Source of the DNA: Chitinophaga pinensis
GTDB lineage: Bacteria; Bacteroidota; Bacteroidia; SXHM01
Length of the DNA stretch: 64,000 bases
Direction: 5' to 3'
Assembly (NCBI GenBank): GCA_945889235.1
Contig: CAMDBK010000001.1
Location: 5,485-69,484 of the forward strand
Below the pieces are notes generated by a model. That model worked only from the letters and a program-made list of their open reading frames with translations. It made no database searches and had not been told where the DNA came from. This document shows, piece by piece, positions 1 to 64,000 of this stretch (the first letter of the stretch is position 1; every line of letters begins with the position of its first letter). The position numbers and the translations under genes were made by a program.

Positions 1-297
1 TTAGAAAACAAATTAGGTTCTGCGTTAGGACAAGTAAAAATTGCCGTTGAAAATTATCCTGACCTGAAAGCAAACACTAATTTTCTGCAATTACAAGCTG
101 CTTTGAATGAAGTGGAAGAACAGATTTCTGCTTCCCGCAGAGCTTTCAATGCTTCGGTGTTTGACTACAACAACGGAGTGGAAATGTTTCCATCCAATCT
201 TGTTGCAAGTATGTTGGGCTACAAACGCAAAGCATCGTTTGAAATACCTGAAGGCGAGCGCGAGAATGTGAATGTTGGGGAGATGTTTAAGAAGTAA
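1..297 (+). CDS. LemA family protein, C-terminal part (5' end outside window)
   Basis: Frame 1 is open from base 1. The translation ...VENYPDLKANTNFLQLQAALNEVEEQISASRRAFNASVFDYNNGVEMFPSNLVA... matches the LemA consensus. Stop TAA at 295-297. Confidence 0.75.
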   Translation, partial: LENKLGSALGQVKIAVENYPDLKANTNFLQLQAALNEVEEQISASRRAFNASVFDYNNGVEMFPSNLVASMLGYKRKASFEIPEGERENVNVGEMFKK

Positions 298-303
298 TTC
301 TCC

Positions 304-391
304 GTCATTGCGAGCGTTAGCGAAGCAATCTCAAATTTGAAGTAGATTGCTTCGGTCTCCCGATAGCTATCGGGACCTCCCTCGCAATGAC
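304..391. repeat. Nested palindromic intergenic element, type B. Outer inverted repeat GTCATTGCGAG/CTCGCAATGAC, inner hairpin CGAAGCAATCT/AGATTGCTTCG, plus embedded 18-bp palindrome TCCCGATAGCTATCGGGA at 358-375.
   Basis: Read directly from the sequence. Fills almost the whole LemA/DUF3137 intergenic gap. A second copy lies at 13950-14021. Confidence 0.7.
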
Positions 392-400
392 GAACCGCAA

Positions 401-1351
401 ATGAAACCCTTTGAACAAATTTTTTCCGAACTTCTTCCTCAACTGGAAGAGTTGGAATTAGCACGTCAACAACAATATAAAAGCGCTAAAAAATGGCTTA
501 ACATAACCATTGTAATCGCTGTTGCAACTGTTGTTGTTTTATTGTTTGTAAGGCATCCGGCTGTAATTATTGTTGGAGGAATTCTTGCTGCCGCTTCTTA
601 TTTTGGCGGCTATTTTTCTGCAGCCCGAAAATATAAGAGTGAATTTAAAGACAAGGTTTTTACAAAAATTCTGCAGGCTGTAAACCCGGGTTTGGCTTAC
701 AATAAGTCAGGATATATTTCAAAGGAAAATTTTTATGAAAGTAAAATTTTTACTGAACGGGCTGACCGTTATTCAGGTGAAGATTATATCAGTGGAATGG
801 TGGATAAAACGCAGATTGAATTCTCGGAATTGCATACACAGGAAAGACGTGTAACCAGCAACGGAAAAACTACAACAGTGCATTACGTTACCTTTTTCAA
901 AGGTCTTTTTATGATTGCCGATTTTCATAAAAACTTTCATGGACACACCATTGTTTTGCCTGATACAGCAGAAAAGCTGTTCGGCTTTCTTGGTAAAAAA
1001 TTACAGAACTGGAATTTTACCCGTGATGAGGTGGTGCACATGGAAAATGCTGAATTTGAAAAAGTATTCGTGGTCTACAGCAACGATCAGGTGGAAGCAC
1101 GTTACATTCTAAGTACTTCCATGATTGAGCGTATTCTTGACCTGAAGAAAAAATACAACACCAACGTTTATTTGTCTTTTATAAATTCAAAAGTTTTTGT
1201 TGCGCTGCAAAACAATAAAAATCTTTTTGAACCTGCCTTTAAAGAAAGCATTACCAATTCGGATTATATCCGAACATTTTACAATGAACTTGGCGCTTGC
1301 CTGAGTATTGTAGATGATTTAAATCTAAACACACGCATCTGGTCGAAATAA
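401..1351 (+). CDS. LemA-associated membrane protein (DUF3137-like), two N-terminal TM helices
   Basis: ORF 347-1351 trimmed to the ATG at 401 (MKPFEQIF), after the repeat. Sits immediately downstream of LemA, as DUF3137 proteins usually do. Two hydrophobic helices follow the N-terminus. Confidence 0.45.
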   Translation: MKPFEQIFSELLPQLEELELARQQQYKSAKKWLNITIVIAVATVVVLLFVRHPAVIIVGGILAAASYFGGYFSAARKYKSEFKDKVFTKILQAVNPGLAYNKSGYISKENFYESKIFTERADRYSGEDYISGMVDKTQIEFSELHTQERRVTSNGKTTTVHYVTFFKGLFMIADFHKNFHGHTIVLPDTAEKLFGFLGKKLQNWNFTRDEVVHMENAEFEKVFVVYSNDQVEARYILSTSMIERILDLKKKYNTNVYLSFINSKVFVALQNNKNLFEPAFKESITNSDYIRTFYNELGACLSIVDDLNLNTRIWSK

Positions 1352-1460
1352 TATTACCCTGAGCTATAAGAACACATGACAACTGTCATGTATTTTTTTG
1401 TTTAATGTGTTGTAAAATGGTTTAATTTCGTTGTATAAATCTAAAAACAAGGAGGTTACT

Positions 1461-3194
1461 ATGAAAAATATTTCCCTGACACTTTTGATTTTTAGCGCAT
1501 TTTTCTTGCCTACATTTTCTCAAACTCCATATTGGAAATGGGCAAAACACACAGGCGGAATCGGCTATGATGAAGCGGGCGCATTATTGATGAACAATGA
1601 CAGCAATCTTATTGTTACCGGTTTTTTTCAGGGAACAGGATGGTTTCCATCTGATACATTAACAGCTGGAGGTTCTTTTGCTATGTTTATTGCTGAATAT
1701 ACCCGCTCGGGTGAAATGCTATGGGTTAAACACGTAGCTGATGCAAGCGGGGGAATTGAACCGCACCAGATTTTCCAGGATGCTTCAGGCAATTACTATA
1801 TCACAGGAACTTTCGGAGCCTATTCATGGGGCGGGGCGGTAACTTTTTTCCCTGCAACTGCTTTTACTTCTTTAGGCAACAAGGATATTTTTATCGCAAA
1901 GTTTAATCCGGCTGGCACACTGCTTTGGGCACAGGCAATTCAAAGCACAGAAGAGCCTAATACTACTTTTGTTGCTGACATGGATACCAACGGAAAAATG
2001 TGGATTGCAGGAAGAATGTTTGACCGCACTATTTTCACAAATCCTGTAAATGACACCCTTTATGAAGATTCGAAATATCATATTTTCCTTAGCTGTTATA
2101 ATGCTTCGGGCTTGCTTACTGCAAACTCAAAAGTTATTACTAACAATTCCGCAACCGACCCGCAGGGAATAGAAGCAGGAGTTAATGATGATGTTTTTCT
2201 GGCGGGATATTATTACAACCGTCAACTGTTCGGAATTGAGCCCGATACGTTTTCAATTCCGGGGCCGGGATTTTATCCTGATATTTTTACAGCTAAATTT
2301 TCTGCTGGTGGAGTTCATCCCGAATGGGCCGTGGGCTCAGGCGGAGAGTTCAGCAGTGATATGGTTACATCGCTGGACCGCACAACAGAAGGCAAACTTA
2401 TTTTAACCGGTGAATACACACTTGGTCCTGTTGCAATTAATTCCACCACACCAGCCCCTATTTCACTTACCACATCATCGGCCATCGAAATTTTTATTGC
2501 GCAGTATGATACACTTGGAATAGCTCATTGGGCAAAAAATGCAGGACACAGCTCAACCAGCAGTGGCATTGTTGTCAATGATGCCTGCATAGGAAACGAC
2601 AACAAAATTTACCTCACCGGAAACTATACCGGCACAGCTACATTCGGTGAAAGCCCATCCGTGATAAACATATCAGATATGGACGAATTATTTGTTGCAG
2701 AATATGCAGCAGACGGAGCAATTCAGTGGGCACAACATGGCGGAAGCGGTTATGGCGAAAATAGTTACTCGGTTGCAAACGATGATTATGGTTTTGCATA
2801 CATCGCAGGAACATTTACCTCTGCTGCAGTTTTCGACAGCACATCAACTCTTGACATAACACTTTATTCTTACGGATATTCCGACATTCTTGTGGCAAAA
2901 GTAGGAGCAGGCGATGACGGAACGGTGGGTGACAAGGAATTAAAAATGGACAATGGACAATGGCTCATTTATCCCAACCCCGCTAATAATAAGTTTCATA
3001 TTCAGTCAAAGGTAAGCAGTCATAAGTGCACAGTAACACTAATTAATTCGTTCGGGCAGGTGGTTTTCAAAATATCAAGCATTGATAATCAAAAAACAGA
3101 CATTGATGTTTCGGCACTTTGTTCAGGCATTTACAGCGTTTTTATTCAGGACGGAAACAATTATTTCACTTCAAAAATTGTTATCAGTCATTGA
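1461..3194 (+). CDS. Secreted SBBP/beta-propeller-repeat protein with T9SS C-terminal sorting domain
   Basis: Signal peptide MKNISLTLLIFSAFFLPTFSQ. Repeated D.xGN.Y(I/L)TG motifs (DASGNYYITGTF, NDNKIYLTGNYTG, DDYGFAYIAGTFT). C-terminus IYPNPANNKFHIQ...GIYSVFIQDGNNYFTSKIVISH is typical of a T9SS sorting domain. Confidence 0.55.
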   Translation: MKNISLTLLIFSAFFLPTFSQTPYWKWAKHTGGIGYDEAGALLMNNDSNLIVTGFFQGTGWFPSDTLTAGGSFAMFIAEYTRSGEMLWVKHVADASGGIEPHQIFQDASGNYYITGTFGAYSWGGAVTFFPATAFTSLGNKDIFIAKFNPAGTLLWAQAIQSTEEPNTTFVADMDTNGKMWIAGRMFDRTIFTNPVNDTLYEDSKYHIFLSCYNASGLLTANSKVITNNSATDPQGIEAGVNDDVFLAGYYYNRQLFGIEPDTFSIPGPGFYPDIFTAKFSAGGVHPEWAVGSGGEFSSDMVTSLDRTTEGKLILTGEYTLGPVAINSTTPAPISLTTSSAIEIFIAQYDTLGIAHWAKNAGHSSTSSGIVVNDACIGNDNKIYLTGNYTGTATFGESPSVINISDMDELFVAEYAADGAIQWAQHGGSGYGENSYSVANDDYGFAYIAGTFTSAAVFDSTSTLDITLYSYGYSDILVAKVGAGDDGTVGDKELKMDNGQWLIYPNPANNKFHIQSKVSSHKCTVTLINSFGQVVFKISSIDNQKTDIDVSALCSGIYSVFIQDGNNYFTSKIVISH

Positions 3195-3294
3195 AGAATT
3201 AATGTTTTCCTTAAAGGTGCAATATAAATCTCTGAACTTAGTGCTTTGTACTTTGTACATTTTCTCTATCTTCGCAGCCCTTTTGCAATAAAAC

Positions 3295-4227
3295 ATGCCT
3301 TTTGAAGTAAAAATATTTACCGGAGAAAAAAGCTCTTATCTATCTGAAAAGATAGCTGAGGCTTATGGTATTCCTTTAGGAAAATCATCGGTTGCACGCT
3401 TTAAAGACGGTGAGTTTGAGCCTTCTTTTGGTGAAAGTATCCGCGGAGAAGACGTTTTTATTGTTCAAAGCACTTTTCCTCCGGCTGATAACCTTTTGGA
3501 ATTGCTTTTAATGATTGATGCTGCCAAGCGCGCATCAGCCAAACAGGTAGTGGCAGTTATTCCGTATTTCGGGTTTGCAAGACAAGATAGAAAAGATAAA
3601 CCCCGTGTTTCCATCGGAGCAAAATTAGTGGCAAATCTTATCAGCGCTGCCGGTGCTACCCGCATTATTACAATGGATTTACATGCCGACCAGATACAAG
3701 GCTTTTTTGATGTTCCGGTTGACCATTTATACTCTTCTTACCTGTTTCTAGATTACCTGAAAAATCTTGGTCTGCCTAATTTAGTTATGGCAACTCCGGA
3801 TGTAGGTGGAACTCGCAGGGCAAACGCTTATGCTAAAAACCTGAATGTTGATTTGGCTATTTGCTACAAACAACGCAAGGTGGCAAACGAAGTACACAGC
3901 ATGACCGTTATCGGTGACATTGTGGGCAAAGATATAGTGCTGGTTGATGACATCATTGACACGGGCGGAACCTTGGTAAAAGCTGCTGATATGATGATGG
4001 AAAAAGGAGCAAATAGCGTTCGTGCCTGCATTACCCATCCACTACTTTCAGGCGATGCTTATGAAAATTTAGAAAAATCAAATCTTACCGAATTAGTGGT
4101 AACCAATACTATTCCGCTGAAGAGGGAAAGCAATAAAATAAGAGTGCTTTCAGTGGCTCCGCTGTTTGCGGATGTAATAAGGAAGGTTCACAATTACGAA
4201 TCAATAAGCACACACTTTATTTTCTAA
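3295..4227 (+). CDS. prs: Ribose-phosphate pyrophosphokinase
   Basis: GFARQDRKDKPRVSIGAKLVANL and DLHADQIQGFFDVPVDHL motifs. 310 aa. Conserved prs-rplY-pth gene order. Confidence 0.9.
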   Translation: MPFEVKIFTGEKSSYLSEKIAEAYGIPLGKSSVARFKDGEFEPSFGESIRGEDVFIVQSTFPPADNLLELLLMIDAAKRASAKQVVAVIPYFGFARQDRKDKPRVSIGAKLVANLISAAGATRIITMDLHADQIQGFFDVPVDHLYSSYLFLDYLKNLGLPNLVMATPDVGGTRRANAYAKNLNVDLAICYKQRKVANEVHSMTVIGDIVGKDIVLVDDIIDTGGTLVKAADMMMEKGANSVRACITHPLLSGDAYENLEKSNLTELVVTNTIPLKRESNKIRVLSVAPLFADVIRKVHNYESISTHFIF

Positions 4228-4286
4228 AAGAGTATCAAGTATTAAGACAATCCAATCAATAATTAACAATCAAAAAAAACAAAACA

Positions 4287-4946
4287 ATGAAAACAGTATC
4301 TATTAGCGGTTCACCAAGAGTGAACGTAGGGAAGAAAGATGCAAAAGCTTCGCGCAGAAGTGGTCTTATCCCCTGTGTAATTTATGGCGGAAAAGAGCAA
4401 ATCCACTTTGTGGCTGATGAAAAAGAGTTCAAAAAACTCGTTTACACACCTGAAGTTTTTAAAGCCGATATTAAAGTAGGTGACAACCAGTATTCTGCTA
4501 TCATGCAGGAAATTCAGTTCCACCCCATCAATGATAAAATTATTCATATTGATTTCCGTGAACTTGATCCAGTAAAATACATTACAGTTGATGTTCCAGT
4601 AAAAATTACAGGAAGCGCATCAGGTGTTAAGGACGGAGGTTCACTGGTTCAGAATTACAGAACTTTAAAAATCAGTGCTCTGCCCAAGGATTTTCTTGAA
4701 AATGTGACTATTGATGTTACCGCTCTGAAGATAAACGAAGGAGTTAAAGTGAACAGCCTGGAGTTTCCCGGAGTTAAGTTCTTAGACAACCCTGCAAGTG
4801 AAGTAGTAGGCGTGAAACACAAACGCGGAGCGCTTGAAGAAGCAACCCCTGCTGCAGCGGCAGCGGCAGCAACACCGGCAGCAGCGGCTCCAGCAGCAGC
4901 AGCTCCAGCCAAGGCAGCAGCACCGGCTAAAGACGCTAAGAAATAG
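4287..4946 (+). CDS. rplY: 50S ribosomal protein L25 / general stress protein Ctc
   Basis: N-terminal MKTVSISGSPRVNVGKKDAKASRRSGLIPCVIYGG is the L25 signature. Ala/Pro-rich C-terminal tail. Lies between prs and pth. Confidence 0.85.
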   Translation: MKTVSISGSPRVNVGKKDAKASRRSGLIPCVIYGGKEQIHFVADEKEFKKLVYTPEVFKADIKVGDNQYSAIMQEIQFHPINDKIIHIDFRELDPVKYITVDVPVKITGSASGVKDGGSLVQNYRTLKISALPKDFLENVTIDVTALKINEGVKVNSLEFPGVKFLDNPASEVVGVKHKRGALEEATPAAAAAAATPAAAAPAAAAPAKAAAPAKDAKK

Positions 4947-4953
4947 TTTGATA

Positions 4954-5018
4954 GTTCAAAGTTTAAAAGTTCAAAGTTTCAGGTTATCCTCAAACTTTGA
5001 ACTTTTAAACTTTTAAAC
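4954..5018. terminator. AT-rich hairpin (~22-bp near-perfect stem, 12-nt loop) between rplY and pth
   Basis: Left arm GTTCAAAGTTTAAAAGTTCAAAGTTT, loop CAGGTTATCCTC, right arm AAACTTTGAACTTTTAAACTTTTAAAC. Starts 8 bp after the rplY stop and ends 14 bp before the pth ATG. Confidence 0.4.
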
Positions 5019-5031
5019 ATTGAACACATCA

Positions 5032-5595
5032 ATGAAATACTTAATAGCAGGTCTTGGTAATATCGGAAGCGAGTATGCCGAGACCCGCCATAACATAGGT
5101 TTTAAAGTAGTGGATGCCCTTGCAAAGGCGTCCACTACTGTTTTTAAGCCCGACCGTTTGGCCGATGTGTGTGAAGTAAAACACAAAGGCCGCACGTTTA
5201 TTCTTATAAAGCCCACCACGTATATGAATCTGAGTGGTAAAGCCATTAAATATTGGCTTACAGCTGAAAAAATTTCTATCCGGAACCTATTAGTGGTCAC
5301 CGATGACCTTGCGCTCCCTTGTGGCGAACTTCGGCTGAGAGCCAAAGGCAGCGATGGCGGACACAACGGCTTAAAAAGCATACAATTTGAACTGAATACA
5401 AATGAATATCCACGCCTGCGCTTTGGTGTGGGAAATGATTTTGCCAAAGGCAGACAAGTAGATTATGTCTTGGGCGAATGGACGACTGAAGAAAAGCCCA
5501 TCATCAATGAAAGCATTCTTAAATCAGTGGAACTGATCAAAGATTTTGGTTCTATGGATATTGCTTTTGTGATGAATAAGTTCAATAAGAAGTAA
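5032..5595 (+). CDS. pth: Peptidyl-tRNA hydrolase
   Basis: MKYLIAGLGNIGSEYAETRHNIGF is the Pth signature. ATG at 5032 preferred over the TTG at 5020. Confidence 0.85.
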   Translation: MKYLIAGLGNIGSEYAETRHNIGFKVVDALAKASTTVFKPDRLADVCEVKHKGRTFILIKPTTYMNLSGKAIKYWLTAEKISIRNLLVVTDDLALPCGELRLRAKGSDGGHNGLKSIQFELNTNEYPRLRFGVGNDFAKGRQVDYVLGEWTTEEKPIINESILKSVELIKDFGSMDIAFVMNKFNKK

Positions 5596-5608
5596 AAAAA
5601 CTACATAC

Positions 5609-6475
5609 TTACTGGTATGCAGCACACTTTGCTTTCTTGTTTTTTATACCATATGAAAGTGTTGCGACTGTAAATGAATACCAGTCATTGTTTGTAGAGT
5701 TTCCTCTTTGTCTATCTACATTGCTTTCAGTTGTTCCGATTGAGCGATCAGATAATACGGCAGCTACATCAGTATATTCTGCACGCAAAACAATTGGTTC
5801 TGCATAGGTTTTACTTACATCATCCAGATAATCAGTAAAGGTAGGGCGCATCCCCCACTCTACTCCAAAAACAATTCCACTGGCAACATTGAATTTGAAT
5901 CCGATACCAAACGGAATAGAAAAACTTGTAAGTGAATATTTTTTTCTGTCGGGGTAAGCGGTTGTTCCTTGTCCCTCGGTACCAAGTGGCATCAGTGCAT
6001 AGTAACCAACATTTGCTACTGTATAATTTGTTCCGTTAATGGTGTAGGTTCCGGGATCTACAAAAGCTTTAGGGTTAAATTTAAAAACTCCGAAACCACC
6101 AAAAATATAAGGCGTGAACGGTGTTTTAGAATCACCTGCTATAAAAGGAAGAAAATTAATTTCAAGTTGAGCAGAGAATTCAGCAACCACTGATTTAAAA
6201 CTGAGGTTGCGTTGAATTTGTTCTGCGTTTGCTGATAATGCATCATTGCCCTCAATGCTTCCATACAGGAAACATAATTTACCTGAGAAATGTTCGTTAA
6301 AGTTGTGTCTGTAAAACGCACCGAATGCACCTTTGGGCAGGAAGAATATTTTTTTGCGATTTAATTCTCCGTTGTAAAACGAAACGCCTCCCATAACACC
6401 GAGTTCTGATTTTTGAGCTATGCTCGGCAAACCATGGATTAATGCAAAGAATGACAGTAATAAATACTTTTTCAT
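5609..6475 (-). CDS. Outer-membrane beta-barrel protein (DUF6089-like), paralog 1
   Basis: Signal peptide MKKYLLLSFFALIHGLPSIAQ. Alternating beta-strand pattern. Shares FTDY(L/I)DD(V/A)S and Y..L.P(L)(G/N)TEGQG motifs with the adjacent gene. Confidence 0.5.
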   Translation of the reverse strand: MKKYLLLSFFALIHGLPSIAQKSELGVMGGVSFYNGELNRKKIFFLPKGAFGAFYRHNFNEHFSGKLCFLYGSIEGNDALSANAEQIQRNLSFKSVVAEFSAQLEINFLPFIAGDSKTPFTPYIFGGFGVFKFNPKAFVDPGTYTINGTNYTVANVGYYALMPLGTEGQGTTAYPDRKKYSLTSFSIPFGIGFKFNVASGIVFGVEWGMRPTFTDYLDDVSKTYAEPIVLRAEYTDVAAVLSDRSIGTTESNVDRQRGNSTNNDWYSFTVATLSYGIKNKKAKCAAYQ

Positions 6476-6510
6476 TGGTTGGGGAGTGCCACAAAAACTG
6501 AGCCGCAGCA

Positions 6511-7440
6511 TTAGAATTTAGGTAAACCTTTCCTGGTGGTTTTCAACTTGTAGTTGTAGGTGATGAGGAAAAACATGTAGTGGTCAAGGTCACGCGGATC
6601 GCCACGTTGCTGACCAGCACAAGTCTGGCAGCCGCTAAACGGACCGGGAGCACCTCCCAGTCCACCATCTCCTAAAATTGCAGGGTCAGACAATTGGGCT
6701 GAGGCATCCCCAAAGTTAGAAGCCAGTTCGGTCTTATCGTAATACACAGTGCTTGCATCATCAATATAATCAGTAAAGGTTTTTCTGATTCCGTATTCAA
6801 TTCCGATGCTTGAAGTTTTGTTTAAACTGTATTTCAATCCAATTCCAACGGGTATTGCAAATTGAAAACGTGAGTAATCTTTACGGGTAGGAATTAGTCC
6901 TTGCCCTTCTGTATTTAAAGGTGCAAGTGCTGTCCATTTGCCGTTGTACATTGCTTTAGGATTAAAATAATAACCTGCCACACCAAAAAATCCATAAACA
7001 TAAATATCACTTCCTTTTTTACCACGACCACGCACACGCCTTACCTTGTATCGGCTTCCGATGGTTTCTTTCATCCATGAAAACTCATATTGCGCTGCAA
7101 GTTCCACAACGGGAGATTTGAACATTAGGTTTCTATTGTTTCTGTATGGTTCTTGAGTCCACTTGTCATCGCCATGTAATCTTCCGTATGAAAAACCTAC
7201 TTTAAGAGCTGTGGATTGTGAAAGTTTATAGCGCATTCCTAAGTTAAGCACATAACGGGTGGCCGCCATCTCCAAATCCTTGTAGTAATTGGTACCTATC
7301 TGGTTTGCCCCTCCCAGTTCTCCGAGAAAGTTAGTAGTTCCTACAGCAGCCACAATTTCGTAGCGCATACGTTTCCAGCGCTGAGCTTCTGTAGCTAATG
7401 GTAAAAGGATGATAAGCAGAAGAATATATCTTTTTATCAT
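6511..7440 (-). CDS. Outer-membrane beta-barrel protein (DUF6089-like), paralog 2
   Basis: Signal peptide MIKRYILLLIILLPLATEAQ. Tandem paralog of 5609-6475 with shared motifs. Confidence 0.5.
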   Translation of the reverse strand: MIKRYILLLIILLPLATEAQRWKRMRYEIVAAVGTTNFLGELGGANQIGTNYYKDLEMAATRYVLNLGMRYKLSQSTALKVGFSYGRLHGDDKWTQEPYRNNRNLMFKSPVVELAAQYEFSWMKETIGSRYKVRRVRGRGKKGSDIYVYGFFGVAGYYFNPKAMYNGKWTALAPLNTEGQGLIPTRKDYSRFQFAIPVGIGLKYSLNKTSSIGIEYGIRKTFTDYIDDASTVYYDKTELASNFGDASAQLSDPAILGDGGLGGAPGPFSGCQTCAGQQRGDPRDLDHYMFFLITYNYKLKTTRKGLPKF

Positions 7441-7516
7441 GATGGCTTTCAGATAGTTTTGAGTTTTGATAAGGCAAATATAAACATATTATGAACAACC
7501 AAGCAAGTTTTTAACA

Positions 7517-8152
7517 CTACAAAAACGGATTATTTGCCTTTTCAAACCCGATTGTGGTTTCAGGGCCGTGTCCGGGATAAACGGTAACGCCATCTCCAAG
7601 CGGAAAAAGTTTTTCGTGAATGCTGCTTATCAGTGTATCAAAATTCCCTCCGGGAAGGTCTGTTCTTCCAATGCTTCCATGAAACAAAACATCGCCACCA
7701 ATTACAAACTTCTGTTCTTTGTTATAAAAACATAAACTTCCGGGTGAATGGCCGGGAGTAAAAAGAATTTGTAGTGAGCTTTCACCAAATTTAATCACAT
7801 CTTTTTCATCAATAAATTTTCCGGGAGCGGGCGGTTTTTCAAGACGAATTCCAAAAATAGCAGCGGCTCTTTCTGCGTTTTCAAAAATCGGAATTTCAAT
7901 TTTGTTGGTTTCTGAAATCAGGTTGTAGCGTTCGGTAATGTATCTACAGCCGAGAATATGATCGATGTGACAATGTGTAAGAATCAGACGGACAGGTTTC
8001 AGATTATTGTTTTCAATAAACGTTGAAAGCTCTGCCTGTTCCAGCGGAGTGTAGCATCCCGGGTCAATGATAATGCACTCATTAGTTTCGTCATACAAGA
8101 CATACGTATTTTCCTGAAAAGGATTAAACGTGAAAAAAGCAATTTGAATCAT
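7517..8152 (-). CDS. MBL-fold metallo-hydrolase (glyoxalase II-like)
   Basis: HCHIDHILG metal-binding motif. 211 aa. Confidence 0.7.
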   Translation of the reverse strand: MIQIAFFTFNPFQENTYVLYDETNECIIIDPGCYTPLEQAELSTFIENNNLKPVRLILTHCHIDHILGCRYITERYNLISETNKIEIPIFENAERAAAIFGIRLEKPPAPGKFIDEKDVIKFGESSLQILFTPGHSPGSLCFYNKEQKFVIGGDVLFHGSIGRTDLPGGNFDTLISSIHEKLFPLGDGVTVYPGHGPETTIGFEKANNPFL

Positions 8153-8195
8153 GGTGCAAATTTAGTTTTCATTTCTTTCTATCTTTGACTCCCTT

Positions 8196-9119
8196 ATGCA
8201 AATACAAACAATCTCGCCTCAGGCGAGACCCGATTTCAGCAAAACACCAACCATTGACCAGGTTGGAGTGGAAGAACGTGTGGCACGATTTCAAACGCGT
8301 AGCATAAAAAAAGAAAGCAAAGTGCAGGGTTTGAAACTTGCATTGAGCATGATTGACCTTACTACGCTGGAAGGAAAAGACACCGAAGGAAAAGTAAAAC
8401 AACTGTGTTATAAAGCAGCACATCTGCACGATGTTCTGCAGGGCTTACCGACCGTTGCAGCAGTTTGTGTTTATCCCACTTTTGTGAAACTTGCCAAAAA
8501 ACAATTAGAAGGAACGGGGATAAAAGTTGCTTCCGTTGCAACGGCTTTCCCGAGCGGCCAATCTACACGAAAAGTGAAAATAAGCGATACACATTTTGCG
8601 GTGGAGAATGGAGCAGATGAGGTGGACATGGTGATTTCGCGCGGTGAATTTCTGGAAGGAAATTATGCCTATGTATTTGATGAAATTGCCGAGGTGAAAG
8701 CAGCTTGTGGCGATGCACGATTAAAAGTAATTTTAGAAACAGGAGAACTCTCAACGCTTGATAATGTGCGCAGGGCAAGCGAAATAGCAATTTATGCCGG
8801 TGCAGATTTTATTAAAACGAGCACCGGAAAAATTTCTCCAGCCGCCACACAGCCTGTTACCCTGGTGATGTTAGAAACCATTCGCGACTACTATTACAAA
8901 ACCGGAAAAATGGTGGGAATGAAACCCGCAGGTGGAATTTCAACGGCAAAAATTGCGTTGCAATATCTGGTGATGCTGCGCGAAACATTGGGTGATAAAT
9001 GGCTCACCAACGAATGGTATCGCTTTGGTGCGAGCAGTCTGGCAAATGATATTTTAATGCAATTGCAAAAAGAACAGGATGGGGTTTATCAAAGCGGAGA
9101 TTATTTTTCAAAAGACTAA
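8196..9119 (+). CDS. deoC: Deoxyribose-phosphate aldolase (long form)
   Basis: LSMIDLTTLEG near the N-terminus, DMVISRGEF and IKTSTGK (Schiff-base Lys region) motifs. Confidence 0.7.
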   Translation: MQIQTISPQARPDFSKTPTIDQVGVEERVARFQTRSIKKESKVQGLKLALSMIDLTTLEGKDTEGKVKQLCYKAAHLHDVLQGLPTVAAVCVYPTFVKLAKKQLEGTGIKVASVATAFPSGQSTRKVKISDTHFAVENGADEVDMVISRGEFLEGNYAYVFDEIAEVKAACGDARLKVILETGELSTLDNVRRASEIAIYAGADFIKTSTGKISPAATQPVTLVMLETIRDYYYKTGKMVGMKPAGGISTAKIALQYLVMLRETLGDKWLTNEWYRFGASSLANDILMQLQKEQDGVYQSGDYFSKD

Positions 9120-9132
9120 AAGCCCCTCACGA

Positions 9133-9149
9133 CCTCCCCAAAGGGGAGG
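9133..9149. terminator. GC hairpin CCTCCCC-AAA-GGGGAGG downstream of deoC
   Basis: Perfect 7-bp stem 14 bp after the deoC stop and before the aldehyde dehydrogenase ATG at 9166. Preceded by CCCCTCAC. Resembles the in-gene element at 11615-11662. Confidence 0.4.
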
Positions 9150-9165
9150 AGAAAAACAAAGAACA

Positions 9166-10641
9166 ATGAAAAAAATAATAAATAAAAAAACTCTTTCTCT
9201 GGGCAATTCTAAATGGGCTTACGCGCCTTCACCTGAAAGCACTTCGCATATCAATCTGAAGAAGCAATACGAACTTTTTATTGATGGCAAGTTTGTAAAG
9301 CCTTCATCCGGAAAATATTTTGACACTATCAATCCGGCTACTGAAGAAAAGCTTTCTTCCATTGCTGATGCGGATGAAAAAGATGTGGACAAAGCAGTGA
9401 AAGCAGCGCGCAAAGCGTACGATAAGACATGGAGCAAGCTGCCGGCAAAAGAACGCGGAAAATATATTTACCGCATTGCGCGTTTGTTGCAGGAGCGTGC
9501 TCGTGAGTTCAGTGTTATAGAAACAATGGATGGCGGAAAATCCATTCGCGAATCACGTGACATTGATATTCCGCTGGCAGCAAATCATTTCTTTTATTAT
9601 GCAGGTTGGGCTGATAAATTAGAATACGCTTTTCCGAATCGTAAGCCGCAAGCACTGGGTGTTGCAGGACAAATTATTCCCTGGAATTTTCCATTGCTGA
9701 TGGCAGCGTGGAAAATTGCCCCAGCTTTGGCAACGGGCAATACCGTTGTTTTAAAGCCCGCGGAAACCACCTCGCTCACTGCTTTAAAACTTGCCGAACT
9801 TATTGCCGATAGCGGTTTGCCCGATGGCGTGGTGAACATTGTTACAGGCGCTGGGCGCACCGGAGCAGCAATTGTGAATCATCCCGATATCGATAAAATT
9901 GCGTTCACAGGTTCTACCGATGTGGGTAAACTAATTCAGAAAGCAATTGCCGGAACCAGGAAAAAAGCAACGCTGGAGTTGGGCGGCAAAGCCGCCAACA
10001 TTATTTTTGAAGATGCTCCGATTGACCAGGCGGTGGAGGGAATTGTGAACGGAATATTTTTTAATCAGGGGCATGTGTGTTGTGCCGGTTCGCGCCTGTT
10101 TGTGCAGGAAGGCGTTGCTGATGTGGTTATCCGCAAACTGAAAGACAGATTGGAAACGTTGATTGTTGGCAACCCACTTGATAAGAACACCGATATAGGT
10201 GCTATTAATTCAAAACAACAACTTGCCACCATCAACAAATACATTGAGATTGGTAAAAACGAAGGCGCTGATTTTTACCAGAGCAAGTGCAGCGTTCCGA
10301 GTAAAGGATATTTCTGCAGACCAACATTATTTTTGAATGCATCACAAAGTCACCGTGTGGTGCAGGAAGAAATTTTTGGTCCGGTTTTAACTGTGCAGAC
10401 TTTCAGAACTGTTGAAGAAGTAATTGAAAAAGCCAACAATATTCCTTATGGTTTGTCGGCTGGCGTGTGGACGGATAAGGGTTCTAAAATTTTTAACATG
10501 ACCAATAAATTGCGTGCAGGGGTTATTTGGGCAAACACTTATAATAAGTTTGACCCTACATCACCTTTCGGGGGATATAAAGAAAGCGGGTTTGGTCGCG
10601 AGGGCGGGTTGCATGGGTTAATGCCCTATCTTAAATTTTAA
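9166..10641 (+). CDS. NAD(P)-dependent aldehyde dehydrogenase
   Basis: ELGGKAANIIFEDA and FFNQGHVCCAGSRLFV (catalytic Cys) motifs. Start moved to the ATG at 9166 (MKKIINKK) after the hairpin. Confidence 0.85.
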   Translation: MKKIINKKTLSLGNSKWAYAPSPESTSHINLKKQYELFIDGKFVKPSSGKYFDTINPATEEKLSSIADADEKDVDKAVKAARKAYDKTWSKLPAKERGKYIYRIARLLQERAREFSVIETMDGGKSIRESRDIDIPLAANHFFYYAGWADKLEYAFPNRKPQALGVAGQIIPWNFPLLMAAWKIAPALATGNTVVLKPAETTSLTALKLAELIADSGLPDGVVNIVTGAGRTGAAIVNHPDIDKIAFTGSTDVGKLIQKAIAGTRKKATLELGGKAANIIFEDAPIDQAVEGIVNGIFFNQGHVCCAGSRLFVQEGVADVVIRKLKDRLETLIVGNPLDKNTDIGAINSKQQLATINKYIEIGKNEGADFYQSKCSVPSKGYFCRPTLFLNASQSHRVVQEEIFGPVLTVQTFRTVEEVIEKANNIPYGLSAGVWTDKGSKIFNMTNKLRAGVIWANTYNKFDPTSPFGGYKESGFGREGGLHGLMPYLKF

Positions 10642-10655
10642 AAACATTACTTGCT

Positions 10656-12020
10656 TTACGCCCCAATATAACTTCCCCCGCAAACGCGCAGCGTTTGTCC
10701 GTTGATACCTGCCGCTCCCGGTGAGGAAAGAAAGGTAATCATATCTGCTACATCTTCGGCTAAGCCACCTTGGTTTAGATTGCTTAGTCTGCGTCCGCCC
10801 ATTTTAGTGAAGAGAGGCATTTTGGCTGTCATTTTGGTTTCAATAAAACCGGGAGCAACAGCATTTGCTGTTATGTTATTTGCAGCAAGTTCTTCTGCTA
10901 ATGCTTTTACATAACCAATGATTCCTGCTTTGGTAGCCGCATAATTTGTCTGCCCGAAATTTCCTGAAAATCCGGAGATGGAAGAAAGACAAACAATGCG
11001 TCCGTTGTTACGGATGGTACCAGATTTCAGCAATAAATTATTTGTTCTGATAAGCGCTTGAAGATTTACATTCAAAACCATGTCCCAGTATTTCTCATCC
11101 ATTTTTGCAATGGTTTTATCGCGGGTAATTCCGGCATTGTGAATGAGAATGTCAACACCGTTGAATTCTTTTTTCAGGTAATCATTAATGAGTTGTGCAG
11201 ACTCTTCTTTGCTCATATCAGCAGCAAGAAATTTTCCGTTGATGGAGTCGGCAACTTTTTTTCCTGCTTCTGAATCTTCGGGTCTGTCTAATACAATTAC
11301 GGTTGCTCCTTCGGCAGCCAATTTACGGGCAGTGGCTTCGCCAATACCGCGCGCAGCGCCTGTTACCAAAGCAATTTTTCCTGCCAAAGAATTTTCCAGC
11401 GGAACAATTTGCGGAATAGTTCCGCTTGAATTAATTCTGAAAACCTGTGCCGTTACAAATGCAGATGCTTCTGAAAAAAGAAAATGCAAAACAGGGAACA
11501 ATTGTTTTTCTGTTACGTTTTTATTTTCAATCCGAACCAGATTTACCGTTGCTCCTTTTCTGCCAATCTCTTTTGCAACCGAGCGTGAGAAACCGTCTAT
11601 CGCTTGTTGTGCAGCCTCACTCTCTGCCCCCCTCTCCCTTGGAGAGGGGCTGGGTGTGAGGCTTATTATTACGATACGAGCATTATTTGCCAGCTTTCCC
11701 GCATTCGCATGAAAAAAATCATACAGTGATTTCAGTTGTGCAACAGTTTCAATTCCTGTGGCATCAAACAACAACACATCTGCTCTGTCTTCGGCAGGAA
11801 GAGAATTTATTATAGCGTGTCCGCCCAACTCATCATAGATATTGCTGAGAACAGAAGCATTGATTGCGCCCGTTGCAGTAACAACTTTTTTACCGGCAAG
11901 AATTTGTTTTTTCCAACTTCCTTTCAGTCGTTTCAGTCGCGGAGGAACTGTAATTCCAAGTACATTGAAAACTGATTTCCATCCCGGTTTGTGCCCGTAT
12001 TCCAATATAAAGTCTGCCAT
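10656..12020 (-). CDS. Two-domain SDR oxidoreductase (high-molecular-weight FabG4-like 3-oxoacyl-ACP reductase architecture)
   Basis: C-terminal SDR domain with KIALVTGAARGIGEA (Rossmann), NAG and Y..TK catalytic motifs. ~200-aa N-terminal extra domain. 454 aa as in HMW FabG. Confidence 0.6.
   Translation of the reverse strand: MADFILEYGHKPGWKSVFNVLGITVPPRLKRLKGSWKKQILAGKKVVTATGAINASVLSNIYDELGGHAIINSLPAEDRADVLLFDATGIETVAQLKSLYDFFHANAGKLANNARIVIISLTPSPSPRERGAESEAAQQAIDGFSRSVAKEIGRKGATVNLVRIENKNVTEKQLFPVLHFLFSEASAFVTAQVFRINSSGTIPQIVPLENSLAGKIALVTGAARGIGEATARKLAAEGATVIVLDRPEDSEAGKKVADSINGKFLAADMSKEESAQLINDYLKKEFNGVDILIHNAGITRDKTIAKMDEKYWDMVLNVNLQALIRTNNLLLKSGTIRNNGRIVCLSSISGFSGNFGQTNYAATKAGIIGYVKALAEELAANNITANAVAPGFIETKMTAKMPLFTKMGGRRLSNLNQGGLAEDVADMITFLSSPGAAGINGQTLRVCGGSYIGA
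11615..11662. repeat. 48-bp GC-rich nested hairpin inserted in frame in the SDR interdomain linker
   Basis: GCCTCAC..CCCCTCTCC-CTT-GGAGAGGGG..GTGAGGC (7-bp outer stem plus 9-bp inner stem). Encodes LTPSPSPRERGAESEA. Local GC is far above the gene background. Confidence 0.5.
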
Positions 12021-12129
12021 GATTTATTTTTTTGTGTTGCCAAAAATAGACATTCGTTGCAGATTTGCGATTTGTTGCCGGGTGAAAGCATCACGAATAA
12101 ATACTTATGGTTTTTTTTACTTTTGATGC

Positions 12130-13215
12130 ATGAAAAATTCTATTGTCATATCACTGCTTTCATCACTCATTATTTTTTCCTGTTCTTCCCCGAAATCTTC
12201 AGAGAACAAGGAAACTCCCGGTGAAAATAAAGTTGCAGAAACGTTTGAACTGAAGCCTCACTTTGGTGAAACCGAATCAAATTATTATGTAGCAGATTCA
12301 ATTGCAGGTCATATTCATCAGCCTAATACTATAAAGGAATTCAAGTGGCCCGAGCATCCGTTGGGAAAGCTGGTGATTAAAACAAATAACTTAGGATTTA
12401 AGGAAGACAGCGATACAAAAATTGAAAAAAATTCAAATACATTTCGTGTAATTGTTACCGGTGATTCACATATTGATGGTGTGGTTTACAATTCAGAATC
12501 ATTTCCGAATCAACTGGAAGAAATGATTAATTTAAAAGTTTCCGGTAATGATGTTGCGTGGGAAATTATCAATGCAGGAGCGGGTTATTATGGACCACAG
12601 AATTATTTTGGAGTATTGAAACGATTTGAATCTTTGAAGCCCGATTTGTTTATTGTTACAATTTATATAGGCAATGATTTTTTAGATGCAGTAAGAATTG
12701 AGAATGAAAATAACCGGCTGACTGTTCCCGAACGGAAAGACGATTATTATTATGATTTATGGGCGGTAGATGAAAAGCATCCCGGATTTACCGGACAACT
12801 GATGAATCAGGTAAAGTTTTTTAAAAAATTTCCTGAATTTAAAACTACGGCAATTTCAATAACTCAAAAACAGTTAACCCTTATAAAAGAACAGTGCGAT
12901 AAAAATAAAATCGGACTTTACATTTTGCTTTTGCCTACAAAGGTTGATGTTGAGCCTGCAACAGACGAAGCAAGCATTAAAGATGTTCAGAGTATGCTCA
13001 AATTTTCTAATGATGATTTGAAAATAAACAGGGAACTGACAGAAAAACTGATAGAATGGTTAAAAACAAATAACCTTAACTATGTTGACCTGTACGATAA
13101 TTGGAAAGAGAAAAAAGGAACTGAAGAATTATTCTGGAAAGCAGATTATCATTTGAATGATAAGGGTCACAAGAGTATTGCTGAAATTATGCAACCCATA
13201 ATTTCTCAACACTGA
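12130..13215 (+). CDS. SGNH/GDSL-family hydrolase lipoprotein
   Basis: Lipobox LIIFSCSS. Block I VTGDSH, block III YIGNDF, block V DYHLNDKGH. Confidence 0.55.
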   Translation: MKNSIVISLLSSLIIFSCSSPKSSENKETPGENKVAETFELKPHFGETESNYYVADSIAGHIHQPNTIKEFKWPEHPLGKLVIKTNNLGFKEDSDTKIEKNSNTFRVIVTGDSHIDGVVYNSESFPNQLEEMINLKVSGNDVAWEIINAGAGYYGPQNYFGVLKRFESLKPDLFIVTIYIGNDFLDAVRIENENNRLTVPERKDDYYYDLWAVDEKHPGFTGQLMNQVKFFKKFPEFKTTAISITQKQLTLIKEQCDKNKIGLYILLLPTKVDVEPATDEASIKDVQSMLKFSNDDLKINRELTEKLIEWLKTNNLNYVDLYDNWKEKKGTEELFWKADYHLNDKGHKSIAEIMQPIISQH

Positions 13216-13340
13216 GCAAACTTTTTCTGTATTCAGGTGTTATCATTTCATTAATTTTGACTTTGCTCTCACAGAGTTCTATCTTTGAACCCGTAAACTT
13301 TTAAACCTTTAAACTTTCTAAACCTTATAAACTAAAAAAC

Positions 13341-13943
13341 ATGGCATTTGAATTACCAAAACTCCCTTATGAATACACTGCACTTGAACCGCATATTGAT
13401 GCACGCACTATGGAAATCCATCACAGCAAGCATCACAACGCGTACGTAACTAATCTGAATAAAGCGATTGAAGGAACACCGCTTGCATCGCAATCACTGG
13501 AAGAAATTCTGAAAGGAATTTCTAAAGCTAGCGCTGCTGTTCGCAACAATGGGGGAGGACACTTTAATCACAGCCTTTTCTGGAAAGTGATGAAACCCGG
13601 AGGCGGTGGATTGCCTTCCGGTGATCTGGCTGCTGCCATTAACCGCGACTTCGGTTCGTTTGATACATTTAAAGAACAGTTTAACAATGCAGGAGCAACA
13701 CGTTTCGGTTCAGGCTGGGCATGGCTGATTGTTCATGACGGGAAATTAGTTGTTTCCTCTTCACCTAATCAGGATAATCCGTTGATGGATATTGCTGAAG
13801 TAAAAGGTACTCCTATTCTTGGCCTTGATGTTTGGGAACATGCCTATTACCTCAACTACCAAAACCGCAGACCTGATTACATTGCCGCTTTCTGGAATGT
13901 AATTAACTGGGATGAAGTAGCTGCGAATTTGAAAAAGGCGTAA
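13341..13943 (+). CDS. sod: Fe/Mn superoxide dismutase
   Basis: [25 protein letters not shown] and DVWEHAYY motifs. 200 aa. Confidence 0.9.
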
Positions 13944-13949
13944 GGAAGC

Positions 13950-14021
13950 GTCATTGCGAGGGTTTTTCACCCGAAGCAATCTCACCTCATAAGGAGATTG
14001 CTTCGCTACGCTCGCAATGAC
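13950..14021. repeat. Nested palindromic intergenic element, type B (copy 2)
   Basis: Outer GTCATTGCGAG/CTCGCAATGAC, inner CGAAGCAATCTC/GAGATTGCTTCG. Lies between the convergent stops of sod and the 14030 gene. Confidence 0.7.
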
Positions 14022-14029
14022 GTTGCTCA

Positions 14030-15886
14030 TTATTTTAGTTTTATTTCTTCCCACTCCACGCTGAACTGCGGCTTATAAACATAGGAATGGTCGGTGTAAA
14101 TAAATTTTATTGCTTTTACTTTTTCGCCTTTCAGACTGTCGTTATAATATTCTAAATAGGGTGCAACCCAAATTCCGCTTTCACTGTTTTGCACTACTAA
14201 TCGGTGTTTCTTTATACTGTCATTTTCTAACTGATACAGCATATAATACTCAGGCTCTTTGTATAAAGCGTGTTTGAGTTTACCGGCCAACGTTTTGTCA
14301 ACAGTAAATTTCATGCGCAATGCTGTTGCTTCTTTTAATTCGGGAAGAGGAGTCCATTCATTCCAGATGACAGTGTTTGTATGATTGAATTTTTCAACCG
14401 TTAGTTTTTCTTTTGCAGTGCGTTTCAGAATTCTTATTTTTTCGTCTTCATATACCTGAGCATAGTTATTCATAATTGCAAAATTCACTTGCCCGTCATC
14501 ACTCAGAATGTAGCGCTGGTCAATGCTGGTCATCTCACTCCAGATATTAAGTTTAGTCCAGATGTAATACTGTGGCGCATTTTCTGAACTCAGAAAATCT
14601 GCATTTACTTTATCAAGTATTGCTGTATTCACACAGCCAAGCTGAAACAAAGGGCGGTTCTTATAATTCAGGTTATTGACAGCAACATAACTTACTTCCC
14701 ATGGAAAAATATCAACAGTATTGTTTGAGAGAATTTTTTTCGCGCTGTCTGCCAGTATAACTGTCTCCAGATTTTTTTCAGAAAGGCGATTGTAAAAATC
14801 CGCTTCACTTCCATTCAGTATGTTTAATGAATTTTTGAAATTGGTAAATTCTCCATATTCCATTTTTACCTCAATATAAAAATGTTCAATTTGAACCATA
14901 TTTTTATAATAGAGATACGGCATGGCGGCTAATGCCGCCAGTTGCAAGAGTTTTACTTTTTCCTGTGCAAAAAATAAAACAGCGGTAAACAAAATCAGAA
15001 AATTGAAAAATGTTTTTGCGTGATAATTTTCTTCACGTGCAATGGAGTAGCGAAACACCGCCCACAATGACAATGCAAAAATTACATAAACTGTATTTAC
15101 ATTTTCAGTCCGGAATATCAACCAATAACCTGCAATAAAACTCACCAGCAACAGCAAGAGAGTTTTATCGTTAGTGGCATTTACTGAAGTTGCACCAAGG
15201 TTTCCGTTGCTGATAAAAAACCAATTGCGGAGGTGTAACAAGCTGCCATCTAAATTGTGATTGATAACAAGCCACAACAAAAAATAGACGCTGAAACCAA
15301 TTCCCAACGTAAGTAAAAGATTGTTAAACTTTTTGTTTCGGACAAAATCAAGAATAAGGTATGAAGCTGCCATCATTACCGATGCAGCAGCAATATTTAT
15401 TTTTACAAAAAACGAAAGTGCGGTAACAACAATTGCAATAGTGAGAAAATAATTTTTGCGCGCGGTAGAGTGCAGCAGCAGCGCAATGGCAACACAGCCC
15501 ATCATTTTTTCGTCAATGCGCAGGTTGGCGCTGAGCAACAAAGCAGCAATAAAAAACAACCACAAGCCTTTTTGCTTAATACTTTTTGTTGCCTGAAAAA
15601 TAAGCCATACAAAAAGCAATTGAAAAATAAACGTGAACAAAAAAGCGATAAGAAAATTATTTCCAATCAATAAAGGAAAGCGGATAAAACCCAGCGGACC
15701 ATAACTGAAGATGACATCGCTGCCATGAGAAATTCCCTGATTGAAAAAATAATTGAAAGCAAAAACATAACTTTGGTCTAAGCCTGTTCCCATTACCGGT
15801 TCAAATGCAGGGAAGGTATAAACAGCCAGAAATAAAATGAGCAGTATCGGAAGAAACGGAATTCCCTTTAGTTCTATTTTATTCAA
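14030..15886 (-). CDS. Polytopic membrane protein, GT-C-like glycosyltransferase candidate (hypothetical)
   Basis: 618 aa. ~10 hydrophobic helices in the N-terminal 330 aa, then a soluble C-terminal domain. Overlaps the stop of the upstream T9SS cargo gene. Confidence 0.35.
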   Translation of the reverse strand: MNKIELKGIPFLPILLILFLAVYTFPAFEPVMGTGLDQSYVFAFNYFFNQGISHGSDVIFSYGPLGFIRFPLLIGNNFLIAFLFTFIFQLLFVWLIFQATKSIKQKGLWLFFIAALLLSANLRIDEKMMGCVAIALLLHSTARKNYFLTIAIVVTALSFFVKINIAAASVMMAASYLILDFVRNKKFNNLLLTLGIGFSVYFLLWLVINHNLDGSLLHLRNWFFISNGNLGATSVNATNDKTLLLLLVSFIAGYWLIFRTENVNTVYVIFALSLWAVFRYSIAREENYHAKTFFNFLILFTAVLFFAQEKVKLLQLAALAAMPYLYYKNMVQIEHFYIEVKMEYGEFTNFKNSLNILNGSEADFYNRLSEKNLETVILADSAKKILSNNTVDIFPWEVSYVAVNNLNYKNRPLFQLGCVNTAILDKVNADFLSSENAPQYYIWTKLNIWSEMTSIDQRYILSDDGQVNFAIMNNYAQVYEDEKIRILKRTAKEKLTVEKFNHTNTVIWNEWTPLPELKEATALRMKFTVDKTLAGKLKHALYKEPEYYMLYQLENDSIKKHRLVVQNSESGIWVAPYLEYYNDSLKGEKVKAIKFIYTDHSYVYKPQFSVEWEEIKLK

Positions 15887-17522
15887 CTATCAGTTTTTTA
15901 GTGGAAACAAAATCTTTTGTTTTTATTTTAATGAAATAGATTCCTTTTTTTTCGGGTAAAATAATTTTATAATTCTGTTTGCCTTTTGAAACGGAAGGAT
16001 AGAAAAATTCCTCTTCTGTTTTACCCGATTCGTTGATTACAAAAACAGAAACATCCGTCTTTGCTGCAACATTAAATGACAGATTAACACTTCCTGACGC
16101 GGGATTGGGAAACAAACTCAGTTGCAGTGTTTCATTTTGGTTGAACGAAATTGGTTTTTCGCCCAACGCATTTCCTTTAATAATATTTACTTTATAAATG
16201 GTGGGCGAGGCAAAACTATTCTGGTCAGGATTAAAACTCATGGCATAGGCAAAACTGCTGTTTACACCGCCAACAATATATCCTGCAAATGAAATGTCTG
16301 CGGTTACTTTATTAAGGTCAATGATTTCGTGTTCCAGTAAATCCAGATTTTCATTCACAATAAATTCAGATCCCGAACCCAGAAAACCGGGAAGTTCATT
16401 CCCCAGTTTTACCTCTTCCATAGTGCCATCACTTTTTCGTGTAACACGTGCTACTGTTTTTACAAAAGGGAAACTGGGGTCTTCAACAATAGCTCCGGTT
16501 GAATCAACAATATATTGCGCCACACCTCCGAAAAATACAGTGTGCATGGCGTTTGCAACCGAATCATAAACCGGAATATTTGCACAGTGATAATGATTTA
16601 ATTTCTGCTGAAAAGTATTTACAACCGTAAATCCTGCGGTATCAATATCAATCGGTTCAAGATAAGGAACACCAACAAATTCAACCGGAAAAACTCCGCT
16701 GAATGCGGTAAGCCCAACGTTTCGGTTGGGGAATATTTGTTTCACAAGGTTGTAATCTCTTCTTCGCATGGCAGCGGAATCAACCCATTCAGCAATGGGA
16801 GAAAAAGAAAGACTGTTCGCATCAACGTTAATATCAAATTTTTTAATGGCGTATGTATATCGTTGCCAGTAAACGGTATCTCCACTAATTACGGGGATTG
16901 GCGCTACTTCTCCATCGAACAGGTGACCGAAAACAAGGTAGAAATGTGTGTCAATAAAATTCAATCTGCCTCCGGTAACTTTAAAATAATCAGAACGGAT
17001 TGTTTTGAACCAGGGCGAAATATCATCACCGTTTATTACAGCCTGTATCAGGCTATCCACGCTGACAGCAGTAAGGTATGGAAACGTAATTTTCATGTTT
17101 GCAGCAGTTGAAAACCCATAACCACCGGAGATAAAAAGGGTTCCGTTGTTTGTTGTAAAATTTGAATTGGTTGAACTCAGCTGGTCGCGCACACTATCCG
17201 GAAGTACCGACAGTCCGGATTTCCAAACCTGTTGCGTGGCTGGCTCAACAACGTAAATACTATCGTTGCGCAAATTAGCCGGAAAAGCACCTGGTTGCGG
17301 AATATGTAATCCATCTCTGCGTCCCCCAATGATTAGCCACTTGCCATTGTGTTGCGAAAAATTAAATGAATGCAGCCCCGGAAAACCGGGAATAGTAACC
17401 GGTTCAAGTGAAACAGTAAAAGCAGTTGGCTGCTGGGCAAAACTATTGATGCACAAAAAGAGAAGAATAATTGTTACCCGTTCAGCTAAATTCCGGTCTT
17501 TTATAATTACGTTAATTTTCAT
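15879..17522 (-). CDS. Secreted Kelch-like beta-propeller protein with T9SS C-terminal sorting domain
   Basis: WLIIGGR and LFISGGYG Kelch-like motifs. C-terminus LSLFPNPASGSVNLSF...GIYFIKIKTKDFVSTKKLIVE. Confidence 0.45.
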   Translation of the reverse strand: MKINVIIKDRNLAERVTIILLFLCINSFAQQPTAFTVSLEPVTIPGFPGLHSFNFSQHNGKWLIIGGRRDGLHIPQPGAFPANLRNDSIYVVEPATQQVWKSGLSVLPDSVRDQLSSTNSNFTTNNGTLFISGGYGFSTAANMKITFPYLTAVSVDSLIQAVINGDDISPWFKTIRSDYFKVTGGRLNFIDTHFYLVFGHLFDGEVAPIPVISGDTVYWQRYTYAIKKFDINVDANSLSFSPIAEWVDSAAMRRRDYNLVKQIFPNRNVGLTAFSGVFPVEFVGVPYLEPIDIDTAGFTVVNTFQQKLNHYHCANIPVYDSVANAMHTVFFGGVAQYIVDSTGAIVEDPSFPFVKTVARVTRKSDGTMEEVKLGNELPGFLGSGSEFIVNENLDLLEHEIIDLNKVTADISFAGYIVGGVNSSFAYAMSFNPDQNSFASPTIYKVNIIKGNALGEKPISFNQNETLQLSLFPNPASGSVNLSFNVAAKTDVSVFVINESGKTEEEFFYPSVSKGKQNYKIILPEKKGIYFIKIKTKDFVSTKKLIVE

Positions 17523-17552
17523 TTGCTATGTTTGTCAAAGAAAATCAAAAAT

Positions 17553-18425
17553 ATGAAAAGAATACTACTACTCAGTTTTATCATCTGCGCAATCATCTCA
17601 TCTGCAAAATCACAGGATTACAACTTTGGATTTGAATCATGGATTGACCATGGAACTTATGAAGAGCCAGAGTTTTGGGGAACATTTAATCCTGTTCAGT
17701 TTATAGGTATTCAGGTAATAAAAGATACGGTTGATGTTTATCAGGGAAACTATTCATTAAAACTTTCGGCAGGACCAATTCCCGCTGCTGTAGCGGTTTT
17801 AGGAAGTATTAATGTCAACAGTGCTTTGATTGAACCCGGCAGACCTTACAACCAGCGCCCAACAAAATTGAAATGCTATTACAAAACAATTTTGATAAAT
17901 AATGATTCATCAGCTATTGCCGCTTTTTTAACAAAATACAACACGGTAACGCATCAACGCGATACGATTGCAGTAGCCGGAAAATTATTTCACAGCGATG
18001 TAACTTCATGGACTTTACTTGAAAATGATTTTGTGTATCGCTCTGCTGAAACGCCTGATACGATTGGAATAATATTATCATCAACCGCTAATCCTGATGG
18101 TTTGGGAAATGAAGGTTGCGAACTTTATATTGATGCGATGGAGTTGGTACTTCCGTCATCTTCTGGTGTTGAAGAACAAGCTACAAAAAACAGTATCAGT
18201 ATTTTTCCGAATCCGGTAAAGGATGAATTAAAAATTTCAAACACCGGAATTGCTGAAAAATTTTTTGTTCATTTTTATGACATTACAGGTAAGGAAATTT
18301 ACTCTTCCTCTTTTTCATCTTCTTCTGAAAGCATCGCTGTTAAAGAATTTGCTCCCGGAAAGTATTCGGTGAAAATTGATAATGGAGAAAAAATAAAATT
18401 CTTGGGCTCGTTTCTGAAAGAGTAG
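17553..18425 (+). CDS. Secreted protein with T9SS C-terminal sorting domain (hypothetical)
   Basis: Signal peptide MKRILLLSFIICAIISSAKSQ. C-terminus ISIFPNPVKDELKISN...GKYSVKIDNGEKIKFLGSFLKE. Confidence 0.5.
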   Translation: MKRILLLSFIICAIISSAKSQDYNFGFESWIDHGTYEEPEFWGTFNPVQFIGIQVIKDTVDVYQGNYSLKLSAGPIPAAVAVLGSINVNSALIEPGRPYNQRPTKLKCYYKTILINNDSSAIAAFLTKYNTVTHQRDTIAVAGKLFHSDVTSWTLLENDFVYRSAETPDTIGIILSSTANPDGLGNEGCELYIDAMELVLPSSSGVEEQATKNSISIFPNPVKDELKISNTGIAEKFFVHFYDITGKEIYSSSFSSSSESIAVKEFAPGKYSVKIDNGEKIKFLGSFLKE

Positions 18426-18428
18426 TTT

Positions 18429-18797
18429 TTAATTGGTGAAACTTCCCCATTTCACCACCATGATAAACTCATTTTCAATTGGTAAATATCCATAATCGTA
18501 GCAGAGTTTATAGGTGCTGCCTTTTAAAGTTGTGTGAGTATGCGTGTGGTATTTGAAATTAAATCCTTTGTCGGTTAATTTTGATTTGCTGATTTTTGCT
18601 TTGCCTTCGGGCGATACAATGCTGTCTAATATTCTGCGGTTCTTGCGAAGAATATTATTTACGTTTCGCATTTCGGCAGTGGTGTCGCTGTTGGCTTTGT
18701 TGTTGTAATTGCTGCGACACTGGTCGTCACAGAATTTTTTGTCGGCACGGCCTTTTAAAGGTTCGCCACATTCAAGACACTGTTTTTCTTCTTGCAT
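18429..18797 (-). CDS. Zinc-ribbon (CxxC..CxxC, DUF2116-like) small basic protein
   Basis: MQEEKQCLECGEPLKGRADKKFCDDQCRSNYNN. Start moved to the internal ATG so the CDS does not run through the upstream palindrome. Confidence 0.4.
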   Translation of the reverse strand: MQEEKQCLECGEPLKGRADKKFCDDQCRSNYNNKANSDTTAEMRNVNNILRKNRRILDSIVSPEGKAKISKSKLTDKGFNFKYHTHTHTTLKGSTYKLCYDYGYLPIENEFIMVVKWGSFTN

Positions 18798-18819
18798 GGT
18801 GTTGTTTTTTAATGGAAAG

Positions 18820-18925
18820 CGGATGACGGGGATGGCACACGGATGACACGGATTTAACTGATTGGCGCGGATTTTAAAATCTGTATTTATCCGCCCAATC
18901 CGTGTCATCCGTGTGCCATTCCTTC
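18820..18925. promoter_or_regulatory. ~100-bp near-perfect palindrome with 10-bp-phased GGATG repeats in the divergent region between the zinc-ribbon gene and ssb
   Basis: ATGGCACACGGATGACACGGATT (18832-18854) matches its reverse complement at 18897-18919 (23/23). Inner ATTGGCGCGGAT/ATCCGCCCAAT and a central GATTTTAAAATC palindrome. Confidence 0.5.
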
Positions 18926-19070
18926 CGCTAAAGTAAAAAAAAATCCCGATTACAAACGCTTATACTCGTTTATTTTCAGAAGTAAACGGATAAGAACCGA
19001 CTACGGCTTGGTGGTGGATGTTCCTTTGTGCCGACAATTAATTCATGTCTAACTAAAAAACAAAAACATC

Positions 19071-19418
19071 ATGAACACATTAAGAAACAGCGTACGTTTA
19101 ATCGGAAACTTAGGAACAAACCCTGAAGTAAAAGAATTTGAACAAGGCAAAAAAGTTGCACGCATCGCACTTGCCACCAACGAAACATTCACCAACGCAA
19201 AAGGTGAAAAAGTAACAGAAACCTGCTGGCACAATCTAGTTGCCTGGGGAAAAACTGCGGAACTTGCACAGAAGTACCTGACCAAAGGCAGCGAAGTTGC
19301 TATTGAAGGAAAACTTACTTCACGCAACTACACTAACAAAGAAGGTGAGAAAAAATATGTTACTGAAATTGTGGTAAATGAGTTGCTGTTTTTGAGTAAA
19401 GCAGCCGGTAAACAGTAA
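19071..19418 (+). CDS. ssb: Single-stranded DNA-binding protein
   Basis: Short SSB, 115 aa, typical of Bacteroidota: ...NSVRLIGNLGTNPEVKEFEQGKKVARIALATNE...WHNLVAWGKTAE... Confidence 0.85.
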   Translation: MNTLRNSVRLIGNLGTNPEVKEFEQGKKVARIALATNETFTNAKGEKVTETCWHNLVAWGKTAELAQKYLTKGSEVAIEGKLTSRNYTNKEGEKKYVTEIVVNELLFLSKAAGKQ

Positions 19419-19443
19419 TCGGTTATCAGTTATTGGTGAAAAA

Positions 19444-19486
19444 CCGTCCTGAGATCTCGATAGCTATCGAGACGGGGCGGTTTTTT
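19444..19486. terminator. Hairpin containing the 18-bp palindrome TCTCGATAGCTATCGAGA, followed by a T-run, downstream of ssb
   Basis: CCGTC..TCTCGATAGCTATCGAGA..GACGG GGCGG TTTTTT. A variant of the palindromic core found in three other repeat copies. Confidence 0.55.
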
Positions 19487-19554
19487 ATACTATATTTGAG
19501 TTTTGGATAAGATTTGGGTCTTTATCTCCATTCTTATCCCGAACTCAACTCAGG

Positions 19555-20979
19555 TTAATTGGATTTTTCAACTGCATAAATTTCACTCCAGGCATAATTT
19601 TTTTCAAAGCGTAATAACCGCACTATTTTTTTTTGTGCTTTTAACTGTTCTATAAGTTCATCTTTTTCATAACTCAATTGAATATAATACTGCGTTTGTT
19701 CACTTGCAGAGTACTGAACCTTGTCAAATAATTTACCATCGGTAATATATCCCGCATACTTATCGGTAAGGTAGGTGTGCATTAAAAAGCTGCAGTAAAT
19801 ATTTTTTGAATACAGATTTTCTTTCGCGCAAAAGTCTGTCATGTTTTTACTTACCTCAATTGCATCTGTATAGCTTAATGAATGGTCGCTTACATGATTT
19901 CTTTTCAGGCAAAACGTTACCTGAACAACAGCAACAACAATAAAAAAAGAATAGTAAAGAACTTTCCTTTCGCTGAAAACCGCATCGAAAAAGAATACAG
20001 AAACTACTATAAAAGGAACGAGGATGCTCAATAGATAACGCGGAGAATAAAAATTAGCTGAGCTGAAAGCCAGGTACAAGACAATGAAGATTGACAGTAG
20101 TGAAACAACTTTTTTATGAATGCTGTCCCACGATTTTTTTCTGACAAAAAAGAAAATAACAGCACTGATGATTAATAAAGCGCTGATTGCATTTCTTCCC
20201 TGATAAATAAATAAATACGCAGAATAGTTCTTCAGTTTTTCAAGTATAACTAAGCTGTTGAAATTGTCAGCATCTGTATAAAGTGGTAGAAAGAAAAAAC
20301 CAAATTTGATTTTTTGTACTACGAAGAACAACGATGGAATTATCACAGGAGCGATAACCACAACCATTTTTCTGCAAACCATTTTAACCGTCACTTCCTT
20401 TCTGTTCATGTTCAACAATTCAATCACCTGCAAAAGTCCGCAACTCAGTATTGTAACTATACCCGTTTCTTTGGTTAGCAGAAGTAATGTTCCGCAAATT
20501 ATATATCCCGCTGTTTTGTTAGTTAAAAAAAAGTACAGGGTGAACAGGCTTAAAAAAGCAACCAACATTTCAGGTAATAACAAACACGCTTGCGCTATAA
20601 ATACAGGTTGAACTGCAAGTAAAATGCAGGAGATAATTGCAACTTTTTCGCTAAAAAATTTGCGACAGAAAACGTACATTAAAACAATCAGCGCTATAGA
20701 AACCACCAAAGGAAAAATATGACTGCCCGTTATACTGCTTCCAAAAACCTTCATTCCCAAAGCGCTCATAAAATGAAAGAACAGCGGGTGACCTCTTGAG
20801 ATTTCAAACGGTATGGCTCCCGGAAACAGGCTAAGCCCGTTTTCATACATCATATGCACAGCGGTTGAATACGGCCAGGCTTCGTCCCAAAAGTAAGGCA
20901 GTGATAAGTGAGTCCACTTTAGTAGTATCAGCAGAATAATTATTGCTGTTAATAAAATGAACCCGGTATATTTTTTCAT
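19555..20979 (-). CDS. GT-C fold glycosyltransferase (family 39/83, PMT/ArnT-like) polytopic membrane protein
   Basis: First-loop DE motif (LPYFWDEAWPY). ~11 TM helices. 474 aa. Confidence 0.5.
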   Translation of the reverse strand: MKKYTGFILLTAIIILLILLKWTHLSLPYFWDEAWPYSTAVHMMYENGLSLFPGAIPFEISRGHPLFFHFMSALGMKVFGSSITGSHIFPLVVSIALIVLMYVFCRKFFSEKVAIISCILLAVQPVFIAQACLLLPEMLVAFLSLFTLYFFLTNKTAGYIICGTLLLLTKETGIVTILSCGLLQVIELLNMNRKEVTVKMVCRKMVVVIAPVIIPSLFFVVQKIKFGFFFLPLYTDADNFNSLVILEKLKNYSAYLFIYQGRNAISALLIISAVIFFFVRKKSWDSIHKKVVSLLSIFIVLYLAFSSANFYSPRYLLSILVPFIVVSVFFFDAVFSERKVLYYSFFIVVAVVQVTFCLKRNHVSDHSLSYTDAIEVSKNMTDFCAKENLYSKNIYCSFLMHTYLTDKYAGYITDGKLFDKVQYSASEQTQYYIQLSYEKDELIEQLKAQKKIVRLLRFEKNYAWSEIYAVEKSN

Positions 20980-21019
20980 TCAGATTTATGAATGGCAAAC
21001 GTATGCTAAAACAGAGCTA

Positions 21020-21490
21020 TTATTTTGAGCACTCTTCCCGCTTTGCAGCTTCATACCCTTCATCAACTAATAAACCTCTGCTGTTGGAAGCGGCAACCGC
21101 AAGTTCATCACAGCGCTCATTCAACGGATTATCTGCATGGCCTTTTACCCATTTGAATTTTATGTGGTGTTTGGGATATATTAACAGGAAACGTTTCCAC
21201 AGGTCAACATTCTTTTTGTCTTTAAAATTTTTTTTCACCCATCCAAATACCCAGCCCTTGTCCACCGAGTCAACTACATATTTAGAATCGGAATAAATGG
21301 TAACCGCACTGCCGGGAACTTTAATCATCTCCAACGCAACTATAACGCTGAGCAGTTCCATACGGTTATTGGTAGTCAGTCTGTAGCCCTGCGAAACTTC
21401 TTTGCGGTGATGGTCTTTCAAAAGCACAATGCCGTAACCGCCCGGTCCGGGGTTTCCAAGTGCAGAGCCATCGGTGTAGATTGTTATCAT
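21020..21490 (-). CDS. rnhA: Ribonuclease HI
   Basis: MITIYTDGSALGNPGPGGYG...TNNRMELLSVIVALE...IYSDSKYV motifs. Start at the internal ATG. Confidence 0.85.
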   Translation of the reverse strand: MITIYTDGSALGNPGPGGYGIVLLKDHHRKEVSQGYRLTTNNRMELLSVIVALEMIKVPGSAVTIYSDSKYVVDSVDKGWVFGWVKKNFKDKKNVDLWKRFLLIYPKHHIKFKWVKGHADNPLNERCDELAVAASNSRGLLVDEGYEAAKREECSK

Positions 21491-21551
21491 TTTTAAGCCA
21501 AGTAGGCAAACAGGAATTAGCCACAAAGTAAACACCTATTTGCCTATTTGC

Positions 21552-22355
21552 CTAATTGGCTATTTGGCTGTCTTCCTGCTTGCCTAACTCCTGTTTGCCT
21601 ACTTGCCTAAAAAAGACATCCTCCCTCAATATCACTTCTTCCTGCAATTTATAAACTCTTTCTTTCAGTGCGGGAATATCTTTTTCAGTCATGCCTGTGG
21701 TGTCAATCGGTTTAAGAAAACGCACGCTAACAGTTCCGGGTGTAACCAGCCAAGTATCCATAGGCATTAATGTGCGGCAGTGTAGTACAATCATAGGAAG
21801 CAAAGGTGTTTGTGTTTCTATTGCAATGCGGAAAGCTCCGTCATGAAATTCTTTCAGCGGCTTGCCTGTTCGGTTGCGTGTACCTTCAGGCATAATAAGA
21901 ATGGAAGTGCCCTCGCGCAGGGTTTTTATCATAAGGTCTAAACTCTTTTTACGGCTTTCGGGACTACTGCGGTCAACAAACAGACAGGCAACTTTAAACA
22001 GATAACCTATCAAGGGAATTTTTCCGGTCTCCACTTTTGCCAGTGTTTTATAAGCCATTTTTATTGACGAGCCGCAGGCAAATAAATCCAGCGTTGATGA
22101 GTGTGTACCCGAAACAACATAGGCGCGATTGCTGTCAATATTCTCGTACCCGGTAAAATCCTGTTTCATAAAACTAAGCGCAAACCATATATCACTCCAG
22201 AAACGGTAATACCGCATCAGCGGTTTTATATAATTTTTTCCACCGGCAATAATTATGAGCGGAGTAATAAATAAACTGACTGCAACAAACAGAAAAAAAA
22301 TCAGATAACTCCAAACAGAGTAGATGGGTTGAATGATTTTGAAAAGTATTTTCAT
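21552..22355 (-). CDS. 1-acyl-sn-glycerol-3-phosphate (lysophospholipid) acyltransferase
   Basis: H(X4)D motif GTHSSTLD and IMPEGTR motif. N-terminal TM helix. ATG at 22353-22355 preferred over the GTG at 22370. Confidence 0.65.
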   Translation of the reverse strand: MKILFKIIQPIYSVWSYLIFFLFVAVSLFITPLIIIAGGKNYIKPLMRYYRFWSDIWFALSFMKQDFTGYENIDSNRAYVVSGTHSSTLDLFACGSSIKMAYKTLAKVETGKIPLIGYLFKVACLFVDRSSPESRKKSLDLMIKTLREGTSILIMPEGTRNRTGKPLKEFHDGAFRIAIETQTPLLPMIVLHCRTLMPMDTWLVTPGTVSVRFLKPIDTTGMTEKDIPALKERVYKLQEEVILREDVFFRQVGKQELGKQEDSQIAN

Positions 22356-22365
22356 TTTTTTTCTC

Positions 22366-22449
22366 ACCACAGATTGACACAGATTCTCACAGATTGCAAC
22401 AGCCGATTATAAACTATTAATCTGTGTTCAATCTGTGTAAATCTGTGGT
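22366..22449. promoter_or_regulatory. Mirrored array: three 10-bp-phased CACAGATT repeats, a 23-bp spacer, then three AATCTGTG repeats
   Basis: CACAGATT at 22368, 22378 and 22388. AATCTGTG at 22419, 22430 and 22440. Lies between the RDD gene stop and the acyltransferase start. Confidence 0.5.
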
Positions 22450-22455
22450 AAAATT

Positions 22456-23184
22456 TCATCGTGTTAAAACAATGTAATCATTCAGCAATGTTTTCAGAAA
22501 AGCAATTTTATCTTTTGGTATTTCGGTGATGTTTAACACCTCTCTCATTTTCTGCACCAGCATATCCAATGCTTCTTTGTGTGCGGTGTTATTATATTTT
22601 TTTGTGCGTTCAATCACTGCTTTAATCAGCAGCATATCACTCTCGTTCAGGTTGCGCACCTGCGGAAACTGCGGCTCATAATTTTCGCGGGTATTGATGC
22701 GCAGCACATCTGCTATTTCAATATTTAATGAAGAGCGTACTTTAATTACGGTTGTATTTGCCAGCATATCACCCAGCCGTTGTCCGCGCACCGTTGAGTT
22801 CACCAATACAGCAGCAATAGTGCCTGACGAAAACCAGATATCAATCAGCCTGAACGCCCAGCGAATAAGGTAATCACTGATGACAGGTTGCTTGCCATTA
22901 AGCTTGGCTACTTTTATTCCAATTGCTTTTTTTCCGAGCGATTGTCCGTTCATCCATATTTCACTTGCAGGTGAATAAAAAAGATAAATGGGAAGCATCA
23001 CTAAATAAAGAAAATAATTTATGGTTTCAAAGCCGCCAATCCATATCCAGAATAAATAAAGCAGAAGAATTGAAAAATTAAGAATCCAGAAATCAATGAA
23101 GAACGCAAAGAACCTGTCGCGGAACGAAGCAAGTTCATACTCAATGGTTACATTTTGCGTTGTAGTTATTTCTATCGTTCTCAT
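22456..23184 (-). CDS. RDD-family membrane protein
   Basis: TM-rich N-terminal half with conserved R/D residues (FRDRFFAFFIDFWIL...). 242 aa. Confidence 0.5.
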   Translation of the reverse strand: MRTIEITTTQNVTIEYELASFRDRFFAFFIDFWILNFSILLLYLFWIWIGGFETINYFLYLVMLPIYLFYSPASEIWMNGQSLGKKAIGIKVAKLNGKQPVISDYLIRWAFRLIDIWFSSGTIAAVLVNSTVRGQRLGDMLANTTVIKVRSSLNIEIADVLRINTRENYEPQFPQVRNLNESDMLLIKAVIERTKKYNNTAHKEALDMLVQKMREVLNITEIPKDKIAFLKTLLNDYIVLTR

Positions 23185-23236
23185 GCAAGGGATAAAAGTA
23201 AAAAACTATTTTTGTTGCCTCACAAAAAAACACGGA

Positions 23237-23986
23237 ATGAAATATTTTTTACTTCTTGCATCTTGTCTCTTATTTCTTGCTTCTGATTTATCAGCACAAG
23301 TAATCGGTGGTGAATTAGTTAAACTCGAAGAGCTTTTTACAAAAGGCAAATTTGAAGATTGCGCCTACAAAGCTGAAACTTTTACTGAAAACGAAAAATA
23401 CCGTAAAAGCCCTGAGCCGTACCTCTACATCAGTATGTGTTATTACGAATTTCATTTTTCAACGGATACAAAAATAAAAGAGTATTATAAATCTGCGTTG
23501 AAGGATGCATTGAAGTATGCCGTAAAAATGCGCACCTACGACAAGGAAGCAAATTTCTATAAAGACAATAGTGAGTATTTAGATAAGCTCCGCCAGACTT
23601 GTCTTGAAGAAGCAAAGGCGCTGGTTGACAAAAAAGATTACAGCAAAGCATCATCGTATTACTACAAACAATTGGTAAAGCTTGACCCCGATGATGCCGA
23701 ACTGCTTTTTGTAAAAGGCGTTTGCGATGCGCTGATGCGCAACAGCAGTGAAGCTTACAAAAGCATAAACGATGCAATGCCCCTGCTGAATAAAAAAGTA
23801 GAAGCCGGAAATTACAGAGCACCTAAAATGATTGAGCCGGCTTTAGCTGATGCATTTGTAAATTATTCAACCTTACTGAAAGACCAAAGCTATGCCGACT
23901 CAGCAAAAGCAATTATTATGTTCGGAAAAATTCTGCTGCCAATGGATAAAGCAGTTGATGAACAATATAAAAAGTTCGGGAACTAA
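23237..23986 (+). CDS. Secreted all-helical (TPR-like) hypothetical protein
   Basis: Signal peptide MKYFLLLASCLLFLASDLSAQ. Start trimmed from 23096. Confidence 0.4.
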   Translation: MKYFLLLASCLLFLASDLSAQVIGGELVKLEELFTKGKFEDCAYKAETFTENEKYRKSPEPYLYISMCYYEFHFSTDTKIKEYYKSALKDALKYAVKMRTYDKEANFYKDNSEYLDKLRQTCLEEAKALVDKKDYSKASSYYYKQLVKLDPDDAELLFVKGVCDALMRNSSEAYKSINDAMPLLNKKVEAGNYRAPKMIEPALADAFVNYSTLLKDQSYADSAKAIIMFGKILLPMDKAVDEQYKKFGN

Positions 23987-23992
23987 ACGTTG

Positions 23993-24068
23993 CGTCACCC
24001 TGTCCCGATAGCTATCGGGATATTTCAGGGTCTCATTAGAAAGATGCTGAACCAAGTTCAGCATGACG
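23993..24068. repeat. Two-hairpin palindromic element, type A, with the 18-bp core TCCCGATAGCTATCGGGA nested in the loop of hairpin 1
   Basis: CGTCACCCTG[TCCCGATAGCTATCGGGA]TATTTCAGGGTC...GATGCTGAACCAAGTTCAGCATGACG. Lies between convergent stops (7 bp and 8 bp away). Confidence 0.75.
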
Positions 24069-24076
24069 GTTTCTCA

Positions 24077-25165
24077 CTAAACGAATTTTTCTCCTTTCGA
24101 AATCTTCACATCATTGACGATAACTTTTATTTGCTGCTCTTCCGTTTTGCGGCAAACCAACAGTATTCCGTCTGATTCTACTACGATGAAATCTTCCAGT
24201 CCCTGCAATACAACCAGCTTGTCTTTGGGAACATTTACTATGCAGTTCTTAGTATCGTAAACCACTACATTTTTTCCGATGATGGAATTTCCATCTTTAT
24301 TTTTACTGGCGTACTCATAAAGCGAACCCCAGGTTCCAAGGTCGCTCCAGCCAATATCTGCTGACAGAACATAAACGTTTTTTGCTTTTTCCATTACCGC
24401 ATAGTCAATGGAAATATTCTTGCAAACGGTATATGCTTTTTTAATAAATGCTTCTTCCTGTAGCGTTCCGTAAACCATTTTGCCTTCGCCAAAAACCTGG
24501 AATATATCACTGGCATTATCGCGGAAAGCGCTGAGAATACTTTTTGCCGACCAAATAAAAATTCCGGAGTTCCAGAGAAAATCGCCACTGGAAAGAAATT
24601 GTTTTGCCATGTCAAGGTCAGGCTTTTCAGTAAACGTTTTTACTTTTTGTACTTCACCGCTGCCGTTTAAAAATTCTTTTTCATTGAACTGAATGTAACC
24701 GTAACCGGTATCAGGGCGCGAAGGTTTTATTCCCAACGTAATTAGCACATCGTGTTTTGCAGTTTCTGAAAGTGCTTTATTAATTACGGTTGCAAATGCC
24801 TGTGCATTCAGAATAAGATGGTCTGATGGCGCCACCACCATATTGGCATCCGGATTTTTTGCGCTAAGGCGGAACGCTGCATACGCAACGCAGGGCGCTG
24901 TGTTTTTTCTGCTGGGCTCACAAATAATTTGTTCGTTACTCAGAGCAGGCAGTTGTTCCTTTACTAATTCGCGGTAGCTTTCATTGGTTACCACATAAAT
25001 ATTTTCGGGAGGACAAACCGGAAGAAAGCGTTCGTAGGTTTGTTGTATCAGTGTTTTCCCGGTGCCCAACACATCAATAAATTGTTTGGGATGCGGTGAG
25101 CGGCTCATGGGCCAGAACCTTGTTCCTACCCCGCCCGCCATAATTACAACATAATTATTTTTCAT
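24077..25165 (-). CDS. Mannose-1-phosphate guanylyltransferase (GDP-mannose pyrophosphorylase)
   Basis: MKNNYVVIMAGGVGTRFWPMSRSPHPKQF is the nucleotidyltransferase signature. 362 aa. Confidence 0.8.
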   Translation of the reverse strand: MKNNYVVIMAGGVGTRFWPMSRSPHPKQFIDVLGTGKTLIQQTYERFLPVCPPENIYVVTNESYRELVKEQLPALSNEQIICEPSRKNTAPCVAYAAFRLSAKNPDANMVVAPSDHLILNAQAFATVINKALSETAKHDVLITLGIKPSRPDTGYGYIQFNEKEFLNGSGEVQKVKTFTEKPDLDMAKQFLSSGDFLWNSGIFIWSAKSILSAFRDNASDIFQVFGEGKMVYGTLQEEAFIKKAYTVCKNISIDYAVMEKAKNVYVLSADIGWSDLGTWGSLYEYASKNKDGNSIIGKNVVVYDTKNCIVNVPKDKLVVLQGLEDFIVVESDGILLVCRKTEEQQIKVIVNDVKISKGEKFV

Positions 25166-25170
25166 TCTCT

Positions 25171-25248
25171 CGTCACCCTGAACTTGTTTCAGGGTCTTAT
25201 TAATAACATATCAGATTTTAGAGATGCTGAAACAAGTTCAGCATGACG
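25171..25248. repeat. Two-hairpin palindromic element, type A
   Basis: CGTCACCCTGAACTTGTTTCAGGGTC..GATGCTGAAACAAGTTCAGCATGACG. Lies 5 bp upstream of the ATG of the guanylyltransferase gene and 4 bp after the aminotransferase stop. Confidence 0.75.
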
Positions 25249-25252
25249 ATCT

Positions 25253-26548
25253 TTACCCTTTTTTCAATTTTGAAAGCGCACTGCGCAGTTGTGCAATTAC
25301 TTTTTCTATGTCCTCCGTTTTTATTGTACCAATGGAAAGACGATACCAGGATGATTCAGTTGAAGTGCCGAAAGCATAGAATGGTACGATGGCTGTTTTG
25401 GCTTCTTCCAATAAATAGTGCGTAATGTCGTGAGTTGTTTCCAAAACCTTTCCTGTGTCGGTTTTATAACCGTGCAATGAAAACTGAACAGTAAGATACA
25501 TAGCACCCTGCGGAGCAATTGCATCTACCGCAAATCCATCATTTTTCAACGCCTGAAAACCATTGTAGAAACCGGCTAAGCGTTCCGAAACATTTTTATT
25601 TATCCAGGTTAAATACTCATCCACTTCTGTTTCCCGTTCAAGAAAAACCGCTGTTGCAACCTGCTCTGCTTTTGGTGACCACGCACCAACGTGAGAAAGC
25701 AACGCACGCATTTTGTCAATTATTTTTTGCGGACCAAACGCCCATCCTACACGAACCCCTGTAGATGCAAACGCTTTTGAAATACCATCAATGTAAATGG
25801 TATAATTACGCATTTCGGGGCGCAGACTAACAGGGTCGTAATGTTTGTTGCCGGTCATGGTAAGTGCCCAGTAAATCTGGTCGTACATGAGGTAAAGCGG
25901 TTTGCGGCCTTCTTCACGTTTTGCATTTTCTTCCAGAATTAAATCACAGATTTGTTCCAGCCCTTCTTTGCTGAACATGGTTCCGGTAGGGTTAAGCGGA
26001 GAACAAAGTGCAACCACAGTAGCCTTGGATAAATACGGTTTTAAATCATTTGCCGATGGCATGAATTTATTTTCAGCCGTAGTTTCTATTTCTACTTTTC
26101 TGCAGGTAGAAAGGTGTGTGTAATGATTGTTATTCCAGCTTGGAACGGGATAAATTACAGTATCACCCGGATCTAAAAGCGCTGTGAAGGTTGCATAAAT
26201 CAACGGACGCGCACCGGCAGAAATAAGAATTTGATTTTCGTTGTAATCAAGATGTCCTTTGCGGCTGAGGTATCTTGAAACTGCTTTGCGCAATTCAGGA
26301 ATACCATTTGCCTGCGGATAATTGGTGTGATTATTTTCGTAGGCTTTTATTATTTCGGCTTTCAGGCCATCGGGAATAGGAAATATAGTGGAGTTAAAAT
26401 CTCCGATGGTGAGGTTGTAAATTTTTTCACCACTCTTGATTTTCTCATTAACCTCATTAGCGATTTTTATTATTTCGCTGGCAATAAGATTCTCAGCAAC
26501 TTCGGATACGATCAACTCGCGGGTGGTTGTGGCTGCCATAGTATTCAT
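25253..26548 (-). CDS. PLP-dependent aminotransferase, class I/II
   Basis: SKAFASTGVRVGWAFGP (PLP-Lys region). 431 aa. Confidence 0.7.
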   Translation of the reverse strand: MNTMAATTTRELIVSEVAENLIASEIIKIANEVNEKIKSGEKIYNLTIGDFNSTIFPIPDGLKAEIIKAYENNHTNYPQANGIPELRKAVSRYLSRKGHLDYNENQILISAGARPLIYATFTALLDPGDTVIYPVPSWNNNHYTHLSTCRKVEIETTAENKFMPSANDLKPYLSKATVVALCSPLNPTGTMFSKEGLEQICDLILEENAKREEGRKPLYLMYDQIYWALTMTGNKHYDPVSLRPEMRNYTIYIDGISKAFASTGVRVGWAFGPQKIIDKMRALLSHVGAWSPKAEQVATAVFLERETEVDEYLTWINKNVSERLAGFYNGFQALKNDGFAVDAIAPQGAMYLTVQFSLHGYKTDTGKVLETTHDITHYLLEEAKTAIVPFYAFGTSTESSWYRLSIGTIKTEDIEKVIAQLRSALSKLKKG

Positions 26549-26685
26549 CAGAATAGTTTGCTCTGTTTTGCGGCAAAGGTAAAAAAAGGATGTTTGGATG
26601 GGAATAATTTTAAAGGGGCGGGTAAATACTAATTATTGTGAATAAACTATTTACATATTTCTACATTTGTCCAAATCCTTCAACC

Positions 26686-28839
26686 ATGTTTAACAAACTT
26701 CTTTTCTTTTCAGGCTTCGCCATGTTAGCTGCCTGTACCAATCATTCTGATATGAAAGCAAAATCACACGCATGGCCCGATGCCAAAGCTCCCGTAGCGG
26801 AGATAAAACCTTTTCAACGAACCATTCACGATGATACTGTTACCGATAATTATTACTGGATGATTGACTATTTTAAAAAGGGAGCCGACAGTACTAAAGT
26901 AGTGGATTACCTCAAAGCGGAGAATGAATATCTGGATACAATGATGATTGGCACCAAGAAATTCAGGGAAGATTTATACACTGAAATGAAAGCCCGGATT
27001 AAGGAAAAAGATGAGAGCGTTCCCGTTTTCAATAATGGCTATTTCTATTACACCCGCACCGATGACGGGAAAGAGTATTACAAATACTGCCGCAAAAAAG
27101 GTCACCTGAACGCGAAGGAAGAAGTATTGCTGGATGTGGATGAAGCAGCAAAAGGAAAGGCTTACTATGACATTGGCGAATTTTCGATAAGTGAAGACAA
27201 TAAGTTAATGGCTTACGGTGTGGATGAAGTTTCGCGCAGGGAATATGTTATTCATGTGAAGAATTTAGAAACAGGCGAGATTTATAAAGATGCTATTCCG
27301 CGCACCGAAGGTAGTGCTGTTTGGGCAAACGATAATAAAACGTTGTTTTATACTTCTAAAAATCCTGAAACTCTTTTGTCTGAAAAAATAAAACGGCATA
27401 TGCTGGGAACAGATGCCGGCAACGATGTTACTGTTTATGAGGAGATGGATAAAAGCAATTATATCGGGGTATGGAAATCGAAAAATAACAAGTATATCTT
27501 TATTGAATCGCAAGCTACCATGAGTTCGGAATACCGAATGATAGTTGCCGCTAACTCTACCGCTGCATTCAAGGTATTTCAGCCAAGGATGAAGAATGTT
27601 CTCTATTCGGTTACTCCGCTTGCCGATAAGTTTCTTATTAAAACGAACTGGAAGGCAAAGAATTTCAGGCTGATGGAATGTGGGCTCACTAACACCGACA
27701 GCACCAGCTGGAAAGAAGTTATACCTAACCGCGCTGATGTTTTACTGGAAGGTATTGACGAGTTCAAGGATTTTATTGCGCTGAGCGAACGCAAAAACGG
27801 ATTAACACAAATAAGGATTCAAAATCTGAATGATGGAAAAGAAGATGCTCTTGATTTCGGTGAACCAGCCTATGCTGCTTTTCCCGGGCCTAATCCGGAT
27901 TACACAAGCTCAACGCTGCGTTATACGTATACTTCACTGACTACTCCAAGTTCAGTGATTGATTATAATATGGTAACCAAAGAGAAAAAAATAATGAAGC
28001 AGGCAAAAGTTGTAGGCGGTTATACTGCTACAGATTATGTTACCGAAAGAATATATGCTACTGCTAAAGACGGAACTAAAATTCCCATTTCGCTGGTTTA
28101 TAAAAAAGGTTTTGAGAAAATCGGGAATGCTCCTTTGCTGCTTTATGGATACGGTTCGTACGGGAACAGCATTGACGCCTATTTCGGAAGTAGTCGTCTG
28201 AGTTTGCTGAACAGGGGTTTTGTTTTTGCAATTGCGCATATACGTGGCGGACAGGAGATGGGAAGGCAATGGTATGAGGATGGTAAACTGATGAAGAAGA
28301 TGAACACGTTTACTGACTTTATTGACTGCGCAGAGTTTTTAGTGAAAGAAAAATACACAAGCAAAGAACATCTGTATGCCGAAGGCGGAAGTGCCGGTGG
28401 TTTGCTCATGGGTGCTGTTGTTAATCTTGCTCCTGATTTGTGGCATGGGGTGGTTGCCTCTGTTCCTTTTGTTGATGTTGTGAACACGATGTTAGATGAA
28501 AGTATTCCGCTTACCACAAACGAATTTGATGAGTGGGGAAATCCGAAAAATAAAGATGCTTACTTCTACATGAAAAGTTATGCGCCTTACGAAAATGTGG
28601 AAAAGAAAAACTATCCTAATATGTTGGTGACAACCGGACTTCACGATAGTCAGGTGCAATATTTTGAACCTGCAAAATGGGTAGCAAAACTAAGGGCAAC
28701 CAAAACAGATAACAACAAATTATTCCTGCATACCAACATGGCATTCGGGCATGGAGGCGCCTCAGGCAGATTTGATTATCTGAAAGACGTTGCGCTGAAA
28801 TACGCCTTTATTTTATCGCTGGAAGGGGTAGAGAAATAA
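26686..28839 (+). CDS. S9A prolyl oligopeptidase-family peptidase (oligopeptidase B-like), lipoprotein
   Basis: Lipobox AMLAAC. N-terminal beta-propeller region. GGSAGGLLMGAV nucleophile elbow, with Asp/His region downstream. Confidence 0.75.
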   Translation: MFNKLLFFSGFAMLAACTNHSDMKAKSHAWPDAKAPVAEIKPFQRTIHDDTVTDNYYWMIDYFKKGADSTKVVDYLKAENEYLDTMMIGTKKFREDLYTEMKARIKEKDESVPVFNNGYFYYTRTDDGKEYYKYCRKKGHLNAKEEVLLDVDEAAKGKAYYDIGEFSISEDNKLMAYGVDEVSRREYVIHVKNLETGEIYKDAIPRTEGSAVWANDNKTLFYTSKNPETLLSEKIKRHMLGTDAGNDVTVYEEMDKSNYIGVWKSKNNKYIFIESQATMSSEYRMIVAANSTAAFKVFQPRMKNVLYSVTPLADKFLIKTNWKAKNFRLMECGLTNTDSTSWKEVIPNRADVLLEGIDEFKDFIALSERKNGLTQIRIQNLNDGKEDALDFGEPAYAAFPGPNPDYTSSTLRYTYTSLTTPSSVIDYNMVTKEKKIMKQAKVVGGYTATDYVTERIYATAKDGTKIPISLVYKKGFEKIGNAPLLLYGYGSYGNSIDAYFGSSRLSLLNRGFVFAIAHIRGGQEMGRQWYEDGKLMKKMNTFTDFIDCAEFLVKEKYTSKEHLYAEGGSAGGLLMGAVVNLAPDLWHGVVASVPFVDVVNTMLDESIPLTTNEFDEWGNPKNKDAYFYMKSYAPYENVEKKNYPNMLVTTGLHDSQVQYFEPAKWVAKLRATKTDNNKLFLHTNMAFGHGGASGRFDYLKDVALKYAFILSLEGVEK

Positions 28840-28840
28840 T

Positions 28841-29737
28841 CTATTTATCTGTTGCGTTGGCCGGATTCAGTAAATCGTAAAACTGATTCAACTTTGGCAG
28901 AATAATAATGCGTGTTCTGCGATTGGTGGCTCTGCCTTCTTCGGTATCGTTGGAAGCAAGTGCATTGAATTCACCGCGACCAGCTGCAATCAAACGGTTG
29001 GGATCAATTTTATAATCTGTTTGTAATACTCGTACTACGGCTGTTGCACGTTTTACGCTTAAATCCCAGTTGTCGGAAACGCAGTTAGTACTGATAGGTT
29101 TGTTGTCGGTATAGCCTTCAATCATTACTTCTAAATCGGGTTTTGTTTCAATGATGGCTGCAATTTTTCCTAACACTTCTTTTGCTTTTGATGTAAGGTT
29201 AGAACTTCCGCTCTGGTAAAGCATTTTATCCGAAAGGTTAATGAATACAACCGTTTTATCCACTTTTATTTCCACATCATTATCATCTAATCCTTCTTTT
29301 AAAACACCTTTCAGATTAATTGCCAAAGCAAGATTTATTGAATCAGCTTTGGTTTTTGCTTCCTGCAAAAAGTGAATGTATTTGTCCTTTGATTCCAACT
29401 GCGCCAGTGTTTGGCTGATATTGTTATTCGCAGCTTGTGTAAGCACTGTTAAATCTCCAACCTGTGTCACAGTTTTATCGCGCTGCGATTTGCAATCGGC
29501 AAGTTGTTCTTTCAGGTCAGTTATCTGTTCCTGTTTATGACTGAGTGCACTACGGGCTTCAATTAAATCGGTTGAATAACGGTTGCGATCATCTTCACAC
29601 TTCATTAATAATTCGTTCGCTTTTTTCAGTTCGCTTTCTTTTTTGGTTTGCAGTTCAAGATATTTTTTTTTGCTTACACAAGAGCTTACAGCTACAGCAA
29701 AAACGAAAAGGACTAAAAGGCGCAGGGTTGATTTCAT
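28841..29737 (-). CDS. OmpA-family protein with N-terminal coiled-coil
   Basis: C-terminal OmpA-like motif TDN.P.S...N..LS..RA..V...L...NRRT.I.I. Confidence 0.65.
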   Translation of the reverse strand: MKSTLRLLVLFVFAVAVSSCVSKKKYLELQTKKESELKKANELLMKCEDDRNRYSTDLIEARSALSHKQEQITDLKEQLADCKSQRDKTVTQVGDLTVLTQAANNNISQTLAQLESKDKYIHFLQEAKTKADSINLALAINLKGVLKEGLDDNDVEIKVDKTVVFINLSDKMLYQSGSSNLTSKAKEVLGKIAAIIETKPDLEVMIEGYTDNKPISTNCVSDNWDLSVKRATAVVRVLQTDYKIDPNRLIAAGRGEFNALASNDTEEGRATNRRTRIIILPKLNQFYDLLNPANATDK

Positions 29738-29787
29738 GTTTTAATATTTTGCACGAAAGTAAAAATTAAATAAATAGTGCTGATGGA

Positions 29788-30894
29788 TTATTGAAATACT
29801 ACTTCCACTCTTCTATTTTTTTGTTTTCCTTCTTCACTCTCGTTTGAGGAAATAGGCTCTGCATCACCCTTGCCATCAAAGGAAAGACGTGAGGCGTTGA
29901 TATTTTTTTGTTTAAGATAATTCAAAACAGTTTCTGCACGATATTTTGAAAGAGTTAGGTTTTCTTCTTTTTCACCAACATTATCGGTATGCCCTGTAAT
30001 GCTTGCTTTTAAATCAGGATTGTTAATAAGATACTCAGCAAGTTCATTCAGTTCCTCAAAAGAAGAAGGAAGTAAATCTGTTTTTCCTGATTCAAAAACA
30101 ATGTTTCTAAAAATATGTGATCTACCTGTTTCATAAACTTTTGGCAATTCTGTGTCAGGAATTTTTTGCTCGACTTTTTGAACTGAACTTGTTTTTTCTT
30201 CTAAAGGAATTAGCGTAAAATCATCAATAAAATAGTGCGCATAATTAGCTTTGCCGGGTATTTCACGGTTGTAGGTTCTTATCTCCGATTCATTTCTTTC
30301 TCGATACACGAATGAACCAAAGGTTAAGAATTTTTCTGTTCCGTCTGCTTCATAAACTGCTTCCAGTTTTTCCCAATCCTTTGAATTGGAATAACCATTT
30401 TCATTTCTGAAAATAACTGAAGGTTTTCCAAGAAGCGGTTCATCGTTAAGCACCAAAATTTCTTTTGCTGTAAAAATGATACAGAACTCTTTCATACTGC
30501 CCAACCATGGTGCATCACCGCAACTGATGTAGATTTCCACTTTATACTTTTTTCCTTTCTCAAGTGGTTTTTTTAATTCTGCCTGAAGATATTCACGATA
30601 GGTTTTGGTGATACAAATTCCGGTATAGGCTTTTCCTGAATGCGGTTGTTGTTTACCGAAATAATTTTTTTCTGTTCCTGCTTTTTTGCTTTTCGAATCA
30701 CTGTGATAATAATCTCCTCCGCCCGCTAAAACCGGAATTGTCCAGTATTCCAAACACTTTTTTCCCTGACCGATATTTGTTGGTAAAGCTTTGTGTTGTT
30801 CAAAATCAGAATTGAGCAAATAATTTTCCTGAGCACACAATTTATTCTGTAAAAAGAAAAACAGAAACAAATAAAAAAACTGTGCGGGTTTCAT
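29788..30894 (-). CDS. OmpA-family protein
   Basis: C-terminal GHTDNVGEKEENLTLSKYRAETVLNYL...NRRVEVVF. Confidence 0.65.
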   Translation of the reverse strand: MKPAQFFYLFLFFFLQNKLCAQENYLLNSDFEQHKALPTNIGQGKKCLEYWTIPVLAGGGDYYHSDSKSKKAGTEKNYFGKQQPHSGKAYTGICITKTYREYLQAELKKPLEKGKKYKVEIYISCGDAPWLGSMKEFCIIFTAKEILVLNDEPLLGKPSVIFRNENGYSNSKDWEKLEAVYEADGTEKFLTFGSFVYRERNESEIRTYNREIPGKANYAHYFIDDFTLIPLEEKTSSVQKVEQKIPDTELPKVYETGRSHIFRNIVFESGKTDLLPSSFEELNELAEYLINNPDLKASITGHTDNVGEKEENLTLSKYRAETVLNYLKQKNINASRLSFDGKGDAEPISSNESEEGKQKNRRVEVVFQ

Positions 30895-30910
30895 TTCTGA
30901 ACTTTTTCTA

Positions 30911-32182
30911 TTACTGAATCATTCCTGCAGCAACAGTTTCATTGGTTCCTTCATCAATAAGAATAAGGCTTCCGGTAATACGGTTGTTTTTATAACTGTC
31001 TTTGAATAACGGCTTGGTTGTGCGCAAACGTGCATGAAAAATATCGTTCATCTTCACGTTTTTATCATCTTCAATTTTCGTGAGTGTGTTGATGTCAATC
31101 TTATAATTTATTTCTTTGATAACAGCACGCGCCTCATTACTTGTATGCTTCAAAAAATATTTTGCTCCCGGTTGTGGTGAACGATTATTGAGCCAGCATA
31201 ACATTGTATCCACGTCTTGTGTACTTTCAGGTTGATTTTCTTTTTTTACAATCATGTCTCCGCGACTAATATCTATTTCATCTTCCAACGTAATAGAAAC
31301 CGACATAGGCGCGAATGCCTCATCCAACGCGCCATCCAGCGTAGCAATGGATTTTATTTTTGAAGTAAATCCTGAAGGCAATGCAACAATTTCATCACCG
31401 GGTTTAAAAATTCCTCCGGCTATTCTTCCTGCATAACCGCGGTAATCGTGGTACTCATCTGTATGCGGACGAATTACATATTGCACAGGGAAACGCGCGT
31501 CCTCATGATTCCAGTCACTGCCGATGTGTACATTTTCTAAGGTGTTTAAAAGTGCTGAACCTTTGAACCAATCCATGTTAGTGGAGCGGTCTACTACATT
31601 ATCGCCATGCAACGCAGAAACAGGGACAAACTCAATATCCTTAACATCTAACGTTGCCGAAAACTTTTTGTAATCGGCAACAATGCGGTTGTAAACTTCT
31701 TCGCTGTAATCCACTAAATCCATTTTGTTTACACACACAATCAAGTGTGGAATTTTCAACAACGAAGCAATAAAAGAATGACGACAGGTTTGCTCAATCA
31801 CCCCTTTGCGTGCATCAATTAAAATCAGCGCAAGGTTGGCGGTTGATGCGCCCGTAATCATGTTGCGGGTGTACTGAATATGTCCGGGTGTATCGGCAAT
31901 AATGAATTTACGTTTGGGTGTTGCGAAGTAGCGATACGCAACATCAATCGTAATTCCCTGCTCACGCTCCGCACGCAAGCCATCTGTTAAAAGTGAAAGA
32001 TCAACATGCTGCAATCCCTTTTTTTCTGAACTCGCTTTTACAGCATCTAACTGGTCTTCAAAAATTGATTTGCTGTCATAAAGTAAACGACCGATTAAAG
32101 TGCTTTTGCCGTCATCAACTGACCCAGCAGTTGTGAAGCGAAGCAATTCCATATTAAGGTAAGAAACTGAATCTGCTTTCAT
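30911..32182 (-). CDS. cysN: Sulfate adenylyltransferase subunit 1 (GTPase)
   Basis: G1 box GSVDDGKST, DTPGH and NKMD boxes. Confidence 0.85.
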   Translation of the reverse strand: MKADSVSYLNMELLRFTTAGSVDDGKSTLIGRLLYDSKSIFEDQLDAVKASSEKKGLQHVDLSLLTDGLRAEREQGITIDVAYRYFATPKRKFIIADTPGHIQYTRNMITGASTANLALILIDARKGVIEQTCRHSFIASLLKIPHLIVCVNKMDLVDYSEEVYNRIVADYKKFSATLDVKDIEFVPVSALHGDNVVDRSTNMDWFKGSALLNTLENVHIGSDWNHEDARFPVQYVIRPHTDEYHDYRGYAGRIAGGIFKPGDEIVALPSGFTSKIKSIATLDGALDEAFAPMSVSITLEDEIDISRGDMIVKKENQPESTQDVDTMLCWLNNRSPQPGAKYFLKHTSNEARAVIKEINYKIDINTLTKIEDDKNVKMNDIFHARLRTTKPLFKDSYKNNRITGSLILIDEGTNETVAAGMIQ

Positions 32183-32514
32183 CTTATTTTTACTTTCTTC
32201 AGCCTTGATATTTTTTTCGGATTCTGGCTGGAATGAAAAACACTCAAAATCTCAACCCTGTTTGTCTTTACACGATAAATTATTTTGTAAGGACGGTAAG
32301 TAAGCTTACGGTATATTTTTGTCTTTGTTGGTAATTCAGAACACTCTTCGTAACGAAAAGGTGAAAAGACAAGAGATTTAGAAAGTTCTACGATTTCTGC
32401 AACAACCTTGTCTGCATTTTTCTGACTACCCTCTTTTATATGCTCATAAATATTTTTGAGGTTTTCTTCAGCATCACGCGACCAAAAAATCTCAAATAAT
32501 TTTTTCTTTACCAC
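32179..32514 (-). CDS. Type II toxin, RelE/ParE family
   Basis: C-terminal KIYRKLTYRPYKIIYRVKTNRVEILSVFHSSQNP pattern. 111 aa. Overlaps the upstream small gene by 7 bp and its stop overlaps the cysN ATG. Confidence 0.65.
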   Translation of the reverse strand: MVKKKLFEIFWSRDAEENLKNIYEHIKEGSQKNADKVVAEIVELSKSLVFSPFRYEECSELPTKTKIYRKLTYRPYKIIYRVKTNRVEILSVFHSSQNPKKISRLKKVKIR

Positions 32515-32732
32515 TTTTTAATGTTTTCCGCTAATTGCTGAACAGAAATGAATCCACTCTTTTCAGACTTTTTTATCATGGAGCGGAAGTCTTTTAAATC
32601 CATTGGTTCGCCTTTTACTGCAAGATTTTTATTCCCTGACTTAATGGATTTAACAGAAAGAAGTTTCTTAGCAACTTCAATCAGCAGATTGGCTTCCTTT
32701 TCGTTGTTTAGAGTGATAGTTATGGTTGTCAT
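32508..32732 (-). CDS. Putative cognate antitoxin (74 aa)
   Basis: Small ORF immediately upstream of the toxin and overlapping it. Basic and helical. Confidence 0.45.
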   Translation of the reverse strand: MTTITITLNNEKEANLLIEVAKKLLSVKSIKSGNKNLAVKGEPMDLKDFRSMIKKSEKSGFISVQQLAENIKKW

Positions 32733-32759
32733 GTTTTTAATTTAGAAAAGCAAATTTAA

Positions 32760-33665
32760 TTAAAAATATCCACTCTTCTTCCTGTCTTCCATTGCTGCTT
32801 CACTTCTGCGGTCATCAATCCTGCTGCCGCGTTCCGTTACTCGTGTGGCTGCAACTTCAGCTACAATTTCTTCCACTGAATTTGCTGTGGATAATACTGC
32901 ACCCGTGCAACTGATATCACCAATGGTGCGGAAACGCACCTGCATTTTTTCTACTTTTTCAGTTGGCTTGAGCGGAATAACATTTGCGTTTGCATAAATT
33001 ACACCATCTCTGACAAAGCACTCACGTTCGTGCGTAAAATACAACGAAGGCATTTCAATTTTTTCGTGAAGAATGTATTGCCACACATCCATCTCAGTCC
33101 AGTTGCTGATAGGAAACACACGAAAATGTTCACCGATATTTTTTCTGCCGTTGAAAATATTCCAGAGTTCTGGACGCTGGTTCTTCGGGTCCCACTGACC
33201 AAATTCATCCCGGTGCGAAAAGAAACGTTCTTTGGCTCTTGCCTTCTCTTCATCTCTGCGTGCACCGCCTATGCAGGCATCAAATTTATATTTTTCAATG
33301 GTGTCTAAAAGAGTAACTGTTTGCAACACATTGCGACTGGCATTGTATCCTTTTTCTTCCGTTACTTTTCCGGTATCAATACTTTCCTGAACCGAGCCAA
33401 CAAGTAATTGTGCTCCGTATTTTTTTGCAAGATTATCACGGTAAACAAGTGTTTCCTCAAAGTTGTGTCCTGTATCAACGTGCAATAATGGAAACGGAAT
33501 ATTGGCAGGAAAAAACGCTTTTCGCGCCAGATGAAAACAAACAATACTGTCTTTGCCACCCGAAAAAAGTAATGCCGGTTTTTCGAACTGTGCCGCCACT
33601 TCACGAATCACAAAAATGGATTCTGCCTCTAATTCTTTTAAGTGTGAAAGCTGATACTGATTCAT
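32760..33665 (-). CDS. cysD: Sulfate adenylyltransferase subunit 2
   Basis: PAPS-reductase-like SGGKDS P-loop (ALLFSGGKDSIV). Confidence 0.85.
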   Translation of the reverse strand: MNQYQLSHLKELEAESIFVIREVAAQFEKPALLFSGGKDSIVCFHLARKAFFPANIPFPLLHVDTGHNFEETLVYRDNLAKKYGAQLLVGSVQESIDTGKVTEEKGYNASRNVLQTVTLLDTIEKYKFDACIGGARRDEEKARAKERFFSHRDEFGQWDPKNQRPELWNIFNGRKNIGEHFRVFPISNWTEMDVWQYILHEKIEMPSLYFTHERECFVRDGVIYANANVIPLKPTEKVEKMQVRFRTIGDISCTGAVLSTANSVEEIVAEVAATRVTERGSRIDDRRSEAAMEDRKKSGYF

Positions 33666-34231
33666 TTCAATTCAATTTTCGGCAAAATAGTTTCAAGAAT
33701 TTGCTGCACACATTCCTGTAAATTCTGCTGGTGTGTGTTCAGTGTTAGTTCAGCATTGACAGGCTTTTCGTAAGGCGAGTCAATTCCTGTAAAATTTTTC
33801 AGTTCTCCTTTTCTTGCTTTTTTATACAAGCCTTTTACATCACGATGCTCACAAACTTCCAACGGACAATTTACAAATACTTCAACAAATTCATTTCCTA
33901 AAAGTTCACGAACAATTTTTCTGTCGTTGGCAAAAGGCGAAATAAACGCAGCAATAACAACGGTTCCCGAATCAGCAAACAGTTTTGCAACCTCACCTGT
34001 TCTGCGGATATTTTCTTTTCGCGCTTCTTCGGTGAACGATAAATCTTTATTCAATCCTGTTCTTAAAATATCACCGTCCAACGTATAGGTGTGAATATTT
34101 TTTGCAAAAAGCTGTTGCTCCAGTTCATTCGCAATGGTTGACTTTCCCGCACCAGAAAGTCCGGTAAGCCATACGGCCAGACCTTTATGTCCTTTTAGTT
34201 TATTGCGTTCCCCTTTGCTTATATTTTTCAT
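33662..34231 (-). CDS. cysC: Adenylyl-sulfate kinase
   Basis: GLSGAGKSTIA Walker A. 189 aa. 4-bp overlap with cysD. Confidence 0.85.
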   Translation of the reverse strand: MKNISKGERNKLKGHKGLAVWLTGLSGAGKSTIANELEQQLFAKNIHTYTLDGDILRTGLNKDLSFTEEARKENIRRTGEVAKLFADSGTVVIAAFISPFANDRKIVRELLGNEFVEVFVNCPLEVCEHRDVKGLYKKARKGELKNFTGIDSPYEKPVNAELTLNTHQQNLQECVQQILETILPKIELK

Positions 34232-34302
34232 AAGAGGTGCAAAAGTATTGAATTATAGGTTTTGATTTCTTTCTTTACATTTACCTTATTAAATCTAAAA
34301 AC

Positions 34303-35865
34303 ATGAAATTAAATTTTACGCTTTTTCTTTTTGGTTTGCCTGCTGCCTGCTTTGCACAAAACCAGGTTCCTGTAATTTCAAATGTTACTACTACCGCTCC
34401 CTTTAATACCGGACAGGTGCTGATTAATTACGATGTTGCCGACAATGAAAATGATAACGTTGACATCAAAGTTGCCTTTTCAAATGACGGAATAAATTAC
34501 ATTGTATCAGCCGGAACAACCAGTGGTGATGTGGGTTTCCAGATTACACCCAGTACAGGAAAACAAATTATCTGGAATTATGACACGCTCACTAACATCG
34601 TAAATTATTCGGTTCGACTGGTTGCTGATGACCGACAAATTCCAAACATACAGGACATTGTTGACCAGGTTGACAGCGTACTGCTGCGCAACGATTTAGA
34701 ATATGTTTCTTCCGATATACGCCATTACCTAGCAAACCCAACACATCTGGAAGAGGTGAAAGACAGTATTCAATCGCGTTTTGAAGATGCAGGGCTTGCC
34801 GTTTACCGTCAGGATTTTGACCGCGCAAATTATCTGGGACAAAATATAATCGGAAAAAAAGCAGGACTTGGAATGGAGGCGCACACCTTTATTATTGATG
34901 CGCATTTCGATACGGTGAGTGATGCACCCGGTGCAGATGATAATGGTTCGGGAGTGGTTGGTTTCTTAGAAGCACTGCGGGTTTTAGCGCCTTATAATTT
35001 TGAGAAAACAATAAAATTTATCGGTTTTGATTTTGAAGAAAGCGTAGGAGTTGCAGGAACTTACGGCAGCGCCATGTACACACAAAGTCAAATTCCAAGC
35101 TGGGAAATAATTGATGGAGTGGCGAATTATGAAATGATTGGCTATTACACCAACGTAGTCAATTCACAACAAATTCCTTTCGGGTTTGCGTTTTTATTTC
35201 CCGACCAATATGCAATAGTTACAGCCGACAGCTCACGCGGAAATTTTTTAATCAATGCAGGTGATACTGAATCTTCTGCCTTTACCGCAGCGTTTGATTC
35301 GTTGTCAGGTATTTATGTTCCGGCACTGAAAGTTACTTCAATTGTATTGCCTAACAACGGTTTGATTTCTGCTGATTTCCGCAGAAGCGACCATGCTAAT
35401 TTCTGGGATTTAGATGTTCCCGCATTGTTGCTTACCGATGGCGCGAACTTCCGCAACCTTGATTACCACACGCCAAACGATACTGTGGGTAATTTGAATT
35501 TTACATTTATGTCTAACATTGTTAAAGGCACTGTTGCAACCATTGCAACACTTGCCGGGCTACAACACAGCTCCTATGTAGATGCAGGAAATATTATTGC
35601 CTCTGTTCCCGAATCAAATTATGTGTGTGATGTTTTGGTTTTCCCAAACCCGGTAAAAAATAAACTGACCATTAAAACAGGTGATTGTTTTATGCAGGGT
35701 TTTAACCTTACAGTGCTTGATGTTCAGGGAAAATTAGTACGGGCAGAAAAAATTTCTGCAGGTTCACAAACCGAAATTTCATTTGAAAAAATTCCTTCAG
35801 GAAATTATTTTGTAGTGATGGAAGATGGCGGGAAGAGAAGTGTAAAGAAGGTGGTGGTGGAGTAA
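34303..35865 (+). CDS. M28-family zinc peptidase with T9SS C-terminal sorting domain
   Basis: HFDTVSDAPGADDNGSG metal-ligand motif. C-terminus VLVFPNPVKNKLTIK...GNYFVVMEDGGKRSVKKVVVE. Confidence 0.7.
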   Translation: MKLNFTLFLFGLPAACFAQNQVPVISNVTTTAPFNTGQVLINYDVADNENDNVDIKVAFSNDGINYIVSAGTTSGDVGFQITPSTGKQIIWNYDTLTNIVNYSVRLVADDRQIPNIQDIVDQVDSVLLRNDLEYVSSDIRHYLANPTHLEEVKDSIQSRFEDAGLAVYRQDFDRANYLGQNIIGKKAGLGMEAHTFIIDAHFDTVSDAPGADDNGSGVVGFLEALRVLAPYNFEKTIKFIGFDFEESVGVAGTYGSAMYTQSQIPSWEIIDGVANYEMIGYYTNVVNSQQIPFGFAFLFPDQYAIVTADSSRGNFLINAGDTESSAFTAAFDSLSGIYVPALKVTSIVLPNNGLISADFRRSDHANFWDLDVPALLLTDGANFRNLDYHTPNDTVGNLNFTFMSNIVKGTVATIATLAGLQHSSYVDAGNIIASVPESNYVCDVLVFPNPVKNKLTIKTGDCFMQGFNLTVLDVQGKLVRAEKISAGSQTEISFEKIPSGNYFVVMEDGGKRSVKKVVVE

Positions 35866-36723
35866 TTATTTCTTCCCTTTAACCAATATCCAAACCCCCA
35901 GCGCTACAAAAGGAATACTGAGAATTTGTCCCATATCAATAGGCAGGTAATCTTCAAAACTTACCTGACGCTCTTTTATAAATTCAACTAAAAAGCGGAA
36001 GGTGAAAATGGAGATGATGCAGAGGGCGAAGTAAAAACCAACGTGTGGACTTGTTTGTTGCTTCTCGACTACGCTCGAAGTGACAGCAAGACCGTTTCGT
36101 TTGTACAACAAAAACATAACAATAAACAAACTGAAATAAAAAATAGCTTCATACAATTGTGCAGGATGGCGGGGTTCCATATCAACCTGTTCAAAAACAA
36201 TTGCCCAGGGTACATCGGTTGGGTAGCCGATAATTTCAGAATTAAAAAAGTTGGCCATGCGTATAAACCCGCAGGCAAGTGGTGTGGCAATGGCTATGCG
36301 GTCTAAAAGCGGGAGCAGGTCTTCTTTGGTTTTCCATTTATAAATTAAGAGTGCCAGCAAAATTCCAAATGCACCGCCATGACTTGCCAATCCGGTATAG
36401 GCTTTAAACACCATTGCTCCGTTTTCATCATACCCAATGGGCAGCAACATTTCAAGCGGATGAAAAAGAAAATAATCGGGTTCATAAAAAAGACAATGCC
36501 CTAGTCGCGCTCCGGCAAATGAACCAATAATAGCATACGTTGCCAGCTGACTTAATTTCTGATACGGAATATGTTCGCGCTTATACAGCCATTCCAGAAA
36601 CTGAAAGGCTGCAATAAATCCACCCACAAACAGCAGCCCGTAATAGCGTACAGGTATCCCGAAAACAGTAAATGCTTCGGGTGAGATGTTCCAGTGGATG
36701 AAGACGGTCATAAGAAGCGGCAA
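35866..36723 (-). CDS. lgt: Prolipoprotein diacylglyceryl transferase
   Basis: Polytopic. GAFGILLALLIY and YPTDVPWAIVF regions resemble the Lgt signature. 285 aa. Confidence 0.65.
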   Translation of the reverse strand: MPLLMTVFIHWNISPEAFTVFGIPVRYYGLLFVGGFIAAFQFLEWLYKREHIPYQKLSQLATYAIIGSFAGARLGHCLFYEPDYFLFHPLEMLLPIGYDENGAMVFKAYTGLASHGGAFGILLALLIYKWKTKEDLLPLLDRIAIATPLACGFIRMANFFNSEIIGYPTDVPWAIVFEQVDMEPRHPAQLYEAIFYFSLFIVMFLLYKRNGLAVTSSVVEKQQTSPHVGFYFALCIISIFTFRFLVEFIKERQVSFEDYLPIDMGQILSIPFVALGVWILVKGKK

Positions 36724-36822
36724 AGTAAAGAGATTTTCTTTGGAGGATGGAATTCCGGCATAAACACATTCTCCTTATATTTGTCTGCCCGTTCCATTCA
36801 GGCGGGTAAAAAAAACAGCGCC

Positions 36823-37044
36823 ATGCTTTATACCATTGACATAAACCAGGAAAATAAAAATTCTCATTTAGTAAAGCTCTTGCTTGAAAACCAGAAATTA
36901 GTGCGGCTGAAAAAATTGAAAGAGAAGGCAACAAAACCCAATAAACTTATGGAAGAACTTGAAAAAGGTTTGCTGGAAGTAAAACTAATGAGCGAAGGAA
37001 AAAAACCAAAACGAAAATTAAAGAAGTTGCTGAATGGCAAATAA
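36823..37044 (+). CDS. Putative antitoxin (73 aa) of RelE/ParE pair
   Basis: Small charged helical ORF overlapping the downstream toxin by 11 bp. Confidence 0.4.
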   Translation: MLYTIDINQENKNSHLVKLLLENQKLVRLKKLKEKATKPNKLMEELEKGLLEVKLMSEGKKPKRKLKKLLNGK

Positions 37045-37372
37045 TGTTTACCACACTTCGTTTTTTGAAAACAGATATAAACGCCTTGCCCGCAAACACA
37101 AAACATTAGAACAAGATCTTAAAGCACTTGAGAAAGATTTAACACTTAATCCTGAACAGGGAAAAAGTTTAGGCGCAAACCTCTACAAAATAAGGCTGGC
37201 AGTTGAAAGTAAAGGGAAAGGGAAGAGCGGAGGGTTCAGAATTATTACCTACCTGATAAAGAAAGCAGCAAATGAAAAGGAAATTTATCTGCTTACCATT
37301 TACGATAAGAGCGAAGAAAGTTCAATAGACAAAAAATTACTCTTGCAGATTGTGAAGAGCTTGTTTAGTTAA
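37034..37372 (+). CDS. Type II toxin, RelE/ParE family
   Basis: GGFRIITYLIKKAANEKEIYLLTIYDKSEESSID pattern. 112 aa. Confidence 0.6.
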   Translation: MANNVYHTSFFENRYKRLARKHKTLEQDLKALEKDLTLNPEQGKSLGANLYKIRLAVESKGKGKSGGFRIITYLIKKAANEKEIYLLTIYDKSEESSIDKKLLLQIVKSLFS

Positions 37373-37448
37373 ATCCTACGCTGCCCTGATTTCTGCTTTT
37401 TTGTTGCTGCTTTTTATTTCTTTGTTTACTTTTAGCACAAAGCCCGTC

Positions 37449-38651
37449 ATGATTAGCAGACTAAAAAAGCTGGTTTCATCGTATGCATTTGTAATTGTTG
37501 TGTACGCTGTATTTGCTGTGGGGGCAAGCGTTATATCGCTGGTATCGGGAACAAAAACCTTTTACGAGGGAGGAAAAGAATACAAGAAGTATAACAACTA
37601 CACCATTTTTGAAAAATCATATCATCACTTTATTGAAGGTAAAGATTTGTATGTGCTTTACCCCGATGAGCACTGGGATTTATATAAATACAGTCCCACC
37701 TTTTCCCTGTGCTTTGGTGTGTTTGCGCTGCTTCCCGATTGGGCAGGATTAAATTTATGGAACCTGCTGAATGCTTTTATTTTAGTACTGGCGGTTTACC
37801 TGCTGCCAAAAATTCCGGATAATAACAAAGTGCTTATTCTTTTTCTTTGCGCCATTGAATTAATGACTTCTATGCAAAGTCAGCAATCAAATGCATTGAT
37901 AGCGGGTTTACTTATTCTTGCTTTTGCCTTGCTGGAAAAAGACAACTATTTTATGGCAGCATTTTTCATTGTTTTTTCGGTGTATATCAAGTTGTTTGGT
38001 CTGGTGGCGTTTGCTCTCTATCTGTTTTATCCGGGTAAACTAAAACTGGCTGCATACACCGCTTTCTGGATGGTTTTTCTTTTTCTGCTGCCTTTGGTAA
38101 CTATAGATTGGCAGCAGTATAAAGTATTGTTGCTTAGCTGGCAACATTTATTGTCAACTGACGAAGCGGTTTCAAATGGCTACTCGGTTATGGGCTGGCT
38201 GCGCTCGTGGTTTGGTTTTCAGGGCAGCAATAGTTGGGTAGTGCTTACCGGAGTGATTTTGTTTTTAGTTCCGCTGGCAAAATTAAGTGCTTACAAAAAT
38301 TACCGGTTCAGGATGCTGGCGCTTTGTTCTGTTCTTTTGTGGATTGTTATTTTTAATCACAAAGCCGAATCGCCTACCTATATAATTGCCATGACAGGGG
38401 TTGCCATCTGGTTTGCGGGCAGCGAAAAAAATTCACTCAACCTGCTGCTGCTTATCTGCGCATTTCTATTAACCAGTTTATCTCCTACCGATTTATTTCC
38501 GCGCTACATACGGCTTGAGTATATACGGCCTTATGCCTTAAAAGCGCTGCCCTGCATAGTAATCTGGGTAAAGGTTATTTATGATATGCTAAGGTTGAAA
38601 ACACAGAATGAAAATAATTTACGCGCTTTAAACGGGAATGTAAATGAATGA
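37449..38651 (+). CDS. Polytopic membrane protein (DUF2029/GT87-like glycosyltransferase candidate)
   Basis: ~11 TM helices, 400 aa. Start set at the ATG at 37449 (MISRLKK). Confidence 0.35.
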   Translation: MISRLKKLVSSYAFVIVVYAVFAVGASVISLVSGTKTFYEGGKEYKKYNNYTIFEKSYHHFIEGKDLYVLYPDEHWDLYKYSPTFSLCFGVFALLPDWAGLNLWNLLNAFILVLAVYLLPKIPDNNKVLILFLCAIELMTSMQSQQSNALIAGLLILAFALLEKDNYFMAAFFIVFSVYIKLFGLVAFALYLFYPGKLKLAAYTAFWMVFLFLLPLVTIDWQQYKVLLLSWQHLLSTDEAVSNGYSVMGWLRSWFGFQGSNSWVVLTGVILFLVPLAKLSAYKNYRFRMLALCSVLLWIVIFNHKAESPTYIIAMTGVAIWFAGSEKNSLNLLLLICAFLLTSLSPTDLFPRYIRLEYIRPYALKALPCIVIWVKVIYDMLRLKTQNENNLRALNGNVNE

Positions 38652-38720
38652 GAGGTAGGAATCTTATTTGTTTTTCTCAGGGATTTTGTTTCTTTTTGTG
38701 GGAAATAAAAACATAAAAAC

Positions 38721-39029
38721 ATGAACAACCTCACACTAAAAAAAGCATTCTACTTTGTTCCTGTTGCAATGCAGGTGTTTTTAACTGTTTTTCTTCTTTC
38801 AGGACAAGCGAAAATACGGGTGGAAGCAGGTAATACTTTATGGGCCTTTATAGTTTATGCCAGTATCGGGTTGTTTTATATTGTAATGTATTGCATTCAC
38901 GTTTCAAAAAACCAGAAAATTGAAAAACAGGAAAAAAAATTGTGGTATGCAGGGATTATTCTTTGTTCAGGTATAGTATCAATTGTGTATTACTTCATGC
39001 ATATTTTTAAAGAAGATAACGCAAAATAA
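38721..39029 (+). CDS. Small 3-TM membrane protein (hypothetical)
   Basis: 102 aa, three hydrophobic helices. In the AT-rich block. Confidence 0.35.
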   Translation: MNNLTLKKAFYFVPVAMQVFLTVFLLSGQAKIRVEAGNTLWAFIVYASIGLFYIVMYCIHVSKNQKIEKQEKKLWYAGIILCSGIVSIVYYFMHIFKEDNAK

Positions 39030-39041
39030 AAAAACCAACAC

Positions 39042-39329
39042 ATGAGACTCTCCCGCGATGAACGTGAATACATTGAAGATTGGGATGTGCACAGAAAGAG
39101 CAAAAAGAAATATGTAAGAGGCGGGGCATTTCAAGGATTGTTCATCGGAATAATTTCGTCCGGTTTGCAACCGTTTGATTCGCGAATGGAATATCATGCT
39201 GAAGAATTCAGTTGGAAATATTTATTATTTATGACAATACCATTGACAATTTTTACTTATTTTATGTCGTGGTTGACTTATAACTATAAAGAAAAAAGGT
39301 ATCAGAAAATTATACAAAAACAAAAATAA
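39042..39329 (+). CDS. Small 2-TM membrane protein (hypothetical)
   Basis: 95 aa. In the AT-rich block. Confidence 0.35.
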   Translation: MRLSRDEREYIEDWDVHRKSKKKYVRGGAFQGLFIGIISSGLQPFDSRMEYHAEEFSWKYLLFMTIPLTIFTYFMSWLTYNYKEKRYQKIIQKQK

Positions 39330-39334
39330 ACACC

Positions 39335-39772
39335 ATGAAAAACACCCTCCTCCTCCTTTTCCTGTTTTGGTTTGCTGCAGCGGTGGGGCAACAAGTTGAT
39401 ACGTGTAACATCTACAGTAAAAAAAATATCAATCGTTACTACGATATGTTTTTTGTGAATCCTGATTCGAAAATCGATGTAAAATATTTTGAACAGTTCA
39501 TTACTTTTACTTTAGATGATACATTAAAAATGCAGAAACTAAAGATGTGGGCAGAAACAAGCGGGTATACAGTTTGGGAAAGAGAATCATATTGTAATAA
39601 TAATGGAGAAAAAGAAATTGTGTTGAATATGGAAAGATTGGTAAATGATTGGGATCTAAAAAAGTTTGAAAAAATAATTAATGAGCTTTCATCAAAATTA
39701 AAGAACCTAAAAATTAGTATGTGTAATGTTTCGGGGGTGGCAATAGCAAAGGAAAGTGTATCACCTAAATGA
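39335..39772 (+). CDS. Secreted hypothetical protein (145 aa)
   Basis: Signal peptide MKNTLLLLFLFWFAAAVGQ, nearly identical to that of the next gene. Confidence 0.4.
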   Translation: MKNTLLLLFLFWFAAAVGQQVDTCNIYSKKNINRYYDMFFVNPDSKIDVKYFEQFITFTLDDTLKMQKLKMWAETSGYTVWERESYCNNNGEKEIVLNMERLVNDWDLKKFEKIINELSSKLKNLKISMCNVSGVAIAKESVSPK

Positions 39773-39778
39773 AATGAT

Positions 39779-40591
39779 ATGAAAAACATTCTCCTCCTCC
39801 TTTTCCTGTTTTGTTTTTCTGCTGCGGTTGGGCAAGTTATTATTCCCGAATCTTCCTTTTCCGGTAGTTATGATTCACTTAATTATGAAAAAGGAAGTTC
39901 AAAATTAATCATCGAATTAAAAGAAAAATCAAAACCAATGTTGCAGCGTGTTGATAGTATGGAACAGGTAATTAAGAAAGAAGAAGACAAAGGCCTTCAA
40001 AAACAACTTGAACAACTTATTGAGTTAATCAAAAATGATTCGCTTTCTGATGTTTACAACAAAATGCAACAGTTTGGGACTAAAGTTGCATTGGAGATTA
40101 ATAAAAAAATAGCTCCTCCTAATTTCTTCTATCGTTTAGACCGTGAATATTATAGCTATGTCACGCGCCTCCAAGAGCTGCAAAGGAGAATATATTCTGC
40201 AAACACAACTTTTACAAACGATAATGCAACAACTTTAGAAGCAAAAGATTGTCAAATGTTGGAACGGTTTCCTTATGATTCACTTTTCAGGGCAATGAGT
40301 CCGCTCGGAGACGATTCAGAAAAACGGAAACAATTTATGAATGAACTTTGCAAAATTTATACACAACCTGTTACAACAGAGAATGTGGATTGTGCGCTTT
40401 ACAGTTTTACCCGCATGATTATTTGTGGGAAAACAACTGATGTGTTGGTCCGGAAACAATGGAAATGGGGCGGAGTATTTTGTATCCATAATGTGAATTT
40501 ATCGATTACAGAAGTTGACTACAACGAATTAATGAAGATAAAAATACAGCAGGCCGTTGATTATAGGAAAAGCAAACCGGGAGAAAAATAA
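39779..40591 (+). CDS. Secreted hypothetical protein (270 aa)
   Basis: Signal peptide MKNILLLLFLFCFSAAVGQ. Cys-containing C-terminal domain. Confidence 0.4.
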   Translation: MKNILLLLFLFCFSAAVGQVIIPESSFSGSYDSLNYEKGSSKLIIELKEKSKPMLQRVDSMEQVIKKEEDKGLQKQLEQLIELIKNDSLSDVYNKMQQFGTKVALEINKKIAPPNFFYRLDREYYSYVTRLQELQRRIYSANTTFTNDNATTLEAKDCQMLERFPYDSLFRAMSPLGDDSEKRKQFMNELCKIYTQPVTTENVDCALYSFTRMIICGKTTDVLVRKQWKWGGVFCIHNVNLSITEVDYNELMKIKIQQAVDYRKSKPGEK

Positions 40592-40658
40592 TTTCCCCCC
40601 TTTGTTTTGCATTTAATTAAAACCTTTACCTTTCGCCCGTTAAATTAAATACAATTAT

Positions 40659-40919
40659 ATGACCATCTACGTAGGTAACCTTTCTTTCCAAATGAAAGAT
40701 GACGACCTGAAAAACACATTCTCTGAGTTTGGCAATGTAACATCTGCCAAAGTAATCAGCGACAAGTATTCAGGCCGCTCTAAAGGCTTCGGTTTTGTTG
40801 AAATGGATAACGATGCAGCAGGTAAAACTGCCATTGAAGCCCTCAACGGAAAAGAAGTTCAGGGACGCCCGCTTCGTGTAAACGAAGCCCGCCCCAAAGA
40901 AGACAACAGAGAAAGATAG
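40659..40919 (+). CDS. RRM-domain RNA-binding protein
   Basis: RNP2 IYVGNL and RNP1 KGFGFVEM motifs. 86 aa. Confidence 0.85.
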   Translation: MTIYVGNLSFQMKDDDLKNTFSEFGNVTSAKVISDKYSGRSKGFGFVEMDNDAAGKTAIEALNGKEVQGRPLRVNEARPKEDNRER

Positions 40920-40958
40920 TTCTCTCTCCCTTTTCTAAAACGGCTTTATTGCTATGCA

Positions 40959-40987
40959 CCTTCTCTGGAAACGGAGAGGGTTTTTTT
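40959..40987 (+). terminator. Rho-independent terminator after the RRM gene
   Basis: CCTTCTCTGG-AAA-CGGAGAGGG followed by TTTTTTT. Confidence 0.6.
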
Positions 40988-40999
40988 GTTAACAAGAAA

Positions 41000-41060
41000 C
41001 GTCACCCTGAATTTATTTCAGGGTCTCAATCATAGATGCTGAAACAAGTTCAGCATGACG
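41000..41060. repeat. Two-hairpin palindromic element, type A
   Basis: CGTCACCCTGAATTTATTTCAGGGTC..GATGCTGAAACAAGTTCAGCATGACG. Lies between convergent gene ends. Confidence 0.75.
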
Positions 41061-41065
41061 GACGG

Positions 41066-42541
41066 TCACCCCACCTTAATCTTAGCCCCAATCTTCAGCG
41101 TTGGATTATCAGTTGAAATATTATTCAACCGCTTTAATTCCGAAATAGTAATTCCGTTTTGATTGGCAATTCCCCACAGCGTATCACCTTTCTGTATAAT
41201 ATGATATTTACTTTCTTGTGATGGCTTTGCCTTTGCAGTTACAGTGCTGCTGCTCTTTTCAACCGGTGCAACTGCCGGCTTTTTTGTTAAAGCAGTATAT
41301 ACAATCAGTTTATCACCCGGGTGAATAGTGGTGCCCTTCAGGTTATTCCAGTCTTTTAAATCTATAACCGAGCAATGGTATTTTGAGGCAATACTGCTCA
41401 GCGTTTCACCGCTTTTAATAGTATGCTTTTTCTGTTCGCTTGTAGCTGAAATTTTCTGTACTGCATCAACAGCAACAAAAGGTGTAATCACTTCCTGATT
41501 CATATTATACAAATCGATTTCGTTGGCAAGAAATAAACCTACTTTTTGTTTCGGCAAAACAAGAGTGTTAAACGTTGTGGTTGCAGGAATAAAAAACTTA
41601 CGGTAAGATGGATTCAGGTATTCCAGATCGGTTACTGATATATCCAAAACCTTTGAAAGACTTTCAAAAGTCAGCCTGTTTATTACGTGAAGCGTATCAA
41701 CCTGATAATGAAAAATACGGGGCGCAACGGGATAAATATTGTGTTCCGATGCATAGTTCATTACATACGTAGCGGCAATAAAAGCGGGAACATAACCCTG
41801 GGTTTCAACAGGTAAATATTTTCTCAGTTCCCAATAGGTTTTTTTTCCCGAACGCCTCATTGCTTTGTTCAGCGTTCCCGGTCCACCGTTGTAGGCAGCC
41901 AAAACCAGTTGCCAGTCGCCAAACATTCCGTACAATGATTTTAAATATTCGCAGGCGGCAACGGTTGACAGATACGGGTCACAGCGTTCATCCACATACG
42001 AATTGATTTTCAGGTTATACATTTTACCTGTTCCGTAAACAAACTGCCACAATCCCATAGCCCCCGATTTTGATTTGGCAACAGGATTAAGCGCTGATTC
42101 AATAATAGCAAGGTTTTTCAGTTCAAGCGGTAAATCATACTTATCCAATGTTTCTTCAAACAACGGAAAATAATGTTGCGCAAGGCCAAGCAACTGCGCT
42201 ACTTTCACACGCTTCTGAACCGTGTACGCTTTAATATAACTCTTTACCGCTTCATTATAATCCAGGTCAAAGGGTGATAAAGCATCTAATTTTCCCATTC
42301 GGTATTCATAAATAAAATCATCATAAACCGGAATTGAATCTGACGGAAAATTGTAAACGTTCAGCAAATTGGTATCGGTTGTAAACGATGAACTTTTGAA
42401 AAATTCGAGGGTGCACAAACTGTCAAGCATTGCCAGAACTGGGTCATCTGAACAGACTTGTGTATTGTTTACTGTTTGCGAAAAGCACAGACCTGAGAGC
42501 AACGTTACGCTGAGCAGGAATATAAATATCTTGGTTTTCAA
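41066..42541 (-). CDS. mltD: Membrane-bound lytic murein transglycosylase D-like (SLT domain plus two LysM)
   Basis: SGAMGLWQF catalytic region. Two C-terminal LysM repeats (..GETLSSIASKY.., ..GDTLWGIANQN..). Confidence 0.75.
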   Translation of the reverse strand: MKTKIFIFLLSVTLLSGLCFSQTVNNTQVCSDDPVLAMLDSLCTLEFFKSSSFTTDTNLLNVYNFPSDSIPVYDDFIYEYRMGKLDALSPFDLDYNEAVKSYIKAYTVQKRVKVAQLLGLAQHYFPLFEETLDKYDLPLELKNLAIIESALNPVAKSKSGAMGLWQFVYGTGKMYNLKINSYVDERCDPYLSTVAACEYLKSLYGMFGDWQLVLAAYNGGPGTLNKAMRRSGKKTYWELRKYLPVETQGYVPAFIAATYVMNYASEHNIYPVAPRIFHYQVDTLHVINRLTFESLSKVLDISVTDLEYLNPSYRKFFIPATTTFNTLVLPKQKVGLFLANEIDLYNMNQEVITPFVAVDAVQKISATSEQKKHTIKSGETLSSIASKYHCSVIDLKDWNNLKGTTIHPGDKLIVYTALTKKPAVAPVEKSSSTVTAKAKPSQESKYHIIQKGDTLWGIANQNGITISELKRLNNISTDNPTLKIGAKIKVG

Positions 42542-42796
42542 TTAATCTTTACTTGAGTTGGTTCTTAATACAATAAACGCAAAATACCAGTGTTTATTTT
42601 ATTTTGTGCAAGGTAGGTATTCAAAGTTCCAAAAAATTTAATTACCCCGAAACTTTATTAAGATTATTTTGTGAATTAGTAGCGCAAAGTTTGGTAATCA
42701 ATTTCAGAATTGCAATGTTGATAGTAGTTTGTATGCCACACGCGTTTTGTCACTTTGAGTGTAGTCGAGAAGCTTTAATTACTACTTACTCGAAAC

Positions 42797-45700
42797 TCAC
42801 TCCACCACAACCTTCCTCACCACCACCTCATCACCCGCACGGACTTTAAAGAGGTAAAGCCCTTTGGAAAAACCTTCAAGATTTAGTTTCTCGGTAAAAT
42901 ATTTTGTGGTGCCTGCGCGGTTGAAATAAACACGCTGACCAAGTGTGTTAGTTAATTCCATTTCCAGTGCAACAGGTTTCTCTGTTTCAAAAGTTATAGT
43001 AAACACTCCTGTATTCGGGTTGGGATAAATTATCATTTGTCCATTATCACTTGTCAATTCATTAAAGCCTACCCCAAACTCAACTACAATAATAGTCTGG
43101 CTTACCGCGGTGGTGCAGTTATAATTAATGGAGGTTTGGGTAATGGTATAAATTCCAGTTTCGGTATAAGCGTGTATAGGATTTACAGCTGTTTCTACCA
43201 TGCTGCCATCACCAAAATCCCAGAACCATTGCTCGGCATTTACCGAAGTATTAGTAGCCACAACTGTTCCCAAACCTGAAAGTACAACGGTATCGGTATT
43301 CAATGTAAAGCCTGCCACTACGCCCAGCGAAGCACAGTTCCATTGCACATCAATAATATGTACGGCAGTATCGGAACAGGTGGCGTTGGCTGCAATCAGA
43401 AATACTGGATGCGTTCCAACTTCAGTGTACGTATAAACAGGACTTTGAATAAAAACATTGGGGCTTCCGTCACCAAAATTCCAGTTCCATGTAATGGGAA
43501 CGGGAGCAGTAAGGTCGGTAAAACTTACAGGGGTATTTATTTGTATAGTATTAGGCGAACTGAATTGTGCGTTAATGGTGGGCAATACAGTTATGGTCAT
43601 AGCATCGGTAGCCTGACAACCATATTGGTCGGTCATTAATACAGAATAGTTTCCTGCCTGCAACGTCTGTAAAGTTTGTTCTGCTTCTCCGCTGAGGTGA
43701 ATATTGTTCCAGTACCATTCATAACTGTCTGCACCGGGGTTACCGGCATTCAGTTCGGGATAACTTTCGTTGGTACACATTACTAAATCAAAACCTAAAT
43801 TAACGGAAGGGTCGCTTACGGTCAGGTTCATGGTATCAGCACCCATGCAGCCCTCTGCCGAAGTAATGGTAATGCCATAATCGCCCGGCAAAATGGTTTG
43901 CAGAAACTGTGAATTTTGTCCGATAGGATTTCCGTTAAAGTTCCATGCATAGGTTGAGGCGTTGGGTAATCCTGCATCAAGTACCGGGAAGTTTCCGTTG
44001 ATACAAACTGCATCATCGCCTCCTATATCTACCGGAAGAACAATGAACACATCTAAATTAATTCCGTCAGAACCTGAGCAGCCGCTTCCGTAATCAACCG
44101 TAACAGTATAATCACCCGGACCAACCGCCTGAACAATTTGAGTGTTGTCGGTAATTGTGCTGCCGTCTAATGTCCATGAATAGGTTGCGCCAATGTTTCC
44201 TCCGGCATTCAGGAAAGGCATATCCTGCAAATAACAGATAGAAGTATCGGGGCCTAAATCAACAACAACGGCATCCAGCACATGAATGGTGTCGGTAGTT
44301 TTTGAAGTTCCGCAGCAGCTTGTTGTTACCAGTTCAACTACATAATCGCCTGCAGTTGCAAACGAAACCGTTCCGGGATTTTGTGATGATGATGAGGTAA
44401 TGGAACCTCCGGGAATTGTCCAGTCATAAGTCATGGCCGTGGAAGAAGCAGTAAGGTCGGTGCTTTGTCCGGCACAGAAAGTTGTTTTGGTAGCAACAAT
44501 TGCGGGAGGTGTAAAATCAACCGTGATGTCAACAAAGTTGGCGTAGAAAAAAGGAACGCCATCTACAATTAAAGAAATGTTTCTGAAGCCCAGCGGTCCG
44601 CTGTATTCAACGGTATCGTTGTTGGCTTCACTTCCGGGAGGTGTTGCACCGTAACCGAAAATCCAGTTAATAATTCCGGTGGTATCGGTTTGAACAACTA
44701 CCGTTGAGTTGGTGCAGCCATAATACTCCACACGAATTTCGGGTTCAAAAGGATTGTAATTATAAGGACGCAAAACCTGTGAGGGGCTTCCGTATTCATA
44801 AAAAGCGCGGCTCATGCCGTCAGAACCTTTTCCGCCTTCACCGCCTTGTCCGCCTTGTCCGCCATTACCACCATCACCACCTTCACCGTTATTGCAACTA
44901 TGATCGGGACCAAAATCACCAAGATTTCCACCTTGTCCGCCTAAGCCACCTTGTCCGCCAATACCGCCTGCACCGCCTGCACCACCTTGTCCGCCTGTAC
45001 CGGGAACGAGGTAACAATCCTGCACAATTCCGTTAATTCCATTATTGAAAACAAAGACACAAAATGAACCACCGCCACCGCTTCCGCCTAAACCACCTCC
45101 ACCTTTTTCACCACCTTCGCCACCGCCACCGCCACCGCCACCGCTGCCTGAAGTAAAATAAGCAGTATCACCGGGATAAGGAATTGGGCCGGGTGTTGGA
45201 ATGTAGGGTTGTAATGCGGCCGGCTCACAACCTTTGGCGCCACCTCCACCACCTCCACCACCACCTGCTCCGTTGGTAAGTCCGGGATCACCCTGCTCAC
45301 CATCACCGGGAACATAATATCCACCGGCAAAAGTTGCAGTTCCCTGTAAACCGTTAAAACCTTCCAATCCATCTGAGCCATCTGAGCCCTGCACACCGTG
45401 ATTAAGCCCTTGAGCAAGACAATTTGTATTTGCATAGGTAACTTCACATAAACCTTGTCCACCTTGTCCGCCTTGTCCGGGAGCATAGCCCTGTCCATTT
45501 GTTCCGGGATGACCGGGGTTGGTGGTTTCGCTTCCGGGGGTAACTATCCATTGACAAAAGCCAAGCAGACATTGTTCCATTACTTCAAATCCGCCCTGGT
45601 CGCCACCGTTACCGGCATCGCCACCAGCATTGCTTCCGGGAAAAGAACCCGAACCACCGATACCACCGGCCTTGCAGCAATTCCCAACACTTTCACCTGA

Positions 45701-46270
45701 TTCACCTCCTGTACCGTCACCACCATCTACGCCTGTTATACCTGCATCACCGGGTAATCCGGGTGAGCCATCGCCCACTGTAACATGGCAACGTGAAACG
45801 GTGTATTCAGTACATCCTGAAATATAAATTCCGTAAACGGTAACGCTATTTCCCGTTGCATCAGCCACTTCCAGTCTTAAATCCATTAAGCGGAAATTGC
45901 TGAGGTTAAAACAATTTATGCCGATAAGAGCCGGAGGTGTAGTAAGCTGATTAGAATTATCACGAATAATTTTCGTGATGTTGACATTACTTTTTATCCA
46001 TGTGGTTACATCAAAGCCGCCTTCGATGGTGAGGTTGCTCTGCATCTGCAAGGTTTGTGAAATGGGGTAATTGCCTTCCGCCATTCTTATTTTTTTGTTG
46101 GCAGGACTAACAAGTGTTAAGCCGAAATCGAGTGAAGCGGGGTTGGCTTTTGTGCCCGTAGTTCCGCTGCTGGCACCATTTGGAGAAACATAAATAACGC
46201 CACATTCCTGCGCAAAAAGAAAAAATGATTGTGTGGAAAGAAGAAGGAGAAGTAGTAAGCTACGCAACAT
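42797..46270 (-). CDS. Giant T9SS-secreted adhesin-like protein: N-terminal beta-helix-like region, collagen-like Gly-triplet tracts, three Ig-like repeats, two PKD domains and a T9SS sorting domain
   Basis: WNFGDGS PKD motifs. GSPGLPGDAGITGVDGGDGTGGESGES and GGQGGAGGAGGIGGQGG.. tracts. C-terminus MIIYPNPNTGVFTITF...LYLFKVRAGDEVVVRKVVVE. Confidence 0.6.
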   Translation of the reverse strand: MLRSLLLLLLLSTQSFFLFAQECGVIYVSPNGASSGTTGTKANPASLDFGLTLVSPANKKIRMAEGNYPISQTLQMQSNLTIEGGFDVTTWIKSNVNITKIIRDNSNQLTTPPALIGINCFNLSNFRLMDLRLEVADATGNSVTVYGIYISGCTEYTVSRCHVTVGDGSPGLPGDAGITGVDGGDGTGGESGESVGNCCKAGGIGGSGSFPGSNAGGDAGNGGDQGGFEVMEQCLLGFCQWIVTPGSETTNPGHPGTNGQGYAPGQGGQGGQGLCEVTYANTNCLAQGLNHGVQGSDGSDGLEGFNGLQGTATFAGGYYVPGDGEQGDPGLTNGAGGGGGGGGGAKGCEPAALQPYIPTPGPIPYPGDTAYFTSGSGGGGGGGGEGGEKGGGGLGGSGGGGSFCVFVFNNGINGIVQDCYLVPGTGGQGGAGGAGGIGGQGGLGGQGGNLGDFGPDHSCNNGEGGDGGNGGQGGQGGEGGKGSDGMSRAFYEYGSPSQVLRPYNYNPFEPEIRVEYYGCTNSTVVVQTDTTGIINWIFGYGATPPGSEANNDTVEYSGPLGFRNISLIVDGVPFFYANFVDITVDFTPPAIVATKTTFCAGQSTDLTASSTAMTYDWTIPGGSITSSSSQNPGTVSFATAGDYVVELVTTSCCGTSKTTDTIHVLDAVVVDLGPDTSICYLQDMPFLNAGGNIGATYSWTLDGSTITDNTQIVQAVGPGDYTVTVDYGSGCSGSDGINLDVFIVLPVDIGGDDAVCINGNFPVLDAGLPNASTYAWNFNGNPIGQNSQFLQTILPGDYGITITSAEGCMGADTMNLTVSDPSVNLGFDLVMCTNESYPELNAGNPGADSYEWYWNNIHLSGEAEQTLQTLQAGNYSVLMTDQYGCQATDAMTITVLPTINAQFSSPNTIQINTPVSFTDLTAPVPITWNWNFGDGSPNVFIQSPVYTYTEVGTHPVFLIAANATCSDTAVHIIDVQWNCASLGVVAGFTLNTDTVVLSGLGTVVATNTSVNAEQWFWDFGDGSMVETAVNPIHAYTETGIYTITQTSINYNCTTAVSQTIIVVEFGVGFNELTSDNGQMIIYPNPNTGVFTITFETEKPVALEMELTNTLGQRVYFNRAGTTKYFTEKLNLEGFSKGLYLFKVRAGDEVVVRKVVVE

Positions 46271-46438
46271 TAATTGACCTTTTGTGAAAATTTAAAGGCT
46301 TACAAATTTAGAAAATATTCAGGATTTACAGACTGTAAATTATCGGCTCGTATAAATTATCTTCCATCAAACACTTCACATTCTGCAAATTAAATCACAC
46401 ATTTGCAATCCTCTAAAAAAACCAAACCCTTTTAAAAC

Positions 46439-47662
46439 ATGAACTTCCGCAACCTATTACTTGCAGTAATGATTTGTTCCCTTGCTGCGTGTGGCGATAA
46501 AGCCACACAAAAAATCTCTGACTGGCAGGATATTGAAAAAGATATTCAGACAAAATTCATTATGGCCGAAGATGGCGCTGTGATTGATATTCCCGAAGGG
46601 CATTACAAATTTAAAGGCAGTCTTTCATTAGAAGGGAAGAAGAATGTTACCATCAAAGGTGCAGGGTTGGACAAGACAATTCTTTCGTGGGAAGGACAAG
46701 CAGAAGGTGCAGAAGGTTTTAAAATAAACAACTGCGAGAACCTTGTTATGCTTGACCTTACTGTTCAGGATACAAAAGGTGACGGAATAAAAACACAAAA
46801 AATAAAACGTGTAACGTTTAAGAATCTAAGAGTTGAGTGGACAGGCGAGCCTCAGGAAAAAAACGGAGCGTATGGTTTTTATCCTGTTGATTGCGATTCG
46901 GTGTTATTGGATAATTGCATTGCAATAGGAGCATCGGATGCCGGCATTTATGTTGGTCAGTCGCGTGATGTGGTTGTAAAAAACTGTGAGGCTTATCATA
47001 ACGTTGCGGGTATTGAAATAGAGAATTGCATCCGTGCCGATGTGTATGATAATCTGGCTCATGAAAACACGGGCGGGCTGTTGGTATTTGATATGCCGGG
47101 CTTAACGCAGAGTGGTTCTAAAGTGCGTTTGTATCATAACAAATGCATTGAAAACAACTTCCGCAATTTTGCTCCGAAAGGAAATATTGTTGGCGAAGTT
47201 CCGCCCGGAACAGGTGTAATGATTTTGGCAACCAAAGAAGTGGAGATATTTGACAACACCATTGAAAATAACAAGACTATGGGCATTGCCGTTGTCAGCT
47301 ACAAATTAGTTCAGAAGCCATATGATGATACAAAGTTTAATCCTTATCCGAAAAGTGTTTGGGTGTATGATAATCACATCAGCAGAAAAGCAATGAGCAC
47401 TCCTGCACTTGAGTATGACTTGGGAAAATTGCTGTTGTACAAGTTCCCTGTTAACCGCCCCGACATTATTTTTGATGGGTACTTAGATCCTGCATGTGAA
47501 CAGGCAAATGGTAATTACACTGAGCCGAATATGATTTGTGTTGGTGATAACAACGGAGCAAAATTTGCGGTAATAGATGCACCCAACGAATTTAAAAATA
47601 TCATTACAGAACGTACACATTTTGATTGCACAAAAACAAAACTTATTCCTGTGAACCTTTAA
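46439..47662 (+). CDS. Right-handed parallel beta-helix repeat lipoprotein (polysaccharide lyase/hydrolase-like)
   Basis: Lipobox SLAACGD. Repeated NC.A.G...GI.V...... PbH1-like units. Confidence 0.5.
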   Translation: MNFRNLLLAVMICSLAACGDKATQKISDWQDIEKDIQTKFIMAEDGAVIDIPEGHYKFKGSLSLEGKKNVTIKGAGLDKTILSWEGQAEGAEGFKINNCENLVMLDLTVQDTKGDGIKTQKIKRVTFKNLRVEWTGEPQEKNGAYGFYPVDCDSVLLDNCIAIGASDAGIYVGQSRDVVVKNCEAYHNVAGIEIENCIRADVYDNLAHENTGGLLVFDMPGLTQSGSKVRLYHNKCIENNFRNFAPKGNIVGEVPPGTGVMILATKEVEIFDNTIENNKTMGIAVVSYKLVQKPYDDTKFNPYPKSVWVYDNHISRKAMSTPALEYDLGKLLLYKFPVNRPDIIFDGYLDPACEQANGNYTEPNMICVGDNNGAKFAVIDAPNEFKNIITERTHFDCTKTKLIPVNL

Positions 47663-47687
47663 TCTAATAATCGTCTTGGCATCTTTT

Positions 47688-47749
47688 CGTCACCCTGAAC
47701 TTGTTTCAGGGTCTTTAGAATAAGATGCTGAAACAAGTTCAGCATGACG
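47688..47749. repeat. Two-hairpin palindromic element, type A, whose terminal GCATGACG supplies the ATG of the downstream acylase gene
   Basis: CGTCACCCTGAACTTGTTTCAGGGTC..GATGCTGAAACAAGTTCAGCATGACG. The ORF start at 47744 lies inside the element. Confidence 0.75.
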
Positions 47750-49858
47750 AACCGCAGCAAACTTTTCTCTCTGTGCACCTCTGTGCTTGCTCTGTTGTAC
47801 TCTGTGTTCTGTTTTTCACAAAACATTGACCCTAGCAAAATTGAAATCGTTCGCGATACCTTTGGTGTTCCACACATTTTTGCAAAAACAGATGCCGAAG
47901 TTGCTTACGGTTTAGCCTGGGCAACGCTGGAAGATGATACTGCCAATGCGCAGTTTCTGTTGCTTGCCGCTAAATCACAATTAGCACGTTACTTAGGAGT
48001 TGAGGGTGCAAAAATTGATTACGCTGCACAGTTAATGGACGTTGTTAGTTTTGTGGAAGAGCATTATGAAAAAGATGTTCCTGAGGATTACAAACGTGTA
48101 CTGGAAGGATATTGTCAGGGAGCAAATGAGTATGCAAAAGCGCACCCGAAAGAGTTGTATGTAAAAGAAAAATTCTTCAATGTGCGTCCGCAGGACGCGC
48201 TGGCGGGTTATATGCTGGGATTAGCTCTGATGGGTGGTGTTGACGGAACCATCAATGATATTATCAATGGAAATATTCTTACACGAATTCCTGAAAATTT
48301 TGATGAAGGTGTGGGTTCCAACGCCATTGCGTTCAGTCCAAAAATGACAACCGATGGCAATTCGTATTTAGATATTAATTCACATCAGCCGCTGGAAGGT
48401 TTACTCTCATGGTACGAAGCTCATGTGTGCAGTGAAGAGGGCTGGAATATTACGGGTTCACTTTTTCACGGAGGCATTTCCATTTTTCACGGAACGAATG
48501 AAAACCTTGGCTGGGCGCATACTACAGGACATGTTGACGGCCTTGATGTGTACAAACTAACACTGCACCCGCGCAAAAAGAATTATTACAAATTTGATGG
48601 CAAGTGGATGAAACTGGAAACCAAACATGCCAAGCTTCGGGTGAAAATAGGGAAGAAAGAAAAGAAAGGATTTATTCTTGCCATCAGCAAAAAATACTGG
48701 AAGAGCATTTACGGACCAACACTTGTCACCAAACACGGAGTGTTCGCTTTCCGCATGCCTGCCTTGCTTACACTGAAAGCGGGTGAACAATGGTACCGCA
48801 TGAACAAGGCGAAAAACTTTGATGAATTTATGAGCGCGTTGAAAATTCAGGGCATCGCACATCAGAATGTTACGTACGCAGATAAAGATAACATCATGTT
48901 AATCGCCAACGGATTGTTTCCTGTGCGCGATTTGCATTACAACTGGAACATGGTGGTGCCGGGCGATACCTCCGCCACACTTTGGAATTCATATTATCCT
49001 GTGGAAGGACTTGCCAGTTTTATTAATCCTGATTGCGGTTATGTATTTAACGTAAATAATTCTGCTTTTGACGGAACAGGAAAAGATTGTAATCTGGATG
49101 GCACCTGCTACAGCCCTACCATGGGTTATCAGTTGGAAGTAAACAACCGCAGTCTTCGCTTTTATGAACTGATGGAACAATATAAAAGCGTGAACTACGA
49201 AGATTTTAAACGTATAAAATTTGACTACACCTATCCGCAAAAAATAAAATTCCTCCGCGATTTTCCATTGGATGAGTTTATGACGTTGGATGAAGAAAAA
49301 TATCCTGACATAGCTGATGCCATAAAAAAGATAAAAGCATTTGACCGCAGTGCCGATACGCTGGATATGAATTTTTCAATTGTATTGCTTTCGATGTTGA
49401 AGTTGTATGAAAACAGCGGTGGCAAAGAAGACAGCCTGCGCAAAAGCAAAGAGTACAGAATTGAAATGGCAGTAAAAAGTATTCGCCAGGGGAAGGAGCA
49501 TTTGATAAAATACTTTGGCAGCATTGATATTCCGCTTTCAAAAGTTCAGGTGTTGGAGCGAGGTGGAAAAGCATTGCCTATTAATGGTTGTCCTGATTGT
49601 ATTCGTGCAGCGTATTCAAATCCAATGGCTGACGGGCGTATGCGCATTTGGATTGGCGATAGTTTTGTGCAATTAGTAAAATTCACCAAAGCCGGACCTG
49701 AGATTGAAAGCATACATTCCTACGGTGCTTCCAATCGTCCTTACAGCAAGCATTACAATGACCAGATGGAATTGTTTGTGGCGCAGAAACTGAAGAAACG
49801 TTCGCTTAATAAAGAAGAGGTTTACAAAAGCGCGGAACGGATTTATCATCCGCAGTAG
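47744..49858 (+). CDS. Penicillin acylase-family Ntn hydrolase (S45), candidate acyl-homoserine-lactone acylase
   Basis: Signal peptide. GSNAIAFSP nucleophile-Ser region as in the PGA beta-subunit N-terminus. 704 aa. Confidence 0.7.
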   Translation: MTNRSKLFSLCTSVLALLYSVFCFSQNIDPSKIEIVRDTFGVPHIFAKTDAEVAYGLAWATLEDDTANAQFLLLAAKSQLARYLGVEGAKIDYAAQLMDVVSFVEEHYEKDVPEDYKRVLEGYCQGANEYAKAHPKELYVKEKFFNVRPQDALAGYMLGLALMGGVDGTINDIINGNILTRIPENFDEGVGSNAIAFSPKMTTDGNSYLDINSHQPLEGLLSWYEAHVCSEEGWNITGSLFHGGISIFHGTNENLGWAHTTGHVDGLDVYKLTLHPRKKNYYKFDGKWMKLETKHAKLRVKIGKKEKKGFILAISKKYWKSIYGPTLVTKHGVFAFRMPALLTLKAGEQWYRMNKAKNFDEFMSALKIQGIAHQNVTYADKDNIMLIANGLFPVRDLHYNWNMVVPGDTSATLWNSYYPVEGLASFINPDCGYVFNVNNSAFDGTGKDCNLDGTCYSPTMGYQLEVNNRSLRFYELMEQYKSVNYEDFKRIKFDYTYPQKIKFLRDFPLDEFMTLDEEKYPDIADAIKKIKAFDRSADTLDMNFSIVLLSMLKLYENSGGKEDSLRKSKEYRIEMAVKSIRQGKEHLIKYFGSIDIPLSKVQVLERGGKALPINGCPDCIRAAYSNPMADGRMRIWIGDSFVQLVKFTKAGPEIESIHSYGASNRPYSKHYNDQMELFVAQKLKKRSLNKEEVYKSAERIYHPQ

Positions 49859-49924
49859 AATTGAATAACTGGAATCCTTTACTTGTATTTGTCATTTTGA
49901 GTTCGGCAATTACTGTACTGTACT

Positions 49925-50371
49925 CTACTTATTCTCCGTAGCTTTAGTTGATTTTCGGTAAGGGTAACTTTCAAAAATATGTCGTCTCGCAAAACGGATT
50001 CGGTTATCTGAATTGATGAACTTGTTGTAAGCGTTTTTAGGAACACCAAAATATTCATACGCACTTCCATCCGTAAAAATAACTTTCAGCGTTTGTCCTT
50101 TATAACGGAAATCATCAATACCCGAGGCCGTTATAGTGGCGGTATATTCTGCTTTGTATTGCAGATGTGTTTCGGGCGAAAGACTTACCAGAAAATGATA
50201 CGCCTCAATAATTTCTTTGCTTTTCAATTCCGCTTCAGCATGGGCAGTTACATCCTGAAACTTATCAGGATGCCACTCTTTCATTAAGTTGCGGTAAATG
50301 GTTTTTAACTCGGCAAGATTGGCTTCGCTTGTAATGCCAAATAGTTTTCGGTAATCAGTAATACGTTTCAT
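49925..50371 (-). CDS. J-domain protein with C-terminal KTSC domain
   Basis: HPDK J-domain motif (WHPDKF). KTSC-like C-terminus LKVIFTDGSAYEYFGVPKNAYNKFINS. Confidence 0.55.
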   Translation of the reverse strand: MKRITDYRKLFGITSEANLAELKTIYRNLMKEWHPDKFQDVTAHAEAELKSKEIIEAYHFLVSLSPETHLQYKAEYTATITASGIDDFRYKGQTLKVIFTDGSAYEYFGVPKNAYNKFINSDNRIRFARRHIFESYPYRKSTKATENK

Positions 50372-50401
50372 AGGTCTGCTAAAAAGGGCGCAATCATACG
50401 A

Positions 50402-51583
50402 CTATTCAAACGCATTAAACCCTGTAACATCCATTCCGGTTATCAGCAAATGAATATCGTGCGTGCCTTCGTAGGTTACCACCGATTCCAAATTCATCAT
50501 GTGGCGCATAATAGGGTACTCCCCTGTAATGCCCATTCCGCCTAACATCTGGCGGGCGGTGCGTGTAATCTCCAACGCCATGTTTACATTATTTCTTTTT
50601 GCCATGGATATTTGTTGAGGCGAAGCGCGATGTTCGTTTTTCAACACTCCCAGTCTCCAGCTCAATAATTGCGCTTTGGTAATTTCAGTAATCATCTCGG
50701 CTAATTTCTTTTGCTGCAACTGAAAAGCACCAATCGGTTTCCCGAATTGAATACGCTGTTTTGAATAACGTAATGCTGCATCATAACAATCCATTGCCGC
50801 ACCAATTACTCCCCATGAAATTCCGTAGCGCGCAGAATTCAAACAACCCAACGGACCTTTTAATCCTTTTACGTTCGGAAAAATATTTTCTTTAGGAACT
50901 TTTACATTATCAAAAACCAATTCCCCCGTTGCAGATGCGCGAAGCGACCATTTGCCATGCGTTTCTGGAGTAGTGAAACCTGCCATTCCTCTTTCCACCA
51001 CCAAACCATGTATAACACCGTGTTCGTTTTTTGCCCAAACAACAGCAATGTCTGCAAAGGGCGCATTGGAAATCCACATTTTTGCTCCGTTCAAAATCAC
51101 ATGGTCGTCTGCATCTTTAAAATTGGTAATCATTCCGTTTGGGTTCGAACCGTGGTCGGGTTCAGTCAAACCAAAGCAGCCCATTAGTTCACCGGCAGCA
51201 AGTTTTGGTAAATATTTTTTCTTCTGTTCTTCAGAGCCATACGTAAAAATAGGATACATCACCAACGAGCTTTGGACCGAAGCAGTGGAACGAATTCCTG
51301 AATCACCGCGTTCCAGTTCCTGCATAATTAATCCGTAAGAAATCTGGTCTAATCCCGCACCACCATATTCCGTTGGAATGTAGGGACCAAATGCACCAAT
51401 GCTTGCCAAACCTTTAATCAGATGTTTTGGGAATTCAGCTTTCTGGCAGGCGTCTTCAATAATAGGTGAAACTTCTTTTTTCACCCAGGCGCGAACCGAA
51501 TCGCGTACAAGTTTTTGTTCATCAGTAAGCAACTCATCAATAAGATAATAATCGGGTGCCTGGAAAAGATCGGTGCGTGCCAT
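50402..51583 (-). CDS. Acyl-CoA dehydrogenase (glutaryl-CoA dehydrogenase-like)
   Basis: ACAD N, middle and C domains. 393 aa. GLTEPDHGSNPN region. Confidence 0.8.
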   Translation of the reverse strand: MARTDLFQAPDYYLIDELLTDEQKLVRDSVRAWVKKEVSPIIEDACQKAEFPKHLIKGLASIGAFGPYIPTEYGGAGLDQISYGLIMQELERGDSGIRSTASVQSSLVMYPIFTYGSEEQKKKYLPKLAAGELMGCFGLTEPDHGSNPNGMITNFKDADDHVILNGAKMWISNAPFADIAVVWAKNEHGVIHGLVVERGMAGFTTPETHGKWSLRASATGELVFDNVKVPKENIFPNVKGLKGPLGCLNSARYGISWGVIGAAMDCYDAALRYSKQRIQFGKPIGAFQLQQKKLAEMITEITKAQLLSWRLGVLKNEHRASPQQISMAKRNNVNMALEITRTARQMLGGMGITGEYPIMRHMMNLESVVTYEGTHDIHLLITGMDVTGFNAFE

Positions 51584-51641
51584 AGTTTAAATTTTTGGCG
51601 AAATTAGTTATTTTTGTTCCTAACCAATTAACCCTTTTAGC

Positions 51642-52340
51642 ATGAAGCATATTCTTCCACTGATGTTTATAGCTGCTATTGTTTTTGCAGCCTGCAAAAG
51701 CAACGAAACCGGAAACTCAAAAGATGTGGCGCAGGACCAGATTTACCGCCACTACGAAATAAAATTTGAAGAAGCTGATTATACAACTCAGGTAGATGCA
51801 GGTTTCCGTTTTGCAGGCGATAAAGGAACAACGCTGGTTTTAAATGCACCTTCAAAAATTACTGCTAACAATGTTGAACTGGTGGAAAAAACCATGTTGT
51901 TAGGCGGAGCTTATTACGGTGAACCCTATCCCATAAAATGCCCCGACAAAAAAATAGTTGTTACCTATACCGATAACAAAGAAAACGTGCTTACCGAAAC
52001 TTATAACGCAGGAAACGTAACGTTTACAGAAAAGTCAGATACATTTTATCTTGGCAAAAGTTTAACCATTCCTTTCTCCGTTTCAGGTGGCGATAAGGCA
52101 GATAATTATGAAATTAATTTGCGTGATTCAAAACAGCAAAACATCAGTTTTTATTCTAAATCTGCAACTGAAAATGTGTTTGAAATTCCCGGCAGCGCAA
52201 CCGATACATTAGCCAAAGGCGAAATGCTCTTGCAGATTATTTCGCACAAACAAAAAGAACTGGACAACCATTCAACCCTTGGCGGAACGGCAGATTTTTC
52301 TTGTCTGTACACACCGGTAACGGTGGTGGCAGTGAAGTAA
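51642..52340 (+). CDS. Lipoprotein, hypothetical
   Basis: Lipobox AIVFAACKSNE. 232 aa. Confidence 0.4.
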   Translation: MKHILPLMFIAAIVFAACKSNETGNSKDVAQDQIYRHYEIKFEEADYTTQVDAGFRFAGDKGTTLVLNAPSKITANNVELVEKTMLLGGAYYGEPYPIKCPDKKIVVTYTDNKENVLTETYNAGNVTFTEKSDTFYLGKSLTIPFSVSGGDKADNYEINLRDSKQQNISFYSKSATENVFEIPGSATDTLAKGEMLLQIISHKQKELDNHSTLGGTADFSCLYTPVTVVAVK

Positions 52341-52356
52341 GAAGTAAATTAGTTCC

Positions 52357-52425
52357 CGTCATGTTGAACTTGTTTCAGCATCTCACACTTTAACAACAAG
52401 ACCCTGAAACGAGTTCAGGGTGACG
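52357..52425. repeat. Two-hairpin palindromic element, type A (inverted orientation)
   Basis: CGTCATGTTGAACTTGTTTCAGCATC..GACCCTGAAACGAGTTCAGGGTGACG. Lies between convergent stops. Confidence 0.7.
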
Positions 52426-52431
52426 GGTTGC

Positions 52432-53595
52432 CTAAACCTTCTCCAGTGCCTGTCTTAAATCTTCAATTATTTCTTCGGGCTCTTCCAGCCCAACATAAAA
52501 ACGGATATGATTCCATGGAAGTTCTGTTGCTCCGTAATTCTGTGAATCATACAATGTGCAGGTAGGGAAAATCAATGACTCATGTCCGCCCCATGAACAC
52601 GCGAGAAGAAAACGTTTCAATGAATTGCAGAACGCTTCAACCGCTGTAATATCCTTTGCTTTCAGTTGTGCCGAAAACATTCCGCCTGTTCCGCTCATCT
52701 GTGATTTTGCCAGTTCATACTGCGGATTACTTTTTGAAAAAGGGAAAAATACTTTATCCACTTTAGGATGATTTTCTAAAAACTCAACAACCTTTGCAGC
52801 GGTAGTGTTCGTGCGCTCTACACGTAATCGCAAGGTGCGCAAACCAAGCAACATCAGCCATGCATCGTTAGGAGAAATTATTCCACCCAGTGTCATAAAC
52901 TCACTCTGAAAAATTTCTGCAATTTTCTTTTTGCTTCCTGTCAACACTCCTGCAACAATATCACTATGGCCTCCAAAATATTTGCTCGCGCTGTGCACCG
53001 TCATATCAATTCCCATTTCAATCGGGCGTTGAAAAATGGGTGTTGCATAACTGTTATCAATCAGCGTGGTAATGTTGTGTTGCTTCGCTAACGCAGCCAC
53101 CGCGCGTATATCCTGCATTTCAAATGTTACCGAATTCGGACTTTCAAGAATGATGAGTCTGGTATTTGGTTTTAGTGCAGCACGGAAATTTTCAATATCC
53201 CTTCCATCCACCATCGTGCTTTCAACAGCATAATGAATGAGTAATTTATTAAGCAGTTTGTAAGTCCAGCTGTACGGTTTTTTCACACAAATAACATGTT
53301 CACCACCTTTAACGCAACTCATCACACCTGCAGCCATAGCGGCACTTCCACTACCAAAAATCAACGCATCTTCAGCACTTTCCAATGCGGCAACTTTTTC
53401 GCGAAGAATAGAAACTGTTGGATTAACACCACGCGTGTAAAACGGAACGCTATCTTCGTTTTTCAATGCTTCGCGCATTTCTGCAACCGTTGTAAAACAG
53501 AAATTACTGCTTTGAAAAATAGGTGGTGAAACCGAGCCGAAATATTTTTCGCGCTCTTCACCAAGATGATTTAAAATGTGGGAAATGTCGTTCAT
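52432..53595 (-). CDS. PLP-dependent Cys/Met-metabolism enzyme (cystathionine gamma-synthase / gamma-lyase / sulfhydrylase family)
   Basis: SASKYFGGHSD PLP-Lys motif. 387 aa. Confidence 0.75.
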   Translation of the reverse strand: MNDISHILNHLGEEREKYFGSVSPPIFQSSNFCFTTVAEMREALKNEDSVPFYTRGVNPTVSILREKVAALESAEDALIFGSGSAAMAAGVMSCVKGGEHVICVKKPYSWTYKLLNKLLIHYAVESTMVDGRDIENFRAALKPNTRLIILESPNSVTFEMQDIRAVAALAKQHNITTLIDNSYATPIFQRPIEMGIDMTVHSASKYFGGHSDIVAGVLTGSKKKIAEIFQSEFMTLGGIISPNDAWLMLLGLRTLRLRVERTNTTAAKVVEFLENHPKVDKVFFPFSKSNPQYELAKSQMSGTGGMFSAQLKAKDITAVEAFCNSLKRFLLACSWGGHESLIFPTCTLYDSQNYGATELPWNHIRFYVGLEEPEEIIEDLRQALEKV

Positions 53596-53667
53596 AGATT
53601 TGTATAATAAACAAACCCCTCGTTTTAAGGAAGGGTTTGTTCAAAGATTAAGTAACAAAGCACTGTA

Positions 53668-53820
53668 TTATTTTGGTTTTACAGCTATGCTGTCAATAGT
53701 TGTAGACGCTGCAATGCTGTCTGATGTGGTTGTTCCTGATGTTGTTGTTTTTGCTTTATCACAAGATGCTGCTATTACTACTAATGCTGCAACTGATGCG
53801 AAATAGAATATTTTTTTCAT
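53668..53820 (-). CDS. Small lipoprotein (50 aa), absent from the ORF track
   Basis: Hand translation gives MKKIFYFASVAALVVIAASCDKAKTTTSGTTTSDSIAASTTIDSIAVKPK. Lipobox IAASC. Confidence 0.3.
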   Translation of the reverse strand: MKKIFYFASVAALVVIAASCDKAKTTTSGTTTSDSIAASTTIDSIAVKPK

Positions 53821-53877
53821 ACTTATTGTTTTGGGTTTTAAATTTATAATTGGAATTAGATTTCTATTTTATTTTTC

Positions 53878-54744
53878 TTACTCAGTAACAATAACAAGGT
53901 ATTTTGACGAGCGCCAGAATGCTTTGTAATCACTGATGCTCAAACTATCTGCGTGTTTCTTATCAGCGTGCAATGTATAAGATGATGTAGGATGGTCGGT
54001 AACAATTTTTGCTTTTTTAGCATTGATTACAATTGCTCCGGTTTTAGTTACATCTACTTTGGTAAACAGGTTCTGGTCAAAATCTTTGTTGATGTTTGCT
54101 GTGCGCCCCATACCAATAAAGCCGCCTTCTTTGGTAATGATTTTAGATTCTTTCAGTGCTTTTTCGGTTCCTAGAATATAATAAGCTGTGTTCAATTCGC
54201 TTACTTTTTCTTCAATCACTTTTGTTTTTCCTTCGCTTTCCATTGCCAGTTGGTCAACTTGTGCAGTAAGGTTTTCAACTACAATATCCAATTTTGCCAA
54301 CTCGTCTTTCAATGAATTAATCTGTGCATCACGTTCAGCTAATTGCTTTTCTAAATTCTCAATCATCTTTTTAAGATTGGAAGTATAGCCTTTTTCGTTT
54401 TTCAGTTTCTTCTGCAACTCATCAATCTTTTTTCTGTTTTTAAGCGACAAGTCATAAATCAATTGAATATCCTGTTTGATTTGTTCTTTGCGGTCGGCAC
54501 CCATCTCCACACCGGTTGCAGTGTTGGCAGTAATGATTCCTTCTTTTGTTTTTATGCTGTCGAGGTTAAACTGTATCTCGTTATAGGCATTCACAAAATC
54601 GTTGATAGTATGTGCATCACCACCAATCTGCTCCTGCAGTTTAAGGTTATCTGCTTCCAGTTGTTTCAGTTTTTCTTCCTGTTCTTTATTCGTGCAGCTT
54701 GCAAAAATTGCGGCTGCCATGAAGAGGGCAAATAGCTTGTTCAT
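53878..54744 (-). CDS. Coiled-coil lipoprotein, hypothetical
   Basis: Lipobox IFASCTNK. Long heptad-rich region. Confidence 0.4.
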   Translation of the reverse strand: MNKLFALFMAAAIFASCTNKEQEEKLKQLEADNLKLQEQIGGDAHTINDFVNAYNEIQFNLDSIKTKEGIITANTATGVEMGADRKEQIKQDIQLIYDLSLKNRKKIDELQKKLKNEKGYTSNLKKMIENLEKQLAERDAQINSLKDELAKLDIVVENLTAQVDQLAMESEGKTKVIEEKVSELNTAYYILGTEKALKESKIITKEGGFIGMGRTANINKDFDQNLFTKVDVTKTGAIVINAKKAKIVTDHPTSSYTLHADKKHADSLSISDYKAFWRSSKYLVIVTE

Positions 54745-54832
54745 GATTTTGCGTTTTAGTTAGGACGCAAAAGTAAACGAATTCTTTTGACTCGTTAAGA
54801 AACTAAAACATGAACAACTGAAAAGAAAAAAA

Positions 54833-55234
54833 TTATTTGCTGTAAACCGCAGTAACATTATCTGTTCCACCGGCTGAAACGGTATACGTCATATTAATGT
54901 GTGTGCCACTGAGAACACCGCTTCCCGCAACATTGAGGTTATCTACCAACTGTGCATTTAGTGTAAGTGAATTACCGCTTACAATTGCTTTTGCAGATTT
55001 TGAAAAACCAAGATTATAAAAGTTGCTGATTAAAATAGCGGTGCTGTCGGTAGTAGATTTTGTAATGCTAACGTTATATGAAGATGTTCCGAGTTGAGAA
55101 CTGCTTTCCTGACAAATCCAGTTGCCTGTGTAATCATCGCGTTTATCAAAATTAAGATCTTCGGTGGTACAAGATGTAAGTGCAACAGCAATGCTGAATG
55201 CTACAAGTGCAATTTTATTTTTCAAGGTTTTCAT
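54833..55234 (-). CDS. Lipoprotein, hypothetical (133 aa)
   Basis: Lipobox ALTSCTTED. Confidence 0.4.
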   Translation of the reverse strand: MKTLKNKIALVAFSIAVALTSCTTEDLNFDKRDDYTGNWICQESSSQLGTSSYNVSITKSTTDSTAILISNFYNLGFSKSAKAIVSGNSLTLNAQLVDNLNVAGSGVLSGTHINMTYTVSAGGTDNVTAVYSK

Positions 55235-55320
55235 GTGTAAATTTTTTTGTGAGATGTGGTCAGCAAAAACAATTTTGATGCCATAAAAATAATTAAACCA
55301 TTTTTGTAAAAAAATAAAAG

Positions 55321-56376
55321 ATGGAACAAACCCCTTTACTGATTTACGGAGCCTACGGCTACACAGGAGAATTAATTACAGAGAATGCAGTAAAGAAAGG
55401 CTGGAAACCTTTGCTGGCAGGTCGTAACGAAGAAAAATTAAAAACACTTGCAAATCGTTTTGGACTCGAATATGTAGTGTTTGATGTAAACGAAAAAGAA
55501 AAACTGCTCGCTGCTTTGCAAGGAAAAAAAGTGTTGCTCCACTGTGGCGGACCGTTTGCACATACTTACAAACAAATGATTAATGCCTGTTTGCAAACGC
55601 AAACACATTATCTTGATATTACAGGCGAAATAGCAGTGTTTGAAGGTTCGGCAACAAGAAATGAAGAAGCAAAAAAAGCAGGAATAATGTTGATGCCCGG
55701 AACCGGCTTTGATGTAGTACCAAGTGATTGCATGGCTGCTTATTTGAAAAAACAATTACCGGATGCAACAAGTCTTAAACTTGCTTTTACAAGCCTGGGA
55801 AAAATGTCACGCGGAACTTCATTAACCATGGTTGAAAACATTGGAGCAGGAGGAGCAATGCGCAAAAACGGAAAAATTATATCTGTTCCAAATGCACACG
55901 ATGTGCGCGAATTTCCGTTCGGTGAAAAGAAAATTCTTTGCGCCACTATTCCCTGGGGTGATGTGTCAACAGCTTATTACAGCACCAAAATTCCAACTAT
56001 TGAAACATATATGTCTGCTTCTCCGGCAATGGTGAAATCTATGAAGATGGGAAATTATATCGGGTGGTTATTATCAACTTCTTTCGTGCAAAATTACCTG
56101 AAAGCGAAAGTAAATAAACGCAAACCCGGGCCCGATGAACAGGAACGAAAAAACGGTTACAGTATTTTTTACGGTGAAGTAATAAATACAAAAGGAGAAA
56201 AGAAATCAGCCGGAATGCAAACACCCGAAGGATACACACTAACCGCTGCAACCGCTGTAAACATTGCAGAAAAAGTGTTGAACGGAAATTTCAAAACCGG
56301 ATATATGACTCCGTCAATGGCTTATGGTGCTGATTTAATTCTTGAAACGGATGGAACAAAACGATATGATATATAG
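55321..56376 (+). CDS. Saccharopine dehydrogenase-like NAD(P)-binding oxidoreductase
   Basis: N-terminal LLIYGAYGYTGELI Rossmann motif. 351 aa. Confidence 0.65.
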   Translation: MEQTPLLIYGAYGYTGELITENAVKKGWKPLLAGRNEEKLKTLANRFGLEYVVFDVNEKEKLLAALQGKKVLLHCGGPFAHTYKQMINACLQTQTHYLDITGEIAVFEGSATRNEEAKKAGIMLMPGTGFDVVPSDCMAAYLKKQLPDATSLKLAFTSLGKMSRGTSLTMVENIGAGGAMRKNGKIISVPNAHDVREFPFGEKKILCATIPWGDVSTAYYSTKIPTIETYMSASPAMVKSMKMGNYIGWLLSTSFVQNYLKAKVNKRKPGPDEQERKNGYSIFYGEVINTKGEKKSAGMQTPEGYTLTAATAVNIAEKVLNGNFKTGYMTPSMAYGADLILETDGTKRYDI

Positions 56377-56383
56377 ATTGTTT

Positions 56384-57466
56384 TTACACCGCCACTCCTA
56401 CCAGCATCATATCATCCAGCTGGCGGGCTGATTTTTTCCAGTTATCAATTTCAACTGAAAAGGCTTTTTCCTGTTCGGCTGAGGGTTTGGTATAATTAGC
56501 TGCCATGTTTTTGCGCAGGCGGGTAAGTCCGAACTTTTCATCATTGGCATTAAACTGGTCGGTTATGCCATCGCTGAACATATAGATGCGGTCGCCTGTT
56601 TGGTAGGGAATAGTTTGTGTGGAGTACTTGAATCCGGGTTTGAAATGGAAGCCTCCAAGACTGAAAAAATCTGCTTTCACTTCTTTCATATCTCCGTTAG
56701 CACTTATATAACACAGTCCCATTCCGGCTCCTGAAAAGTCAATTGTTTTTTGTTTGGTATCAATGCGGCACAGTGCCATTTCCATTCCATCGTGCACTTC
56801 TGAATCGCGTTTCTGATTCAGTGTTTTCTGTATCTCTATGTGTATGGTGTCTAATATTTCGGCTGTGCCGGCATGTTTATTTTCGCTGGTTATTTTGTTG
56901 AGCAGACAGTACCCTATCAGTGACATAAATGCACCGGGAACTCCGTGCCCTGTACAATCCACCGCTGCTATATATATATATCCGTTTGATTTATGATACC
57001 ATAAAAAATCACCGCTTACCACATCACGCGGGCGGAACAAAAAGAAGGAACCGGGAAAATCGGTTTTCATTTGTTCGGCATTTGAAATCAATGCTAACTG
57101 TATGCGCTGCGCGTAATCTATACTCTGCGATATTTTTTCAAGTGATTTGCTTAGATCTTTTTGTGCTAGTGAAAGTTCACTGTTCTTTTCATGCAAATCA
57201 CGGGTGCGGTCCTGCACCTTCTGTTCAAGGTTTTGATTCATTTGCATTACCTCATCCTGTTTTATTCCGGCAAGCATGGCAAACAACCCCAGAAACAAGG
57301 GTGCGCTGTCAATAACCCAATGCAGGGGCTGTGTGTGTTGAACCTGTTTTATGCTGTCTATTGTAAAAGGGAGACCCTGAATAAGAACATCTAAAATACT
57401 TGAGATTACAGGAAAACAGAAGCCAAAAAGGGCTCCGTAAATAAAGTAGCGTGTTCTGTAATTCAT
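56384..57466 (-). CDS. Membrane-anchored PP2C/SpoIIE-family Ser/Thr phosphatase (SiaA/RsbU-like)
   Basis: Two N-terminal TM helices and a coiled-coil. PP2C motifs DCTGHGVPGAFMS, MFSDGITDQF and a C-terminal DD. Confidence 0.7.
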   Translation of the reverse strand: MNYRTRYFIYGALFGFCFPVISSILDVLIQGLPFTIDSIKQVQHTQPLHWVIDSAPLFLGLFAMLAGIKQDEVMQMNQNLEQKVQDRTRDLHEKNSELSLAQKDLSKSLEKISQSIDYAQRIQLALISNAEQMKTDFPGSFFLFRPRDVVSGDFLWYHKSNGYIYIAAVDCTGHGVPGAFMSLIGYCLLNKITSENKHAGTAEILDTIHIEIQKTLNQKRDSEVHDGMEMALCRIDTKQKTIDFSGAGMGLCYISANGDMKEVKADFFSLGGFHFKPGFKYSTQTIPYQTGDRIYMFSDGITDQFNANDEKFGLTRLRKNMAANYTKPSAEQEKAFSVEIDNWKKSARQLDDMMLVGVAV

Positions 57467-57476
57467 TGGTTCTAAT

Positions 57477-57567
57477 CGTCACCCTGAACTTGTTTCAGGG
57501 TCTTTTATTAATTAATAGGTTTGTGAGATGCTGAAACAATCCCGATAACTATCGGGACAGCATGACG
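57477..57567. repeat. Two-hairpin palindromic element, type A, with core variant TCCCGATAACTATCGGGA nested in the loop of hairpin 2
   Basis: CGTCACCCTGAACTTGTTTCAGGGTC..GATGCTGAAACAA[TCCCGATAACTATCGGGA]CAGCATGACG. Lies between the DUF1987 gene stop and the PP2C gene start. Confidence 0.75.
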
Positions 57568-57570
57568 AAA

Positions 57571-57948
57571 CTATGCTACCTGAATTTCAAAGGGAATATC
57601 TATGATGCTTTGCAATTCTTCGCCTTTGGTCTTCATCATTTCGTCTGAGTTTTTGCAATGCCAGATTACTTTGGCTGTTTTGTTTTTGTCTATCAATTCC
57701 TGCATGCCGCTCATGATGTTGAACAGATGGCGGGTTGATGAGGAGTTGATATAATCAAGGTGAAGGTGAAGTTCAGTTGAATCAAGTGGTGATTGGTAGT
57801 ATTCGCTCAGCCATTCATAAACGGGTTTAAAAAATGCCTGTGAATCTTCGGGCAGGGCTTTTCCTGAAATAAGAAGTTGTCCGTTGCCGGCATCCAGTGA
57901 TATAGCGGGTGTATCTTCTGTTGCAGGTATATTGATGTTGTTTGCCAT
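57571..57948 (-). CDS. DUF1987 (SiaC-like) partner-switch protein
   Basis: 125 aa. LHLDYINSSSTRHLF resembles the DUF1987 phosphorylatable segment. Flanked by the PP2C and GHKL genes. Confidence 0.5.
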   Translation of the reverse strand: MANNINIPATEDTPAISLDAGNGQLLISGKALPEDSQAFFKPVYEWLSEYYQSPLDSTELHLHLDYINSSSTRHLFNIMSGMQELIDKNKTAKVIWHCKNSDEMMKTKGEELQSIIDIPFEIQVA

Positions 57949-57952
57949 CGGA

Positions 57953-59044
57953 TTAGAATGTTACATTTAAGGTGAAAAAACTCATGTTGTTATCCGCATC
58001 GTCAAAAGAGTATGCAAGTGGTCCGCTGCTTTCACGGGCTATTTCAATAAGGCCTAAACCTCCTCCGCCTTTTTCGCTGAACATTCCTTCTTTCAATGTT
58101 TTTTTGTACAGGTCTTTTAACTCGTAATTATTGAGTTTGTTAAGCCCTGTAATCTTTTCGCTCAGTATATTTTTAGTTTCAGAGGTTACCATATTTCCTG
58201 TGCTTATGGTGTAGTTCTGGTCATCAAATGTAATCATAAAAAGACCTTCTTTGTTCTGCGAATCTAATGAATGTCTTGAAACATTCTGCAACTGCTCGAC
58301 CAAAATAGAATATAAACTTTTTCCTCGTGAGCTTTCATCGGGCGAATACATGCGCTCCTGAATGATGTTGATGATGGGTAGAATTGAGTCTTTTGAAAAG
58401 TCGCCTTTGTAGACCATGAGTATGTTTGAGTTCTTTATCTCATCGTCAAACTGGCGGGTGAAGCGGAGTGTTTCTCCTACTTCGCGCTGCATGAGGTCTT
58501 CTTTTGATGCGAGTTTAAGTGAGAGGTAAAAGTTATAAAACTTTCCGTTTATGTCTTCGATATGGAAATCAATGGGCGGAACGGCTTTGCGTGCTATTTC
58601 AATCAGTCCGAGCCCGGCACCGCCTTTTGCACTAAACTGTTTGTTCTCCAGAATTTCGAAATAGAGGGCTTTGAGTTTATCTTTTTCAAGGGTGTTGAGT
58701 TGTTGCAGTTTTTCGCGGAGCATGTTTGCCCGCTCCATATCAATAAGATTGATGGAGCTGATGTAATTGGCTTCGCCCACTACGCGGGTTGAGAACAGGG
58801 TGCTGTCGTCCAGTCCATCGGGGTTATCGGGTTTGCCGTGGCGCACGAGGTTTTGAAAACACTCTACCATGATGTAGTTTACACGGTTGCGCATTTTTGA
58901 TAAATCCTGAAGACTGTTGACATTAAAATCGGTTAGACGGATTATTCCGTCAGTGATTTTATCGTTTACCTCGCCATTGAAAATGAGGCTCAGCCTGTCG
59001 TTGCTGAGTTTTTTGAACAGGTAATAGCTTTTTGATTCAGACAT
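57953..59044 (-). CDS. Tandem-duplicated GHKL/HATPase-like Ser kinase (SiaB/RsbW-like x2 in one polypeptide)
   Basis: Two ~180-aa halves. Each has an N-box-like E..QN(L/V)(V/S)RH and a G2-like KGG(A/G)GLGLIEIAR. 363 aa. Confidence 0.5.
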   Translation of the reverse strand: MSESKSYYLFKKLSNDRLSLIFNGEVNDKITDGIIRLTDFNVNSLQDLSKMRNRVNYIMVECFQNLVRHGKPDNPDGLDDSTLFSTRVVGEANYISSINLIDMERANMLREKLQQLNTLEKDKLKALYFEILENKQFSAKGGAGLGLIEIARKAVPPIDFHIEDINGKFYNFYLSLKLASKEDLMQREVGETLRFTRQFDDEIKNSNILMVYKGDFSKDSILPIINIIQERMYSPDESSRGKSLYSILVEQLQNVSRHSLDSQNKEGLFMITFDDQNYTISTGNMVTSETKNILSEKITGLNKLNNYELKDLYKKTLKEGMFSEKGGGGLGLIEIARESSGPLAYSFDDADNNMSFFTLNVTF

Positions 59045-59092
59045 AAGGGGGGAATAAGGTATGTTGTTTAACGATACTTTTTGAAATAGGTT

Positions 59093-60634
59093 TTAACACA
59101 ATTTTTGCATTGGCTTTGCTTTTGCCATGCTTTGCAGCCACATGTTAAGCTCTGCAGTACCCAGCGGGCGGTTTTTGAGTTGGGCAAACTGCGGTTGCAT
59201 GGCTTGGGCTATGCGTTTGGTATCAGCAAGGGATGAGGTGGTAAGTAATTGGTTGAGCAGACTTAATATCACTGTCTCCAAGGGATATAACAAATTGGTT
59301 TTTTTGTAAAACCGTTTGGCACTGCGCAAATGATTTTCAACCAAATCATGCTTACCCGCACCGTACCATGCAACAAGGGTAAAGAGCAAGCTGAAATCCC
59401 GTATATCCTGCCGCTCGCCTGTACGCCCAAATTCATTTATGCGCAGCAGCCAGCGCAAAGCCTCGGCATAATCATCAATTACAAAACAGCATACGGCTGC
59501 GTTGTGAATAAGTGAGAGAGCAAATGAATCAGGAACTTTATAAGTTTTTAGCCCCTTTTTAATTTCACTCAGCAGTGTGGGCAGATTAGCAAAGTCAGCT
59601 GTGTTGAGGCAAAGCAGCAACTGGTTTAATTTTATTTGCCAGAACCAACGGGCATTTTCGGTGGTGCCGTGCACGGTAATATTTTGTGCAAGGGTTAATA
59701 TTTCTTTGGCTGCAACATAGCGGTCTAACAAAAAACAGGTATTACAGAAGTGGATAAGAAATGCGCGGTAGGCATCTGACTTTTCTTTTTGCTGGTGAAC
59801 ATGGTCTTGCCACAAGCGGTTATTTTGCTTCAGGTATTCAAAACTTTTTTCATGATTACCCAATAGTTCATTGAGGTGCGACTGCGCATTATAATAAAAC
59901 CGTTGCGAACGAAAATTAAGAGCCTTGTTTTTATTCTTTAGCAGCGTATTGTGTTGTATTTTCAGCAGTTCCTTTTTCAGTTCAGCGGTGCGGCACAAGT
60001 TGTATTTGCGTTTAAGCAGAAAAATAACCTCACACAGGGTACGGTACTCTGTTTCATTGGCAATAAGGCGGTTCAATTCTTTTCTTCGGGCTGCAATGCG
60101 ATTCAATTCATTGCGGAAATCATCAGGAAAAAGGTCTTTGAGTAGTGCGCCCTGCCGTTTTAGTAGTTCCAGTTCGGTTAAATGATATTCATATTTTTCT
60201 GCCTGTTCACGGGCATCGGCAAGCAGTCTGCTACACTGCACAAACAGGTTTTTTCCGTACAATACTTTCTCCAGTTCAAGCAGGTATAGCAGATGGTTTT
60301 CAACGGTATCACTTTTACGGAAACCTGTTAAACTCTGGTGTACCAAGGCAGTCAGCAGGTTTTTGTAATGTGCAAAATCCCATCCGGGGTTTTTTTTCAG
60401 CAGGGTGGATTTCAGCTTTTCTTCACTGGCGTTGCCCGGCTGGTGCAGCCCATTAAATAAGAGCAGCAGGCGGGGACGGTTTTGCGCGGGATATTCCTTT
60501 AGCCGTGCCAGGCAAAATTGGGTTTCGCTCCGGTCCAGGCTCTGGATTAATTCCTGCAAATCACTGTTGCGCTGGCGCATAAGTTCGGCATTAACAATGT
60601 GTTTTACAAAGGTAGGATAAAAATGAAACTGCAA
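59093..60634 (-). CDS. All-helical 513-aa hypothetical protein (TPR-like), first gene of the putative Sia-like operon
   Basis: No catalytic motifs recognised. Same strand as the downstream genes, separated from them by 48 bp. Confidence 0.4.
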   Translation of the reverse strand: MQFHFYPTFVKHIVNAELMRQRNSDLQELIQSLDRSETQFCLARLKEYPAQNRPRLLLLFNGLHQPGNASEEKLKSTLLKKNPGWDFAHYKNLLTALVHQSLTGFRKSDTVENHLLYLLELEKVLYGKNLFVQCSRLLADAREQAEKYEYHLTELELLKRQGALLKDLFPDDFRNELNRIAARRKELNRLIANETEYRTLCEVIFLLKRKYNLCRTAELKKELLKIQHNTLLKNKNKALNFRSQRFYYNAQSHLNELLGNHEKSFEYLKQNNRLWQDHVHQQKEKSDAYRAFLIHFCNTCFLLDRYVAAKEILTLAQNITVHGTTENARWFWQIKLNQLLLCLNTADFANLPTLLSEIKKGLKTYKVPDSFALSLIHNAAVCCFVIDDYAEALRWLLRINEFGRTGERQDIRDFSLLFTLVAWYGAGKHDLVENHLRSAKRFYKKTNLLYPLETVILSLLNQLLTTSSLADTKRIAQAMQPQFAQLKNRPLGTAELNMWLQSMAKAKPMQKLC

Positions 60635-60863
60635 CGGTTTTTATTTTTCTGCTGTTGCGCAATGCCTTATGCTGTGCGGAATTTATACTTGCTGTTGCCC
60701 GGTATTTTAAATCCTTGCCGGCCTGTTACAGCAGTATTTTATCGTCCCTGCCTGCTCTCATTAACTGCTTCATTTTGGTTTTAACATTCGCGGGGGCGCT
60801 TCTACTTTTCGGTCATCTTTTAACCAAACGGATGATGCATAACCAACCTACTTCACACTACTG

Positions 60864-61100
60864 TTTCCGGTCGGAAAGTGCACTGCCGAAATTGAATTCA
60901 TGGTGTTTCCGGTCAGAAAGTATATCACCGAAATTCAATTCATCCACTTTCCGGTCGGAAAATGCACATCCTAAATTCAATTCACCCGCTGTCAGGTCGG
61001 AAAGTGCATTGCTGAAATCCAGTTTACCCGGTATCCGGTCAGAAAGTGCATTACTCAAATTGAATTTGCCCGCTGTCCGGTTGGCAAGCATATTAAATAA
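60864..61100. repeat. Tandem array of ~5.6 contiguous 42-44-bp direct repeats, each with a TTTCCGGTCGGAAA palindromic core
   Basis: Units start at 60864, 60906, 60948, 60992, 61034 and 61076 (degenerate). Lies in the 500-bp divergent region between the 513-aa gene and the 399-aa gene. Confidence 0.7.
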
Positions 61101-61133
61101 GCTTAAAAACAAGAAAAACTAAATCATAAACCC

Positions 61134-62333
61134 ATGCCATCACGCAAATTACCTAACTCCAACCCCAAACGCTACCGCGCCCTGCGCATGATCAACGACC
61201 GCAAAACAGTAACACCTCCCGCTGAGGTGCCGCTTAACTCCGCTACCATTATGCGGTTCGATTTGTTTTTTCCTACTTACAAAAGTAAGATACTGGCTAT
61301 TGCCGCTGCCCTGTCGGCACAGGGTGCAGCCAGCGCATTGGTAAAAACAGCCAAACAGCTTGCCGGCTGGGTAGTGGATGATTTTTATGAAGCCCTGCAA
61401 CGGGCAGTAAGGCGTGGGGTAATTGATGCAGCGCAGCGCCCCCTGTATAGCTTAGACATGAATGAAACAGGCACGCCAAAGCTAAGCAGCGAACAGGATA
61501 TATTAGACTGGGGTGAACATGCACACGATGGCGAAACTGCCCGTGTAGCAGGCGGGGGTGTACCCATCACCTTTCCTTCATTGGCTGAACTGGACAACGC
61601 TACCGCTGATTTTAAAACCAAGAACCTGAACCAGGCTGCCGCCAAAACAGCGTATGATAACGCGCAGCAGGCATTAGTAACCGATAACACAGAAGCTGAT
61701 AAACTGGTTCTCAAATGCTGGAACGAAATAGAAACCAATTTTGATGAGGGCGATAAGCCCAGCATGAGGCGGCAGGCACGTGAATGGGGTGTGGTTTATA
61801 TCCCGGCAAAAGGTGAAACACTTGACCCCGATGAGTTTTCGGTAAAAGGGAAAGTAACCGACCTGAATACAGGCAACGGAATAGAGGATGTGGAACTGAA
61901 AGTAGTGCAAACCTCTGAAACCATACTGAGTGAAAGCAATGGCGATTACCTGATTACTTACCTGCTTCCCGGAATTTATACCCTGGAAGCAAGCAAAGCC
62001 GGATACACCGCCCAAACCCTGCCGGGCATAGTGGTAACGGCAGGCAACATAACCGGGCTGGATATTGAGCTTACACCGGTGGCGGTTACCGGCACCGTAA
62101 GCGGTACTGTTTCTCTTACAGGTATACCCGTAAGCGGAGCAACAGTAAGCATTGAGGGATTTCCATTGCTTACAGCGGTAACCAACCCGGCAGGGCTTTA
62201 CAGCATTGGCAATATACCCGCAGGAGCGCAAAACGTGAAGGCGCAAATGCCGCCACCTTCAGGTGCTTTGCCCCAAGTGCATCCGGTTACGGTTGTAGCG
62301 GGAAGCGAGGTAACTGATGATTTCAATTTTTAA
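61134..62333 (+). CDS. Hypothetical protein with C-terminal carboxypeptidase-regulatory-like/Ig-like beta-sandwich repeats, no signal peptide
   Basis: VKGKVTDLNTGNGIEDVELKV..GDYLITYLLPGIYTLEASKAGY pattern. GC-richer than the window average. Confidence 0.4.
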   Translation: MPSRKLPNSNPKRYRALRMINDRKTVTPPAEVPLNSATIMRFDLFFPTYKSKILAIAAALSAQGAASALVKTAKQLAGWVVDDFYEALQRAVRRGVIDAAQRPLYSLDMNETGTPKLSSEQDILDWGEHAHDGETARVAGGGVPITFPSLAELDNATADFKTKNLNQAAAKTAYDNAQQALVTDNTEADKLVLKCWNEIETNFDEGDKPSMRRQAREWGVVYIPAKGETLDPDEFSVKGKVTDLNTGNGIEDVELKVVQTSETILSESNGDYLITYLLPGIYTLEASKAGYTAQTLPGIVVTAGNITGLDIELTPVAVTGTVSGTVSLTGIPVSGATVSIEGFPLLTAVTNPAGLYSIGNIPAGAQNVKAQMPPPSGALPQVHPVTVVAGSEVTDDFNF

Positions 62334-62351
62334 AAAAGTAAAACAAATTTT

Positions 62352-64000
62352 ATGAAAAAGTTCCTGCTGCTCTTTTTAATTGTCAATTATCAATTATCAA
62401 TTGTCAATTCACAAGCCCAAACCCTTTCGGTAACCCTAACCCCTTACGAATATGCCAACGGATATACTATCAGTTGCAACGGTGCGCAAGACGGCAGCAT
62501 TGACTTAACCGTTACCAATGCAACAGGTCCTTATACTGTGTTATGGAATGATGAAGTAACCACCCAAGACCGTGAAAACCTTGCAGCCGGTGAATACACG
62601 GTACTGGTAATTGACAGTTTAAGCGATACCGCCACCGCTTCAATAACATTATTGCAGCCTTCGGCTATTGATATTTCACTTTACAGTCCGAGTTACAGCG
62701 GCTATAATATACATTGCAACGGTGGAAGCGATGGAGAAATTGTTGCCAATGTTTCGGGCGGTGAAACACCTTATACTTATTTATGGAGTAACGATAGTAT
62801 TACTTCCAGCATCGCTGATTTAGTTACCGGTGAATATACCGTTACCGTTACTGATTCGAGAGCTTGCTTTGCTTCGCTCGCACTAACGGTAACGGAACCC
62901 CCTGCGCTGCAAAGCAGCATCAGCGCATGGGAAAACTCGTTTGGCTTTAACATTAATTGCAATGGCGCTGAAACCGGAAGCATTGATTTGGAAGTAAGCG
63001 GAGGCGCATTACCTTATGATTATACCTGGAACTCAGGCGACTTTACCCAAGATGTGAGTAATGCCGTTGCAGATTTTTACATGGTGCGCATTGAAGATAA
63101 TAATGGGTGTGTAAAGTTCGACAGTATTGTGCTGAATGAACCACCTGCTTTGCAGCTTGAAGCCAATCTGTATCAATATCCCAACGGAACATTTTTTACC
63201 TGTGCAGCCTGTCACGATGGGCAAGCCACCCTGGTTGCAACAGGCGGTACCGGCTCTTACAACTTTGAATGGGCTATGTTTAATGATGAAAATAACACAG
63301 CCGGAATTGACAGCATTTATGCCGACAGCCTTATTACTGCCGTTGTTACCGATGCGGCAGGCTGCACCGATACGCTTGTGTTTAACCTGCCCGGTGAAGG
63401 AAACGGAAATCATCCGCAACTGATTGTTACAAAATCAGAATATGCCGGTGGCTATCACGTAAGCTGCAACGGCTGCGCCAATGGATGGATTAACCTTGAA
63501 GCAGTGGGCGGCACCGGGCCTTATACCTTTTGGTGGGAAGACCTTGCCCAAGGCGAGGCAGGCGCCAACGCACAAAACCGCGACAGCCTTGCAGCCGGAC
63601 AATACCGCGTACGCATTACCGACAGTCAGGGGCTGATGACTAATACCGTAATTACACTGCTGCAACCCGCCCTTTTTACCCTGAACGTAAGCAGCACTAT
63701 TTATACCTGCAACGGGCAAAATGAAGGCAAGGTGCAGGCAGATGCTAACGGAGGAACTCCACCTTATACCTATCAATGGCAGAAAGACGGTACCCTGCTT
63801 GAAATCAATAATGATGATTTTGAACTTACCGAAACAGGCAATTACACGGTACTGGTTACCGATGCCAACGGTAATACACTTTCCGATACTGCGCTGGTTG
63901 CAGCGCGTGCTGCACTTACTATTACTGCACAGGGCATTGAACAATACCCCGATGGCGCACACACCGCCTGCTCTTACAACAACGGAACAATGACTATACA
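62352..64000 (+). CDS. SprB-repeat gliding-motility adhesin-like protein, 5' part (runs off the window)
   Basis: Hand translation from the ATG at 62352: signal peptide, then repeated (Y/I)(S/H)CNG..DG.I......GG..PY(T/D)Y.W units. No stop to base 64000. Absent from the ORF track. Confidence 0.7.
   Translation, partial: MKKFLLLFLIVNYQLSIVNSQAQTLSVTLTPYEYANGYTISCNGAQDGSIDLTVTNATGPYTVLWNDEVTTQDRENLAAGEYTVLVIDSLSDTATASITLLQPSAIDISLYSPSYSGYNIHCNGGSDGEIVANVSGGETPYTYLWSNDSITSSIADLVTGEYTVTVTDSRACFASLALTVTEPPALQSSISAWENSFGFNINCNGAETGSIDLEVSGGALPYDYTWNSGDFTQDVSNAVADFYMVRIEDNNGCVKFDSIVLNEPPALQLEANLYQYPNGTFFTCAACHDGQATLVATGGTGSYNFEWAMFNDENNTAGIDSIYADSLITAVVTDAAGCTDTLVFNLPGEGNGNHPQLIVTKSEYAGGYHVSCNGCANGWINLEAVGGTGPYTFWWEDLAQGEAGANAQNRDSLAAGQYRVRITDSQGLMTNTVITLLQPALFTLNVSSTIYTCNGQNEGKVQADANGGTPPYTYQWQKDGTLLEINNDDFELTETGNYTVLVTDANGNTLSDTALVAARAALTITAQGIEQYPDGAHTACSYNNGTMTI

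Follow-up and report, generated by a model that had tools for sequence, protein, structure and literature searches.

A predicted Sia-type phospho-module without a diguanylate cyclase lies beside a RusR-superfamily TPR gene and an SprB adhesin operon in Bacteroidota

Sia-type switches are known only as regulators of c-di-GMP cyclases in Pseudomonas, in which the kinase SiaB forms homodimers and does not bind SiaD, the output protein (PMC7278518). RusR (BT2802) is a candidate activator of the ribose-utilisation PUL of Bacteroides thetaiotaomicron; approximately 90% of the activation of the operon beside it depends on this protein (bioRxiv 10.1101/574913). The minus strand of the window, the 64,000-nucleotide stretch of DNA analysed here, carries four co-oriented genes (Table 1). 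The first encodes a helical protein and the next a tandem SiaB-family kinase; genes for a SiaC-family (DUF1987) phosphoprotein and for a membrane-anchored PP2C follow. The first-pass annotation had described these as one SiaABC-like partner-switching cassette. We found that the Sia-type genes are real, with catalytic and acceptor residues intact in HMM matches and alignments, and that they and their neighbour are two adjacent modules rather than one cassette.

Table 1. Positions of the genes and control elements at the locus, in window coordinates.
Feature	Position	Strand	Basis
Membrane-anchored PP2C, 360 aa, SiaA-like PP2C domain	56384..57466	-	PF07228, NF038263, 6k4e, hydropathy
SiaC-family (DUF1987) phosphoprotein, 125 aa	57571..57948	-	PF09345, alignment to 6k4f/6kko
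Tandem SiaB-family Ser/Thr kinase, 363 aa, two GHKL-like halves	57953..59044	-	HMM, motifs, AF2 model
Conserved 5' leader/control region of the kinase gene	59045..59097	-	aligned upstream regions
RusR/BT2802-superfamily all-helical TPR protein, 495 aa; candidate adhesin-operon regulator and candidate SiaC partner	59093..60580	-	
Bacteroidota-type -7 promoter box TACCTTTG (TAnnTTTG) of the helical gene	60607..60614	-	read from sequence
Phased tandem array, 42-bp unit x 5.4, palindrome TTTCCGGTCGGAAA in each unit	60863..61088	.	TRF, repeat families
399-aa protein, first gene of the divergent operon, two CarboxypepD_reg domains	61134..62333	+	PF13620, 82 bits
SprB-repeat adhesin gene, truncated at the window edge; 1145 aa on the complete contig (L001)	62352..64000	+	PF13573

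HMM searches assigned all three Sia-type proteins to their proposed families. The 125-aa protein, thought to be DUF1987/SiaC-like, matched PF09345 (SiaC) at 114 bits against a cutoff of 24.5. Its alignment to P. aeruginosa SiaC is gap-free and places Thr68 of that protein on Ser69, in a column that holds Ser or Thr in 70 of 70 SiaC family members; Ser69, which lies in a Y-I-N-S motif, is the predicted acceptor. The kinase contains two DUF6272/SiaB_fam_kinase domains with 39% identity between them (PF19788, 214 bits in two stretches; NF038262, 243 bits against a cutoff of 85). Both halves are GHKL-like, as had been suggested, each with the catalytic Glu (E61 in P. aeruginosa SiaB) and N-box (E61-x-x-Q64-N65 and E250-x-x-Q253-N254) and a glycine-rich ATP lid (GGxGLGL), and these motif residues are invariant or nearly so in 70 homologues. 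In the AF2 model (pTM 0.82), one SiaB-sized domain (approximately 180 aligned columns) fits onto the structure of P. aeruginosa SiaB (6kko) at a target-normalised TM of 0.79–0.83. The tandem duplication had been taken for a peculiarity of this locus; it is instead a common Bacteroidota architecture, present in 897 protein clusters and 278 species genomes. NCBI already names such tandem kinases 'SiaB family protein kinase'. The phosphatase has two N-terminal hydrophobic helices, at around residues 7–35 and 48–69 by hydropathy, which support the proposed membrane anchor, followed by a coiled-coil linker and a SiaA-like PP2C domain (PF07228 SpoIIE/PP2C, 74 bits). Among solved structures it is closest to SiaA-PP2C (6k4e, E=3e-30), and the alignment to this structure shows that GDF, VDCTGHG, SDG and DD, which carry the metal-binding Asp positions of SiaA (PMC7647112), are kept. 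The NF038263 SiaA model reached 164 bits against a cutoff of 700 and covered only model positions 377–654 of 658; the protein does not have the full-length SiaA sensor architecture (approximately 660 aa, with a periplasmic/HAMP N-terminal part) or any large sensor domain. The family matches and the conserved catalytic and acceptor residues argue that kinase, SiaC and PP2C very probably make up a complete Sia-type partner-switch phospho-module without a diguanylate cyclase.

This module stands by itself and is preceded by a conserved 5' leader of its own. When the regions upstream of the kinase gene (the window and L003–L009) are aligned, only the last 55 nt or so are conserved, whichever gene precedes, and this leader is kept in six of the seven closest species representatives (L004–L009). 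Its exact core, at 59070–59094, recurs in those six, and it holds a near-palindrome, TCGTTAAACAACA, which reads TCGTTxAACGA in relatives. The helical gene has its stop codon inside this leader. Because the kinase operon has a conserved leader of its own, co-regulation with the TPR gene is not required. The kinase gene is directly followed by SiaC in 63 of 78 loci, and kinase, SiaC and PP2C are colinear in 22; across related kinase loci, no neighbour apart from SiaC is universal. The proposed four-gene cassette did not survive this comparison: in the seven closest species representatives, whose kinases are 88–90% identical, the gene upstream varies, being a T9SS-tailed secreted protein gene or an unrelated one, and the helical gene is missing. 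The closest helical homologues, with 72% and 69% identity, have no kinase after them either, and the TPR–kinase juxtaposition is peculiar to the window lineage. We rejected the helical protein as a conserved fourth cassette gene, its profile matching only the window's own contig among 82 loci. T9SS cargo genes occur near 18 of 80 kinase loci, which we estimate to be about the chance level for Bacteroidota, and we draw no claim from them. The 'GC-richer block' in which the cassette had been placed is marginal, at 0.41–0.45 GC against a window mean of approximately 0.40 and values of up to 0.48–0.50 elsewhere in the window; the block was rejected as a sign of horizontal transfer, its GC being undistinctive.

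The second module, defined by synteny, is the RusR-superfamily TPR gene head-to-head with a T9SS/SprB adhesin operon. The helical gene had been read as encoding 513 aa from a TTG (59093–60634). The gene is real, but its start is most likely the ATG at 60580, giving 495 aa, since the -7 box and the block ACACATTGTTAATG lie downstream of the TTG. Gene callers likewise choose this ATG, and upstream of helical homologues an equivalent TATATTTG box and the downstream block are conserved. The protein had also been called uncharacterised; judged from its sequence, it is a distant relative of RusR/BT2802, at the superfamily level only, with a full-length match to the family model NF058569 (E=7e-16, 58 bits against a cutoff of 550) in a very large superfamily of more than 5,000 clusters. 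Its fold is a Rap/NprR-like TPR superhelix with an N-terminal helical domain, which fits a regulator acting through protein–protein contacts, and domain model searches found no HTH or other DNA-binding model in it or in 80 relatives.

The conserved partner of the helical gene is the divergent adhesin operon. Where upstream DNA was visible, all close-subfamily homologues (47–72% identity) except L091 and L092 face an SprB, Por_Secre_tail or CarboxypepD_reg operon; those two face an unassigned 133-aa gene, an array and an fn3 gene. Among distant relatives, L100 and L101 face an operon of this type and L099 and L102 do not. The TPR protein thus probably regulates the divergent operon. As first noted, both a tandem-repeat array and an SprB-type adhesin operon (PF13573, 178 bits in six stretches) adjoin the four genes. 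Orthologues of the 399-aa gene hold the same position beside the helical gene in L089 and L093, and L100 encodes a 50%-identical homologue. In sister lineages this position is occupied by an orphan SiaC; the N-terminal half of the 399-aa protein is unassigned, and the idea that it conceals a SiaC-like domain was rejected, as searches with filters off gave no signal. The array ends 46 bp upstream of the ATG of the 399-aa gene. Its palindrome occurs nine times against 0.65 expected and contains the invariant columns of the units. The array has no Rfam match and an RNA fold z-score of only -1.9, and the palindrome is 6+2+6, so that a full hairpin cannot form. Comparable arrays are found in L093 (the same palindrome), L089 (43 bp, TGCAAAccTTTGCA), L091 (21 bp) and L100 (42 bp, CATTTTGgtttCAAAATG); SiaC–SprB-type intergenic regions contain conserved blocks only and no arrays. 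We discarded two ORFs, 60655–61122 (+) and 60858–61112 (-), as spurious translations of the repeats.

In six of the ten fully visible loci, these ten being the contexts inspected out of more than 5,000 clusters, a TPR family member has a SiaC-family gene no more than two genes away. Two scans of IMG/VR returned no extra contexts. Three arrangements were observed: TPR gene, kinase, SiaC and PP2C in the window; stand-alone SiaC then SprB, divergent from the TPR gene, in L083–88 and L095–96; and TPR gene, stand-alone SiaC and then a CHU_C gene in L100/101, in which the TPR protein is only 24% identical. Among 1,217 other ORFs, SiaC was found nowhere except directly after a kinase. From this rarity we infer that the probability of chance TPR–SiaC adjacency is approximately 1e-6 or less, if the lineages are independent. 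The best overall explanation, in which we place a little less than even confidence, is that the phosphorylation state of SiaC may control the TPR regulator and, through it, adhesin expression. That the TPR protein itself is the SiaC target is a tentative proposal drawn from this linkage. The tandem kinase would phosphorylate Ser69 of SiaC and the membrane-anchored PP2C would take the phosphate off; by analogy with Pseudomonas, only unphosphorylated SiaC would bind its target, and SiaC binding or release would switch the positive control that the TPR protein would exert on the divergent operon. Adhesin expression, rather than c-di-GMP, would then be set by envelope or surface signals that the PP2C relays. 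An adhesion-related output, as first suggested, is plausible, considering that the helical family is linked repeatedly to SiaC-family genes and to SprB/T9SS adhesin operons. The helical–kinase linkage is lacking in close relatives. The SiaC genes beside TPR homologues could also be tied to the adhesin and not to the TPR protein. A wider generalization, in which the RusR-like, Rap-fold TPR regulators of Bacteroidota would receive their signal from SiaC-family phosphoproteins, so that a Ser/Thr switch drives T9SS adhesin and gliding operons with lineage-specific, helically phased palindrome arrays, strikes us as doubtful.

The adjacency might alternatively be coincidental, with kinase–SiaC–PP2C acting on an unlinked partner and the TPR protein regulating the adhesin operon independently. 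In the closest relatives the module is flanked by other genes on either side, with no TPR gene inside 10 kb, and the retention of the kinase leader and the lack of any universal neighbour besides SiaC point the same way. However, TPR and SiaC genes also adjoin independently in other lineages and with other gene orders, down to 24% identity, although SiaC genes are otherwise very rare, and coincidence does not readily account for this; we regard coincidence as a serious alternative that falls clearly short of even probability. It is also conceivable, by analogy with SpoIIAB and RsbW in classical partner switches, that the kinase is itself the output, with one half sequestering a sigma factor or other regulator that unphosphorylated SiaC would release. 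The closest structural matches of the kinase model after SiaB are SpoIIAB, UsfX and anti-sigma-F kinases, and within the family the N-terminal half shows the stricter conservation although it is further from Pseudomonas SiaB, which could reflect a second function. This possibility is improbable, as the ATP-binding and catalytic motifs are complete in both halves, no sigma factor is encoded in the module or close to it (no sigma-70-family Pfam match in the 20-kb locus L001), and the tandem fusion is more simply explained as a covalent dimer because Pseudomonas SiaB is homodimeric and does not bind SiaD.

Conventional SiaABCD logic would instead call for a diguanylate cyclase. The first-pass annotation had found no GGDEF partner, and this proved correct on a wider scale: there is no GGDEF motif in window ORFs of at least 120 aa, no GGDEF gene in the 4 kb from the window edge to the contig end, and no GGDEF motif among the 1,225 ORFs that 80 related loci contain when taken with 10-kb flanks. 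Reading the source contig to its end ruled out a SiaD/GGDEF gene immediately outside the window. As the phospho-module contains no diguanylate cyclase, the SiaC target must be something else. The genome portion in view is only 77.5 kb, which leaves room for an unlinked cyclase elsewhere in the genome; the GGDEF-free related loci and the scores of the SiaA, SiaB and SiaC equivalog models, all far below their cutoffs here, make this extremely improbable. Most Bacteroidota are known to have few or no c-di-GMP enzymes, which also counts against it.

Hundreds of Bacteroidota genomes carry the same switch without any cyclase, which implies a different, undescribed output. The repeated co-location of SiaC, a RusR-like TPR gene and a T9SS adhesin operon provides a testable candidate for this output, one by which envelope signalling would reach the expression of adhesin and gliding genes, a field that is still poorly understood. 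If true, the coupling would add a new class of output to Sia-type switches. It would also be a first clue to mechanism in the large RusR family and to how this family receives signals, the evidence on it so far being genetic only.

The locus shares with SiaABCD of P. aeruginosa (PA0169–PA0172) the kinase fold and motifs of SiaB, a DUF1987 phosphoprotein whose acceptor aligns with Thr68, the catalytic residues of the SiaA PP2C and, presumably, antagonism of kinase and phosphatase on one small protein. It differs in lacking SiaD/GGDEF, in its tandem kinase (a covalent pseudo-dimer), in an acceptor that is Ser rather than Thr, in a phosphatase without the N-terminal sensor/HAMP part of approximately 370 residues, in gene order (B-C-A rather than A-B-C-D) and in scoring below the cutoffs of all three equivalog models. 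The partner-switching logic of PP2C, GHKL kinase and small phosphorylatable antagonist recalls RsbU/V/W and SpoIIE/AA/AB, whereas SiaC is a DUF1987 protein and not a canonical STAS protein, and no sigma factor is nearby. Like the RRNPP regulators of Firmicutes (Rap, NprR and PlcR), the TPR protein has a TPR superhelix with an N-terminal helical domain; unlike them, it comes from another phylum, with neither sequence similarity to them nor a detected HTH. With RusR it shares a length of approximately 500 aa, an all-helical composition, full-length homology and a gene adjoining the operon thought to be under its control. RusR lies upstream of its operon on the same strand, next to ribokinases and SusC/D, whereas the window TPR gene is divergent from its operon, has the SprB adhesin operon and the Sia module as neighbours, and is linked to SiaC-family genes.

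The four co-oriented minus-strand open reading frames of the first-pass annotation were present in our ORF listing exactly where it had placed them, and the HMM searches that it proposed returned matches for the kinase, SiaC and phosphatase (DUF6272/NF038262, PF09345 and SpoIIE/PP2C, respectively). The 125-aa protein matched PF09345 at 114 bits, in line with its assignment as DUF1987/SiaC. The 363-aa protein, described as a duplicated kinase, contains two SiaB-type domains: DUF6272 matches two stretches of it (214 bits), and the NF038262 model, 'SiaB family protein kinase', reaches 243 bits, the cutoff being 85. The claimed absence of a GGDEF partner also held: the motif was found in no ORF of at least 120 aa in the 64-kb window, which lies within a 77.5-kb metagenome contig (ENA ERZ27280297 k141_1274647), nor in the 4 kb past its right end, which hold just the remaining SprB gene and small ORFs of no known family. 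Because the SiaC and kinase models match and no GGDEF gene lies just outside the window, we retain the reading of a cyclase-less Sia-type switch, but not that of the helical gene as a member of the same cassette.

The kinase halves are 39% identical to each other in an internal alignment. The catalytic glutamate of Pseudomonas aeruginosa SiaB, E61 (PMC7647112), aligns with E250 in the C-terminal half, and the internal duplication puts the same position also at E61 in the N-terminal half. Among 70 homologues, the N-terminal half shows no variation at E61, Q64, N65 and G141-G142-A143 and almost none at G144 and G146; in the C-terminal half, G329 and G331 are invariant and E250, Q253, N254, H258 and G327 nearly invariant. 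The AF2 model is confident overall (pTM 0.82), and when one SiaB-sized domain of it (approximately 180 aligned columns) is superposed on chains A and B of SiaB 6kko, the target-normalised TM scores are 0.79-0.83. Since Pseudomonas SiaB functions as a dimer (PMC7278518), the tandem kinase is most simply read as a putative covalent pseudo-dimer.

In a gap-free alignment to P. aeruginosa SiaC, the phospho-acceptor Thr68 (PMC7278518, PMC7647112) corresponds in the window protein to Ser69, which is part of a Y-I-N-S motif. Among 70 collected SiaC-family proteins this column is Ser in 65 and Thr in 5, and the surrounding Y-x-N motif is invariant. The 360-aa protein has a C-terminal SpoIIE/PP2C domain whose nearest solved structure is the P. 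aeruginosa SiaA PP2C (6k4e, E=3e-30), and it retains GDF, VDCTGHG, SDG and DD, the metal-binding aspartates of SiaA. Its N terminus consists of just two hydrophobic helices and a coiled-coil linker, whereas SiaA carries a sensor part of approximately 370 residues. Homology shows a complete kinase/phosphoprotein/PP2C switch, predicted to act on SiaC Ser69.

Homologues of the tandem kinase form 897 clusters, and 278 species-representative genomes carry it; the best 80 were fetched, nearly all from uncultured Bacteroidota, with one Thiohalospira MAG besides. Of the fetched loci, 78 contain a complete kinase gene; in 63 of them SiaC comes directly after it, 39 have a SiaA-like PP2C no more than 10 kb away, and 22 preserve kinase, SiaC and PP2C in colinear order. 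A GGDEF-like motif was found in none of the 1,225 ORFs of these loci. Given the cluster and genome counts and the lack of GGDEF in the fetched loci, the cyclase-less tandem-kinase Sia module is a widespread Bacteroidota variant, already auto-named in databases. It is undescribed in the literature that we searched, where DUF1987 is mentioned solely in a Pseudomonas paper, whose authors speculate that DUF1987 proteins may in general modulate adjacent proteins (PMC8457831). One relative (L006) has a separate single-domain SiaB-like ORF of 196 aa, 2.5 kb from the tandem kinase on the opposite strand, and both forms can therefore share one genome. Near the kinase-SiaC pair in 22 loci (L061 and 21 further Bacteroidales loci of L043-L082) stands a REC-Guanylate_cyc protein (a response regulator/class III adenylate-guanylate cyclase of about 349 aa), mostly three genes upstream; it is possibly an alternative nucleotide-cyclase output of that Bacteroidales clade, or merely inherited synteny.

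The helical gene had been taken for the first gene of the cassette. Of 82 loci searched with its profile, none but the contig of the window gave a match. In the seven closest species, whose kinases are 88-90% identical, the gene 5' of the kinase is either unrelated or encodes a secreted protein with a T9SS tail. The approximately 55 nt before the kinase ATG are nearly identical in these relatives whatever gene stands upstream (…AAAACCTATTTCAAAAxGTATCGTTxAACGACA…); this leader may serve the Sia module as an operator or a 5'-UTR element. Downstream of the closest helical-protein homologues (72% and 69% identity) lies unrelated DNA or purD rather than a kinase. Because the kinase relatives keep the leader but have no helical gene beside the kinase, and the closest helical homologues are not followed by a kinase, the window shows a lineage-specific juxtaposition of two modules.

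The helical gene most likely starts at the ATG at 60580, which would give 495 aa; a -7 box and a homologue-conserved block both lie downstream of the TTG at 60634. No Pfam domain matched the protein, but the NCBIfam BT2802 model aligned with it along its entire length (E=7e-16); the score of 58 bits is far under the cutoff of 550. A profile search yielded 5,570 representative clusters of proteins of about 500 aa, and all 80 sampled clusters matched BT2802. BT2802 is RusR, the candidate activator of the ribose PUL in B. thetaiotaomicron, and activation in a ΔrusR mutant reaches just about 10% (bioRxiv 10.1101/574913; PMC12596196). HTH models matched neither the helical protein nor its relatives.

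Most helical homologues with visible upstream DNA are divergent from a surface-protein operon. In the close clade (the window and the 72% and 69% homologues) this operon opens with a 396-399-aa CarboxypepD_reg protein, followed in the window by a SprB-repeat adhesin. In a 502-aa clade (47-52% identity), a stand-alone SiaC-family gene opens the operon in all four lineages with visible upstream DNA; these proteins have 121-123 aa, PF09345 scores of 123-135 bits and a Thr acceptor, and are followed by SprB giants of 1594-2377 aa in three lineages and by a contig-truncated ORF in the fourth (L095). In a distant member (L100/L101, 24% identity), a SiaC-family gene and then a CHU_C gene lie directly downstream of the helical gene on the same strand; the helical gene faces a Por_Secre_tail operon whose products include a LytTR protein standing alone and a 50%-identity homologue of the window's 399-aa protein. 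SiaC is not nearby in two other distant members, one of which (L099) faces a REC-PAS-PP2C gene, or at L091/L092, where an unassigned 133-aa gene lies opposite, together with an array and an fn3 gene. By synteny, then, the RusR-like TPR protein is apparently coupled to the divergent adhesin operon. The first divergent gene beside two distant members (L099 and L100) encodes a small protein of 147-149 aa that is conserved between them (32% identity) and matches no Pfam family; at L100 it is followed by the 110-aa LytTR DNA-binding protein, which could be the DNA-binding partner at that locus. Downstream of helical homologues lie, among others, TIR/ThsB-like and TPR-S genes, a gene for a bacterial gasdermin, and genes for an integrase and HTH_17 proteins; the adhesin/regulator modules seem to be located in variable, island-like regions.

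Tandem arrays of palindromes always stand directly before the first gene of the surface-protein operon, with some 35-95 bp between array and ATG. The conserved columns of the window array are those of its palindrome, and the palindrome sequence varies between lineages. The periods of 21, 42 and 43 bp correspond to two or four helical turns, and all palindromes therefore lie on one DNA face. This phasing fits cooperative binding by a dimeric factor with lineage-specific specificity. The array had no Rfam match and its RNA-fold signal was marginal. Two window ORFs over the array were rejected as genes, being translation artefacts that repeat a FRSESALPKLNS-like peptide; gene calls of 141 aa in L089 and 146 aa in L100 are the same artefact.

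Coordinates of features in the window and in fetched loci (L-numbers)
Locus	Position	Strand	Feature
Window	56384-57466	-	PP2C gene
Window	57467-57570	-	SiaC-PP2C gap, 104 nt; two short palindromes, CCCGATAgtTATCGGG and ACCCTGAAacaaGTTCAGGGT
Window	57571-57948	-	SiaC gene
Window	57953-59044	-	tandem kinase gene
Window	59045-59097	-	kinase leader; near-palindrome TCGTTxAACGA; helical gene's stop codon inside
Window	59093-60580/60634	-	helical gene
Window	60614-60607	-	-7 box TAnnTTTG
Window	60863-61088		array between helical and 399-aa genes; 42-bp unit x5.4, palindrome TTTCCGGTCGGAAA in each copy
Window	60655-61122	+	rejected ORF, 155 aa
Window	60858-61112	-	rejected ORF, 84 aa
L093 (72% homologue)	2552-2800		array; window's palindrome about six times, 42-bp spacing
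L089 (69% homologue)	2171-2487		array; 43-bp unit, palindrome TGCAAAccTTTGCA
L091	6304-6526		array; 21-bp unit x10.6, palindrome TCATATAAgtTTTATATGA
L100	2634-2871		array; 42-bp unit, palindrome CATTTTGgtttCAAAATG; directly 5' of 400-aa gene
L099	7331-7780		conserved small protein
L100	7321-7764		conserved small protein
L086	14573-16766		genes downstream of helical homologue
L087	10006-10707		as L086
L083	12596-15080		as L086
L094	3376-5880		as L086
L006	3277-3867	-	single-domain SiaB-like ORF
L061	5428-6477		REC-Guanylate_cyc

The main rival explanation is that SiaC and the TPR protein stand together in the window by coincidence and that the switch has an unlinked output. The two modules do occur apart in the closest relatives of each. 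Ten helical-family loci are fully visible, and in 6 of them a SiaC gene stands no more than two genes away from the family member; three different gene orders are represented. The only SiaC genes among 1,217 other ORFs are those directly after a kinase. If SiaC makes up at most about 1 in 1,000 genes and the lineages are independent, we infer that the probability of finding it adjacent by chance in three or four of them would be of the order of 1e-6 or less. As lesser rivals, the kinase could be an anti-sigma-like sequestering protein, or an unlinked GGDEF protein could be present.

The most interesting element is not the kinase duplication but the recurrent association of SiaC, a RusR-like TPR protein and a T9SS adhesin operon carrying phased palindrome arrays. 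Binding of SiaC to the TPR protein would set transcription of the adhesin operon, and in the sister lineages, whose target operon itself opens with the SiaC gene, this would create feedback. The association offers a concrete, testable hypothesis for the output of the Sia switch, in which unphosphorylated SiaC would bind the TPR protein in the place of SiaD.

Follow-up and report, generated by a model that had tools for sequence, protein, structure and literature searches.

The window, by which we mean the whole 64-kb stretch of DNA analyzed here, carries a 42-bp tandem array that belongs to a conserved, apparently undescribed class of arrays tied to type IX secretion cargo operons. The arrays share one architecture, are associated, in the fetched loci exclusively, with one gene family (represented in the window by a gene for a 399-aa protein), are conserved within lineages, turn over in sequence between lineages, and gain or lose whole units. 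As the best explanation, we propose a helically phased array of putative dimeric-protein sites controlling the cargo operon, and we give this proposal an even chance of being right; the parts of it that we infer are that a protein binds, that the operon is regulated in this way, and which protein is involved. The whole analysis was computational. A literature search for 42-bp repeats, or for repeats upstream of type IX secretion or SprB genes, retrieved nothing relevant.

The window array and the class of 41–43 bp arrays

TRF reported a single array at this place, with a period of 42, 5.4 copies, 74% matches, and a score of 186, as well as an 84-bp super-period (Table 1), and the contiguous 42-bp repeat of the original prediction is therefore real. 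In-register units started at 60864, 60906, 60948, 60990, and 61032, followed by a degenerate sixth unit from 61074; the last unit was degenerate in most related arrays as well. The pairwise identity of units 1–5 was 67–76% (mean of 73%), which is lower than the 80–90% originally given. At a lag of 42, the self-match was 0.74 in the array, compared with 0.275 ± 0.042 for the whole window and at most 0.42 anywhere else. All 42 bp are repeated and the units are contiguous, and the array is not CRISPR-like because spacers are absent, as had been argued. The window locus lies on a metagenome contig of 77.5 kb (ENA ERZ27280297), and the array was identical in a second, independent assembly of the locus.

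Table 1. Positions in the window of the array, its motifs, and the surrounding genes and reading frames.
Feature	Position	Strand	Basis
Tandem array, 5 × 42 bp and the start of a degenerate sixth unit	60863..61088	.	TRF; register and identity matrix
Degenerate sixth unit, grading into the A-rich leader	61074..61115	.	43–52% identity to units 1–5
A-rich stretch directly 5′ of the ATG of the 399-aa gene	61116..61133	+	Sequence; similar leaders at related loci
Dyad 1 of unit 1, TTTCCG-GT-CGGAAA	60864..60877	.	Pattern search; palindrome analysis (arm 6, loop 2)
Dyad 1 in further units	60906-60919, 60948-60961; degenerate 60990-61003, 61032-61045	.	
Second, AT-rich element of unit 1, GAAATTGAATTC, with the 9-bp dyad AATTGAATT	60888..60899	.	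Regex
Variants of the AT-rich second element	60930-60941, 60972-60983, 61014-61025, 61056-61067	.	
TTTG-N6-ACATTCGC	60774..60791	+	Sequence comparison
TACCTTTG, match to TAnnTTTG	60607..60614	-	Regex
155-aa ORF, judged not a gene	60655..61122	+	No Pfam; no wobble pattern; periods of 41/43 in relatives
84-aa ORF, judged not a gene	60858..61112	-	Called as a 77-aa gene in the source assembly (L001/L002)
399-aa gene: long-helix bundle (residues 1–230) and two CarboxypepD_reg (transthyretin-like) domains	61134..62333	+	Pfam, AlphaFold
SprB-repeat protein gene, 1145 aa, running off the window	62352..64000	+	Gene call; Pfam SprB on L001
Divergent 495-aa gene (ORF extends to TTG at 60634)	59093..60580	-	NCBIfam NF058569
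DUF6272, SiaC, and SpoIIE phosphatase genes, a partner-switch-like cluster headed by the 495-aa gene	57953-59044, 57571-57948, 56384-57466	-	

Two motifs recur in the window unit. Every unit had been described as starting with TTTCCGGTC(G/A)GAAA and as containing a second element, GAAATTGAATTCA; the former was exact in units 1–3 only, and the latter was exact in unit 1 only, with variants in the others. The core is a dyad of 6+6 bp, the center of which (GT) is not symmetric. A pattern search for the 14-mer TTTCCGGTCGGAAA with up to two mismatches gave nine matches in the 64-kb window, against 0.65 expected. Seven of the nine fell inside the array and represented five sites, two of which also matched on the minus strand; the other two, at 12725 and 50868, had two mismatches and were at chance level. 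The core was exact or one mismatch off in units 1–3 only, and it read TGTCAGGTCGGAAA and TATCCGGTCAGAAA in units 4 and 5 and TGTCCGGTTGGCAA in unit 6. The AT-rich second element, GAAATT(G/C)AATTC, was found in each unit 24 bp past the core. Dispersed palindromes of the REP/BIME type were considered and rejected: within the window, the core was confined to the array apart from the two chance-level hits, and the paralogous loci of one MAG had a different unit at each, unlike REP/BIME.

The loci of 66 homologues of the 399-aa gene were collected by exact-protein look-up and from species-representative genomes and JGI metagenomes; the profile used for the representative library included the C-terminal domains, and its matches were consequently mostly Ig-repeat giants, so that this search added nothing. 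The class was defined by a period of 41–43 bp, at least two units, one or more dyads per unit, and an end upstream of the ATG of a family member. The window array, with TTTCCG-GT-CGGAAA as its dyad and its end 46 nt upstream of the start codon of the 399-aa gene (ATG at 61134), agrees with this definition throughout. Such an array was present directly upstream of the family gene in about 46 of the 55 informative homologous loci (those with enough upstream sequence, mostly from Bacteroidota MAGs and metagenome contigs), and the array-less loci mostly belonged to distant short-form homologues of 28–34% identity, e.g., that of Carboxylicivirga. The arrays comprised 2–14 units, mostly with a period of 42, and periods of 41 and 43 bp were seen in L021, L022, L026, L036, L046, and L061. 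In the 486 kb of fetched loci, all the arrays with periods of 41–43 bp were located upstream of a family gene, most of them ending 29–110 nt short of its ATG; the nearest other period was 45 bp, in one array located elsewhere. The unit consensus was unrelated between lineages and also among the four paralogues of one MAG (L023, L028, L029, and L030).

Two side observations concern the reach and the surroundings of the class. A MAG labeled Verrucomicrobia subdivision 3 (L038) has a 42-bp array of 67% GC with the dyad CTGCCGC-GT-GCGGCAG upstream of a homologue at 34% identity, and the class may reach beyond Bacteroidota if the binning of L038 is right. Homopolymer or microsatellite tracts were noted just upstream of some arrays (G14 at about 100 nt in L025, (GT)n(GC)n at about 60 nt in L021, and C16 at the contig start of L010); these could be slipped-strand switches or sequencing artefacts.

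The array had originally been presented as a feature of a divergent promoter region, between a Sia-like operon and the operon of the 399-aa and SprB-like genes. The gene positions agree with this location, but the tie to the divergent operon was not sustained, as the array accompanies the 399-aa family whatever sits upstream. The upstream neighbors were unrelated (rpoD, an OmpA-family gene, an epimerase, a solute-binding protein, an RDD protein, LytTR in one clade, and a RusR-like gene in the clade of the window), and a Pfam search with 20 of them returned unrelated housekeeping genes. In an all-against-all clustering of the neighbors, only the family itself and SprB-like proteins recurred. 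The downstream neighbors showed an enrichment of type IX secretion cargo: 41 proteins included 12 with Por_Secre_tail, 3 with CHU_C, 5 with SprB repeats, and 8 with PKD_4, and the SprB-repeat protein of the window is likely a type IX secretion cargo or adhesin. As the upstream neighbors are unrelated, the array travels with the downstream gene; the inherited unit is therefore the array with the family gene and the cargo genes, and not the divergent promoter region of this window.

One or two inverted repeats were found in almost every unit across the class, roughly half a unit apart. The dyads were AACCCAATTGGGTT and CTTTCCGTTCGGAAGG in L029 (centers 21 bp apart), TATATCGTATACGATATA in L033, CAGACAGGCCTGTCTG in L036, and ACACGTGT and CCCATTGGG in L051. 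The unit of L068, the protein of which is 57% identical to that of the window, is recognizably homologous to the window unit; its counterpart of dyad 1 is CTTACAGGTCGGTAAG, with TTTCC..GGAAA changed symmetrically (T:A to A:T) to CTTAC..GTAAG, and its counterpart of the AT-rich element is a clean dyad, AGGAAATTCCT. Half-sites of the TTCC/GGAA type recurred, and TTTCC was present in 8 of 24 consensus units, where 0.8 would be expected. A 7-bp AT/GC periodicity was detected inside the units, with a power of 0.59 compared with 0.28 in random 42-mers from the same loci (26 consensus units, the window included); in terms of arithmetic, 42 is both 6 × 7 and 4 × 10.5. No excess power was found in the units for A-tract curvature at 10.5 bp.

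Conservation, turnover, and unit number

The arrays were compared between related loci with the 4-fold sites of the adjacent gene as a reference. The identity was 0.92 for the arrays and 0.66 for the 4-fold sites between L005 and L008, 0.71 and 0.57 between the window and L004, and 0.82 and 0.66 between L014 and L015; these sequence comparisons indicate that the arrays are under purifying selection within a lineage. Between L005 and L006, the arrays were unrelated (0.41) although the identity was 0.63 at the 4-fold sites and 0.80 in the 200 nt before the array. Conservation within a lineage combined with wholesale switching between lineages is the pattern expected of a specific recognition sequence. 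The AT-rich motif is GAAATTGAAAC, window-like, in L006 and the reverse complement, GTTTCAATTTC, in L005 and L008, and this inversion argues for a function of the double-stranded DNA.

A noncoding block of about 140 nt is located between the stop codon of the LytTR gene and the array in L005 (5523-5685) and also in L006, L008, and L067. It opens with a hairpin (GCCCTGyCGGG...CAGGGC) and is 80–88% conserved among the four loci, though their arrays are wholly different.

The number of units varies by whole units, with short-read assembly error as a possible contributor. L051 and L053 differ by one 42-bp unit and are otherwise identical over 1.6 kb, and L015 has 84 bp, or two units, more than L017, with a protein identity of 97%. 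Contigs ended in or next to the arrays of L010, L011, L012, L018, L024, L045, L046, L052, and L059, and L026 contains an N run; as arrays break short-read assemblies, the unit counts there are uncertain. Of the functions originally suggested for the window array, an iteron-like binding array fits best, in view of the often centrally perfect dyads, the period fixed at four helical turns, and the purifying selection, and a repeat protein was not borne out. Whole-unit changes of the kind expected of a phase-variable repeat were seen in the relatives but not between the only two assemblies of the window locus, which have the same units.

Proposed duplex recognition, a possible leader RNA, and candidate binding proteins

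In the preferred explanation, the array would act in cis as a double-stranded DNA element. The units of 41–43 bp correspond to about four helical turns, and the short dyads, one or two per unit, are roughly two turns apart, which would place all the sites on one face of the helix. One or more sequence-specific dimeric proteins would bind the dyads cooperatively, and the resulting nucleoprotein structure, lying directly upstream of the operon or covering its start, would set the transcription level of the 399-aa helical/Ig-domain gene and the type IX secretion cargo genes that follow it. Were the array to overlap or follow the start site, the bound protein would act as a roadblock or at initiation. 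The site sequence would co-evolve with the binding protein, being kept within a lineage and replaced as a whole from one lineage or paralogue to another, and a gain or loss of whole units would change the number of sites and not their phase. Some observations count against this explanation: the C > G skew and the excess of open frames on the sense strand are strand-specific and not explained by a duplex, the 399-aa protein, the sole universal partner, is acidic, no DNA-binding gene is consistently linked, and the array is possibly transcribed.

The main rival is that the array forms part of a long 5′ leader RNA, in which tandem hairpins or a C-rich, G-poor tract would control mRNA stability, premature termination (Rho-dependent or other), or the translation of the 399-aa gene. 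We regard this as possible but rather unlikely. TAnnTTTG is the consensus of the Bacteroidetes -7 promoter box, and a regex search of the sense strand from 250 nt before the array to the ATG found it absent in nearly all loci. The shortest distance from an array to the ATG was 29 nt (L030), and with no box on the sense strand, the array may be transcribed. The one box match listed for the window, TACCTTTG, is on the other strand and probably serves the divergent gene (ATG at 60580). TTTG-N6-ACATTCGC was kept at five loci, with the same spacing, 50–75 nt before the arrays of L004, L005, L006, and L008 as well as in the window; this element may be a -7 box in degenerate form and mark the transcription start, in which case the array could overlap or follow the start site and would be part of the transcribed leader. 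The leader reading is also favored by an excess of C over G on the sense strand, seen in 31 of 36 arrays (mean skew of +0.18), by the excess openness of the sense frame, and by the folding of the window array, which was somewhat better than that of shuffled sequences (z of −2.8 for the plus strand and −3.7 for the minus strand).

The dyads themselves point away from RNA. The palindromes were perfect through the center in at least 14 independent lineages; such symmetry is not needed by a hairpin loop, in which it would arise about 1 time in 16 by chance, and is typical of the duplex sites of homodimers, which argues for duplex recognition by a dimer. Departures from the stems within arrays were one-sided in 178 cases and compensated in 17, and the mismatches on the sense strand were A.C in 61 cases versus G.U-type in 26; the predominance of A.C over G.U and the rarity of compensation argue against sense-RNA hairpins. 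The second motif is inverted between sister lineages, a strict unit of 41–43 nt is unaccounted for by RNA function, and the predicted fold paired units with each other instead of forming one hairpin per unit. A search against Rfam 15 gave only chance hits in the window region (E > 2.9), and no array of 11 related loci had a hit at the gathering score.

If dimeric proteins do bind the dyads, as we prefer to think, there are two candidates in the window, namely the divergently encoded 495-aa protein and the 399-aa protein. The 495-aa protein weakly resembles, over its full length, the BT2802/RusR family of candidate transcription activators (NF058569); by sequence, its residues 22–511 matched profile positions 3–500 of 502 with an E-value of 7e-16, at a score of 58 bits relative to a family cut-off of 550. 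A preprint (bioRxiv 10.1101/574913) describes RusR as a candidate positive regulator for the ribose locus of Bacteroides. We consider the RusR-like protein a plausible candidate for binding the window array. A RusR-like gene was found at only seven of the loci whose neighbors were clustered, and also at L068. RusR-like and SiaC-like genes together recurred near the arrays of L004, L014–L017, and L019, and in L068, a 495-aa gene occupies the same position.

A LytTR gene was detected by tblastn and an iterated HMM in only eight fetched loci, six of them distinct, being adjacent in L005–L009 and nearby in L014, L017, and L019. LytTR-regulated promoters are linked to the gene of a LytTR regulator and contain direct repeats in pairs, at a spacing of about 21 bp. 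This type of promoter was rejected for the window, which has no LytTR gene and in which the repeated elements are dyads, not direct 9-mers. Taken together, the LytTR search, the Pfam annotation of neighbors, and their clustering revealed no consistently linked DNA-binding gene among the fetched loci.

The 399-aa protein was modeled by AlphaFold with a pLDDT of 91–94. Its N-terminal domain had no significant fold match (best E-values of 0.098 in PDB and 0.11 in BFVD) and no Pfam, NCBIfam, or PHROG family, and no DNA-binding fold was recognizable in the protein. It is acidic (pI 4.9) except for a conserved basic N-terminus, MPxRRLPxSN..R, with a mean net charge of +5 over 30 residues. Residues 3, 5, and 8 of this arm tracked three palindrome types in the clade of the window: S-K-N in the window and L004; S-R-D in L005, L008, and L010 (only the arm residues were seen in L010, where the array is cut off by the contig end); and T-Q-N in L006 and L067. 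Between L006 and L008, 3 of 11 arm positions differed, but only 6% of the remaining domain. T3/R5 arms elsewhere went with different palindromes, the arm is packed against its own chain in the model, and the tracking, which rests on very few evolutionary events, may serve as a lead and not as evidence. An N-terminus of the ribbon-helix-helix type was rejected because the model paired the N-terminal strand within its own chain, and also in view of the different palindromes accompanying T3/R5 arms. A bolder version of the preferred explanation is that the array and the product of its own first gene form a self-specific module, in which each operon would have a private phased operator, read perhaps via the basic arm; we find this doubtful. 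If it were true, autoregulation would be exclusive to each locus, and the array and the protein would switch specificity together.

Reading frames across the arrays and comparison with known systems

One plus-strand and one minus-strand frame are open across the window array, as the original prediction had stated, and its view of these ORFs as probable artefacts agrees with our results. That the array is translated, as a small repeat protein or a functional upstream ORF, is very unlikely. Besides the two open frames, such a reading could draw on the minus-strand gene call of the source assembly and on an excess of open sense frames (15 of 18 arrays, where column shuffles would give 7.6 and the stop-triplet counts 10.8). 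Against it, periods of 41 and 43 bp occur in six loci, and when units were compared in the frame that is open on the sense strand (18 arrays), their divergence was 37.7, 43.0, and 44.2 at the three codon positions, with no clear excess at the third. Since there is no wobble pattern and periods of 41 and 43 occur, the ORFs were treated as artefacts. A search of 5.8 billion proteins gave no homologue of the minus-strand ORF at E ≤ 10, and Pfam gave no hit for either ORF. The would-be peptide repeats are of the FRSESALPKLNS type on the plus strand and of the LSDRKxxELNFGxA type on the minus strand; unit sequences, and hence peptides, are unrelated between loci. The arrays thus generate false small-ORF calls, such as the 77-aa minus-strand gene in public data.

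The closest known architecture is that of sopC of the F plasmid, the binding site of SopB, which consists of twelve 43-bp units with an inverted repeat in each, lies adjacent to sopA and sopB, and serves segregation. The arrays resemble it in that units of about 43 bp, or roughly four helical turns, follow one another head to tail without spacers, each with a short inverted repeat, and in that the sequence is system-specific. They differ in being chromosomal, without partition genes, with several arrays per genome and usually two different dyads per unit, and in their constant place immediately upstream of a single protein family, the one at the head of secretion-cargo operons. The partition context of sopC was looked for and is absent here: the neighbors of the window array carry SpoIIE, SiaC, DUF6272, CarboxypepD_reg, and SprB domains, and no parA or parB was found among them. 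That the array belongs to a mobile replicon, for which it would serve in partition or as the origin of replication in the manner of sopC or of iterons, is a reading that we also hold to be most improbable. Nearly the same architecture as in sopC and lineage-specific sequences, as in incompatibility groups, would suit it. It is opposed by the lack of ParA, ParB, and Rep genes among the scanned neighbors, the absence of the gene family from 72,556 plasmids and 50,697 phages, the absence of the core motif from viral contigs, the location of the loci on long chromosomal contigs beside housekeeping genes, and the presence of as many as four arrays in one genome.

Replication iterons are typically about 17–22 bp long and have a rep gene and an AT-rich origin region as neighbors. 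They are likewise tandem direct repeats with a lineage-specific sequence, and the units here are putative protein-binding sites; in contrast, the period here is 42, there is no AT-rich origin region, and no Rep domain was found among the scanned neighbors. The ribbon-helix-helix repressor omega of pSM19035 binds cooperatively to heptad operator/parS arrays upstream of promoters. Those arrays consist of contiguous direct and inverted sub-repeats, to which the 7-bp AT/GC sub-periodicity of our units bears a likeness, but the units have no heptad consensus, some dyads are out of heptad register (e.g., in L014), and no ribbon-helix-helix gene was found at these loci.

Two further systems are comparable in their genetic setting. 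In Haemophilus influenzae, 7-bp promoter repeats of hmw1A and hmw2A act as adhesin 'rheostats', and here too the repeat number varies between close relatives upstream of adhesin operons. The hmw repeats are short and simple and have no dyads, whereas the 42-bp units are complex, show purifying selection, and have kept their period across the phylum. The capsule loci of Bacteroides have locus-specific 5′ regulators, UpxY and UpxZ, and share with the present loci the arrangement of many paralogous surface-structure operons per genome, all of which begin with a conserved gene and have a cis element of their own. UpxY is NusG-like and acts on leaders that are not tandem arrays, whereas the 399-aa family has no similarity to NusG.

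A functionless minisatellite or an assembly artefact is hardly credible: tandem repeats are hard to assemble, and several contigs break at arrays and one has an N run, but two independent assemblies agree on the array of the window locus, arrays with a period of 41–43 bp occur at the same position in about 46 loci, which come from different studies, and the arrays are more conserved than 4-fold sites.

If the arrays bind protein, they would represent a widespread, unannotated regulatory architecture by which environmental Bacteroidota control surface adhesin operons and those for type IX secretion cargo. With the spacing fixed at four helical turns and the recognized sequence free to change, they would offer a natural system in which to follow the joint switch in specificity of a cis element and its binder and, as protein-binding platforms, the tuning of expression by whole-unit changes in copy number.

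Three minor features were recorded. Many overlapping tandem repeats of 9, 18, and 27 bp occupy 44825-45479 of the window, within a minus-strand ORF (42797-46270, 1157 aa) that probably encodes a Gly-rich repetitive protein. In L006, a DUF805b RNA motif of Rfam (RF02914, 49 bits, above the gathering score) is located at 6480-6515, directly behind the family gene's stop codon. In L068, Thoeris-like defense genes (TIR_2, SIR2_2/STALD, and two ThsB_TIR) are located downstream of the family gene at 7078-10198.
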